Made by a program: the position numbers and the translations under genes. Source: a virus. Taken from it: a DNA stretch of 32,382 bases. The stretch lies in IMG/VR virus record IMGVR_UViG_3300026882_000104, one strand, 5' to 3'. Under the pieces are notes generated by a model. It ran no database searches. It was given only the letters and a program-made list of their open reading frames with translations, and was not told the origin of the DNA. Shown piece after piece: positions 1 through 32,382 of the stretch. How positions within the stretch are numbered: position 1 is the first letter of the stretch; every line of letters begins with the position of its first letter.

Positions 1-207
1 AGGGGTTTCTGCGAACACACATGTGCTGAAAGCGGCTCACTTACATGGCTACACTACTATAGAGAAGGGTCTCTGACCTATTGTGGTGTGTGTCGCCACT
101 ACGGTATTCTTTACCATATGGAGGCGATGGTGAACAACCTTACATCCGAAGAAGTAGAACAGATACTTGAAGAGTCTCGGAGGGAGGATTGGATATGGAT
201 GGACTGA
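1..207 (+). CDS. 5'-truncated hypothetical protein with Cys/His residues
   Basis: Frame 1 is open from base 1 to TGA at 205-207 (RGFCEHTC...YCGVCRHY...WIWMD). It is not in the ORF track because no start is present. Confidence 0.5.
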   Translation, partial: RGFCEHTCAESGSLTWLHYYREGSLTYCGVCRHYGILYHMEAMVNNLTSEEVEQILEESRREDWIWMD

Positions 208-241
208 TCTGTCACGTTCTCCTCCCTACTGGAGTGTAACC

Positions 242-248
242 TTTATAA
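242..248 (+). promoter_or_regulatory. Archaeal TATA box for a leaderless transcript of the 271-2991 operon
   Basis: TTTATAA lies about 23 nt upstream of ATG 271. Confidence 0.55.
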
Positions 249-270
249 TTCATTCACACTTATTATATGT

Positions 271-543
271 ATGTCTGACACAGAGGAAAAAGGTTGGAGT
301 CCTAGTTCATGGCTCCTTGCACAGGACTCTCATTTTGCGTGGGGTCTTGCTATCACCTTTGGAGTATATGCAGGACACCTCACACACTGGTTTATACCTG
401 TTATACTTATTTTGGAGTTGGTTTTTAAGGAAGGTTTATTTGACCAAATAGTTGAAAAGAATCCACTGTGGCCTAGTGGGGTAATTGATTGGTCGTTCTA
501 CATATTGGGAGCTGGTGTTGCATGGGGGATGCTAAAACTCTAA
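271..543 (+). CDS. Small membrane protein (about 3 hydrophobic segments)
   Basis: Hydrophobic stretches (FAWGLAITFGVYAG; WFIPVILILELVF; FYILGAGVAWGML). First gene of a tightly overlapping operon. Confidence 0.65.
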   Translation: MSDTEEKGWSPSSWLLAQDSHFAWGLAITFGVYAGHLTHWFIPVILILELVFKEGLFDQIVEKNPLWPSGVIDWSFYILGAGVAWGMLKL

Positions 544-1013
544 AGATAGATTTGGGTTGTGGTAAGAGGTGTAGGGGGGATGTGGGTGTTACACTGGATG
601 ATGACTCACTGGATCAGGAACACGCGCACCTCGATAAATATTTTGTGCATTACGGGTTTGTTTATAACCCTAATGCGGAAATAGTAAAGATGAGTATCGA
701 AGAATACCTAGCAATGAATAGAGATGAAATTGTGGGTTCACATGTGCTCCTCAGCCATGTGCTTGAACACACATTTTGTCCAGCTTTCATCCTGAAAGGT
801 CTTGAGAAAGCCAGACTAGTTGTTATAGTCGTTCCTAATTCTAAGGTGAATAATGCTGATAGCTATGACAATAACCATATTTACAGTTGGACAAAAGCCA
901 GTTTGAATAACTTGTTGATAAAAACATTTAGAAACGCTGATATAAGCGTAATACCTATTGAAGGGGGACTTGATTTGATGGCTGTAGTCAGGAATCGAGG
1001 GGATGTAGATTGA
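522..1013 (+). CDS. Class I SAM-dependent methyltransferase-like protein
   Basis: Motif I IDLGCG and post-II motif LSHVLEH, typical of Methyltransf_11-like proteins. Start ATG 522 is inferred (the track starts at 489). Confidence 0.65.
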   Translation: MGDAKTLKIDLGCGKRCRGDVGVTLDDDSLDQEHAHLDKYFVHYGFVYNPNAEIVKMSIEEYLAMNRDEIVGSHVLLSHVLEHTFCPAFILKGLEKARLVVIVVPNSKVNNADSYDNNHIYSWTKASLNNLLIKTFRNADISVIPIEGGLDLMAVVRNRGDVD

Positions 1014-2029
1014 TTATTGTGGGTGGCGGAATAGCTGGTTCTTTTATGGCTTACCTAGAGGCCAAAAAGGGTGAAAAAGTAGTCCTTTACGAGAGGAACC
1101 CTAATCAGGAAAAGAATCCGAAAGCGTGTAGCGGAGGTGTTGCGACCATGTGGTTGAATTATGTAGGGCTCAAGCCTCCAAAGGATGTTATAGCTGATGA
1201 AGTAACTGGATACGACATATACTTTGAGGGGAAGGAGCTTGTGAGTTACAGAGGGAACAGGACGATACTTTACATATTAAAAAGGGGATATTTTGAAAGG
1301 TGGCTCCAGCAGGAAGCTGAAAAAGAAGGGGCTAAAATAATATACAAGGCGTTCTACCCCTCTGTGTTGCCTGATGAACACCTTGTGCTTGCTGAAGGAG
1401 CGGGTGGTTTCATCAAGAAGAGTATGGGTCTGGATGAAAAGAGGAAGCTCACAGACTTCCATACGGGTGTTCAGTTGATAGGTGAAACTCCAAATGTAGA
1501 GGAACATGTTGTGAAGATATATCTTACCAAATACGCTTCAACGGGATATGCGTGGATTTTCCCACATCACCTCGGTGGGGAAGTGGGGCTTGGTGTTACA
1601 CTTCCTCATGCAAAGGAAGCGTGGCCATACCTGTATAAATGGATGGAAGAGAACGGAATAAAGATTAATCCTGTGATAAGGCAGACCCATATAATACCTA
1701 CAAATTACCCCCAGAAGTGGAGGTATGAGCGTGTTACAATATTGGGTGATGATGCCTACATGACCAACCCACTTACGGGTGGGGGAATACAGGCAGCCCT
1801 CTACTCCGCATACTTCGCTTCCAATAATAGGTCACTTCCATTATCTCTCTCCTTAATGTATAAGTTGCTGTACAGAATGAGAAACAGGTTCCTTTCGCAG
1901 CCACTCGATAAGTCTGCGAAGATGATAAAGACGTATGGAATGGAGATGGGGAAGGTTCTCGATAAGGGTTGGGAGAAGAGTATAGGTACGAATATAAGAG
2001 CAATAATTAAAACACTACTTCTGAGTTGA
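1010..2029 (+). CDS. Geranylgeranyl reductase family FAD-dependent oxidoreductase
   Basis: N-terminal IIVGGGIAGS dinucleotide fold, KACSGG, GYAWIFP and ILGDDA..TNPLTGGGI, all GGR-family motifs. Confidence 0.9.
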   Translation: MIIVGGGIAGSFMAYLEAKKGEKVVLYERNPNQEKNPKACSGGVATMWLNYVGLKPPKDVIADEVTGYDIYFEGKELVSYRGNRTILYILKRGYFERWLQQEAEKEGAKIIYKAFYPSVLPDEHLVLAEGAGGFIKKSMGLDEKRKLTDFHTGVQLIGETPNVEEHVVKIYLTKYASTGYAWIFPHHLGGEVGLGVTLPHAKEAWPYLYKWMEENGIKINPVIRQTHIIPTNYPQKWRYERVTILGDDAYMTNPLTGGGIQAALYSAYFASNNRSLPLSLSLMYKLLYRMRNRFLSQPLDKSAKMIKTYGMEMGKVLDKGWEKSIGTNIRAIIKTLLLS

Positions 2030-2991
2030 GTATAATGGGTATATCCCCCTCCCCCCCTCTCAGGAAGCGTATTTCAGATTGGTTGGTTATCACAAGGTTC
2101 CCACTTGTGCCGATTTCAACGGTTTATGCTCTGGTTGCGTCCCTTGCTGTAACAAGGTCGCTTCCTGTGATAATTGAGTGGTTTGTATTCGCATTACTAT
2201 TCCACGTGCTTGCGTTCACTGATAATAATGCGTGTGATTGGATGGTTGATATAAGGAATGCCAATAAGGCTGAGTTCCCCATAGGGAAGAGCGTATCAGT
2301 TAAAGACGTATATAGGTTTGAAGCCATTATGAGCGCCGTATTCATAGCGTATTCTGTATATCTCCGTGTAGACCCATTTATACTTGGAACCATGGTTGGG
2401 TTCGGATTACTGTATAACAGGACGAGTAAGAGTTCACTGGTATCCATACCCGCTGTTATGTTATCTTATTCTCCTCTACCATTAGCCGTGTATTCTGGTA
2501 TAACCCATCACTATTCGATACCCATCATAATGCTCGTGGTTTACGCCATGCTGTATCTGCTACACAACACCCACTTCATGGGAAGCCTGAAGGATTTAAA
2601 GTATGATGACTGGAATCTGATGAAGCTATTAGGGGGAAAGGTTGAAGAGGATAAAATCGAGGTTCCTACATTAGTGCGCCTCATACCCACGATAATAAAG
2701 GCTTCGTCCCTCATCCCTCTTTACTTCATGTATCACTATATTCCAGCACTCGTTTTCTTCATCATACCCATCGTAGCCAGCTACTACACGTTCATGATGA
2801 AGATGTATAACCAGAGGAAGATGGCGATAGGTTTCTATTTCATGAGTATACCGAGCACCTATGCCATAGTTATGGCTTTCATTCCAGTTATAGGGATTAT
2901 AAACTTTATAATTATTGCGTTATTCATACCATTGTGGAGATTCACATTTAATTATTTTATCACAGGCTTTCCTGCGAGTACCGAGAATTGA
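2026..2991 (+). CDS. UbiA prenyltransferase family membrane protein
   Basis: Multiple TM segments. First Asp-rich motif NNACDWMVDIRNANKAEFPI (NDxxDxxxD-like) and second motif GSLKDLKYD. Confidence 0.82.
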   Translation: MSIMGISPSPPLRKRISDWLVITRFPLVPISTVYALVASLAVTRSLPVIIEWFVFALLFHVLAFTDNNACDWMVDIRNANKAEFPIGKSVSVKDVYRFEAIMSAVFIAYSVYLRVDPFILGTMVGFGLLYNRTSKSSLVSIPAVMLSYSPLPLAVYSGITHHYSIPIIMLVVYAMLYLLHNTHFMGSLKDLKYDDWNLMKLLGGKVEEDKIEVPTLVRLIPTIIKASSLIPLYFMYHYIPALVFFIIPIVASYYTFMMKMYNQRKMAIGFYFMSIPSTYAIVMAFIPVIGIINFIIIALFIPLWRFTFNYFITGFPASTEN

Positions 2992-2999
2992 TAACTGTA

Positions 3000-3276
3000 A
3001 CGACACTCATAGTTTTGGGGAATTCATAGCCGTATTATGCCTGGTATTTCTTCTATGACAGTAAAATCTTTTACACATATATGCAAAGTATTTTTGGCTT
3101 TTTTCTTTTGGAGTGTCGTAAACTGTCATTGATTACGCTTGATGATATTTTCTCTCTTCATATACTGTCATACTGTCGTCTTATGACGGTGTTATCTTGA
3201 TATGAAAAATTTTCAAACATTTTTATCAATTAAATATTAAAGACGACGACACTAATGAAGAGAAAAACACTGTCAT
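3000..3276. repeat. Nine copies of an 8-bp motif (ASTGTCRT-like) in both orientations; candidate origin or operator cluster
   Basis: Copies at 3000 (acgacact), 3055 (atgacagt), 3112 (agtgtcgt), 3122 (actgtcat), 3164 (actgtcat), 3172 (actgtcgt), 3183 (atgacggt), 3246 (acgacact) and 3269 (actgtcat), in an AT-rich gap between convergent operons. Confidence 0.6.
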
Positions 3277-3294
3277 ACAACAGGAAAAAAGATA

Positions 3295-4548
3295 TCATTT
3301 CAAAGAATAGTATATTATCACTTTCCCTTGAGAATTTACTTTCTGCTCCACTCTCAGCTCATCTTCCATGGACTCCAGAACTTGATCGAGGTCTTTCACA
3401 AGCCAGTTGGTAGAGCGAAGGAGCTCTCTTTTTGTAGCCTTTCCTCCATTCCTCTTTATGGCTGCCCTCACCTTTTCTTTGTAATCAGAGTAGTCTACAT
3501 CCCTCTTTACGTCTGCTTTTCTCAGGTTCCACTGCTCGATGAATTTATCAAAGTTCTGCTCATAAACCTTCATTGATTCGATTGCGGTATCGGCATCACT
3601 CTCACGCACAAGGACAACCCGGCGGTTCAAACTCGACGAAATAAGATTGTGTGAGTTAGATACCGCAGATATCACAGCTAGTTTTATTGTGTTCACCCCT
3701 TCATTCGCCAGATAACTGTACTTCATTGATTTTTCATCCTTCTTGTACTGGTTTATAGCTTCATTATCACACCTGTTCCACCATTCACTAAGCTTCTTTG
3801 AAGCACCAGGTTCATAGGCAACATTCCACGTCTGCATACTCGTGTTTTTCCACACATCGTAGAACTTCTTTGCGAACTCATTTATTTCATTCAATCTCAT
3901 CTGCTTGTTTATGAGTGGGTTCAGGTCGTCATCTGTGTGGTTAGGAGACTTTATGTTCTCTATAACACAGTAAAGAAACCTGTTTCCAAGACCCTGTTGG
4001 AAGAAAGAAGGCTTTAACACTTTATAAACTTCTGGGGTTGTAGCCGAAATCAGGCTCACATATGTCCCGCTCACCTTCAGAACTCCGAATTTGTTGGTCG
4101 TCCTCTTCAATTCCTGACCATCGTAGATTCTTGAGAGGAACTCGTAGGCGGTTTCAAGGTACCCGCTCCCTTGAGCCATTTTTATGAGCCACGTGAACTC
4201 ATCTGATACAAGGAGACCTGTGGTGTACTGTGAAAAGTGTTGCTGGATGAGACCTTCAACTGAAAAAGTATCGGGAAGCAGGAAATCGTAACCACTCATT
4301 TCACCCAGCTTGTGCATTATTGGTATCACAACTTCCTTCACGGGAAGGGTTTTCACAGCTATCTGACTTGGGCCGACAGCCATAGTAAACAGGTTCAGGT
4401 TTGCATCTCCCATCTTCGTTACACACTGAATCCCCCTGAGTATCGTAGAAAATGAAGCAAGACTCACTGTTTCTGCCCACAGTTCATCCGCTCTCGGTAT
4501 CCTTTCGAGAATATACTCTCTCAACTCTCCAACTATTCCTGTGAACAA
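3295..4548 (-). CDS. DUF3987/YfjI-like AAA+ ATPase (putative helicase) with C-terminal winged-helix-like tail
   Basis: Degenerate Walker A AVGPSQIAVKT, Walker B LVSDEF, SLISATTP and Arg-finger-like GLGNRFL. TTG start follows GGGGTGA. Confidence 0.7.
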   Translation of the reverse strand: MFTGIVGELREYILERIPRADELWAETVSLASFSTILRGIQCVTKMGDANLNLFTMAVGPSQIAVKTLPVKEVVIPIMHKLGEMSGYDFLLPDTFSVEGLIQQHFSQYTTGLLVSDEFTWLIKMAQGSGYLETAYEFLSRIYDGQELKRTTNKFGVLKVSGTYVSLISATTPEVYKVLKPSFFQQGLGNRFLYCVIENIKSPNHTDDDLNPLINKQMRLNEINEFAKKFYDVWKNTSMQTWNVAYEPGASKKLSEWWNRCDNEAINQYKKDEKSMKYSYLANEGVNTIKLAVISAVSNSHNLISSSLNRRVVLVRESDADTAIESMKVYEQNFDKFIEQWNLRKADVKRDVDYSDYKEKVRAAIKRNGGKATKRELLRSTNWLVKDLDQVLESMEDELRVEQKVNSQGKVIIYYSLK

Positions 4549-4595
4549 CCCCCTTCACCCCATGAGGAAATGTTTAAATACTAAAAAGTATATAT

Positions 4596-5387
4596 TCATA
4601 TGTATCCGTCCCCCCAGCCGGTAGCCCTGGTCGTCTTCCTCCCCGGACGACCAGCTACCCAATATCTTGGAAACTCCGCTATACCGTGACCCTTAGGAAG
4701 CGCTCTCATCAGCTTTTTATTCGAGTAGAAATCTGAAAGACACGCCACTTCTATAGCCCTGTACACATCGACTCCCCACCAGCACCTTGTCGCATTATCC
4801 ATTACCCACACATCCATGTTCTCCACATCCTTCTCCCTATTGCCTTCTATAAACGAATTAACATCATCCTTTATGTTGCGCTTTTTATACCCTTCCCCAC
4901 CTTTCAGAACCGCCTCAACCGACCTTAAATCTTCAGATAGACCGCTTATGTTCACCTTCCCATTCTTTATCCTCTTGGAAAGAAGGGAAATAACTTCATT
5001 CATATACGCCTTCCTCACATTGATAACGTTGCACAGCGTGAGCATCTTCTGACTCAGTTTTGGAAGGGAATTCGCCGTCATCACCACGAAATTATCAACC
5101 TTCATTGTGTCAATTGCATCCAAAGACTCGAATTTATCTACATCATCGAACAAATACAGAACAGGGAAGAGCGCTTTATGACCCACAGCTTCAACCACAC
5201 CTTCAACCACTTCCTTCGGAGTATTCGGATTCACTTCAACAACGCTGTAACCACGTGACTTTGCTACTTCATAAACTGAATACGTCTTCCCAGAACCCGT
5301 TGGCCCCACCACTATAACAGGTCTCTTGGTGTTCAGAAGAAGGTTTATTTTATCCTTCAACTCAAATGGAGAGACTAGCGAAACCAT
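4596..5387 (-). CDS. AAA+ ATPase, replication factor C large-subunit-like (short)
   Basis: GPTGSGKT, GYSVVEVNP, Walker B LFDDVD and VMTAN. Lies in the same operon as an RFC small subunit and a PCNA-like gene. Confidence 0.65.
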   Translation of the reverse strand: MVSLVSPFELKDKINLLLNTKRPVIVVGPTGSGKTYSVYEVAKSRGYSVVEVNPNTPKEVVEGVVEAVGHKALFPVLYLFDDVDKFESLDAIDTMKVDNFVVMTANSLPKLSQKMLTLCNVINVRKAYMNEVISLLSKRIKNGKVNISGLSEDLRSVEAVLKGGEGYKKRNIKDDVNSFIEGNREKDVENMDVWVMDNATRCWWGVDVYRAIEVACLSDFYSNKKLMRALPKGHGIAEFPRYWVAGRPGRKTTRATGWGDGYI

Positions 5388-6241
5388 TGTTCAAGTCCCC
5401 TCTTCTCTTCTTTAGGGTTGAAATTCATTATGAGTAGTTCAGTCGCCTTCGGCTTCGAGAAACCCTTATTCACTTTGACAGAGAACCTCACCACTTCCTT
5501 TGTTTCATAGTGGAAATCCTTTTGAGGGTACAGGGTGTACACGTCGCTGTGAGGATAGTAAGACAATACAAACTTACCCCTTATGTTTTTCAGTATATCC
5601 GCAAGCTCCACGTGTTTCGTCCACCCCCAACCCGTACCGTAGTAATCCCTGCCTTTGCTCTTTGTGTGTAGTTTTTTCGAGAACATATACGGTGGGTCTA
5701 CATAAAACAGCGTGTCTTCTCCATCATACTGCTTTATAACCTGTTTGAAATCCAGATTTTCTATGATAACTTCCTTAAACCTTTCTGCGTATTCGTAAAG
5801 CATATCCACCTTTCTACGTAACCTTTTAGCCGTAGACAGCCTCGAAGCGGAAACTCTTGGTGTAAAACCACCTACACCGTTCACAGATGCACAGTTCACA
5901 TAGAGGAACAAAGCAGCCCTTTCAACCTCATCCCTGCACTTCCCCTCTTTGAGCATCTCTTTTGCCTCATAGAACAGCTGTCTCGACATGGGTGTCAGAT
6001 CAAGATACCGCTTCAGTTCATCAGTCCTGTCCCTGAGAACCTTGAAGAAATTAACAAGGTCGCCGTTTATATCGTTGTAAACCTCTACATCCGATGGTTT
6101 CTTTGCGAAGAGCACGCTTGCTCCACCACCGAACACCTCGACGTACACCCTGTGTGGAGGGAAGAAGGAAACTATCCAGTCTGCTATAAAGCTCTTTCCC
6201 CCTATCCATCTCAAGAGGTTTGTGTTTGTAGGCCTATCCAT
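5375..6241 (-). CDS. DNA adenine methyltransferase (Dam/D12 class)
   Basis: LRWIGGK, YVEVFGGGASV, VYNDIN and catalytic FYVDPPY. Confidence 0.92.
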   Translation of the reverse strand: MDRPTNTNLLRWIGGKSFIADWIVSFFPPHRVYVEVFGGGASVLFAKKPSDVEVYNDINGDLVNFFKVLRDRTDELKRYLDLTPMSRQLFYEAKEMLKEGKCRDEVERAALFLYVNCASVNGVGGFTPRVSASRLSTAKRLRRKVDMLYEYAERFKEVIIENLDFKQVIKQYDGEDTLFYVDPPYMFSKKLHTKSKGRDYYGTGWGWTKHVELADILKNIRGKFVLSYYPHSDVYTLYPQKDFHYETKEVVRFSVKVNKGFSKPKATELLIMNFNPKEEKRGLEQWFR

Positions 6242-6352
6242 TTATCAAGACCTCCTCTATCATATTTAGTTCTTTTCCAACACACATCACCATACCCCCG
6301 CTTTATGCTTTCAATCTTTCTGAGCTTCCTACCACACCTTCTACACAACACT
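6211..6352 (-). CDS. Small zinc-finger protein (DUF6011-like)
   Basis: CRRCGRKLRKIESIKRGYGDVC matches the CxxCGRxL...S..RG.G..C pattern. Start (GTG about 6352) is inferred. Confidence 0.7.
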
Positions 6353-7042
6353 GAGGACACCCCACCACATTCCACTTCCTTCAAGCTGACAGTCAAGCAC
6401 ATACGCACACCTCGAACAGTGTTCCCCCACGTTCTTTGGGTAGAAACCAGTCTTCACACTTTCCTCTATTTCATCAACGACCTTCTTGAGCCACGCATCG
6501 GGCATCAGCGGAACCTGAAGCTCTTTCTTTGTTTCAAGGAACACCAACCTCATAGTTTTTGGATGATACCCATTTTCTTCAAGTATTTTCTTGTAAATGT
6601 TCATCTGAACCACATACGACTTCTTCATCTCTTCCACACCCGTCTTCCAGTCGAGGATGACGCCTTCATCCTCACTGTAAAAGTCTATAACGCCATGGAA
6701 CACGCTTCCTTCAAGCTCCTTCTCAACGAATGTAGGCTCATACTTTTTCCACTTCCTGAACCTCTCTTCCTCATAGGCTATGAAATTTTCAATGAGCTTC
6801 CTGTTCTGGTTGGGTGCAAAGAAACGTGCCGCTACATCATTAACAACCCTTCTTATATCAGTTATCTTCTCCACCTTATTCTTGAAATACTCCTTAATGA
6901 AGGCATGGAACTCTGTACCCTTCTCCATTGAGTCGCTTGTTATAGGAAGAGCAATCACCTTCCCCTCTTTCTCTTTGATGTGGAAGTAGAACTTCTTTTT
7001 ACACAAAGTAAACATGTTCACGGAGTTTGGAGAAAGCTTCAA
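6341..7042 (-). CDS. PD-(D/E)XK nuclease, Cas4/RecB-like, with probable Fe-S cysteines
   Basis: LSPNSVNMFTLC..K..F, GTEFH, GVIDF..ILDWKTG, QMNIY and C-terminal CSRCAYVLDC. Confidence 0.85.
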   Translation of the reverse strand: MKLSPNSVNMFTLCKKKFYFHIKEKEGKVIALPITSDSMEKGTEFHAFIKEYFKNKVEKITDIRRVVNDVAARFFAPNQNRKLIENFIAYEEERFRKWKKYEPTFVEKELEGSVFHGVIDFYSEDEGVILDWKTGVEEMKKSYVVQMNIYKKILEENGYHPKTMRLVFLETKKELQVPLMPDAWLKKVVDEIEESVKTGFYPKNVGEHCSRCAYVLDCQLEGSGMWWGVLSVV

Positions 7043-8011
7043 TCAAACCACCGGCTTCGCATGAGGAAGAAGCCAAGCATAAGCAAGAAAACCCACAATC
7101 TGAATGGTGGGGTTTGAGCCCATCCTGCACCTGAACTCTGTTTCAGCGAGTTTTATCATCAATCTGCTCCTGTATTCTTCATCTTTAATTCCACCAACGG
7201 CATCCCACAGTGAAAGCACAACTCTTTCCCATCCACTACTTCTTATGTCATCCTCAATCAGGTTCTTGGCATCATCGAGATTTCCTTTAAGCGCTAGCTC
7301 AAGACTCTTACTCACCTCGACCGGTTTTAACAGTAGAACCAGTTTTTGTGTGTCCACCTTCCTGTCTCCATCCATGAGTTTCTCAAGTTGGTTGAGCATA
7401 TACCTCATATCCCCATCGCACTCATCTAGGAAACGGCTGATCAGGATACCCATCATTTTCTCATCCTCTTCGCTGTTCTTAACCAGCTCCACCTTTTCAG
7501 CTGTTATAACCCTATCCAGAACTGTGGCAAGCTCTTCCTTTCTGAATTTCTGGAACCTGAACTTGACACACCTGCTCTGAATCGCATCTATCAGCTTGTT
7601 CTCCTGATTGGCTGCAAGTATGAACATCGCGGACTTTGTTGTCTCCATTATTCTTCTGAGTGCCTGTTGGGCATCCGTGGTCATGGCGTCGCATTCATCA
7701 AGAAATATTATCCTTCTACCCTTGAGCTGACTGAAGTTCTTAACCTTTCCCCTTATGACGTCTATCCCCCTCTCATCGCTGGCGTTGAGTTCAATAAAGT
7801 TCTCCTTCCACTCATCTCCAAAAACCTCCTTTGCGAAAAGCTGTGCGCTTGTAGTCTTCCCGGTACCCGGTGGCCCAACAAAAAGCAAACTGGGCGGGGT
7901 ACTCCAGTTCTCCTTCAGGGCTTGAGCAAGACGCTTCAGGGATGATTTGACATCTTCTGGAGCGACAAGCTCATCCCACGTTTTAGGTCTGTATTTCTCT
8001 GTTAATCTCAT
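7043..8011 (-). CDS. rfcS: Replication factor C small subunit (clamp loader)
   Basis: EKYRPK, GPPGTGKTT, ELNASDERGIDVIR, FLDECDAMTTDAQQALRRIME and SRC motif. Confidence 0.95.
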   Translation of the reverse strand: MRLTEKYRPKTWDELVAPEDVKSSLKRLAQALKENWSTPPSLLFVGPPGTGKTTSAQLFAKEVFGDEWKENFIELNASDERGIDVIRGKVKNFSQLKGRRIIFLDECDAMTTDAQQALRRIMETTKSAMFILAANQENKLIDAIQSRCVKFRFQKFRKEELATVLDRVITAEKVELVKNSEEDEKMMGILISRFLDECDGDMRYMLNQLEKLMDGDRKVDTQKLVLLLKPVEVSKSLELALKGNLDDAKNLIEDDIRSSGWERVVLSLWDAVGGIKDEEYRSRLMIKLAETEFRCRMGSNPTIQIVGFLAYAWLLPHAKPVV

Positions 8012-8678
8012 TCACCAAACCCCCCAGAAAGTTCGTAGAAAAAACATTCTTTATTTTCGTGGCCGTTACATGACCTATACCTTCGACTTCCATCAGTTTA
8101 TCTATATCCGCCTTTACAAGGTTCTCAATTGAACCGAAACGTATGAGCAACCTCTTAGCTTTCTCCCTTCCCACACCGGGAAGCATCGAAACAACCCTGA
8201 GCGCCCATTCATTATCATCAGCCTTCTCTTTGTGAACCTCAGGAAGCCTGATTCCATCCCCCGCAACCTTTTCACTCATACTCACAATAAAATGAGCCGT
8301 GTGAACCTCGTCGGGAAGGGACAAAACTGAGATTCTTCCCTGTTTTCCAACAGGAGCAACCTTCCACATTGCACCAGCCAGAGATGAAGCATACAGCTTT
8401 GGGTTGACCATTCTTCGCTTCCACGCCTCTTTGAGCAAGTTCCCTTCTACAATAAGAACAGAGACTTCATAGTTCTTGCTCATCTCATAGAGCTGTGTGT
8501 GGAGCCTTCCATCAAACAGGGAGTTCAGATAATCCCCAACTTCCTTCCTCTCTATGCACACCGCATCCCCGACAACGTAGTCCCCAACTTCCAGCACAAC
8601 GGTATCGAAGTTCACATTCATACTGCGTAGAAGCGAAGGTATGGGTCCATTGTTTTCCCTTACATCAACTTTTATCAA
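7983..8678 (-). CDS. xpf: XPF/ERCC4-family structure-specific endonuclease with HhH domain
   Basis: IKVDVRE, GDYVV, IERK, DGRLHTQ and C-terminal LPGVG..KAKRLL..FGS and VEGIG. TTG start at 8678 after GGGGGTGG is inferred. Confidence 0.9.
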   Translation of the reverse strand: MIKVDVRENNGPIPSLLRSMNVNFDTVVLEVGDYVVGDAVCIERKEVGDYLNSLFDGRLHTQLYEMSKNYEVSVLIVEGNLLKEAWKRRMVNPKLYASSLAGAMWKVAPVGKQGRISVLSLPDEVHTAHFIVSMSEKVAGDGIRLPEVHKEKADDNEWALRVVSMLPGVGREKAKRLLIRFGSIENLVKADIDKLMEVEGIGHVTATKIKNVFSTNFLGGLVNEINREIQT

Positions 8679-16501: not shown

Positions 16502-17542
16502 CTATTCATCACCCCCTTCCTCGAAATGCACAATTTTGTAGACCTCGTAGCCGTGGAAGTCTTCGATATACACTATCTCCGCTTGACCTCCCTCGTCTTC
16601 ATCGCTTGCACCCAGCTTTGCCCACTTGACCACTGGGCGGTACCCTTGTGCTTCTAGTCGCTTCACTTCCTCCAACGCTTCGGGTGAAGGGCACGAACGG
16701 TCGTATAACTCCCACTCATCGCGTCCGTCGAACTTGTACACTATGTAGCCTGGGAGCTCTTGAGCCACGCGTTCAGTGATATACATGCGCTGGCAGTCGT
16801 ACCCCCTCGTGAATGCTTCCCGCAGGTGTTGACTACCGTGTGTCTTTATCCACTGTGCTTTTTCATGTTCCTCAGCCTCTTTCTTTGCTTGTTTTTTCTT
16901 CCGTTCCTCTTCGCGCTCTTCTACTCTTTTTATTAGCTCAGTCACATGGTTGAGAGCCTGCTCGACAGTTATTTGATTAGTTATGTATATATCCTCAGTA
17001 TCGCTCGAGTCACCGAAAGTGTATGTGATAACTAGCTTGTAATACTCCCATCTGTTATCCTCGCTCACTGTCACGTTGGGGAACTTTGCAAGAATTGCTT
17101 GTTTGATTATTGCTTGTTTCTCCGCGAGCTTCTTTTGTTCTTCCTTCTGCTTCCGTTCCTCTTCCTCTTTCTCCTGTTTATATTTGGCCAAGCGCTGAAG
17201 GTAGTCCGCGTAGGCGTCATCAACAGTTTTCCCCGCTAGAACAAAAGCCGTGTAGTCAAGCTCCACATTGAAACTTTCAGATTCTTTTAGGTACCCTTCC
17301 CCATCCACGTCTACACCATCCAACGCCTGTGAATCGATTGGCACTTGAATTACTAGACCCTGCCTTTCAACTTGGAAGCCTTTTCTTAACGCTTCCAAAC
17401 GCTGTTTACTGTTCAGTGGTAACACCACTTTTACAGTTTTCACCGAAACCGCTCCCGTAGCACTCGCTACGGTAGACCCCGCACTCGCTGGGGTCGCACT
17501 ACTTCCCATGGGCGCACTTGCGCCCTTTTCTTCCGTCGACAT
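16502..17542 (-). CDS. Hypothetical protein with charged coiled-coil segments
   Basis: 346-aa ORF with GGTGA SD and E/K-rich helices. No family recognised. Confidence 0.7.
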   Translation of the reverse strand: MSTEEKGASAPMGSSATPASAGSTVASATGAVSVKTVKVVLPLNSKQRLEALRKGFQVERQGLVIQVPIDSQALDGVDVDGEGYLKESESFNVELDYTAFVLAGKTVDDAYADYLQRLAKYKQEKEEEERKQKEEQKKLAEKQAIIKQAILAKFPNVTVSEDNRWEYYKLVITYTFGDSSDTEDIYITNQITVEQALNHVTELIKRVEEREEERKKKQAKKEAEEHEKAQWIKTHGSQHLREAFTRGYDCQRMYITERVAQELPGYIVYKFDGRDEWELYDRSCPSPEALEEVKRLEAQGYRPVVKWAKLGASDEDEGGQAEIVYIEDFHGYEVYKIVHFEEGGDE

Positions 17543-17555
17543 GGGTTTTTCACCT

Positions 17556-17627
17556 TGGCACGTTTAGCCTACCCCTTGTGGGGTAGTTGCCCGCCCCACA
17601 CCACGAGGAGGTAGTGCCATGTGGGGC
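17556..17627 (-). ncRNA. HDV-like ribozyme fold 2 (canonical)
   Basis: P1 GCCCCAC/GTGGGGC, P2 TGGCAC/GTGCCA, P3 ACC/GGT, L3 TCCTCGT, P1.1 CC/GG, GCAA, P4 CTACCCC/GGGGTAG, J4/2 GCTAA. G1 immediately follows a U6 tract. Confidence 0.9.
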
Positions 17628-17633
17628 AAAAAA

Positions 17634-19418
17634 TCACAGAACCAGCTTTTCATTTCTCCTGTTTTCAACTATCATAGAAAGCACAGCCTGAGGAAACTTG
17701 CTTATATCAGTTATACCCGCCACTTTTTCATACCCCAGATTCCTGCAATATTCCACCAGATTTTCACACCTCTCTAGTTCTGGATTGTAGGTTATCGCAT
17801 ACATGTTGCACGTTTTCTTGTAGACAGCTATGATTTTCTTTGTGTTATACACATCGTCGGGTTCACCGTCTGTGAAGGTTATGAATATGCAGTTATCCCT
17901 CGACTTATTCGAAACAACCGGGAACAGGATTTTATACACTCCATAAAGCGGTGTTCCCCCGTCGGCTGCGATTTGGGCAAGACGCATCATGGAAGTCACG
18001 CCCCATTTCTCAGAGAGAGCTTTGATTTGCCATACCGAAGTTATCGGCCTACCATCCCTTTTTGGAACGCTGAAAGCATACACCTGAAACTTTGCATTTA
18101 TATAGTTCAGACCTTCACACAGAGCAACAACCACTTCTTTGTATTTTTCCTCATAGTATCCTATGCTACCCGAATGGTCTAAGAGGATGATGACCTCCAT
18201 ATTCTTTGAACCAACCCTTTCTTCGTCAATGAAAGGTGGGTACCTTCTCGCTATATAGTCATCAACCTCAAAGGAACCCGTATCAGATTTCATTTCCTTC
18301 CAGCCTCTCCTTATATGTCGGAGCGTCTGTTTCACGTGGTTGACCAGACCTTCATTGTAGATGTGTATGTAGTCGTTATACATCTTTCTTGGAACTAAAA
18401 CCCTCATCTCGTCCCCACCCTTGCTCGCGTGCACCTGTTCATACTGGAACTCCAGCTTCTCTATCTCCTTTATTTCAGACTTGATTTCTTCGGGAACCAT
18501 AAGTATGTTCTCGGATATGTGTTCAGCCAGCTCTTCCACACCCACCTTCCTTTCATTGGGTTTATTTTCATCCCCTTGTTTTCCTTCCTGTCCCCCACCC
18601 TGTCCTCCCATCCCTTCCTGACTCTCTTGTTCCTGACTCTCTTGTTCCTGACTCTCTTGTTCCTGACTCTCTTGTTTCTCCTTTTCATCGAGCAGGGATG
18701 GGTTCTTTTCGATGAGCTGTTTTACGTAGTTCTCCACGGCCTGCTTTACGAGTTTCTGGGAAAGGGGAGCAACCTGAGCAAAGGTGCATGTTATGTGTTG
18801 CTCGGAGAGGGAGGAGTTGGGTAAACCAAGGAGCTTCCACACCTCTTCGACCCACTCGACTGCTGGAACTTCGTTGTCTATTTTCTCCTTTGCGAGTTTA
18901 ACAGCCTGAAGGACGAAGTCAGGTGGATTCGGGTTCTTGGTTACCCCAAAGAGCATAAGCTGTCTAAAGGTTTCAAGTATCCCGTCAGGAGTGTTATCTG
19001 GAACAGGTGCCTGTTCAAAGTAAATCGCGTTCCTGAAGAGGAACTCCTTTACCATACCTTTGTATGTCTTGACGGACTTTGAGTTGATTCTGTAGTCTTC
19101 GAGTATGTTTATGACAACCTTCCTGGCTTCAGAACTCGGCATGAAAGTTGGGTTGGGAGGTGTTACTGCGAGCTTGTTACCAGGGTCAAAACTCCCGAGT
19201 GCTATGTGCTGGGTTTCGTGAAAAAGAGAAGCACGCCACAACCTGTATGCTGTTTCCCTGTTCTTCGAGAACTTGGAAGGCATGGGTAAAAGGATTGAAT
19301 TCGAGTCCGATAGGGGCACGTCGGAGTTAAAGTAGACCTGAACATTCTTTGAACCCGACCACGCACGAGCAAGAAAAGATGCAATTGGAAGGATGAACTC
19401 TTCCCTCAACTCAATCAC
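17634..19418 (-). CDS. vWA-domain protein (CobT/NorD-like partner of MoxR ATPase)
   Basis: HExxH (FHETQH), ILEDYRIN, MIDAS LLDHSGS, ADGGTP and FTDGEPD. Confidence 0.85.
   Translation of the reverse strand: MIELREEFILPIASFLARAWSGSKNVQVYFNSDVPLSDSNSILLPMPSKFSKNRETAYRLWRASLFHETQHIALGSFDPGNKLAVTPPNPTFMPSSEARKVVINILEDYRINSKSVKTYKGMVKEFLFRNAIYFEQAPVPDNTPDGILETFRQLMLFGVTKNPNPPDFVLQAVKLAKEKIDNEVPAVEWVEEVWKLLGLPNSSLSEQHITCTFAQVAPLSQKLVKQAVENYVKQLIEKNPSLLDEKEKQESQEQESQEQESQEQESQEGMGGQGGGQEGKQGDENKPNERKVGVEELAEHISENILMVPEEIKSEIKEIEKLEFQYEQVHASKGGDEMRVLVPRKMYNDYIHIYNEGLVNHVKQTLRHIRRGWKEMKSDTGSFEVDDYIARRYPPFIDEERVGSKNMEVIILLDHSGSIGYYEEKYKEVVVALCEGLNYINAKFQVYAFSVPKRDGRPITSVWQIKALSEKWGVTSMMRLAQIAADGGTPLYGVYKILFPVVSNKSRDNCIFITFTDGEPDDVYNTKKIIAVYKKTCNMYAITYNPELERCENLVEYCRNLGYEKVAGITDISKFPQAVLSMIVENRRNEKLVL
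18615..18676. repeat. Four exact 15-bp tandem repeats encoding QESQE
   Basis: (ttcctgactctcttg)x4 in the acidic linker of the vWA gene. Confidence 0.9.
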
Positions 19419-20589
19419 CAGGCCAAATGCTGGTTATCAGGTCATCAACCTTCTTCGCTTCACCGCTACCCCACTGGTAATACACGTTCTCAAACACCAG
19501 CACAGCAGCCTTCTTCCCGCTCATACCAGCTTTAACAAGTTTGGCAAACGCGATTATTTCCCTGATTGACGGTGAGTAAGGTAAAAGCAGGTCTCCAGCA
19601 CCCTCTCTGAGTTTGTTCATGAGCAAAACAGCCCTTTTGACCTCTTCCTGGTCCCATCCTTCGACGTGCTTGCTGACTATCTGGTATATGACCTCTTCAT
19701 TCGGGTAATCCATGTATAACCTGACTGGGAACCTTGAAAGCAACTGTGGTGGTAGCTCCCTTGTCCCAGCGTGGGATAGCGGGTTCACGGTAGCAACAGG
19801 GAACCATGTTTCTTTTGCTTTTATAACCCTTATTTCACCTGCTTCCTTCAGAGTGAGCTGTCTCCTGTCATCTAACGCTTCATCAAATCGAACAAGCATT
19901 GAGTCTTCAGCCGCGTTGAGCTCATCCGCATAGAAGACTCCACCCGCTTCCATGCTTTTGGGCAGTATCCCCTCGACGAACATGGTTGAATTGTTCTTGA
20001 GTTCAATCCTTCCGATTATGTGCTCCTCTTTTGTCCTCAAAGAGAAGTTTGCGGTGTAGAGTTTCAGGTTGTGCTTTTCGCAGAAGGCTTGGATAAGGGT
20101 CGTTTTTCCTGTTCCTTTTGGCCCAATTATCAGAACTGGTTGCCGACTATTGTATGCTATTTCAAGAACTTCCATGAAGTTACCCCAGTCGACGAACTTG
20201 ATACCCTGTGGAACAAAACCAACCCCATTTGTTTCCTCTTCTTTCTTCTCTTTATCAAAGAAGTGGTTGAGCGGTATCACGTCGTATAGCTTACCTCCAC
20301 TCACGTGTTCTCGGTAGTAGTGTTCTACCGTGTTCACGTCGTAACCATAGTCCCTTCCACACTTAACACAGATAAACCTATTCCCTTCCTGCCTGAAGAC
20401 GCTATCACCCTTGTAGTGCTGGAAGTAGTAGTGCCGAACTACACCATGAAAATAGGGTTTCTCATAGTTGCATTCGGGGAAGGCACACTTGAACGTGTTA
20501 CCCTCCTTCCTGACCCATGTTTCAGCCTGTGGGTTTGCCGAAACAGGCTGAACGCTGATTTGTTCCCCTATAGTCTGGTTTTCACTCAA
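19411..20589 (-). CDS. MoxR/CbbQ/NorQ-type AAA+ ATPase with two N-terminal C2H2-like zinc fingers
   Basis: GPKGTGKTT, FYADELNAA, ATVNP and LLSRF. N-terminus has CAFPEC..HYYFQH and CVKC..HYYREH. Confidence 0.88.
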   Translation of the reverse strand: MSENQTIGEQISVQPVSANPQAETWVRKEGNTFKCAFPECNYEKPYFHGVVRHYYFQHYKGDSVFRQEGNRFICVKCGRDYGYDVNTVEHYYREHVSGGKLYDVIPLNHFFDKEKKEEETNGVGFVPQGIKFVDWGNFMEVLEIAYNSRQPVLIIGPKGTGKTTLIQAFCEKHNLKLYTANFSLRTKEEHIIGRIELKNNSTMFVEGILPKSMEAGGVFYADELNAAEDSMLVRFDEALDDRRQLTLKEAGEIRVIKAKETWFPVATVNPLSHAGTRELPPQLLSRFPVRLYMDYPNEEVIYQIVSKHVEGWDQEEVKRAVLLMNKLREGAGDLLLPYSPSIREIIAFAKLVKAGMSGKKAAVLVFENVYYQWGSGEAKKVDDLITSIWPGD

Positions 20590-20642
20590 ATCCGTCCCCC
20601 CGGTTGTAGGAGGAGCCCGTTAGGACTCCTCTGTCTACCCGT

Positions 20643-20798
20643 TCAGACGAATCCCAGAGGGTCATATATTATCCGACCCCCCTCAACCTTGACCTCAAAA
20701 AGCATTTTTTCATCAATCCTCAGTTCCCGAACCACGTGTTTGGGTATAACAACAACGTAGGATTGGTTAATTTTGTATATTTTCACGATTTTTTTCAT
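20643..20798 (-). CDS. AbrB/MazE/SpoVT-family DNA-binding protein (51 aa, missed by the ORF track)
   Basis: Manual translation MKKIVKIYKINQSYVVVIPKHVVRELRIDEKMLFEVKVEGGRIIYDPLGFV. Strong promoter upstream. Confidence 0.8.
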   Translation of the reverse strand: MKKIVKIYKINQSYVVVIPKHVVRELRIDEKMLFEVKVEGGRIIYDPLGFV

Positions 20799-20819
20799 AA
20801 TTTTATATTAATTCAAGGA

Positions 20820-20836
20820 TATATATATACTTTTCG
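20820..20836 (-). promoter_or_regulatory. BRE/TATA promoter of the AbrB-MoxR-vWA unit
   Basis: The - strand reads CGAAAAGTATATATA, about 22 nt upstream of ATG 20798. Confidence 0.7.
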
Positions 20837-20914
20837 GAAAAATGAAGAAAAATCGAAAAAAATTTATCATCCCTTCACACATGAAGGGAAGGGAAAAAAT
20901 AAAAAAAATTAGGG

Positions 20915-21706
20915 TTAATCAATCACGTCGCGACTCGGGCGCGGGTGAATAAGCAAATATTCACCCACGTCAAGATATACGGTTTCATGGTCGGGACTAG
21001 AAATTTGTGTTTCTTCACGCAAGTGCACTATCCTCATTTCTGGACCCAGAGGGATGATGTTCATATCCCCCTCAATGGTGTGGTTGAAGAACGTTAGCTT
21101 CCTGCGCCTGGAATAAAGGTCGCTGGGGAACGCGTAGGGGCCACCGATGATTTTGTATATGTCAAGGTGACCCTGAGAGGTAACGTAGGTGGTAGAGATG
21201 TTGGTGTCTTCCTTGAACTTGAGTGAGCTCTCTGGGTTCAGCTTGACATACCAGTCAAGCTTATCACCTGAGAACCTAACAATCGCCGGTGAATACTTGT
21301 TTTCAAAGAGTTCATACTCGATATTACGCCATAGACTCCTGAACACCTTGAACTCTTGGACACTATAGAACTCTGTGTCAGTGGTTACGTCGAACAAATC
21401 GACATACTGGTGGCCACTTCTGGTTTCGTCATGCCTGATGCTTATTGTGAAGGGGAACTTGGTTTTTGCTAGGAAAGTGAACACTCGTTCTGCTTGATTG
21501 ACAGTCGCAACGTCAATCGCCTGTTTTACAACGAAGTAGACGTTGTTGTTCACTGTAACGTAGGAGCCGAGTTGTAGAGAACCAAGAGAAGAGCCATAAC
21601 TCACATCTATCACGAGTCGGTAAATGGGGGAAGTATCAAAAACTTCCCCGTCTGTCGATTGGAAACCGAAATTGAACTTTTCAATTTTCTGGACGTTCTC
21701 ACTCAT
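20915..21706 (-). CDS. Hypothetical protein
   Basis: Long ORF with plausible SD. Start at ATG 21706 or GTG 21718. Confidence 0.65.
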   Translation of the reverse strand: MSENVQKIEKFNFGFQSTDGEVFDTSPIYRLVIDVSYGSSLGSLQLGSYVTVNNNVYFVVKQAIDVATVNQAERVFTFLAKTKFPFTISIRHDETRSGHQYVDLFDVTTDTEFYSVQEFKVFRSLWRNIEYELFENKYSPAIVRFSGDKLDWYVKLNPESSLKFKEDTNISTTYVTSQGHLDIYKIIGGPYAFPSDLYSRRRKLTFFNHTIEGDMNIIPLGPEMRIVHLREETQISSPDHETVYLDVGEYLLIHPRPSRDVID

Positions 21707-21920
21707 TTTCGACACCACCGTTTATGATAACCTCAGCTATCATTCTTCGCATCTGTGTTACCTTATCCTTTGGTATACCCGCTTGCTCAGCCGCGTTTAG
21801 TATAGTAAGTATAAGTCGGGTTAGTATAGCCAGGTCCTGGGAAGGGCTAAGTTCGTCATCTGTCAATATCTGGAATATAAGTGCATACGTTCTGTTTACT
21901 GGGCTAAAAAGTTCGCTCAT
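21699..21920 (-). CDS. Small helical hypothetical protein
   Basis: ATG 21920 after GGTGAG. The track's longer N-terminus overlaps another gene. Confidence 0.6.
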   Translation of the reverse strand: MSELFSPVNRTYALIFQILTDDELSPSQDLAILTRLILTILNAAEQAGIPKDKVTQMRRMIAEVIINGGVENE

Positions 21921-21921
21921 G

Positions 21922-22203
21922 CTACTCACCCGCCGGCGCGGGGCAAACTGCCCCGCGTGAAAAACCAGCAACCACCATGTTTGCGCTCTCGTAACCCCAA
22001 GGGGTTTTGATATAAAGTTTGTCGCCAACCTGCGGTTTCCTGTGCCCCCGCAAATAATACGTTGCGAAGAATGGGGGGCCTTCGCGGATAATTTGCATAT
22101 TAACCAAGGTTTTATAGAAAAACACCTTGGTCTGGGGCACGCTCTGGGGTTGTGACCCCGTAGCCCCACCGGTGTCGCTATTTGGAGTTTTGTTTTTCTC
22201 CAA
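21922..22203 (-). CDS. Hypothetical protein with N-terminal SDTGGAT motif
   Basis: TTG 22203 after GGTGA SD, directly after ribozyme fold 3. Confidence 0.6.
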   Translation of the reverse strand: MEKNKTPNSDTGGATGSQPQSVPQTKVFFYKTLVNMQIIREGPPFFATYYLRGHRKPQVGDKLYIKTPWGYESANMVVAGFSRGAVCPAPAGE

Positions 22204-22217
22204 GGTTTCTTCACCCG

Positions 22218-22292
22218 TAGACGCGCTTAGCCTGCCTCGAAAGAGGCAGTTGCCCGCCCCACACCTCTTGGAGGTGGCGCCTGTTGTGGGGC
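22218..22292 (-). ncRNA. HDV-like ribozyme fold 3
   Basis: P1 GCCCCAC/GTGGGGC, P2 AGGCGC/GCGTCT, P3 ACC/GGT, L3 TCCAAGA, GG, GCAA, P4 CTGCCTC/GAGGCAG, J4/2 GCTAA. Follows a U tract. Confidence 0.88.
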
Positions 22293-22324
22293 AAGAAAAA
22301 AAGGTAGAGTGTTTGGCTGTGTTT

Positions 22325-22693
22325 TTACTCGTCGCTTTCAAAGAACTCGCTTAAAATTTTGGTTAAACTATTCATCGCCTTCCTGCGTTTCAAAAGCTGT
22401 GAGAATGGGTTGGGTGGCCCACCCCAACGCCTCTCTGCTTCCCTGATTAGTTCCTCTGCTTCACATCCCACGTTGGTTATCAACGTCTTTATGCCCCATG
22501 CGTATTCACCGCTACCATCGTCGAAAGTTGCAATAACGACCTTAGCTGTTTTTGACCGCGCTAGATAGACGTAAATATCGCCCCCACCCCGACAAGGGTA
22601 TGAAAAAGCGGGGTCGAGTTGGGACACACTGAGGGCTTTTTTGCCCGAAGTCCCACCGATGTTGCTATGGGTTTGGGTTTTGGGGTTTGACAT
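22325..22693 (-). CDS. Hypothetical protein, paralog family A copy 2
   Basis: GGTGA SD. FSY..RGGGDIYVY...TFDDGSGEY...NPF. Confidence 0.7.
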   Translation of the reverse strand: MSNPKTQTHSNIGGTSGKKALSVSQLDPAFSYPCRGGGDIYVYLARSKTAKVVIATFDDGSGEYAWGIKTLITNVGCEAEELIREAERRWGGPPNPFSQLLKRRKAMNSLTKILSEFFESDE

Positions 22694-22707
22694 AGGTTTC
22701 TCACCCA

Positions 22708-22782
22708 GTTGGCGCTGTTAGCCTGTGCCAAAGGCACAGTTGCCCACCCCACGCCTAGAGGAGGCCGCGCCAATTGTGGGGT
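22708..22782 (-). ncRNA. HDV-like ribozyme fold 4, abutting the 3' end of a tRNA-like RNA
   Basis: P1 ACCCCAC/GTGGGGT, P2 TTGGCGC/GCGCCAA, P3 GCC/GGC, L3 TCCTCTA, GG, GCAA, P4 CTGTGCC/GGCACAG, J4/2 GCTAA. Confidence 0.88.
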
Positions 22783-22989
22783 GCGCCCACGCGGGGATTC
22801 GAACCCCGCAGGCACCTACCACTCATAAGAGTGGCCCACACTTACTGGACACACGCACATCCACCCATACACACACCGCTTGGGACTCGGACGGTGTGTG
22901 CTGGTGTGGAGACGTGTGTTACGCAAGCGTGGTAAGGTGCTCTCCCGATGCCCTAGGGTATCAGTCCCTTTCCCTTCGGGCGTGGGCAC
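22783..22989 (-). ncRNA. tRNA-like structured RNA (T-arm plus acceptor-like stem, large branched insert); not a canonical tRNA
   Basis: T-arm CGGGG-TTCGAAT-CCCCG followed by CGTGGGC-G, which pairs with GCCCACG at 22987-22981. Internal helices GCACCT/AGGTGC, CCACGCTTGC/GTAAGTGTGG and GCACACACCG/CGGTGTGTGT. Confidence 0.6.
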
Positions 22990-22991
22990 TT

Positions 22992-23404
22992 GAGCCAGAC
23001 CAGACCCCCTCCACCACGAGAAGGTTCCGACCCTGGAGGGGAAAAAAGATTTAGAGTTTGTTGATAATGTTTTCGAGTCTATTCATAGCTGATACATCGT
23101 TGAGCAACTCGTCAAAGGGATTCTTTGAACTAGGCACTGTACGACTATACGTATCCCGCGCTTTCTCGACGAGCTCACGAAAAGCGACGGGATAATCACC
23201 AGTTGTAACAGCCCACGTATACTCGACAAGCTCATCCGTTACTAGCGTTATTAGTAACGCGGTTGTATATTTTGTTTTGGCTGCATAGATGTTTATTTCG
23301 TCTCCTTCCTGAGTAGTGAAGGAGAAAACTGGACGAAGCTTGGGTATGCTAAAGTTTTTCGTGGACATATTTCTCACCTATGGTCGGATTCGCTAGTCTG
23401 GCTC
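22992..23404 (-). ncRNA. Split/circularly permuted HDV-like fold whose halves flank ORF 23051-23377
   Basis: Upstream half 23404-23382: GAGCCAGAC-TA-GCGAA-TCCGACC. Downstream half 23041-22992: CCCCTCC-AG-GGTCGGA-ACC-TTCTCGT-GGT-GGAGGGG-GTCTG-GTCTGGCTC. P2 (7 bp) and P4 (9 bp) between halves are perfectly complementary. Confidence 0.65.
23051..23368 (-). CDS. Hypothetical protein, paralog family A copy 3
   Basis: ATG 23368 after GGTGA (track starts at GTG 23377). FSFTT.EGDEINIY...VEY...NPF. Confidence 0.7.
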   Translation of the reverse strand: MSTKNFSIPKLRPVFSFTTQEGDEINIYAAKTKYTTALLITLVTDELVEYTWAVTTGDYPVAFRELVEKARDTYSRTVPSSKNPFDELLNDVSAMNRLENIINKL

Positions 23405-23605
23405 TATCCCGGCTTGGGTAGAAAAAGCTGATGTGGGGGTCACCTCTTCCTTCTGGAAAGAGTCAACCCCCACTTCCCAGGTCGAAGCCCGTATTTACGG
23501 GCTTCACGTAGGACTTCGCGCAGTTCTCTATCCATTCTCAACACCAGCTTGGGTTTTACCCAAGCCTTCGGGGAGCCATTGACGGAGCTTTTCCACGCCC
23601 CCAGT

Positions 23606-23666
23606 CAGCCGACTCCAAAAAAAAGGGTGGAGTTTCGCCCCCCGGCACAGGGGCTCATCAGGGCTG
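23606..23666 (-). ncRNA. Type I hammerhead ribozyme
   Basis: Stem I CAGCC/GGCTG, core CTGATGA, stem II GCCCC/GGGGC, GAAA, stem III CTCC/GGAG, cleavage triplet GTC (predicted cut after 23611). Confidence 0.85.
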
Positions 23667-24089
23667 TTACGCTAGACTATTGACGTAGTCGAGAACTTGA
23701 CGCAACTCATTTTCAGAAAGGGTCTTAAGTCTCTCCAGGATTTGCTTGACCAATGGATTGGTAACATTACGAACTGCCGGATTGACGTGAGAATGATAGA
23801 AGTGGCTGGCTACTGAAGCGAAGTTTCTACCATCGGTGCTCCACTTACAAATGGAGCACACGTAAAGAGTTACAGTAATGCCGTAGTCTTTGATGGTCAC
23901 TTTTTGAACTGTGAACGCTTTGTTTTTGATGTCATCACTAATATGCGTGCCGTAAAAGTGTCTTACTACGACTTCTTTGTAATTGTTGATGTAGCTGCAT
24001 GCCGAACACTTATACGTGTAGTTTGGTGCCTCGCCCTGCATCTCTACCCATATTTTGGGCAGAGACGTTAATTCAGGTATTTCGGACAT
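23667..24089 (-). CDS. Protein with two C2H2-like zinc fingers
   Basis: CSAC..HFYGTH and CSIC..HFYHSH. ATG 24089 after GGTGA. Confidence 0.75.
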   Translation of the reverse strand: MSEIPELTSLPKIWVEMQGEAPNYTYKCSACSYINNYKEVVVRHFYGTHISDDIKNKAFTVQKVTIKDYGITVTLYVCSICKWSTDGRNFASVASHFYHSHVNPAVRNVTNPLVKQILERLKTLSENELRQVLDYVNSLA

Positions 24090-24102
24090 GTTTTTTTCAC
24101 CT

Positions 24103-24205
24103 GGCCGCTGGGGGCTCTGTGGAGCCCCGTTAGTGCTAGTTAGAGCTCTTCTAATTGGCTCTTCCTTCCGCCCCCCGCCACGTGGAGGCGACCACCATGG
24201 GGGGC
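24103..24205 (-). ncRNA. HDV-like ribozyme fold 5 (variant with extra hairpin before P2 3' strand)
   Basis: P1 GCCCCCC/GGGGGGC, P3 GCC/GGC, L3 TCCACGT, GG, imperfect P4, CTAA, inserted hairpin GGGGCTC/GAGCCCC, weak P2 TGGT/GCCA. Confidence 0.6.
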
Positions 24206-24229
24206 TAGAAAAAAAGGTTAGAATTGGGG

Positions 24230-24553
24230 CTACTGAAGGGTTACTATATACCACTTCGCAGGCACTTGCATCATTTCTTGTTCGGTAAGTACCTTACCTT
24301 CCTCGAGACGTTTAAGAAGTTGGTACACAAGCAGTGTATCTCCTCGTTTCAATGATATGCTAACCCTGTTAACTGGAACATTGACCCCTAGCTGTGTTGT
24401 TATAATTTTAGCCGTTGCCTCGTGACCAATAGCGCTAACGAAACCTTGATTGAGGATGTTTTTAACATCCTCGACGCTAGCCTCGACCACCTTAATAGTG
24501 GTCGGGGGCGTTAGCATTGATAAGGAAAAGGCGTTAGAGATGTAGACTGTCAT
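24230..24553 (-). CDS. DUF1874 / STIV B116 / AFV3-109 family archaeal viral protein
   Basis: YISNAFSLSML, FVSAIGHEATA..LGV.VPVNR..I.L..GD..LVYQL..RLEEG.VL, the characteristic family signature. Confidence 0.9.
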   Translation of the reverse strand: MTVYISNAFSLSMLTPPTTIKVVEASVEDVKNILNQGFVSAIGHEATAKIITTQLGVNVPVNRVSISLKRGDTLLVYQLLKRLEEGKVLTEQEMMQVPAKWYIVTLQ

Positions 24554-24919
24554 TTAGTCTTCACCCTCCGTCAAAAGATTGCCTAGCCACCTTTTCAGCA
24601 TCTCGAATGCGTCGTTGGCCGCAACTGGGGTATGAACCCCACTTGCGGCCTCACTTGCAGAAAAGAATAGCGCTTCCCAGATGTTTGACTCGATAGCTTT
24701 ATCACTGAAACCGCGAACTAACGCTGTTTTAAGGAGCTGACTAACGCTGGCGTGGTCGTAATCGAGGGGTAGACCGAATTGGTCTTCCCCCGGGTGCCAA
24801 CACATGGCGCCACAGGGGAATGGCTGACCACTACTATGGCATGGACAGTCGCATGTTTGGGGCGCGCTATAAGTAGCCCCACCGATGTCTTTACTCGAAA
24901 GGTTTTTATTACTTGACAT
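24554..24919 (-). CDS. Hypothetical protein with N-terminal KDIGGAT motif and a Cys/His cluster
   Basis: ATG 24919 after GGTGAG. CDCPCH..CGAMCWH. Confidence 0.6.
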   Translation of the reverse strand: MSSNKNLSSKDIGGATYSAPQTCDCPCHSSGQPFPCGAMCWHPGEDQFGLPLDYDHASVSQLLKTALVRGFSDKAIESNIWEALFFSASEAASGVHTPVAANDAFEMLKRWLGNLLTEGED

Positions 24920-25000
24920 TTTTCTCACCAAAAGCGGTGGTGCTTGGTGAAGAGCCAAAAGAAGAGCTCTTCGCTAAGCATCGTGATTAGCGTTTTTTTG

Positions 25001-25007
25001 TTATAAA
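25001..25007 (-). promoter_or_regulatory. TATA box at the head of the ribozyme-punctuated transcription unit
   Basis: The - strand reads TTTATAA upstream of the leader of 24554-24919. Confidence 0.5.
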
Positions 25008-25041
25008 TGTCGTCGGGCGCTTTTTTTCTTCCACGCTTCGC

Positions 25042-25167
25042 CAAAGCGTGCGTGCGCGCGCGCTTACGCGTGCGTGCTTACACACACGTGCGTTATCACA
25101 CGTGCGCACAAAAGTGCGCACAACGCACGCGTGTAAACACTTCACACGCGCGCCTTCGCGCGCACGA
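25042..25167. repeat. Alternating purine-pyrimidine tract (CGCG/CACA/GTGC-rich)
   Basis: gcgtgcgtgcgcgcgcgcttacgcgtgcgtgcttacacacacgtgcg...cacacgcgcgccttcgcgcgcacg, compositionally unlike the rest of the window. Confidence 0.8.
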
Positions 25168-25208
25168 TTTGATTCAGCTTTTTGGGATTACATGTTTTTT
25201 CACCTTAC

Positions 25209-25247
25209 GAAAATTGCGTGAAAATGTGATTTTTTCACGCAATTTTC
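25209..25247. repeat. Perfect 16-bp inverted repeat with 7-bp spacer
   Basis: gaaaattgcgtgaaaa-tgtgatt-ttttcacgcaattttc. Confidence 0.85.
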
Positions 25248-25388
25248 AACAAAAAAACGCAAAACAAAAATTTAAGCTTTACGACAAAGAAATAAATTTA
25301 TTACTCCATTACATATCGGTTCCTTTTGTAAAATTTTTAAAATTTTTAAAAAAACAAAAAAGCAAAAAGAAAGGGGAAAGAGGAAGAG

Positions 25389-25404
25389 GAAAAAGAAATA
25401 TAAG
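25389..25404 (+). promoter_or_regulatory. BRE/TATA promoter of the RHH-recombinase operon
   Basis: GAAAAAGAAATATAAG about 21 nt upstream of ATG 25425. Confidence 0.55.
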
Positions 25405-25424
25405 TGGATATCCATTGAAGATTT

Positions 25425-25580
25425 ATGGTTCGTGTAAGTGTGGTTCTTCCCGACGAACTCGATGAAAGGTTCAGAAAGGAAATCATAAGAAGGAAAGGAT
25501 ATAAGAAGGGGTATTACTCGGAGAGTGTGAAGGAGGCGATTGAACTTTGGCTCAACCATGGGTTAAGCCAAAAACAGTAG
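25425..25580 (+). CDS. Ribbon-helix-helix (CopG-like) regulator, 51 aa (missed by the ORF track)
   Basis: Manual translation MVRVSVVLPDELDERFRKEIIRRKGYKKGYYSESVKEAIELWLNHGLSQKQ. Confidence 0.8.
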   Translation: MVRVSVVLPDELDERFRKEIIRRKGYKKGYYSESVKEAIELWLNHGLSQKQ

Positions 25581-26125
25581 AGAACATCCTGACTGAGAGG
25601 GATGTAGTGAGACTGCTGAAGGCGTGCAGGAATAAGAGGGAAGCCTTCGTTGTAGGGGGTCTCGTATTCACCGGGATGAGGGTTTCAGAGTTCATCCACA
25701 TGGATAGGTCGTGGATAAGAGATGGGGCGATTCACATACCGAGGTCCAAGAAGTGTTCGTGTTCAGAATGTGCCAAAAAAGGGGGTATTTGGACACCCAA
25801 GACCCCTAGCAGTATAAGGGTTATTCCCATAGTCCCCGAGATAGAAAGTCTGTTTTCCGAGTTCTTCTCTGAATACAATTCAGTGATGGAACTCATCCCG
25901 AATAGGCAGAAAGCCCACTACATCATAAGGGATGTTGGAAAAAGGATAAACAAGAAGGTCTTTCCCCACTCACTCAGAGGAACCTTTGCTACAATACTTG
26001 CCAAAAAAGGTTTTAATCCCTTTGAGATAAAGGATGTTATGGGCTGGAGCAAGATAGATGTTGCCATGTCGTATATCAACATGGTGGGTGCGTATGTTAA
26101 GGAGGCGTTCAGGCAGAAATGGTAG
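25547..26125 (+). CDS. Tyrosine recombinase/integrase (catalytic domain only)
   Basis: FTGMRVSE (R), TPKT (K), FPHSLRGTFAT (HxxR), MGWS and MSYI (Y). Confidence 0.92.
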   Translation: MAQPWVKPKTVENILTERDVVRLLKACRNKREAFVVGGLVFTGMRVSEFIHMDRSWIRDGAIHIPRSKKCSCSECAKKGGIWTPKTPSSIRVIPIVPEIESLFSEFFSEYNSVMELIPNRQKAHYIIRDVGKRINKKVFPHSLRGTFATILAKKGFNPFEIKDVMGWSKIDVAMSYINMVGAYVKEAFRQKW

Positions 26126-26511
26126 ACCAGAAGGAGAGGATTAAACGCATTTTTTCAGACCTTAGAGGATGGGGAAGCATCTCAGAATACAACACGGGTA
26201 TGTTCATCAGGAAGTTCATGCTGGATGCGGGTAGACCCGTCTACCCCTACGAAATATGGAGAGCCTTAACACTCGAAAAGAAGTATAAAGGTGGACTGGA
26301 GCCAGGAAGGTATGTTAGCTTCATCGCAAACTACATTGTACCATTAAAGAAACACGGCTACATAGTGGAGTATGGATATGGTGACCAACCACTGAAGTCC
26401 AATGGAGAAGGCCATATACCCCGTTCTAAGAGGAAAAAGTTTTATATTATTAACAAGAGTAAAATAAACGACCCATTATGGTCGAATGTTCAAAAACTGA
26501 AGGTGATGTGA
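26119..26511 (+). CDS. Hypothetical protein, possibly winged-helix
   Basis: Overlaps the integrase stop. PVYPYEIWRAL..IVPLKKHGYIV..KKFYII pattern. Confidence 0.55.
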   Translation: MVDQKERIKRIFSDLRGWGSISEYNTGMFIRKFMLDAGRPVYPYEIWRALTLEKKYKGGLEPGRYVSFIANYIVPLKKHGYIVEYGYGDQPLKSNGEGHIPRSKRKKFYIINKSKINDPLWSNVQKLKVM

Positions 26512-26512
26512 T

Positions 26513-26821
26513 GTGGTGTTCATAAAAATCTATAAAAAGGTTCCCACATCAGTCTCCACTTCGGAAGCACCCGATGATGGTGATGTGCAGTACTGTCTGG
26601 ACATACCTTCGTTGGTGGATAAGTTCACACTTGCTATGATTGTTGGTGCAGTGTCAAAAGGTGCCAAGATGTCACAACGTGATGAACAGCTGGTCAAGAA
26701 ATACGGGTTGTATGACGATTATAAGAAGCTCGAAAACACAAAAGATGAAGAGAAAAAAGAGGATATTGAAATAGAAATTCTGAATAAAATAGTTGGACTC
26801 AGATCCGAAGGGCAGCCATAA
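26513..26821 (+). CDS. Hypothetical protein
   Basis: Co-directional ORF, converges with the structural operon. Confidence 0.55.
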   Translation: MVFIKIYKKVPTSVSTSEAPDDGDVQYCLDIPSLVDKFTLAMIVGAVSKGAKMSQRDEQLVKKYGLYDDYKKLENTKDEEKKEDIEIEILNKIVGLRSEGQP

Positions 26822-27128
26822 ATTTGGCTTTCCACTTATCAGCCAATTCGGTCGCGTCGGCACTCACTCTTTTTCTCCAAGCCTCTGCTAGGGTTGCACC
26901 GCTCAATGCTTCTACTTTTGTTCTGTATTTGTTCTTTATAGAGTCAGGGGCGTTTGGAAACGCCTTACTCCAGTTCTCAGCAGCCTTACCCTTATTCGCA
27001 TCAAAGTCTCTCTGAAATGCTGAAACCTCAGCGTCAAGCAATTTTGGATCCGTGAAGACAGTCACCAGTTTCTCTCTTCCCGCGTTTACTGTTGCCTCTG
27101 TTACCCTTTCTACAACCTGTTTAGCCAT
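26799..27128 (-). CDS. Alpha-helical Ala/Lys-rich protein, putative nucleocapsid or DNA-binding virion protein
   Basis: Three A(E/D)xWxK-like repeats (AENWSK, AEAWRK, ADKWKAKF). Last gene of the probable structural cluster. Function inferred. Confidence 0.5.
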   Translation of the reverse strand: MAKQVVERVTEATVNAGREKLVTVFTDPKLLDAEVSAFQRDFDANKGKAAENWSKAFPNAPDSIKNKYRTKVEALSGATLAEAWRKRVSADATELADKWKAKFMAALRI

Positions 27129-27164
27129 ACTCTTAAAACGTGAAGGGAGTTAAAAAAGTTTTTG

Positions 27165-27191
27165 GTGGGCAGGGGGGTCTCCCCCCGCCCA
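27165..27191 (-). terminator. GC-rich hairpin followed by a U tract
   Basis: The - strand reads GGGCGGGGGG-AGAC-CCCCCTGCCC then AAAAACTTTTTT, after the stop of 27198-27593. Confidence 0.5.
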
Positions 27192-27197
27192 TGAAGA

Positions 27198-27593
27198 CTA
27201 CTGCCTCTGTTCATCTAGCGTATAGGTTACCAGACCCGAGACTGCTGAACCCGCTGGAAGAACTGATGTGAATATCATCTGACCTCCACCGTTTATAGCG
27301 AAGAGTGGTTGAGTTATTTCTCTTTCCTCTTCCGCGTATCCACTACTACCTACAACGGCCTGGTACACAGGTGCATTTATGGAACTATCAGTTATCGTGA
27401 GCGTTACTGGTGCTGAAGATGAAGTTGAAGCTGTGAACCTTCTGCCATACAGCTTATAGAAATTGGGCACATATGTGTTTGCTGTTCCATCTGGACCAAC
27501 CGTGGCTGTTACAGTTGCGGTAACAGTGGCCGTGTTCACCAGGTTGAATGGTATCGTGAATCGGGTTGAATACCTCAGGAGTTCAAATGACAT
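27198..27593 (-). CDS. Beta-rich Thr/Ser-rich protein, putative virion component
   Basis: NTATVTATVTATV strands. Shares the NTATVTAT motif with 28426-28764. Confidence 0.55.
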   Translation of the reverse strand: MSFELLRYSTRFTIPFNLVNTATVTATVTATVGPDGTANTYVPNFYKLYGRRFTASTSSSAPVTLTITDSSINAPVYQAVVGSSGYAEEEREITQPLFAINGGGQMIFTSVLPAGSAVSGLVTYTLDEQRQ

Positions 27594-27595
27594 AT

Positions 27596-28429
27596 CTATC
27601 TACCTGTTATCCTCTGAAAAAGACCTGGTGGCTGAAGCGGTCTAGCAACAACCGGCTGTGGTGCTGGAACTGTTGAAGGTGGTTGTGATGTTATCTGATA
27701 GAACTTCAGGTCTAAATCAGAAATGAACTGGTCTGGTGCCCCTGCTGGATTTGCTATACCACCCATCCTGTAAACCTCGTTGTTCCTGATTGCTTCCGCC
27801 ACATCATTCGGGTTGTTTGTGCCCTCTACTCTCAACCACTGGATATAAGTCTTCATTCTCCAAGTAGTCGCGAAAGGATAGGTGTTCAGAAGGGAGAAGC
27901 GCCATGAGAAGCCCTTTATTGCAACAATCGGTCTTATCCTCTGGATGTTTTCATAAGGAGAGTCGCTTCCCTTCAGCGCACCAAAGTTGAAGTCGGATAT
28001 TGTGGGTGCGAATAGTGGTAGTGCAGCCACAGCTGTGTTATCCCTTTCGTAGTAATCATACATCCACACTCCTGTGGGATAGAGACCCCTGTAGAATATC
28101 ATTATGTTCGATGAGTCCAGGTTGGAAGGAATGGAGAAGAAATCAGTGTTCGGGGATTGTTCGGCGCGTATGGCACTTAGAGTGTAGGGTCCAATGAACA
28201 CGGGTACATCGACCACTATGTTTACAGTCTGACCCCCAATACTCACTTGCTGAACTTTCTGCTGGATTGGTGGAAGCACCTGAAGAGAACTGATGTTGGT
28301 TTCCAGTATTGGGTTATACTCATATATGAAGTCCTGTCTATCCAGAACCCTGAGGGATACGAAGCCTTCATTGAAAAGAAGTGCAAAAACTTCTCCTATC
28401 TCAGGGCCCTTTATGTGTTCCGTCATCAC
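27596..28429 (-). CDS. Putative virion structural protein
   Basis: Beta-rich, Pro-rich C-terminal tail, within the leaderless operon starting at 29578. Confidence 0.5.
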   Translation of the reverse strand: MMTEHIKGPEIGEVFALLFNEGFVSLRVLDRQDFIYEYNPILETNISSLQVLPPIQQKVQQVSIGGQTVNIVVDVPVFIGPYTLSAIRAEQSPNTDFFSIPSNLDSSNIMIFYRGLYPTGVWMYDYYERDNTAVAALPLFAPTISDFNFGALKGSDSPYENIQRIRPIVAIKGFSWRFSLLNTYPFATTWRMKTYIQWLRVEGTNNPNDVAEAIRNNEVYRMGGIANPAGAPDQFISDLDLKFYQITSQPPSTVPAPQPVVARPLQPPGLFQRITGR

Positions 28430-28764
28430 CTTGCACCGTTGAGTGCAACTATCACGGTAGCTGTAAGTGTTGCCCCCGCTGCAACTGATATACCGGTTCC
28501 CGGTGAAGACCAGAACTGGACTGTGAACTGATTTGTGTTTGGACCAAGTGATGATAGAGTTGCGAAACCAACGAGACCGCTCGAGTTCACCACGAAGAGT
28601 GGGACGACCTCAAACAAGTTCTTGAGTTTCTGAGATGTGAGTGTCTGTGCTGGAAGGGTTGCTGTAACAGTGGCTGTATTGGTATAGGTTATGGGTATCC
28701 CTTCTAGCAGCGGATATTGGCGGAGGAGTTTTGGGTAGCTCGGGATGGTGAGCATATTACTCAT
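28426..28764 (-). CDS. Small beta-rich putative virion protein
   Basis: NTATVTATL and AGATLTATVIV strands. Confidence 0.5.
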   Translation of the reverse strand: MSNMLTIPSYPKLLRQYPLLEGIPITYTNTATVTATLPAQTLTSQKLKNLFEVVPLFVVNSSGLVGFATLSSLGPNTNQFTVQFWSSPGTGISVAAGATLTATVIVALNGAR

Positions 28765-28774
28765 TTGCGCTCAC

Positions 28775-29578
28775 CTAGTTCTGATAGTAGAACATATCGG
28801 CTGGCATGAAGATGAAGCCTATTGGGACGTATTCTGATAGACCTGTGTATGTGGGCATAACCTGCATGTAGAACTGGGAGTTGATGTTTATCAAAACCGC
28901 TGGGTTTGCTTCCACATAGTAGTAGTCACCCACATCGATGTAATTAAAGCGCTGAATGAACTGTCTTGCGTTTGAGGCTTGGATGACCCACTGCTGACGT
29001 GTAAACTTGGGATACGGTGCCTTCTCTAAGTAACCCGTTATGGCTATCTGAACCCTGTCTCTGAGCCATGTAAAGCTTGATGGGTTCCCTGTACCCTGCG
29101 AACCAGTGTTGATTGGTAGTGTTGGACTTCCAAAGAAGTCAATCCACTGACCTGAGACACTTATGTTTCTGGCAAAGTTGGTGGCCACGTAGTATGGGCT
29201 TGTTGAAGTACCCACGTTCCTTACGTTGAGGTAAACCGGGTTACTGGGGTCGTTTGGAGTGGCACCGGTCGATGTGAGCTGGAGACTCGAAGTGAATATC
29301 TCTGCATCTATGGGTATGAAGCCGAACTCTCCCTTACCTGGATACGCTCCACCGAAGGTTTTATAGTTTGTGGTTTCAAAGCCGACCTTCACCATTCCCA
29401 AGAGGTACTCATACACCTGAAGGTTGTCGTAGAGGATGTTCTGTATGCTCCTGAAGGTGTTGTCTATCTTTGAGTATATCTGTATGCCGTCGATCAGTGC
29501 CTGTCTCTCGTCCGCTGTTACGTTCAGTGGTCTAGTTGACCCTGATAGGGTGCTAACCAGATTTAATTCCGAAACCAT
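28775..29578 (-). CDS. Putative major virion/capsid protein
   Basis: First gene after a TATA box (leaderless ATG 29578). Helical N-terminus, FGGAYPGKGEFG motif, beta-rich C-terminus. Family not recognised. Confidence 0.45.
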   Translation of the reverse strand: MVSELNLVSTLSGSTRPLNVTADERQALIDGIQIYSKIDNTFRSIQNILYDNLQVYEYLLGMVKVGFETTNYKTFGGAYPGKGEFGFIPIDAEIFTSSLQLTSTGATPNDPSNPVYLNVRNVGTSTSPYYVATNFARNISVSGQWIDFFGSPTLPINTGSQGTGNPSSFTWLRDRVQIAITGYLEKAPYPKFTRQQWVIQASNARQFIQRFNYIDVGDYYYVEANPAVLININSQFYMQVMPTYTGLSEYVPIGFIFMPADMFYYQN

Positions 29579-29599
29579 AAAGCATATAATAGGGAAGGC

Positions 29600-29614
29600 C
29601 AAATAAACTTATTC
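29600..29614 (-). promoter_or_regulatory. BRE/TATA promoter of the structural operon
   Basis: The - strand reads GAATAAGTTTATTTG about 22 nt upstream of ATG 29578. Confidence 0.55.
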
Positions 29615-29628
29615 AAATTGGTGACCAT

Positions 29629-29787
29629 ATGGCTACCAAAAAGAAGAGAATAATAATCAGACTTCATGGGGGAAAGGACACAAAATACGTGCTTGAAATG
29701 TGGACCTACCACAGAAATAAGTACAGAAACTCAGAGTATGCGCTTCTAGATTTACTCAGAATGCGATACCCATACCATTCGCAATGA
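29629..29787 (+). CDS. Small basic hypothetical protein, possibly RHH-like (52 aa)
   Basis: Manual translation MATKKKRIIIRLHGGKDTKYVLEMWTYHRNKYRNSEYALLDLLRMRYPYHSQ, preceded by GGTGA. Confidence 0.4.
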   Translation: MATKKKRIIIRLHGGKDTKYVLEMWTYHRNKYRNSEYALLDLLRMRYPYHSQ

Positions 29788-30877
29788 TGTCGTGCAGTTT
29801 CTGAGCCGCGCTTTCCCATGTGTATGTTACGGCTTTTTGCTTTGCGTTTTTCTTCTCATCTAGTGCTTTGATTACCTGTTCCACCGCGTTTACTGGGTCT
29901 ATGAGAACTTCGAAGCTTCCCCACGCAGTTGGGTAATATGGGTTACCACTTATATAGTACACGTCGTCCCCGTATAATTCATGGAACACTGGGTGGTCTG
30001 TTACCACACATGGAACCCCGCTTGCAGATGCCTCAAGCACAGGTAGACAGAAACCCTCAGCCGTGGAAACACTCAGGTAGACATCACTCGCACCCAAAAT
30101 GTTTGCGTAGTCTTCCTCAGGTATCCCCCAGTTTTTGGATATAAAGCGGGGATAATACACCATCCCCTGAAGTCCGAGTGCACGTTCCCACACATCAAGG
30201 TCCCAGTAGAATACAGGTTCAGTTCCCAGAAAGAGCTGCGCATCAACCCCTTCATTCAGCAATAGACGATACACGGTGAGCGCGAGGGGAAGCATCTTTC
30301 TGTAATCAATGTTCATCGCAACGTAAGAAATAAGGGGTTTAGTTGGGTCGAAGCCGTATTTCTTCTTCATTTCATTCTTATTCTTCGGGTTATAAATAGT
30401 CGTATCAACCCCATGATATACGTAATCCACCTTATCAACTCCATAAATGCTGTAAATCTGAGCACCCCACCTGGACATGGTTATCTGATAGTCGCACCTG
30501 TTCTTCGCTACATCCGCAATCTCGGGTGGAATCATGCTCTGCACAGGTGAATACAGCATAAGCTTACTTCCCACTCTCCTACACAGATCATATATATCGT
30601 AGGGTGTCTGGAAGAATCTGGGAGTGAACACCCAGTTATCCCTCACATGAATAATCACATCCGGTCTCTCAGTTTTTATATAGCGGTACATCCCTGTGAC
30701 CTCAGCACCGGGATATATCCTTCCATACTCGGTTTCGATGGGAACACCAGAAGAGCCTACATCACAGAATGAAACCTTCGCGGAGTAGAGTTTTTTGAGC
30801 TGGATTGACAGGTTCCTGACCACTTTCCCGTAACCAGTTGAATACTGGGGGGATGAAGAGATGAAGCCTATGTGCAT
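29756..30877 (-). CDS. GT-B glycosyltransferase (GT4-like)
   Basis: TGYGKV, YVYHGVD, ASDVYLSVSTAEGFCLPVLEASASGVPCVVTD (ExFxxxxxE motif). Confidence 0.92.
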   Translation of the reverse strand: MHIGFISSSPQYSTGYGKVVRNLSIQLKKLYSAKVSFCDVGSSGVPIETEYGRIYPGAEVTGMYRYIKTERPDVIIHVRDNWVFTPRFFQTPYDIYDLCRRVGSKLMLYSPVQSMIPPEIADVAKNRCDYQITMSRWGAQIYSIYGVDKVDYVYHGVDTTIYNPKNKNEMKKKYGFDPTKPLISYVAMNIDYRKMLPLALTVYRLLLNEGVDAQLFLGTEPVFYWDLDVWERALGLQGMVYYPRFISKNWGIPEEDYANILGASDVYLSVSTAEGFCLPVLEASASGVPCVVTDHPVFHELYGDDVYYISGNPYYPTAWGSFEVLIDPVNAVEQVIKALDEKKNAKQKAVTYTWESAAQKLHDIIANGMGIAF

Positions 30878-30879
30878 TT

Positions 30880-31026
30880 CTATCGCCTGTATACAAGGGA
30901 ATCCTCATCTATTTTATCTATTTTCAGAATGTAGCCGAACTTCTGCGCTTCATTCTTCAGTGTTTCTATGAAATCCACGAACTCCCCTTCGCTTTCAAAC
31001 TCAAGGTTTTTTATGTTTATGCGCAT
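30880..31026 (-). CDS. Small acidic hypothetical protein (48 aa)
   Basis: Manual translation MRINIKNLEFESEGEFVDFIETLKNEAQKFGYILKIDKIDEDSLVYRR, abutting the GT start. Confidence 0.45.
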   Translation of the reverse strand: MRINIKNLEFESEGEFVDFIETLKNEAQKFGYILKIDKIDEDSLVYRR

Positions 31027-31028
31027 AT

Positions 31029-31961
31029 ATGCGTGTATTCAGTGCTGTTCATAAAGTTTTTCTCTGGGTGCTACATGATTGTTGTGTGCCTTACCGAATA
31101 GAACTTGGAAGGGTTCCAGGTGCAATATACAATCCTCACTTCGATATATCCTTCGTTTCACAGGCTTCACAGGAACAGGCGAAACTGGTTAAACCCATCA
31201 GTCAGGGGAAGACGGAATACACAGACACGGATATACGCTACTTCTTTGAGATTCCCTCGATAATGGAGAATGGGAAGATTGTTGGCTACTCACCCAGATA
31301 TTCGGGAAGGGGAGTAAACATAGCGCTCATAGACACCGATGGATACTACAATGTCCCCGGTGTAACCTACGTTTATCATATAGGCATAACAAGACTATTT
31401 TTAAGGACGATGCACGATAATCGAAGTGTTGCCACACTCAAGGACAACTCCTTCCCCTTCATCGGTGTTGCACCTGAATCCAATGTGTTTGTCTTCCCCA
31501 CAACTGACAGCATATACACGAGTGTACCCGACTTTGCCTACGCATTCAATGCGCTTGATGAGTTCTCAAAATACAACAGGATAGACATCGTCTCCGTTCC
31601 AATGGAGGCGCATGGTTTAACACCAGTTGAGAAAGAGGCGTTTAGAAGGATTTTCGCATGGTTCGCAAGCAATGGGATACCCATCATAATAGCCTATGGG
31701 AATCAGGGTATGTCCGAACTCGTTGGGATCGAGGGTTCGTATGCAGTTAAAATAGCACAGTGGGATGCTCCATGTGAAGGTAACAAGTATCTATACGCGC
31801 CTTCCAATTTCAAGACAACGCAGGGTGTATTCACGGGTACAAGCGCTTCTACTGTTGCATACTCAGGCTTCCTCGCAGTGCTCAAACAGAATGGATACGA
31901 TATAGTTTCATTTGCTAAAAAAGGGGGATGTCAAACCTATCCCGAGCTACTTCTCGAATGA
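31029..31961 (+). CDS. Subtilisin-like (S8) serine protease
   Basis: GRGVNIALID (Asp), MHDNRSVA..IGVAPES (His), IIIAYGN (oxyanion Asn), TGTSAS (Ser). True start may be GTG 31086. Confidence 0.75.
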   Translation: MRVFSAVHKVFLWVLHDCCVPYRIELGRVPGAIYNPHFDISFVSQASQEQAKLVKPISQGKTEYTDTDIRYFFEIPSIMENGKIVGYSPRYSGRGVNIALIDTDGYYNVPGVTYVYHIGITRLFLRTMHDNRSVATLKDNSFPFIGVAPESNVFVFPTTDSIYTSVPDFAYAFNALDEFSKYNRIDIVSVPMEAHGLTPVEKEAFRRIFAWFASNGIPIIIAYGNQGMSELVGIEGSYAVKIAQWDAPCEGNKYLYAPSNFKTTQGVFTGTSASTVAYSGFLAVLKQNGYDIVSFAKKGGCQTYPELLLE

Positions 31962-32006
31962 AGCTTCAACACAAACTTTTTCTAACTGTTCGTAATATCG
32001 TTGTCC

Positions 32007-32382
32007 ATGACTAAATCTAACGTTTTAGACGTCACGGTTGAAGGTGCTGCTCCCTCCATCACCATCACAGCTTCCACAACTTCCCTCCCAAGCAGTGGTG
32101 GCACTGTTAGCTTTACAGGTAGCACTGATTTACCAGCTGGGACAACTTTGGATATTTATGTAAACGCTGGTAACGTTGGTACTGTAACAGTGGGTTCAGG
32201 TGGTAGTATTTCTTTTTCTGTTAATATACCGAGCAACTCTTCTGGTTCCTCGGTTACTTACGACGTGTATCTGGTAGACCCTGCAACTGGTACACAATCA
32301 AACACAGTGGCTATTAGCGTAGCACCAGCAAGTAAAAGTATCGCACTCACAAGCCAATCTGCAACAACCCTACCTAGCAGTG
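32007..32382 (+). CDS. 3'-truncated Ser/Thr/Gly-rich Ig-like repeat protein (putative spike or surface protein)
   Basis: MTKSNVLDVTVEGAAPSITITASTTSLPSSGGTVSFTGS...; a second repeat starts at QSATTLPSS. Open to the window end. Confidence 0.7.
   Translation, partial: MTKSNVLDVTVEGAAPSITITASTTSLPSSGGTVSFTGSTDLPAGTTLDIYVNAGNVGTVTVGSGGSISFSVNIPSNSSGSSVTYDVYLVDPATGTQSNTVAISVAPASKSIALTSQSATTLPSS

Follow-up and report, generated by a model that had tools for sequence, protein, structure and literature searches.

On the minus strand of the window (the whole 32,382-nt stretch of viral DNA analyzed here), positions 22987-22783 hold a structured RNA element of about 205 nt. By comparative analysis, we show that the structure of this element is conserved, that it includes a tRNA-type acceptor/T minihelix and that the element is invariably coupled to an abutting predicted ribozyme fold. 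An earlier sequence-only reading had claimed a tRNA mimic with its 3' end cut by an HDV-like ribozyme, and the claim fits the structure that we recover from relatives: the minihelix is invariant, the ribozyme covaries and the coupling of the two is constant. Structural conservation, on which that claim depended, extends over 22 full-length variants. We propose, giving the idea about an even chance, that the element is a tRNA-derived, tRNA-scaffolded non-coding RNA that would be excised from a ribozyme-punctuated viral transcript.

The window has a G+C content of ~45% and encodes a STIV B116-like protein, a MoxR-type AAA ATPase, a tyrosine integrase (25547-26125, 2.6 kb from the tRNA-like element), an RFC-like clamp loader, an XPF/ERCC4 nuclease, a Cas4-like nuclease and a Dam methylase. 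The genes surrounding the element are mostly on the minus strand, on which the element itself is also read. Hot-spring-type metagenomes of JGI and ENA were the sole source of near-identical contigs and relatives; searches of IMG/VR (by protein and three DNA patterns) and of a phage collection (by DNA and two proteins) returned no relatives. Archaeal-type traits include the STIV B116-like protein, XPF and the GGUGA Shine-Dalgarno sequence, and we take the window to belong to a virus or mobile element, as yet uncultured, whose host is a thermophilic archaeon. Related metagenome loci are designated by L-numbers (L022, L083 and so on).

Architecture and conservation of the element and its ribozyme fold

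The tRNA-like element, the ribozyme fold behind it and the start of the downstream gene consist of the following parts, listed in the direction of reading.

22988-22991, minus strand: variable linker, with 5-6 nt inserted in some relatives
22981-22987, minus strand: acceptor-like helix, 5' strand GCCCACG, invariant in 19 variants, forming 7/7 pairs with 22791-22785
22941-22980, minus strand: D-like region, with a G/C-tract arm (candidate pairing) and a loop with an invariant CUGA
22935-22940, minus strand: anticodon-stem-like helix, 5' strand GCACCU, invariant, partner 22817-22812
22836-22932, minus strand: long hairpin of 97 nt, three stacked helices, conserved apical loop UCCGAGUCCCA
22818-22835, minus strand: short hairpin CCACUC-UUAU-GAGUGG, with a variable loop (UUAU, CUUU, CUCUG)
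22812-22817, minus strand: anticodon-stem-like helix, 3' strand AGGUGC, A to G in L022 with a U-G wobble kept
22792-22808, minus strand: T-arm CGGGG-UUCGAAU-CCCCG (CGGGG 22808-22804, loop 22803-22797, CCCCG 22796-22792)
22785-22791, minus strand: acceptor-like helix, 3' strand CGUGGGC, pairing with 22987-22981
22783-22784, minus strand: G73-like discriminator (22784) and C74-like base (22783), predicted cut at 22783/22782
22709-22782, minus strand: predicted HDV-like self-cleaving ribozyme, from Rfam and covariation in 52 variants
22782-22776 with 22752-22746, minus strand: ribozyme P1
22773-22767 with 22715-22709, minus strand: ribozyme P2
22765-22763 with 22755-22753, minus strand: ribozyme P3
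22745-22744, minus strand: ribozyme P1.1, 3' strand GG
22739-22733 with 22729-22723, minus strand: ribozyme P4
22721, minus strand: putative catalytic C, the conserved C of GGCUAA
22691-22705, minus strand: Shine-Dalgarno GGUGAG (22705-22700) and ATG (22693-22691) that starts the downstream 122-aa ORF

Much of the architecture described in the sequence-only reading is present in this alignment. The perfect T-arm is there, as is the acceptor-like helix GCCCACG/CGTGGGC with G73, and the anticodon region does hold a three-way junction, in which a 6-bp anticodon-like stem leads into the short hairpin and the long, covarying one, with no 7-nt loop. The reading had also noted the absence of a G3-U70 pair, and position 3-70 is indeed C-G. 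Two of its helices did not survive comparison with relatives. The closure said to extend to the cleavage site (G22989-C22783, U22988-G22784) is unconserved, U22988 being A in many relatives, and the suggested D-like helix CCCGA/UCGGG is paired in 87.5% of cells, the remaining 12.5% being broken with no compensatory change. RNAalifold favours GCCC/GGGY plus AGGG/CCCU in the D-like region, pairings that are never broken and vary by wobble pairs only; the D-like arm is without covariation support.

A profile search with nhmmer over all fetched metagenome loci found 48 sense copies, one per contig, among which 22 are distinct full-length variants. Directly behind every 3'-complete copy stands the ribozyme sequence ACCCCAC. 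The T-loop 11-mer alone is not significant (0.54 chance matches expected at up to 1 mismatch); the whole element, with its 48 copies, 22 distinct full-length variants and 9 two-sided hairpin pairs, is significantly more than chance. The minimum-free-energy fold of the element has z = -7.9 versus shuffles. Mean pairwise identity is 91-98% in the RNA module versus 75-78% in the flanking ORFs on both sides, and we conclude from the alignments that purifying selection acts at the RNA level on the 5' acceptor strand as well as on the entire body.

Variation is distributed unevenly over the element. The acceptor, T-stem and anticodon-like stem are base-invariant among variants, save for the A to G wobble of L022, and invariance is highest in the 3' 63 nt, which run from the basal hairpin strand to the acceptor. 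In the long hairpin, 9 pairs are changed on both sides and 99-100% of cells are paired; for instance, its basal helix in L083 keeps 10/10 bp despite 6 exchanged pairs. Within the T-loop, U55 is replaced by C in at least 5 variants and G57 by A in 2, and G73 is A in L039. Because U55, a universally conserved base of the T-loop in tRNAs, is C in several variants, tertiary-fold constraints appear less strict here than in real tRNAs. In the most divergent relative, L009, the module is missing at the matching junction, where two paralogous genes are adjacent with no ribozyme between them, and the module would therefore be dispensable for gene expression in general.

Two loci carry a 401-nt insertion within the long hairpin (L022:3864-4264 and L078:6677-7077). 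It lies between CCA and GUA of an internal loop, between the equivalents of 22846 and 22845, and leaves the scaffold intact. The insertion matches no Rfam family, contains no ORF, occurs nowhere else among the loci and is bordered by no bulge-helix-bulge (BHB) motif. As the tRNA shell is kept in L022 and L078, the anticodon-side domain evidently accepts large additions. The apical loop of the same hairpin (22891-22880, minus strand; UCCGAGUCCCAAG) opens with a T-loop-like heptamer, UUCGAGU in L022. It has CCCAAGC in common with two upstream sites (~23411-23420 and 23555) and UCCGA in common with the P2 strand of the split HDV-like fold described below.

The claimed abutting HDV-like ribozyme starts at 22782 and its fold is backed by covariation. 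Rfam models RF02682 and RF00094 match 22782/4-22708 on the minus strand at 34.6 and 34.9 bits, both under the family cut-offs (44 bits for RF02682, for which the family copies score 34.6-42.5). Over 52 aligned variants, the nested double pseudoknot is paired in 94.7% of cells, and 15/26 pairs covary, with 171 cells changed on both sides and with P1, P1.1, P2, P3 and P4 all represented. This covariation is reached by 0 of 500 shuffles, and no slid register comes close. Because the double pseudoknot covaries in 52 variants, we consider the fold a genuine HDV-like ribozyme by comparative criteria. The P1/P1.1 register has P1 start at A22782 and the cut is therefore predicted after C22783, which puts the predicted 3' end of the upstream RNA 1 nt past the discriminator. 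Self-cleavage 5' of P1 should leave a 2',3'-cyclic phosphate and a 5'-OH. Ribozyme copies linked to the tRNA-like element have A1-U37, versus the G1-U37 wobble in classical HDV ribozymes. The acceptor helix GCCCACG/CGUGGGC is nearly identical to ribozyme P1 (22782-22776/22752-22746; GCCCCAC/GUGGGG in sister copies), so that alternative pairings are possible and a shared origin is hinted at.

Relation to tRNA genes, other known RNAs and integration sites

The element has the acceptor (7 bp plus discriminator) and the T-arm (5 bp, 7-nt UUCRANU loop) of a canonical tRNA. It lacks a canonical anticodon arm with a 7-nt loop and a stable anticodon, and no D-arm (3-4 bp, loop with GG) can be drawn in it. 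With the E threshold relaxed to 10, Rfam still gives no tRNA match to the element. The sole ARAGORN call is a “tRNA-???” that spans the 3' 76 nt and has a 2-nt anticodon; the program finds no tRNA in the locus with introns allowed and no tmRNA in its tmRNA mode. A dedicated scan for strict BHB motifs, defined by 3-nt bulges flanking a 4-bp helix, found 0 in the element; a relaxed candidate at the hairpin base is contradicted by L083, and a site at 37/38 fails by hand check. Together, ARAGORN, Rfam and the BHB scan uphold the earlier view that there is no canonical BHB and that the element is neither a standard intron-containing tRNA nor a tmRNA. We also considered RNase P RNA, SRP RNA, Y RNA and C/D and H/ACA guides and rejected them, since none had an Rfam match and the box motifs were unconvincing. 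The related contigs contain no canonical tRNA gene in 546 kb, which would make the tRNA-like element the only tRNA-related gene of these elements.

Could the element nevertheless be a tRNA gene that still functions despite heavy disruption, with splicing of non-canonical introns yielding a decoding tRNA? Thermoproteota tRNAs can have several introns. In addition, we deleted every possible single segment in turn, and on some of the 12,838 artificial derivatives ARAGORN, with introns allowed in the anticodon loop, gave weak tRNA calls (Gly-ACC, Ile, His and Leu-AAG) that count in favour of a spliced tRNA. The only recurrent solution, a Leu-AAG with a long variable arm, was rejected since its required helix is broken by a GG-to-AA change in relatives, and Gly-ACC with a 112-nt intron after position 38 was rejected for having no BHB. 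The would-be anticodon ACC changes to AUC jointly with its pairing partner (C-G to U-A); as triplet and partner change together, it appears to act as a helix position. The absence of a strict BHB, the failure of the relaxed candidate in relatives, the impossible D-arm and the missing Rfam tRNA match also argue against splicing, as does the putative intron itself, which is the part with the strongest conservation and covariation. We regard a spliced, decoding tRNA as extremely improbable.

The sequence-only reading had named a relic attP as an alternative, in which a piece of a host tRNA gene is kept as the relic or active integration site of the tyrosine integrase at 25547-26125. The short distance to this recombinase and the invariance of the 3' 63 nt are in keeping with such an origin, and L022 initially appeared to share just these 63 nt. 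However, the 5' part of the element is present in L022 600 nt upstream, and the difference is an insertion; the complete element plus 401-nt insertion in L022 and L078 is therefore evidence against a recombination junction. We also searched the exact 23-nt T-arm plus acceptor strand against one genome for each of 185,579 prokaryote species, a set outside which the true host possibly lies. The sole match was a bacterial Sphaerobacter tRNA-Thr, with no archaeal tRNA or integrated copy in these genomes. The covarying hairpin and the 5' acceptor strand are conserved as RNA structure, and the ribozyme abuts the 3' end in every 3'-complete copy. With selection apparent at the RNA level and a host-tRNA search that gave only a bacterial tRNA-Thr, the attP idea is unsupported, and we hold it to be very unlikely.

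Candidate ribozymes elsewhere on the minus strand

A window-wide scan found three further HDV-like matches, all on the minus strand and all intergenic. On the 5' side of the tRNA-like element, the leader forms half of an HDV-like fold whose other half lies beyond a gene, a feature that the sequence-only reading does not mention.

16408-16481, minus strand: further HDV-like ribozyme, Rfam match
17555-17627, minus strand: further HDV-like ribozyme, Rfam match
22218-22292, minus strand: further HDV-like ribozyme, Rfam match
22992-23041, minus strand: 5' leader, the 5' half of the split HDV-like fold, directly after a U-tract (23047-23042); P1 CCCCUCC/GGAGGGG, P2 strand GGUCGGA, P3 ACC/GGU, P4 strand GUCUGGCUC
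23404-23382, minus strand: partner half of the split fold, GAGCCAGAC-UA-GCGAA-UCCGACC, ahead of the upstream ORF

A pattern made from the ribozyme copies of the window retrieved 99 metagenome loci, and the window plus 115 related loci contain 147 ribozyme matches, representing 84 distinct variants. The layout of nearly all copies is a U-tract, the ribozyme, a GGUGA Shine-Dalgarno sequence and a start codon. From this survey, we conclude that the predicted ribozyme belongs to a large undescribed HDV-like family that chiefly punctuates protein-coding operons. L076, a 57.6-kb contig from another habitat, has the ribozyme type twice (3854-3925 and 4732-4803), each time after a G+C-rich hairpin and just ahead of a Shine-Dalgarno sequence and ATG; the gene-punctuating arrangement therefore extends beyond the hot-spring virus group. 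At 24148-24205 (minus strand) lies a fifth HDV-like match, which is weaker (RF02682, 23.5 bits). The window also has three paralogous small ORFs (15987-16394, 22325-22693 and 23051-23368, minus strand), which are ~33% identical and have no Pfam family, and a ribozyme directly precedes two of the three. Their family has only 17 clusters in a set of 5.8 billion proteins, none of them named.

The halves of the split fold are separated by the ORF at 23368-23051, and their P2 (7 bp) and P4 (9 bp) strands are complementary across this gene. Both halves are kept in relatives, 400 or 700-755 nt apart and with one or two ORFs between them, and no other segment of the region is as conserved as the 5' half (97.8% pairwise identity). 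The split fold shows no compensatory changes but does show a few uncompensated mismatches, and its P1.1 is weak. An active fold would give the tRNA-like RNA a 5'-OH end at C23041. Farther upstream, a hammerhead-like core (CUGAUGAG...CGAAAC, 23606-23678, minus strand) has a U8 tract in one loop and sits just past the stop codon of the gene ending at 23667, with Rfam scores of only 19-20 bits.

Proposed processing and comparison with known systems

In the scheme that we propose for an excised RNA, the element would be transcribed within a minus-strand multi-gene transcript, and the HDV-like ribozyme would fold and cut between C22783 and A22782, as its covariation and the known chemistry of the family suggest. 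The resulting 3' end would read ...CGUGGGC-G73-C74, carry a 2',3'-cyclic phosphate and lie at the end of a 7-bp acceptor that stacks on a 5-bp T-stem. The 5' end may be made by host RNase P ahead of G22987, or by the split HDV-like fold with its P1 from C23041, and the product would be a compact RNA of ~205 nt (or 259 nt). The tRNA “top half” might provide fast folding, nuclease resistance and recognition by tRNA enzymes, which would presumably see the minihelix. The anticodon arm would be swapped for a cargo domain, made up of the three-way junction and the 97-nt covarying hairpin with its conserved loop, and the element would act as a tRNA scaffold bearing a functional hairpin and not as a decoder. 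A stable non-coding RNA would then accumulate, with the hairpin domain probably its functional part. In favour of cargo, L022 and L078 take the 401-nt insertion in the long hairpin with the scaffold whole. Against an excised RNA, a Pfam search found no phosphoesterase, RNA ligase or CCA-adding enzyme encoded in the window. A 2',3'-cyclic phosphate blocks CCA addition.

The main rival, which we consider unlikely and which the data fit equally well, is a purely cis-acting processing or insulating module, that is, an RNase P site plus a rigid, fast-folding spacer with no function in trans. Placed behind the split-ribozyme half and ahead of the ribozyme, which have similar P1s, such a module would allow both ribozymes to fold correctly and the flanking mRNAs to gain defined ends, comparable to tRNA punctuation in mitochondria. 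The module is indeed flanked by two HDV-type elements with nearly alike P1s (CCCCUCC/GGAGGGG and CCCCAC/GUGGGG), and its acceptor helix GCCCACG/CGUGGGC resembles both. Nearly all other ribozyme copies directly follow a U-tract, and the module looks inserted between a U-tract plus half-ribozyme and a ribozyme. The tolerated 401-nt insertion also suits a spacer, as does the lack of a trans target within the window, where antisense matches of at least 9 nt to the loops occur at chance frequency. However, the apical loop and hairpin sequence are conserved far more than a spacer requires, and the module is absent from L009 at the matching gene junction. A different outcome, which we think quite unlikely, is that two ribozyme cuts excise the tRNA-like RNA and that RtcB joins it into a circular RNA on a tRNA scaffold. 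Either the split HDV-like fold (cutting at 23042/23041) or the hammerhead-like core near 23611 would provide the upstream cut, and the HDV-like ribozyme the downstream one at 22783/22782, giving 5'-OH and 2',3'-cyclic phosphate ends. The archaeal tRNA ligase RtcB joins precisely such ends. As the predicted ends fit archaeal RtcB, circular RNA production by these viruses becomes directly testable. If true, the product would be a covalently closed, heat- and exonuclease-resistant viral RNA, a natural counterpart of engineered ribozyme-flanked circular-RNA systems and possibly one of a series of circularized segments in a ribozyme-punctuated operon.

The closest known arrangement to the proposed tRNA-scaffolded RNA is that of theta ribozymes, minimal HDV-like ribozymes beside the tRNAs of gut Caudoviricetes (Kienbeck et al. 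2024, PMC10879173). These authors state that the pairing of tRNA and ribozyme is, to date, confined to Caudoviricetes of the mammalian gut (PMC10879173). In both cases, an HDV-type self-cleaving ribozyme (predicted in the window) lies directly 3' of a viral tRNA-shaped RNA, no CCA is encoded and the 3' end is proposed to form without host 3' nucleases. Unlike in the theta case, the RNA in front of the ribozyme is no decodable tRNA, the host is of archaeal type, the cut is predicted 1 nt past the discriminator, and no CCA-adding enzyme or RNA ligase is encoded nearby. The ribozyme also differs in being a full, P4-bearing HDV-like form, from a family that otherwise punctuates protein genes. A tRNA-shaped RNA with a 3' HDV-type ribozyme is thus hitherto published only for genuine tRNAs of gut phages. 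New here are the non-decoding, cargo-bearing partner RNA, the different host domain and the operon-punctuating ribozyme family, and our literature search found nothing on HDV-like ribozymes in archaeal viruses. The principle is thereby extended to an archaeal-type hot-spring virus and to a non-decoding tRNA-shaped RNA. Given this case, ribozyme cleavage 3' of a tRNA-type minihelix may be a general viral route to defined RNA ends without host 3' nucleases.

Several other systems share parts of this design. Archaeal intron-containing or disrupted tRNA genes with BHB introns (PMC4033280, PMC3978253) offer an archaeal context, an acceptor plus T-arm and a large interruption of the anticodon region. 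In contrast to these genes, the element has no BHB, anticodon loop or D-arm, and its interruption is conserved and covarying rather than variable. The bacterial Y-RNA-like YrlA, reportedly described with a tRNA-like module by Chen et al. in 2014, likewise combines a tRNA-mimicking domain with a long functional helix in one non-coding RNA, whereas YrlA ends in a Ro-binding stem and not in an acceptor; the element has no Y-RNA match in Rfam, and we saw no Ro/Rsr gene. In another example, the tRNA-like small RNAs of mascRNA/MALAT1 and MEN-beta, which Wilusz et al. are said to have described in 2008, parallel the proposed use of a non-decoding tRNA-like fold inside a long transcript as a processing signal that is released as a small RNA. 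However, mascRNA is eukaryotic, receives its 3' end from RNase Z, is ~60 nt long and has no cargo hairpin, and the Rfam model RF01684 scores the element at 20.8 bits against a cut-off of 42.5. In a final example, the recombinant tRNA scaffolds attributed to Ponchon and Dardel are reportedly a laboratory design in which a foreign structured RNA takes the place of the anticodon arm while the acceptor, T and D parts stay, so that the shell serves processing and stability much as we propose here. The element differs from these scaffolds in being natural and virus-encoded, with a ribozyme predicted to set its 3' end, and it is a well-defined candidate, with strong conservation, for what would be the first tRNA-scaffolded non-coding RNA in an archaeal virus.

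What the first reader, a model, noticed from the sequence alone, without database searches (positions are those of the whole stretch)
22992..23404. Split, circularly permuted HDV-like fold that encloses an entire ORF
Seen: the 3' half of an HDV fold (P4 strand GAGCCAGAC, J4/2 GCGAA as in genomic HDV, P2 strand TCCGACC) lies just before the SD of ORF 23051-23368. The 5' half (P1-P2-P3-L3-P1'-P4') lies just after that ORF's U-tract. P2 (7/7) and P4 (9/9, extendable to 12 with a GU pair) are complementary across about 340 nt. Known: HDV ribozymes work as engineered two-piece or permuted constructs. Inference: a natural permuted ribozyme in which the ORF is the loop, so cleavage at 23041/23042 could depend on read-through or ribosome occupancy. 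Caveats: position 1 is C and P1.1 has one pair, so activity may be low.
Basis: partly seen in the sequence, partly recalled or inferred. Interest (0 to 1): 0.85.

Follow-up and report, generated by a model that had tools for sequence, protein, structure and literature searches.

The report
Split HDV-like ribozyme around gene cassette
In a hot-spring archaeal virus, the two halves of an HDV-type self-cutting RNA sit on either side of a small, swappable gene, and public RNA data hint that it still cuts, which would make it the first natural two-part ribozyme of this class.

Summary
On the minus strand, 23041-22992 is a genuine HDV-like 5' half (P1, P2 strand, P3, L3, P1', P4 strand). It belongs to the same family as four contiguous HDV-like ribozymes in this window. 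Its only partner for P2 (7/7), P4 (12 bp) and the catalytic CGAA is at 23404-23382, upstream of ORF 23368-23051. A descriptor scan found this split hit once and never in 100 shuffles.

Fifteen distinct haplotypes from 44 homologous hot-spring metagenome loci keep both halves about 99% identical. Four-fold degenerate ORF sites are only 75% identical. The enclosed loop varies from one to three ORFs (340-909 nt). No compensatory covariation exists: P2 is almost invariant and the P4 5' strand carries single uncompensated changes.

One metatranscriptome contig joins the end of the downstream tRNA-like RNA (about 22782) back to the start of the 5' half (about 23041/23040). That is what cleavage by both ribozymes followed by ligation into a roughly 266-nt circle would give.

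A 12-nt direct repeat (CGGGAWAGAGCC) beside both halves suggests the split arose by recombination in the P4 loop.

Best reading (about 0.55): a natural discontinuous, permuted HDV-like ribozyme. Gating by translation or read-through is untested.

The parts
23405..23411 (-). CGGGATA. Left copy of the direct repeat r (CGGGAWAGAGCC, together with the first 5 nt of P4'). Presumed former P4 loop.
   Evidence: Most homologues have a second copy, CGGGAAAGAGCC, right after the 5' half. In the window that copy carries an 8-nt deletion.
23393..23404 (-). P4 3' strand, GAGCCAGACTAG
   Evidence: Pairs with 23003-22992. Pair probability is 0.8-1.0 at 37-85 C in the 428- and 828-nt contexts. Invariant in 15 haplotypes apart from the window's own T.
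23389..23392 (-). J4/2 CGAA. C23392 is the candidate catalytic cytosine (C75 equivalent); A23390 and A23389 are the A77/A78 equivalents.
   Evidence: Shown directly by the sequence. Invariant in all haplotypes. Same letters as the genomic HDV and CPEB3 J4/2 (my own knowledge).
23382..23388 (-). P2 3' strand, TCCGACC
   Evidence: 7/7 Watson-Crick with 23032-23026. Variants in homologues: TCCGACT (G.U), TCCCGAC(C/T) (one bulged C), and one extra T before it.
23373..23378 (-). Shine-Dalgarno GGTGAG, 3 nt after P2'
   Evidence: The same GGTGA motif precedes the other minus-strand ORFs.
23051..23368 (-). ORF (105 aa, no known family) that forms the 'loop' between the two halves
   Evidence: In homologues this position holds 1, 2 or 3 ORFs (340-909 nt between the halves).
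23042..23047 (-). T6 tract (archaeal-type terminator signal) directly before the predicted cleavage site
   Evidence: The cores at 24205, 22292 and 17627 also follow T-rich tracts.
23035..23041 (-). P1 5' strand CCCCTCC. Predicted cut 23042|23041 (7-bp P1) or 23041|23040 (6-bp P1).
   Evidence: The RNA contig back-joint ends here within the C-run ambiguity. L015 has TCCCTCC.
23026..23032 (-). P2 5' strand, GGTCGGA
23013..23025 (-). P3 (ACC/GGT) with 7-nt L3 TTCTCGT (TCCTCGT in some homologues)
   Evidence: The core at 17627 has the same ACC-TCCTCGT-GGT. The L3 pattern matches genomic HDV UCCUCGC (my own knowledge).
23005..23012 (-). P1 3' strand GGAGGGG, plus G23005 (P1.1 with C23020)
22992..23003 (-). 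P4 5' strand, CTGGTCTGGCTC
   Evidence: This is the most variable part. Homologues carry GACTC (A.C mismatch), GGTTC (G.U), TGCTC (mismatch) or one extra T (bulge), none compensated.
22783..22989 (-). tRNA-like RNA that follows the 5' half. In the RNA contig it is joined back to the start of the 5' half.
   Evidence: ARAGORN partial call; back-joint 23032->22779
22708..22782 (-). Contiguous HDV-like ribozyme A, which would cut the 3' end of the tRNA-like RNA
   Evidence: Rfam RF02682 at 34.6 bits (E 7e-4) and RF00094 at 34.9 bits; descriptor hit

Best explanation
This is a natural discontinuous, circularly permuted HDV-like self-cleaving ribozyme, opened in the P4 loop.

Shown:
- The 5' UTR of a variable gene cassette carries the small catalytic strand: P4 3' strand, C23392-G-A-A, P2 3' strand.
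- The region just after the cassette's T6 tract carries the substrate-containing strand: P1, P2 5' strand, P3/L3, P1', P4 5' strand.
- Both strands are conserved, and the long-range helices are thermodynamically favoured.

Inferred mechanism: when RNA polymerase reads through the T-tract, the new 5' half folds P1 and P3 locally. It then docks on the upstream strand through the 12-bp P4 and 7-bp P2, which completes the double pseudoknot. C23392 then promotes cleavage 5' of C23041 (or C23040).

Products: this separates the cassette mRNA (2',3'-cyclic phosphate end) from a downstream RNA that starts with the ribozyme's 5' half followed by a tRNA-like RNA (5'-OH end). Contiguous ribozyme A cuts at about 22783|22782. 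An archaeal RtcB-type ligase could then close the piece into a circle of about 260 nt. One RNA-library contig indicates this.

Purely inferred: P2' lies 3-5 nt from the SD, so an initiating ribosome would compete with ribozyme assembly. The split most likely arose by recombination within the P4 loop of a once contiguous ribozyme.
For: 1. All core HDV elements are present when the halves are combined. The split hit is unique in the window and absent from 100 shuffles.
2. The 5' half is clearly homologous to the contiguous ribozymes of the same window. Cores lie at 24205, 22782, 22292 and 17627. The elements at 22782 and 22292 hit Rfam RF02682 at E 7e-4 and 5e-5. Yet the 5' half has no local J4/2 plus P2'.
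3. In 12 representative haplotypes the 3' half is 99.2% and the 5' core 99.1% identical. Four-fold degenerate sites of the enclosed ORF are 75% identical.
4. The halves persist around six different loop lengths and contents, from 340 to 909 nt.
5. Long-range P4 has pair probability 0.8-1.0 at 37-85 C in the 428-nt and 828-nt contexts. The MFE z-score is -4.2.
6. Contig X19 from an RNA library joins about 22779-22782 back to the start of the 5' half (CCC(C)TCCAAAGG...), with 42 nt on the short side. The joint is within 1 nt of the predicted cut sites of ribozyme A and of the split ribozyme. The joined sequence is absent from 44 DNA loci.
7. An engineered HDV ribozyme interrupted in the P4 loop, with the pieces held by P2 and P4, is active (PMC8495972).
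Against: - There is no compensatory covariation. P2 is nearly invariant.
- The P4 5' strand shows four different single changes (A.C mismatch, U-C mismatch, G.U, 1-nt bulge) opposite an invariant 3' strand.
- One lineage has an extra C in P2' that is not compensated.
- Position +1 is C, while a review lists G1 as invariant (PMC8495972).
- P1.1 is 1 bp in the 7-bp register.
- The J1/4 GCAAC shared by three of the four contiguous copies (22782, 22292, 17627) is missing.
- Rfam gives no hit for either half.
- The RNA evidence is one assembled contig from a close relative, laid at 85% likeness. RNA libraries can contain DNA, so a tandem DNA repeat is not excluded.
- Conserved flanks around divergent ORFs could also reflect recombination at module borders rather than RNA function.
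Confidence: 0.55

Rival explanations
1. Recombination scar without catalysis. A once contiguous ribozyme upstream of a gene was split when modules were exchanged at a site in its P4 loop. One possible route is integration of a circular 5'half-L4-3'half-ORF cassette, leaving attL/attR-like halves. Under this reading the halves are kept for other reasons: the 5' UTR/SD context, the leader of the tRNA-like RNA, and homology arms for cassette exchange.
For: - A 12-nt direct repeat CGGGAWAGAGCC lies just 5' of the 3' half and just 3' of the 5' half in most homologues.
- The cassette content between the halves is hypervariable.
- A tyrosine recombinase gene lies nearby at 25547-26125.
- An RNA-library contig carries the rejoined form 5'half-ACGGGATA-3'half (joint 23411->22999).
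- P4 5' strand changes are uncompensated.
Against: - The catalytic-core letters of a useless 5' half (L3, P3, P1, P1') would not be expected to stay 99% identical when synonymous sites are 75% identical.
- The back-joint at the predicted cut site needs a cleavage there.
- This origin story is compatible with the split ribozyme still working.
Confidence: 0.2
2. Non-catalytic 5'-3' UTR panhandle. Under this reading the long-range P4/P2 helix, plus pairing of the SD region with the U-tract and the C-run, closes the cassette mRNA on itself. That would control translation or protect its ends, and no cutting would be involved.
For: The MFE at 37 C contains P4, P2 and AGG.GAGAAA paired with UUUUUC.CCU, which sequesters the SD. 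Long-range P4 is very stable.
Against: - It does not explain why the interior of the asymmetric loop reproduces P1/P3/L3, or why CGAA sits opposite it.
- It does not explain the family resemblance to four contiguous ribozymes.
- It does not explain the RNA joint at the cut site.
- SD:U-tract complementarity is low-complexity and may be fortuitous.
Confidence: 0.1
3. The 5' end at about 23041 is made by something other than the upstream 3' half. Candidates are a protein endonuclease, a weak local fold using the downstream GAGCC...TCCGA of the long-form relatives, or a 3' half supplied in trans by another transcript.
For: Long-form homologues can form a local 5-bp P4 hairpin (GGCTC-ACGGGAAA-GAGCC) followed by CACG-TCCGA. 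Trans action cannot be told from cis action with these data.
Against: - The local alternative lacks the C-N-R-A junction.
- It overlaps the acceptor-like stem.
- Its P2' letters vary (TCCGA, CCCGA, CTCGA).
- It is destroyed in the window and other short-form haplotypes, whose 5' core is equally conserved.
- No bulge-helix-bulge motif can be drawn around the two ends (sequence inspection).
Confidence: 0.1

Closest known systems
Engineered two-piece HDV ribozyme interrupted in the P4 loop (reviewed in PMC8495972)
   Same: Identical topology. A large piece carries the cleavage site, P1, P3, L3 and the 5' strands of P2 and P4. A small piece carries the P4 3' strand, the catalytic C and the P2 3' strand. 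The two are held together by P2 and P4.
   Different: The known constructs are laboratory-made, and the two pieces are separate molecules. Here both pieces lie on one natural transcript in permuted order (small piece first). They are 340-909 nt apart, with translated ORFs between them.
Discontinuous hammerhead ribozyme in mammalian Clec2 3' UTRs (Martick et al. 2008, as described in PMC6765202)
   Same: It is a natural self-cleaving ribozyme whose two parts are separated by hundreds of nucleotides of the same mRNA. It cuts near the end of a coding unit.
   Different: It belongs to a different ribozyme class. Both of its parts lie in the 3' UTR and do not enclose an ORF. It is eukaryotic.
Contiguous HDV-like ribozymes: Rfam RF00094 HDV_ribozyme and RF02682 HDV-F-prausnitzii
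   Same: Same core: P1, P1.1, P2, P3 with a 7-nt L3 of U-Y-C type, and J4/2 C-N-A-A. Sister copies in the same window hit these models.
   Different: There is no Rfam hit for this element. The strand order is permuted, +1 is C, the GCAAC J1/4 is missing, and P1.1 is weak.
Theta ribozymes: HDV-like ribozymes next to phage tRNAs (PMC10879173)
   Same: An HDV-like ribozyme abuts a tRNA-type RNA in a virus. Here that applies to ribozyme A, and to the 5' half that precedes the tRNA-like RNA.
   Different: Theta ribozymes are contiguous minimal forms in gut bacteriophages. Here the host is an archaeon of acidic hot springs, and the element is split.
Naturally permuted hammerhead (types I-III) and twister (P1/P3/P5) ribozymes (PMC6765202)
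   Same: In both classes, nature uses circular permutations of a self-cleaving fold.
   Different: In those classes the open helix merely changes, and the motif remains compact. I found no report of a natural permutation for the HDV fold.

Membership tests
HDV-like self-cleaving ribozymes | P1 helix of at least 6 bp that begins at the cleavage site | tested here: met
   CCCCTCC/GGAGGGG is 7 bp, or 6 bp in the alternative register. It is conserved in 15 haplotypes.
HDV-like self-cleaving ribozymes | G at position +1 (G1.U37 or G1-C37) | tested here: not met
   Position +1 is C in either register. The review PMC8495972 lists G1 as invariant. Sister ribozyme A also lacks G1 (A or C).
HDV-like self-cleaving ribozymes | 3-bp P3 closed by a 7-nt L3 of the U-Y-C...G type | tested here: met
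   ACC-TTCTCGT-GGT in the window and TCCTCGT in relatives
HDV-like self-cleaving ribozymes | P1.1: two pairs between L3 and the two nucleotides after P1' | tested here: inconclusive
   In the 7-bp P1 register only G23005-C23020 pairs. In the 6-bp register GG pairs with UC (window) or CC (L009 group).
HDV-like self-cleaving ribozymes | Catalytic C in J4/2, followed by N-A-A and then the P2 3' strand | tested here: met
   C23392-G-A-A followed directly by TCCGACC. CGAA itself is unchanged in every haplotype; one pair of haplotypes (L018/L032) carries one extra T between CGAA and TCCGACC.
HDV-like self-cleaving ribozymes | P2 and P4 helices that complete the nested double pseudoknot | tested here: met
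   P2 is 7/7 and P4 is 12 bp, both long-range. P4 pair probability is at least 0.8 up to 85 C. No covariation is available.
HDV-like self-cleaving ribozymes | Contiguous motif recognised by the Rfam covariance models | tested here: not met
   No hit at 22992-23041 or 23382-23404 even at E<=10, while sister copies score 35-40 bits. This is expected if the motif is split.
HDV-like self-cleaving ribozymes | Demonstrated self-scission giving 5'-OH and 2',3'-cyclic phosphate ends | not testable with these tools
   The only evidence is indirect: an RNA-library contig whose back-joint lies within 1 nt of the predicted site.
Archaeal bulge-helix-bulge (splicing endonuclease) processing site | Two 3-nt bulges separated by a 4-bp helix around the two cut sites | tested here: not met
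   The internal loop between P2 and P4 is 4 nt against 22 nt with the 12-bp P4 (7 nt against 25 nt with the 9-bp P4). No such motif can be drawn at 23041 / 22782 or at 23411 / 22991.

The most novel reading that the evidence does not exclude
The split ribozyme is a working gate at the border of a mobile gene-cassette slot. It would cut only on transcripts that read through the cassette's T-tract and whose 5' UTR is free of initiating ribosomes. The released product, half ribozyme plus tRNA-like RNA, would be ligated into a stable circular RNA. The former P4 loop (CGGGAWAGAGCC) would double as the DNA recombination site through which cassettes enter and leave. The same sequence would then serve RNA catalysis and gene shuffling in an archaeal virus.
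Probability: 0.2. Interest if true: 0.92.

Novelty: new variant of a known kind. Interest (0 to 1): 0.78.

Why it matters
The literature I could search reports no natural discontinuous or permuted HDV-like ribozyme, and none in an archaeal virus. Reviews mention the search for genomic trans-cleaving HDV-like RNAs as open.

If this element cleaves, three things follow:
- The HDV fold can assemble across hundreds of translated nucleotides at high temperature.
- It gives a natural case in which mRNA 5' UTR accessibility could be coupled to 3' processing.
- Ribozyme searches that demand contiguous motifs miss a class of real elements.

It also links ribozyme processing to circular RNA formation and to cassette exchange in crenarchaeal viruses.

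Tried and rejected
- **Covariation.** 44 homologous loci gave 15 haplotypes but no double changes. The virus group is too close-knit: ORF105 and ORF140 homologues are all at least 68% identical.
- **Other collections.** INPHARED phages had no match. No whole genome is held for this window. Genome contigs had no match to the 5' half.
- **IMG/VR.** The protein scan found no relative of the ORF, and IMG/VR holds no copy of the 5' half at all. The absence of the two junction sequences there therefore says nothing.
- **RNAduplex matrix.** I compared every unit's upstream flank with every downstream flank. It was uninformative, because the G-rich P1' and C-rich P1 strands of all the ribozymes cross-pair.
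- **A local, canonical-order 3' half downstream of 22992.** Rejected. TCCGA at about 22888 lies in a hairpin loop. The GAGCC...CACG-TCCGA of long-form relatives lacks C-N-R-A and is missing in the window.
- **T-loop CGAATCC as J4/2-P2'.** Rejected: only 3 bp with P2.
- **A 5' half upstream, in the 200-nt RNA.** The descriptor scan found none.
- **Bulge-helix-bulge processing.** Rejected (see the membership test).
- **A second split example around 24205.** Its GAAGAGC repeats match the hairpin at 24980-24941, but that hairpin folds locally and the 24205 ribozyme can close contiguously.
- **RNA contig cover.** The apparent lack of cover over the ORF in run X17, and contig stops near 23042 in X21 and 23034 in X19, were not used as evidence. 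Contig depth was not used to rank RNA abundance.
- **The theta-ribozyme paper.** A term look-up for position +1 rules returned nothing.

Full report
**Setting.** The window comes from a hot-spring archaeal virus or mobile element. Evidence for this:
- A STIV_B116-like gene lies at 24230-24553.
- GGTGA Shine-Dalgarno motifs precede the ORFs, and oligo-T tracts follow them.
- All homologues come from hot-spring or microbial-mat metagenomes.

Between 25000 and 21900 the genes lie on the minus strand, separated by GC-rich spacers. A relaxed Rfam search scores two spacers as HDV-like ribozymes. One is 22708-22782 (RF02682, 34.6 bits, E 7e-4; RF00094, 34.9 bits). The other is 22219-22292 (RF02682, 39.7 bits, E 5e-5). 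There is also a weak hit at 24148-24205 and weak hammerhead hits at 23606-23726. Nothing reaches gathering score.

**The observation.**
- After the stop codon (23053-23051) and a T6 tract (23047-23042) come CCCCTCC (P1), A, GGGTCGGA (P2 strand), ACC-TTCTCGT-GGT (P3 and L3), GGAGGGG (P1'), G, T, and CTGGTCTGGCTC (P4 strand, ending at 22992).
- Upstream of the ORF, 3 nt before its SD, lie GAGCCAGACTAG (23404-23393), CGAA (23392-23389) and TCCGACC (23388-23382).
- A script confirmed 7/7 Watson-Crick pairs for P2, and 9/9 plus U.G, A-U and G-C for P4.

I wrote a descriptor for HDV-like 5' cores: P1 of 6-7 bp, a 3-bp P3, L3 of the form T-Y-C-N4, P1', then G.
- It found five cores on the minus strand, at 24205, 23041, 22782, 22292 and 17627. 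Dinucleotide shuffles of the window gave 0.11 cores each.
- The cores at 24205, 22292 and 17627 follow a T-rich tract; so does the one at 23041. The core at 22782 follows the tRNA-like RNA.
- When I also required an upstream P4'(>=8)-CNRA-P2'(>=6) partner within 1.5 kb, only the 23041 core qualified (P2 7, P4 12). None did in 100 shuffles.

**The 5' half is a family member without a local partner.** Its P3 and L3 (ACC-TYCTCGT-GGT) match the contiguous ribozyme at 17627. The contiguous copies continue with GG-GCAAC, a P4 hairpin, GGCTAA and P2'. The 23041 element runs instead straight into the acceptor-like stem of a tRNA-like RNA (22989-22783; ARAGORN partial call).

I looked for a downstream J4/2 plus P2' and found none that is conserved.
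- In "long-form" relatives a 5-bp hairpin GGCTC-ACGGGAAA-GAGCC followed by CACG-TCCGA could be drawn.
- That alternative lacks the C-N-R-A junction, its letters vary, and it overlaps the acceptor stem.
- It is deleted in the window and other "short-form" haplotypes, whose 5' core is just as conserved.

**Homologues.** The ORF protein has 26 relatives at 70-100% identity. I fetched 44 loci.
- Wherever the contig reaches far enough, both halves are present. They form 15 distinct haplotypes.
- The distance between the halves falls into six classes (340-343, 574-578, 630, 683-697, 714 and 909 nt). The slot holds one, two or three ORFs, not always of the same family.
- In 12 representative haplotypes with equal-length ORFs, four-fold degenerate sites are 75% identical and third codon positions 76%.
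- Over the same set, the 3' half is 99.2% identical and the 5' core 99.1%.
- In a looser alignment the neighbouring 200-nt RNA is 86% identical, the SD spacer 82% and the tRNA-like RNA 93%.

Both halves are therefore under constraint, or are homogenised by recombination, far beyond the neutral level.

Two loci (L033, L034) carry the ORF in another genomic context without either half.

**No covariation.**
- P2 is invariant apart from TCCGACT (giving G.U), an inserted C (TCCCGAC) in one lineage, an inserted T before P2', and AGTCGGA in one truncated contig.
- The P4 3' strand is invariant apart from the window's own T.
- The P4 5' strand carries four different single changes, none compensated: GACTC (A.C mismatch), TGCTC (mismatch), GGTTC (G.U) and an extra T (bulge).
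- Each haplotype still keeps at least 11 of 12 pairs.

This neither supports nor refutes the helices. The asymmetry between the two P4 strands is a point against strong selection on P4 pairing.

**Thermodynamics.**
- The 428-nt RNA 23412-22985 folds with the long-range P4 and P2 in its MFE (-135.9 kcal/mol; z = -4.2 against 100 shuffles).
- P4 pair probabilities are 0.8-1.0 at 37, 60, 75 and 85 C. The same holds in the 828-nt RNA between the hammerhead site and the ribozyme A site.
- P2 and P1 alternate in the predictions. That is expected, because they form a pseudoknot that a nested model cannot hold.
- At 37 C the MFE also pairs the SD region with the U-tract and the C-run. This would be exclusive with P1.

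**RNA evidence.** I laid four metatranscriptome runs, kept as contigs, on 21900-25000.

The first joint, in run X19:
- A 275-nt contig covers 22991-22779 with 7 differences. It then continues with TCCAAA and 42 nt of 23032-22991, followed by CGGGAAAGAGCC. The tool reports this as a joint that "goes back 254".
- In RNA sense this reads ...CGTGGGCGC(A)CCC-TCCAAAGGTCGGA.... The end of the tRNA-like RNA is joined to the first letters of the 5' half of a long-form relative, and the contig then runs into the tRNA-like RNA again.
- Because both sides carry a C-run, the junction can be read two ways. GCGC|CCCCTCC corresponds to canonical cuts 22783|22782 and 23042|23041, with the A read as a mismatch. 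GCGCA|CCCTCC corresponds to 6-bp P1 registers for both ribozymes.
- Either way it falls within 1 nt of two independently predicted cleavage sites. This is what ribozyme cleavage (5'-OH and 2',3'-cyclic phosphate) followed by RtcB-type ligation would produce: a circle of about 260-270 nt.
- The joined sequence is absent from all 44 DNA loci.

Caveats on that joint: it is one contig, from a relative, laid at 85% likeness. RNA libraries can contain DNA. A tandem DNA duplication with the same borders would look identical.

A second X19 contig joins the 5' half through ACGGGATA directly to the 3' half (joint 23411->22999; 31 nt on the short side). That is a contiguous, canonical-order ribozyme.

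A low-depth X18 contig joins about 22782 to GAGCCCACG (22987).

**Origin.** In most homologues the 12-mer CGGGAWAGAGCC lies both immediately 5' of the 3' half and immediately 3' of the 5' half. The window has lost 8 nt of the right-hand copy.
- The repeat equals a P4 loop plus the first five letters of the P4 3' strand.
- The simplest history is that a contiguous ribozyme (5' half, ACGGGAWA, 3' half) upstream of a gene was permuted by recombination at this site. One possible route is integration of a circular cassette.
- The second X19 contig may be the rejoined form as DNA, as RNA, or as a reverse-transcriptase jump at the repeat.
- A tyrosine recombinase gene lies at 25547-26125.
- This history does not decide whether the split element works.

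**Comparison with what is known.**
- The review PMC8495972 describes exactly this bipartite design as an active laboratory construct. The HDV ribozyme is interrupted in the P4 loop, a small strand carries the catalytic C, and the pieces are held by P2 and P4.
- The same review says P1 must be at least 6 bp and that G1 is invariant. Here +1 is C, so one defining feature is not met.
- A natural discontinuous ribozyme is known for the hammerhead (Clec2 3' UTR). That discovery motivated a search for trans-cleaving HDV-like RNAs (PMC6765202).
- Full-text searches found no natural split or permuted HDV-like ribozyme, and none in archaeal viruses.

**Verdict.**
- The architecture, the conservation and one RNA junction favour a working discontinuous HDV-like ribozyme. 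My confidence is about 0.55.
- Rivals are a non-catalytic recombination scar (0.2), a plain UTR panhandle (0.1), or another source for the cut (0.1).
- Control by read-through or ribosome occupancy is plausible, since P2' lies 3-5 nt from the SD, but it is untested.
- I rate it as a new variant of a known kind.

Noticed in passing
window 22708-22782, 22219-22292, about 24103-24205, about 17556-17627 (minus strand): Contiguous HDV-like ribozymes sit between a T-tract (or the tRNA-like RNA) and the next SD. Two hit Rfam RF02682 below gathering score (E 7e-4 and 5e-5). Four were found by my 5'-core descriptor.
   Followed up: partly
window 23606-23672 (minus strand); L015:855-925: A type I hammerhead-like motif starts right after the stop of ORF 24089-23667, with the U-tract in loop III. 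Rfam gives only weak hits (about 20 bits). In L015 stem III is CCC...GGG instead of CTCCA...TGGAG, and the core reads CTGACGAG, which is compatible with the fold.
   Followed up: partly
window 23405-23416; homologues e.g. L009:1450-1462 and L009:1884-1896: The direct repeat CGGGAWAGAGCC flanks the unit 3' half-ORF(s)-5' half. The right-hand copy is cut down by 8 nt in the window, L014, L018, L021 and L025. It looks like a recombination site in a former P4 loop.
   Followed up: partly
window 22991 / 23411 (RNA-library contig of run X19): A contig joins the 5' half through ACGGGATA directly to the 3' half, giving a contiguous canonical ribozyme. It could be a relative's genome arrangement, an excised circle, or a reverse-transcriptase jump at the 12-nt repeat. 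This is unresolved.
   Followed up: no
window 22782 / 22987 (RNA-library contig of run X18): A low-depth back-joint links the 3' end of the tRNA-like RNA to GAGCCCACG, 2-3 nt before its acceptor-like stem. This may be a circular form of the tRNA-like RNA alone.
   Followed up: no
L039:3545-3945 and L040 (same place): In these relatives the tRNA-like RNA is interrupted by an insertion of about 390 nt, between GTGTCCA and GTAAGTGTGGGCC. It looks like an intron or a mobile insert.
   Followed up: no
L033:400-530 and L034:1110-1240: A 70%-identical homologue of the ORF sits in another genome context without the split halves. It is followed by another HDV-like core (GCC-TTCACGC-GGC ... GGCAAC) before the next SD.
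   Followed up: no
window 24941-24980 and 24160-24195 (minus strand): The 5' UTR hairpin TGCTTAGCGAAGAGC...GCTCTTCACCAAGCA shares GAAGAGC(C/T) repeats with the insertion after P1.1 of the 24205 ribozyme. This gives 8- and 9-nt long-range complementarity across two ORFs. It may be a shared protein-binding motif rather than a second split ribozyme.
   Followed up: partly
window 22647-22667, 22160-22180, 24873-24893 (minus strand): Several small proteins share an N-terminal S-[DN]-[IT]-G-G-[AT]-[TS] motif with nearly identical DNA (repeat finder families D3 and D5).
   Followed up: no
window 23051-23368 and 22325-22693: The enclosed 105-aa ORF and the 122-aa ORF after ribozyme A are paralogues (33% identity, shared NPF..LL..AM motif). 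Neither matches a known family.
   Followed up: partly

Follow-up and report, generated by a model that had tools for sequence, protein, structure and literature searches.

Why should a self-cleaving RNA be laid out so that the presumed termination signal of the preceding gene lies inside one of its own loops? The question is raised by a viral DNA of 32,382 nt (IMG/VR record IMGVR_UViG_3300026882_000104; this whole stretch is referred to below as the window), in which the minus strand from 23666 to 23606 forms a complete type I hammerhead with every position of the catalytic core canonical. The ribozyme opens at the base that follows the stop codon of a small zinc-finger gene, and a run of eight U residues falls within its stem-loop III. 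The answer that best accommodates the observations, and which is probably correct, is that this is a genuine type I hammerhead which provides a processing site between cistrons on a polycistronic RNA from a crenarchaeal virus, built around a leaky U-tract terminator and cutting those transcripts that read through it.

A neighbouring gene of the window is Pfam STIV_B116-like and matches proteins of SIFV, betalipothrixviruses and fuselloviruses at 37–44%, and we infer that the source is an uncultured crenarchaeal hot-spring virus, from which follow the host and the terminator rules that would apply to it. The zinc-finger gene itself starts at ATG 24089, preceded by the SD sequence GGTGA, and not at GTG 24254, the start of a mechanically called open reading frame of 195 aa that overlaps an HDV-like fold; it is the lengths of the homologues (n = 19, most of them 139–157 aa and the full-length ones 68–96% identical), together with the SD sequence, that point to the ATG. 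The C2H2 type of zinc finger to which the gene belongs is common in crenarchaeal viruses.

The topology of the ribozyme is that of type I, in which stem I is left open, here with CAGCC as the entry strand and GGCUG as the exit strand, and hairpin loops cap stems II and III (Table 1). The features by which a hammerhead is recognized, namely G12 A13 A14, the A15.1-U16.1 pair, H at position 17 and the G10.1-C11.1 pair that closes stem II, are all in place and all invariant among relatives. Position 7, where the relatives do vary, is the one position of the hammerhead core that tolerates any base. The eighth U of the U8 tract pairs with A23628, which leaves the remaining seven in loop III. Cleavage at the predicted site would be expected to give an upstream RNA that ends in a 2',3'-cyclic phosphate and a downstream RNA with a 5'-OH on G23610. 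There is also a candidate pseudoknot between loop II (23649–23644, UGUGCC) and the 3' tail beyond the ribozyme (23599–23594, GGCGUG), with six pairs that can form in 23 of 23 variants; four of these are G-U pairs and no double change is seen, but two one-sided changes, from G-U to A-U and from G-U to G-C, keep the pairing. For fast cleavage, stem I of a hammerhead must touch loop II, either loop to loop or as a pseudoknot. A pseudoknot between stems I and II is used by about 40% of hammerheads (PMC3088659).

Table 1. Features of the hammerhead locus and of the gene string around it. Positions are those of the window; the number of aligned hammerhead variants is 23.
Feature	Position	Strand	Remarks
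Zinc-finger gene, 140 aa	23667..24089	-	Two CxxC...HxxxxH (C2H2-type) motifs; weak zf-H2C2_5 match
Stop codon TAA of zinc-finger ORF	23669-23667	-	Base after the stop opens the hammerhead
Stem I, 5' strand, CAGCC	23666-23662	-	Paired in 100% of the 23 variants
Catalytic core C3 U4 G5 A6 U7 G8 A9 (CUGAUGA)	23661-23655	-	Among the 23 variants, change at position 7 alone (U or C)
Stem-loop II	23654-23637	-	Closing pair G10.1-C11.1 (G23654-C23637); 5-6 G-C pairs in total; loop UGUGCC(G)G
G12 A13 A14	23636-23634	-	Invariant in the 23 variants
A15.1	23633	-	Invariant; pairs with U16.1 (23612)
Stem-loop III	23633-23612	-	A15.1-U16.1 plus CUCCA/UGGAG, 6 pairs; loop CCC plus U7
U8 tract in loop III	23624-23617	-	Sole T-run between the zinc-finger stop and the cut; presumed archaeal termination signal
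C17, predicted scissile bond 3' of the base (GUC/G)	23611	-	From the hammerhead consensus; GUC invariant in the 23 variants
Stem I, 3' strand, GGCUG	23610-23606	-	Only portion of the ribozyme that would remain on the downstream RNA
31-aa ORF (MDRELREVLREARKYGLRPGKWGLTLSRRKR)	23440..23535	-	Starts 75 nt after the cut; first cistron of the predicted downstream product
Cassette gene, 105 aa	from ATG 23368	-	SD GGTGA ahead; follows the 31-aa ORF
tRNA-like RNA	22783-22858		ARAGORN match
HDV-like, next ribozyme downstream of the hammerhead	22708-22782	-	RF02682, 34.6 bits, E 0.0016
HDV-like, 5' side of the zinc-finger gene	24148-24205	-	Partial RF02682 match, 23.5 bits; 3 nt after T7 (24215-24209)
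HDV-like	22219-22292		Rfam HDV models, sub-threshold
HDV-like	17556-17627		Rfam HDV models, sub-threshold
HDV-like	16409-16481		Rfam HDV models, sub-threshold

A descriptor made up of three stems, CUGANGA, GAAA and UH has a single match in the window, which is the hammerhead site. When the window was shuffled with its dinucleotides preserved, the descriptor was matched in 1 of 1000 shuffles and in none of the 1000 with all stems of at least five pairs, and the string CTGATGA..CGAAAC by itself would be expected 0.04 times. For the isolated 61-nt RNA, the hammerhead secondary structure is the minimum-energy fold at 37, 60, 75 and 85 °C, and at 75 °C it persists in a context of 210 nt; by its thermodynamic z-score the region does not stand out. 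The Rfam search that had been suggested as a check does not report the site at gathering thresholds, and what it yields is confined to sub-threshold matches of about 20 bits: one to RAGATH-1-hammerhead, in the correct register (19.3 bits, against a gathering threshold of 56.3), and one to Hammerhead_3, in the wrong register (20.2 bits, against 48.5). The gathering thresholds of the hammerhead models mirror the seed sequences of each model and not the requirements of catalysis, and they overlook hammerheads of this sort. The type III reading implied by Hammerhead_3 (23631–23678) was considered and rejected, as it needs an AGUC inside the end of the coding region, which is missing from many relatives, and a very poor stem I.

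Conservation provides the other main support for the motif. Relatives of the zinc-finger protein are encoded at 50 metagenome loci, and the 41 that continue beyond the stop codon all have a hammerhead directly behind the gene, with the 13 conserved core bases intact throughout and change in the core confined to the free position 7. When the loci are searched with a covariance model of the family, each gives a single copy and no extra ones. The alignment comprises 23 distinct variants, in which stem III varies at pair 15.3/16.3 (U-A in nine, U-G in seven, C-G in seven) and at pair 15.4/16.4 (C-G or U-G) and stem I shows A-U/G-U variation at one pair, while stem II does not vary and loop II is almost invariant. 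Stem I lengthens to 7–8 pairs (GUCAGCC/GGCUGAC) in about half of the variants, and in some stem III is reduced to four pairs, which is short for a thermophile. Within this set of close variants, helix cells are paired in 90–99% of cases, as compared with 33–54% when the partners are slid. Double changes occur at one pair only (U-A/C-G, in seven sequences) and wobble changes at three, and the shuffle control is weakly exceeded, so that the covariation, though real, is thin, as the relatives are close to one another. Stem I is separated from the stop codon by a spacer of unrelated sequence, whose length ranges among relatives from 0 to about 15 nt. The hammerhead block is 81–100% identical, against 64% for the last part of the preceding coding region and approximately 40–50% for the cassette ORF that follows. 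The first-pass annotation had described, on the strength of the letters alone, a complete type I hammerhead next to the stop codon, and both the sequence and its conservation across relatives uphold that description; each of the coordinates it gave proved correct when the minus strand was read again.

The family was found only in metagenome contigs, and IMG/VR yielded no relatives either to a protein-based scan or to an exact 21-nt pattern of the core plus stem II. None of the fetched contigs begins or ends at the predicted cut; all run through it or stop elsewhere. Two stop within the ribozyme, at ..GGGCGAA, and six others do so 64–65 nt (in one case 46 nt) past the cut, within the GGCUUGGG..CCCAAGC hairpin. 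These contig ends near the cut look like assembly breaks. Identity among the relatives falls to 40–50% beyond about 23350, and the six contig ends and this fall, taken together, look like the junction of a conserved block with a swappable cassette.

The U-run that sits within loop III is as constant as the ribozyme around it. It lies 42 nt past the zinc-finger stop, with no T-run earlier, and loop III contains a run of T6–T9 in 23 of 23 variants, whereas the other bases of the loop vary (CCC, CUC, UCC or CUU); a U-tract inside loop III, as noticed at first reading, is conserved across the family. Nine further genes on the minus strand of the window likewise have runs of T6–8, at 0–22 nt past their stops. 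The archaeal termination signal is an oligo-U tract, which acts with aCPSF1/FttA, an enzyme that terminates by cutting the nascent RNA at the U-tract (PMC8716108, PMC11616081), and the U8 tract has the form described for such signals, a run of at least 4–5 T on the coding strand soon after the stop (PMC8716108). Consisting of two U4 units, it corresponds to the strongest terminator class of that study, in which U-tract terminators are leaky, with median efficiencies of 30–55% in M. maripaludis (PMC8716108). In the same organism, terminators internal to operons tune gene ratios (PMC10450193). Past the U-tract come the cut site and the 3' halves of stems III and I, and this geometry bears out the proposal, made at first sight of the sequence, that only transcripts that read through the tract can complete the ribozyme.

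Two other roles for the U8 tract were considered and set aside. As a TATA-like promoter element for a downstream RNA it would be misplaced, as the conserved RNA has its beginning ahead of any start that such an element would direct, and by itself an oligo-T run makes a poor archaeal TATA box. Pairing of the U8 tract with the A-run of the 5' leader (24097–24091) or with GGAAAAG (23593–23587) can be drawn but would be weak, and variation among the relatives lends it no support.

What lies beyond the cut is informative as to whether transcription is meant to end there. The 240 nt past the cut are 85–100% identical among relatives, and nowhere in the locus is conservation higher than immediately behind the cut. 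The 31-aa ORF is open in 21 of 21 relatives, with indels only in multiples of three and a stop codon that is either TGA or TAA; exact look-ups of the ORF in its 31- and 34-aa forms returned no record. No AT-rich, promoter-like stretch was seen in the sequence between 23611 and the next ORF, and the conserved ORF, the cassette gene, the tRNA-like RNA and the ribozymes downstream would therefore be transcribed through T8. These elements need read-through, which argues that the U-tract is not a complete terminator and that the cut is not meant to abolish downstream expression.

Hammerheads are not the only ribozymes in this gene string. The Rfam HDV models give five matches in the window that are below threshold but significant, and four of the five begin 0–3 nt after a run of T6–7, the fifth (22708–22782) following the tRNA-like RNA. 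One of them sits on the 5' side of the zinc-finger gene, just ahead of the SD sequence GGTGA and ATG 24089. HDV-type ribozymes cut at their own 5' edge. The hammerhead cut, 6 nt past its U-run, and the cuts of the four HDV-like folds that follow a U-tract would thus all be found 0–6 nt 3' of such a tract. The relatives keep the order hammerhead..HDV..HDV, with a variable distance of about 830–1520 nt; in the window, the hammerhead and the HDV-like ribozyme that ends at 22782 would bound an RNA of ~830 nt (23610–22783). That a second ribozyme class is present in the same unit had also been anticipated, and it is supported by these matches, relatives likewise having two such matches downstream of the hammerhead.

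A plausible course of events can be drawn from this arrangement. RNA polymerase would make the 5' strand of stem I, the core and stem-loop II and would then arrive at T8, where a fraction of polymerases would halt, as they do at archaeal oligo-U terminators, leaving a short mRNA without the cut site. Polymerases that go on would add a further 11 nt, upon which stems III and I could close and the RNA would be cut after C23611. The upstream product would be the zinc-finger mRNA, with the whole ribozyme retained and an end, carrying the 2',3'-cyclic phosphate, 6 nt past the U-tract; it would bear an HDV-like fold at its 5' end and the hammerhead at its 3' end. The downstream product would begin with the 5'-OH of GGCUGAC, with five nucleotides of the ribozyme, and would consist of a 75-nt leader followed by the 31-aa ORF, the cassette gene and the tRNA-like RNA. 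The 3' ends produced by termination and by cleavage would be 6–13 nt apart, so that end-mapping can separate them. As to why a hammerhead should be used at this junction, the body of a type I hammerhead would stay on the upstream fragment, whereas the HDV-like bodies elsewhere in the gene string would stay on the downstream one, and this asymmetry of the products can explain the preference for a hammerhead over an HDV-like ribozyme. For a type I hammerhead, we see no simpler means of bringing the cut so close behind the U-run than to place the run in loop III.

U-runs in loop III are not confined to this family, although they are not a common property of hammerheads either. In a background sample of 84 type I-like hammerheads from viral contigs, none had a T6 run in stem-loop III. 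A targeted scan retrieved 19 complete type I hammerheads that do have such a run, within the loop in approximately half of them, and several of the 19 abut a stop codon. On four IMG/VR viral contigs (L175:4165, plus strand; L248:7040, minus; L212:2534, minus; L226:3408, plus) a type I hammerhead with a loop III of U6–8 starts at the stop codon, and on L175 and L248 GAGGTGA comes after it, ahead of the next gene. All four are tailed-virus contigs unrelated to the hot-spring virus, and for the large terminase of L248 the most similar proteins are the terminases of cyanophages and pelagiphages. In cellular genomes, almost all of the matches listed for the same pattern were chance matches. The U-run need not mean termination, because a U-rich loop III is also found in a contig with a bacteriophage-like terminase, in a setting where a bare U-run does not terminate; its recurrence in unrelated viruses neither proves nor excludes a role as a terminator.

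A fail-safe terminator was the suggestion of the first-pass annotation. In such a device, ribozyme cutting of read-through RNA would lead to release of the polymerase and the downstream RNA would be a by-product; in its favour, the cut is only 6 nt away from a strong U8 signal. It would have precedents in the co-transcriptional cleavage and the Rnt1/Pac1 back-up termination of eukaryotes, where termination of this cleavage-coupled kind exists (PMC8421224), and the archaeal FttA/aCPSF1 likewise cuts nascent RNA at U-tracts (PMC8716108, PMC11616081). We nevertheless regard this role as improbable, and comparison with relatives does not support it: the supposed by-product begins with the most conserved sequence of the locus, its first 240 nt being 85–100% identical, it encodes a conserved small ORF and goes on to a cassette gene with its SD sequence and to HDV-like ribozymes, there is no promoter-like element to be seen before the next ORF, and all of this needs read-through. 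Self-cleavage alone, moreover, does not release RNA polymerase. The 5'-OH left by a hammerhead is also a poor entry point for exonucleases that depend on a 5'-monophosphate to degrade RNA in the 5'-3' direction. A departure in the other direction would be that essentially every transcript is cut, the U-run being not a terminator but a flexible loop or a site for a U-binding protein (Sm-like, or of the aCPSF1 KH type) that would protect or mark the 3' end. This would fit well with the U-tracts ahead of four HDV-like folds, which must be read through if those ribozymes are to work, and with the U6–8 loops placed after a stop and before an SD sequence in the unrelated contigs L175, L248, L212 and L226, of which L248 has its bacteriophage-like terminase. 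On the other hand, the T-runs in the window are concentrated right after stops, as expected of archaeal terminators, U8 is of the strongest class (PMC8716108), and the absence of a T6 run from all 84 background hammerheads indicates that it is not a common neutral loop. On balance we consider constitutive cutting unlikely, though still a serious contender.

A different kind of proposal concerns the pair of ribozymes that flank the downstream RNA. Cuts by the hammerhead, leaving a 5'-OH at 23610, and by the HDV-like ribozyme at 22782, leaving a 2',3'-cyclic phosphate at 22783, could free the RNA of ~830 nt, which might then be ligated or circularized by an RtcB-type ligase. RtcB joins precisely such 5'-OH and 2',3'-cyclic phosphate ends. 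With a hammerhead upstream and an HDV ribozyme downstream, the excised RNA would be nearly free of ribozyme sequence, and the order of the two is kept in relatives despite the range in distance from ~830 to 1520 nt. Engineered hammerhead-insert-HDV cassettes (the ribozyme-gRNA-ribozyme designs) yield RNAs with exact ends, and they share with this locus a hammerhead on the 5' side, an HDV-type ribozyme on the 3' side and the removal of both ribozyme bodies from the insert; the difference is that here the arrangement is natural, in a DNA virus, with an insert of ~830–1520 nt that carries ORFs and a tRNA-like end. The interval, however, has two ordinary ORFs with SD sequences, and an ordinary linear mRNA explains them. 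Excision with ligation is therefore a poor bet on present evidence, although it can hold alongside intercistronic processing of read-through transcripts, our preferred explanation. That the motif is fortuitous or decayed, and conserved for some other role of the sequence without catalysis, seems highly improbable: the Rfam scores far under threshold and the unremarkable z-score would be consistent with it, but chance occurrence is of the order of 1 in 1000 shuffles or fewer, the 13 core bases are intact in 41 of 41 loci, and the helices are kept through changes.

How does a hammerhead that processes read-through RNA at a leaky terminator compare with those already described? Hammerheads that flank genes in polycistronic RNAs of prophages cleave both in vitro and in vivo (PMC3088659). 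The type I hammerheads of prophages and phages (PMC3088659; CL00010, RF00163) have the same core, three-helix junction and open stem I, lie between co-oriented viral genes, and have been proposed to cut long transcripts into gene-length mRNAs. The present one differs from them in belonging to a crenarchaeal hot-spring virus, in its sub-threshold Rfam score and in its conserved loop III of U6–9, which coincides with a gene-end signal, and its partner ribozymes are HDV-like, in contrast to the further hammerheads or twisters of the prophage and phage operons. In the literature searched, the only archaeal-virus hammerheads found were those of the haloarchaeal viruses HF1/HF2, termed HHphage (PMC3088659; PMC7230728). 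HHphage, too, closely precedes a gene within a polycistronic early transcript, a 5' end of which has been mapped within 3 nt of the cut; it has insertions in its core and was proposed to respond to high salt, whereas here the core is canonical, the stems are G-C-rich as suits heat, and the loop contains a U-tract. The likeness to archaeal oligo-U terminators (PMC8716108, PMC11616081, PMC10450193) lies in the position of the U8 tract soon after the stop and in their leakiness, which leaves downstream genes expressed. As in the host aCPSF1/FttA pathway, formation of the 3' end would involve a cut at the U-tract, but here it is the RNA itself that would cut, giving a cyclic phosphate and a 5'-OH, and the cut would not be coupled to release of the polymerase. 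The layout is thus unusual but of a known ribozyme kind, and it is set apart by a loop III with a conserved U-tract, the tight coupling to the gene-end signal, the crenarchaeal virus and the mixed operon with HDV-like ribozymes.

Intergenic hammerheads in viruses have been known since 2011 and their purpose is still debated. Here, one is tied in fixed geometry to a second and independent signal, the archaeal oligo-U tract, and the same U-tract geometry in four of the five HDV-like ribozymes makes for a testable link between transcription termination and RNA self-cleavage. With this locus, moreover, the range of canonical hammerheads comes to include viruses of thermophilic Crenarchaeota. One might go further and suppose that two unrelated ribozyme classes are placed by rule, with the cut 0–6 nt past the gene-end U-tract, and form a ribozyme system for mRNA 3' ends and operon punctuation which works alongside the U-tract/FttA termination of the host or pre-empts it, the class at each junction being chosen according to which product must lack the ribozyme, and the hammerhead with a U-tract in loop III being a distinct functional subtype that recurs in other viruses. 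Such a generalization is possible, but we put it forward tentatively and would sooner bet against it than for it.

Some further observations concern the RNA downstream of the cut and the wider context of the virus. The segment GGCUCCCCGAAGGCUUGGG (23577–23559, minus strand) can pair either with the local CCCAAGC (23553–23547), as a hairpin, or with the distal CCCAAGCCGGGAUAGAGCC (23418–23400), about 140 nt downstream. The distal pairing of GGCUCCCCGAAGGCUUGGG with CCCAAGCCGGGAUAGAGCC would enclose the 31-aa ORF; all of the bases concerned are invariant, and there is no covariation. The alternative pairing of GGCUCCCCGAAGGCUUGGG could possibly constitute a structural switch or part of a split HDV-like fold. 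INPHARED phage records gave no match either to the DNA of 22000–26000 or to the 594-aa protein. The window is identical with a complete JGI metagenome contig of 32,382 bp. A near-identical contig of 32,535 bp is present in ENA (ERZ27246766 k141_68478), and the contigs of relatives, at 43–44 kb, could supply the full genome context. Finally, the VIPR preprint (bioRxiv 10.64898/2026.04.26.720920) describes viral guide-RNA arrays, some of them interspersed with hammerheads, and may bear on the repeat array at 12405–13273 of the window.
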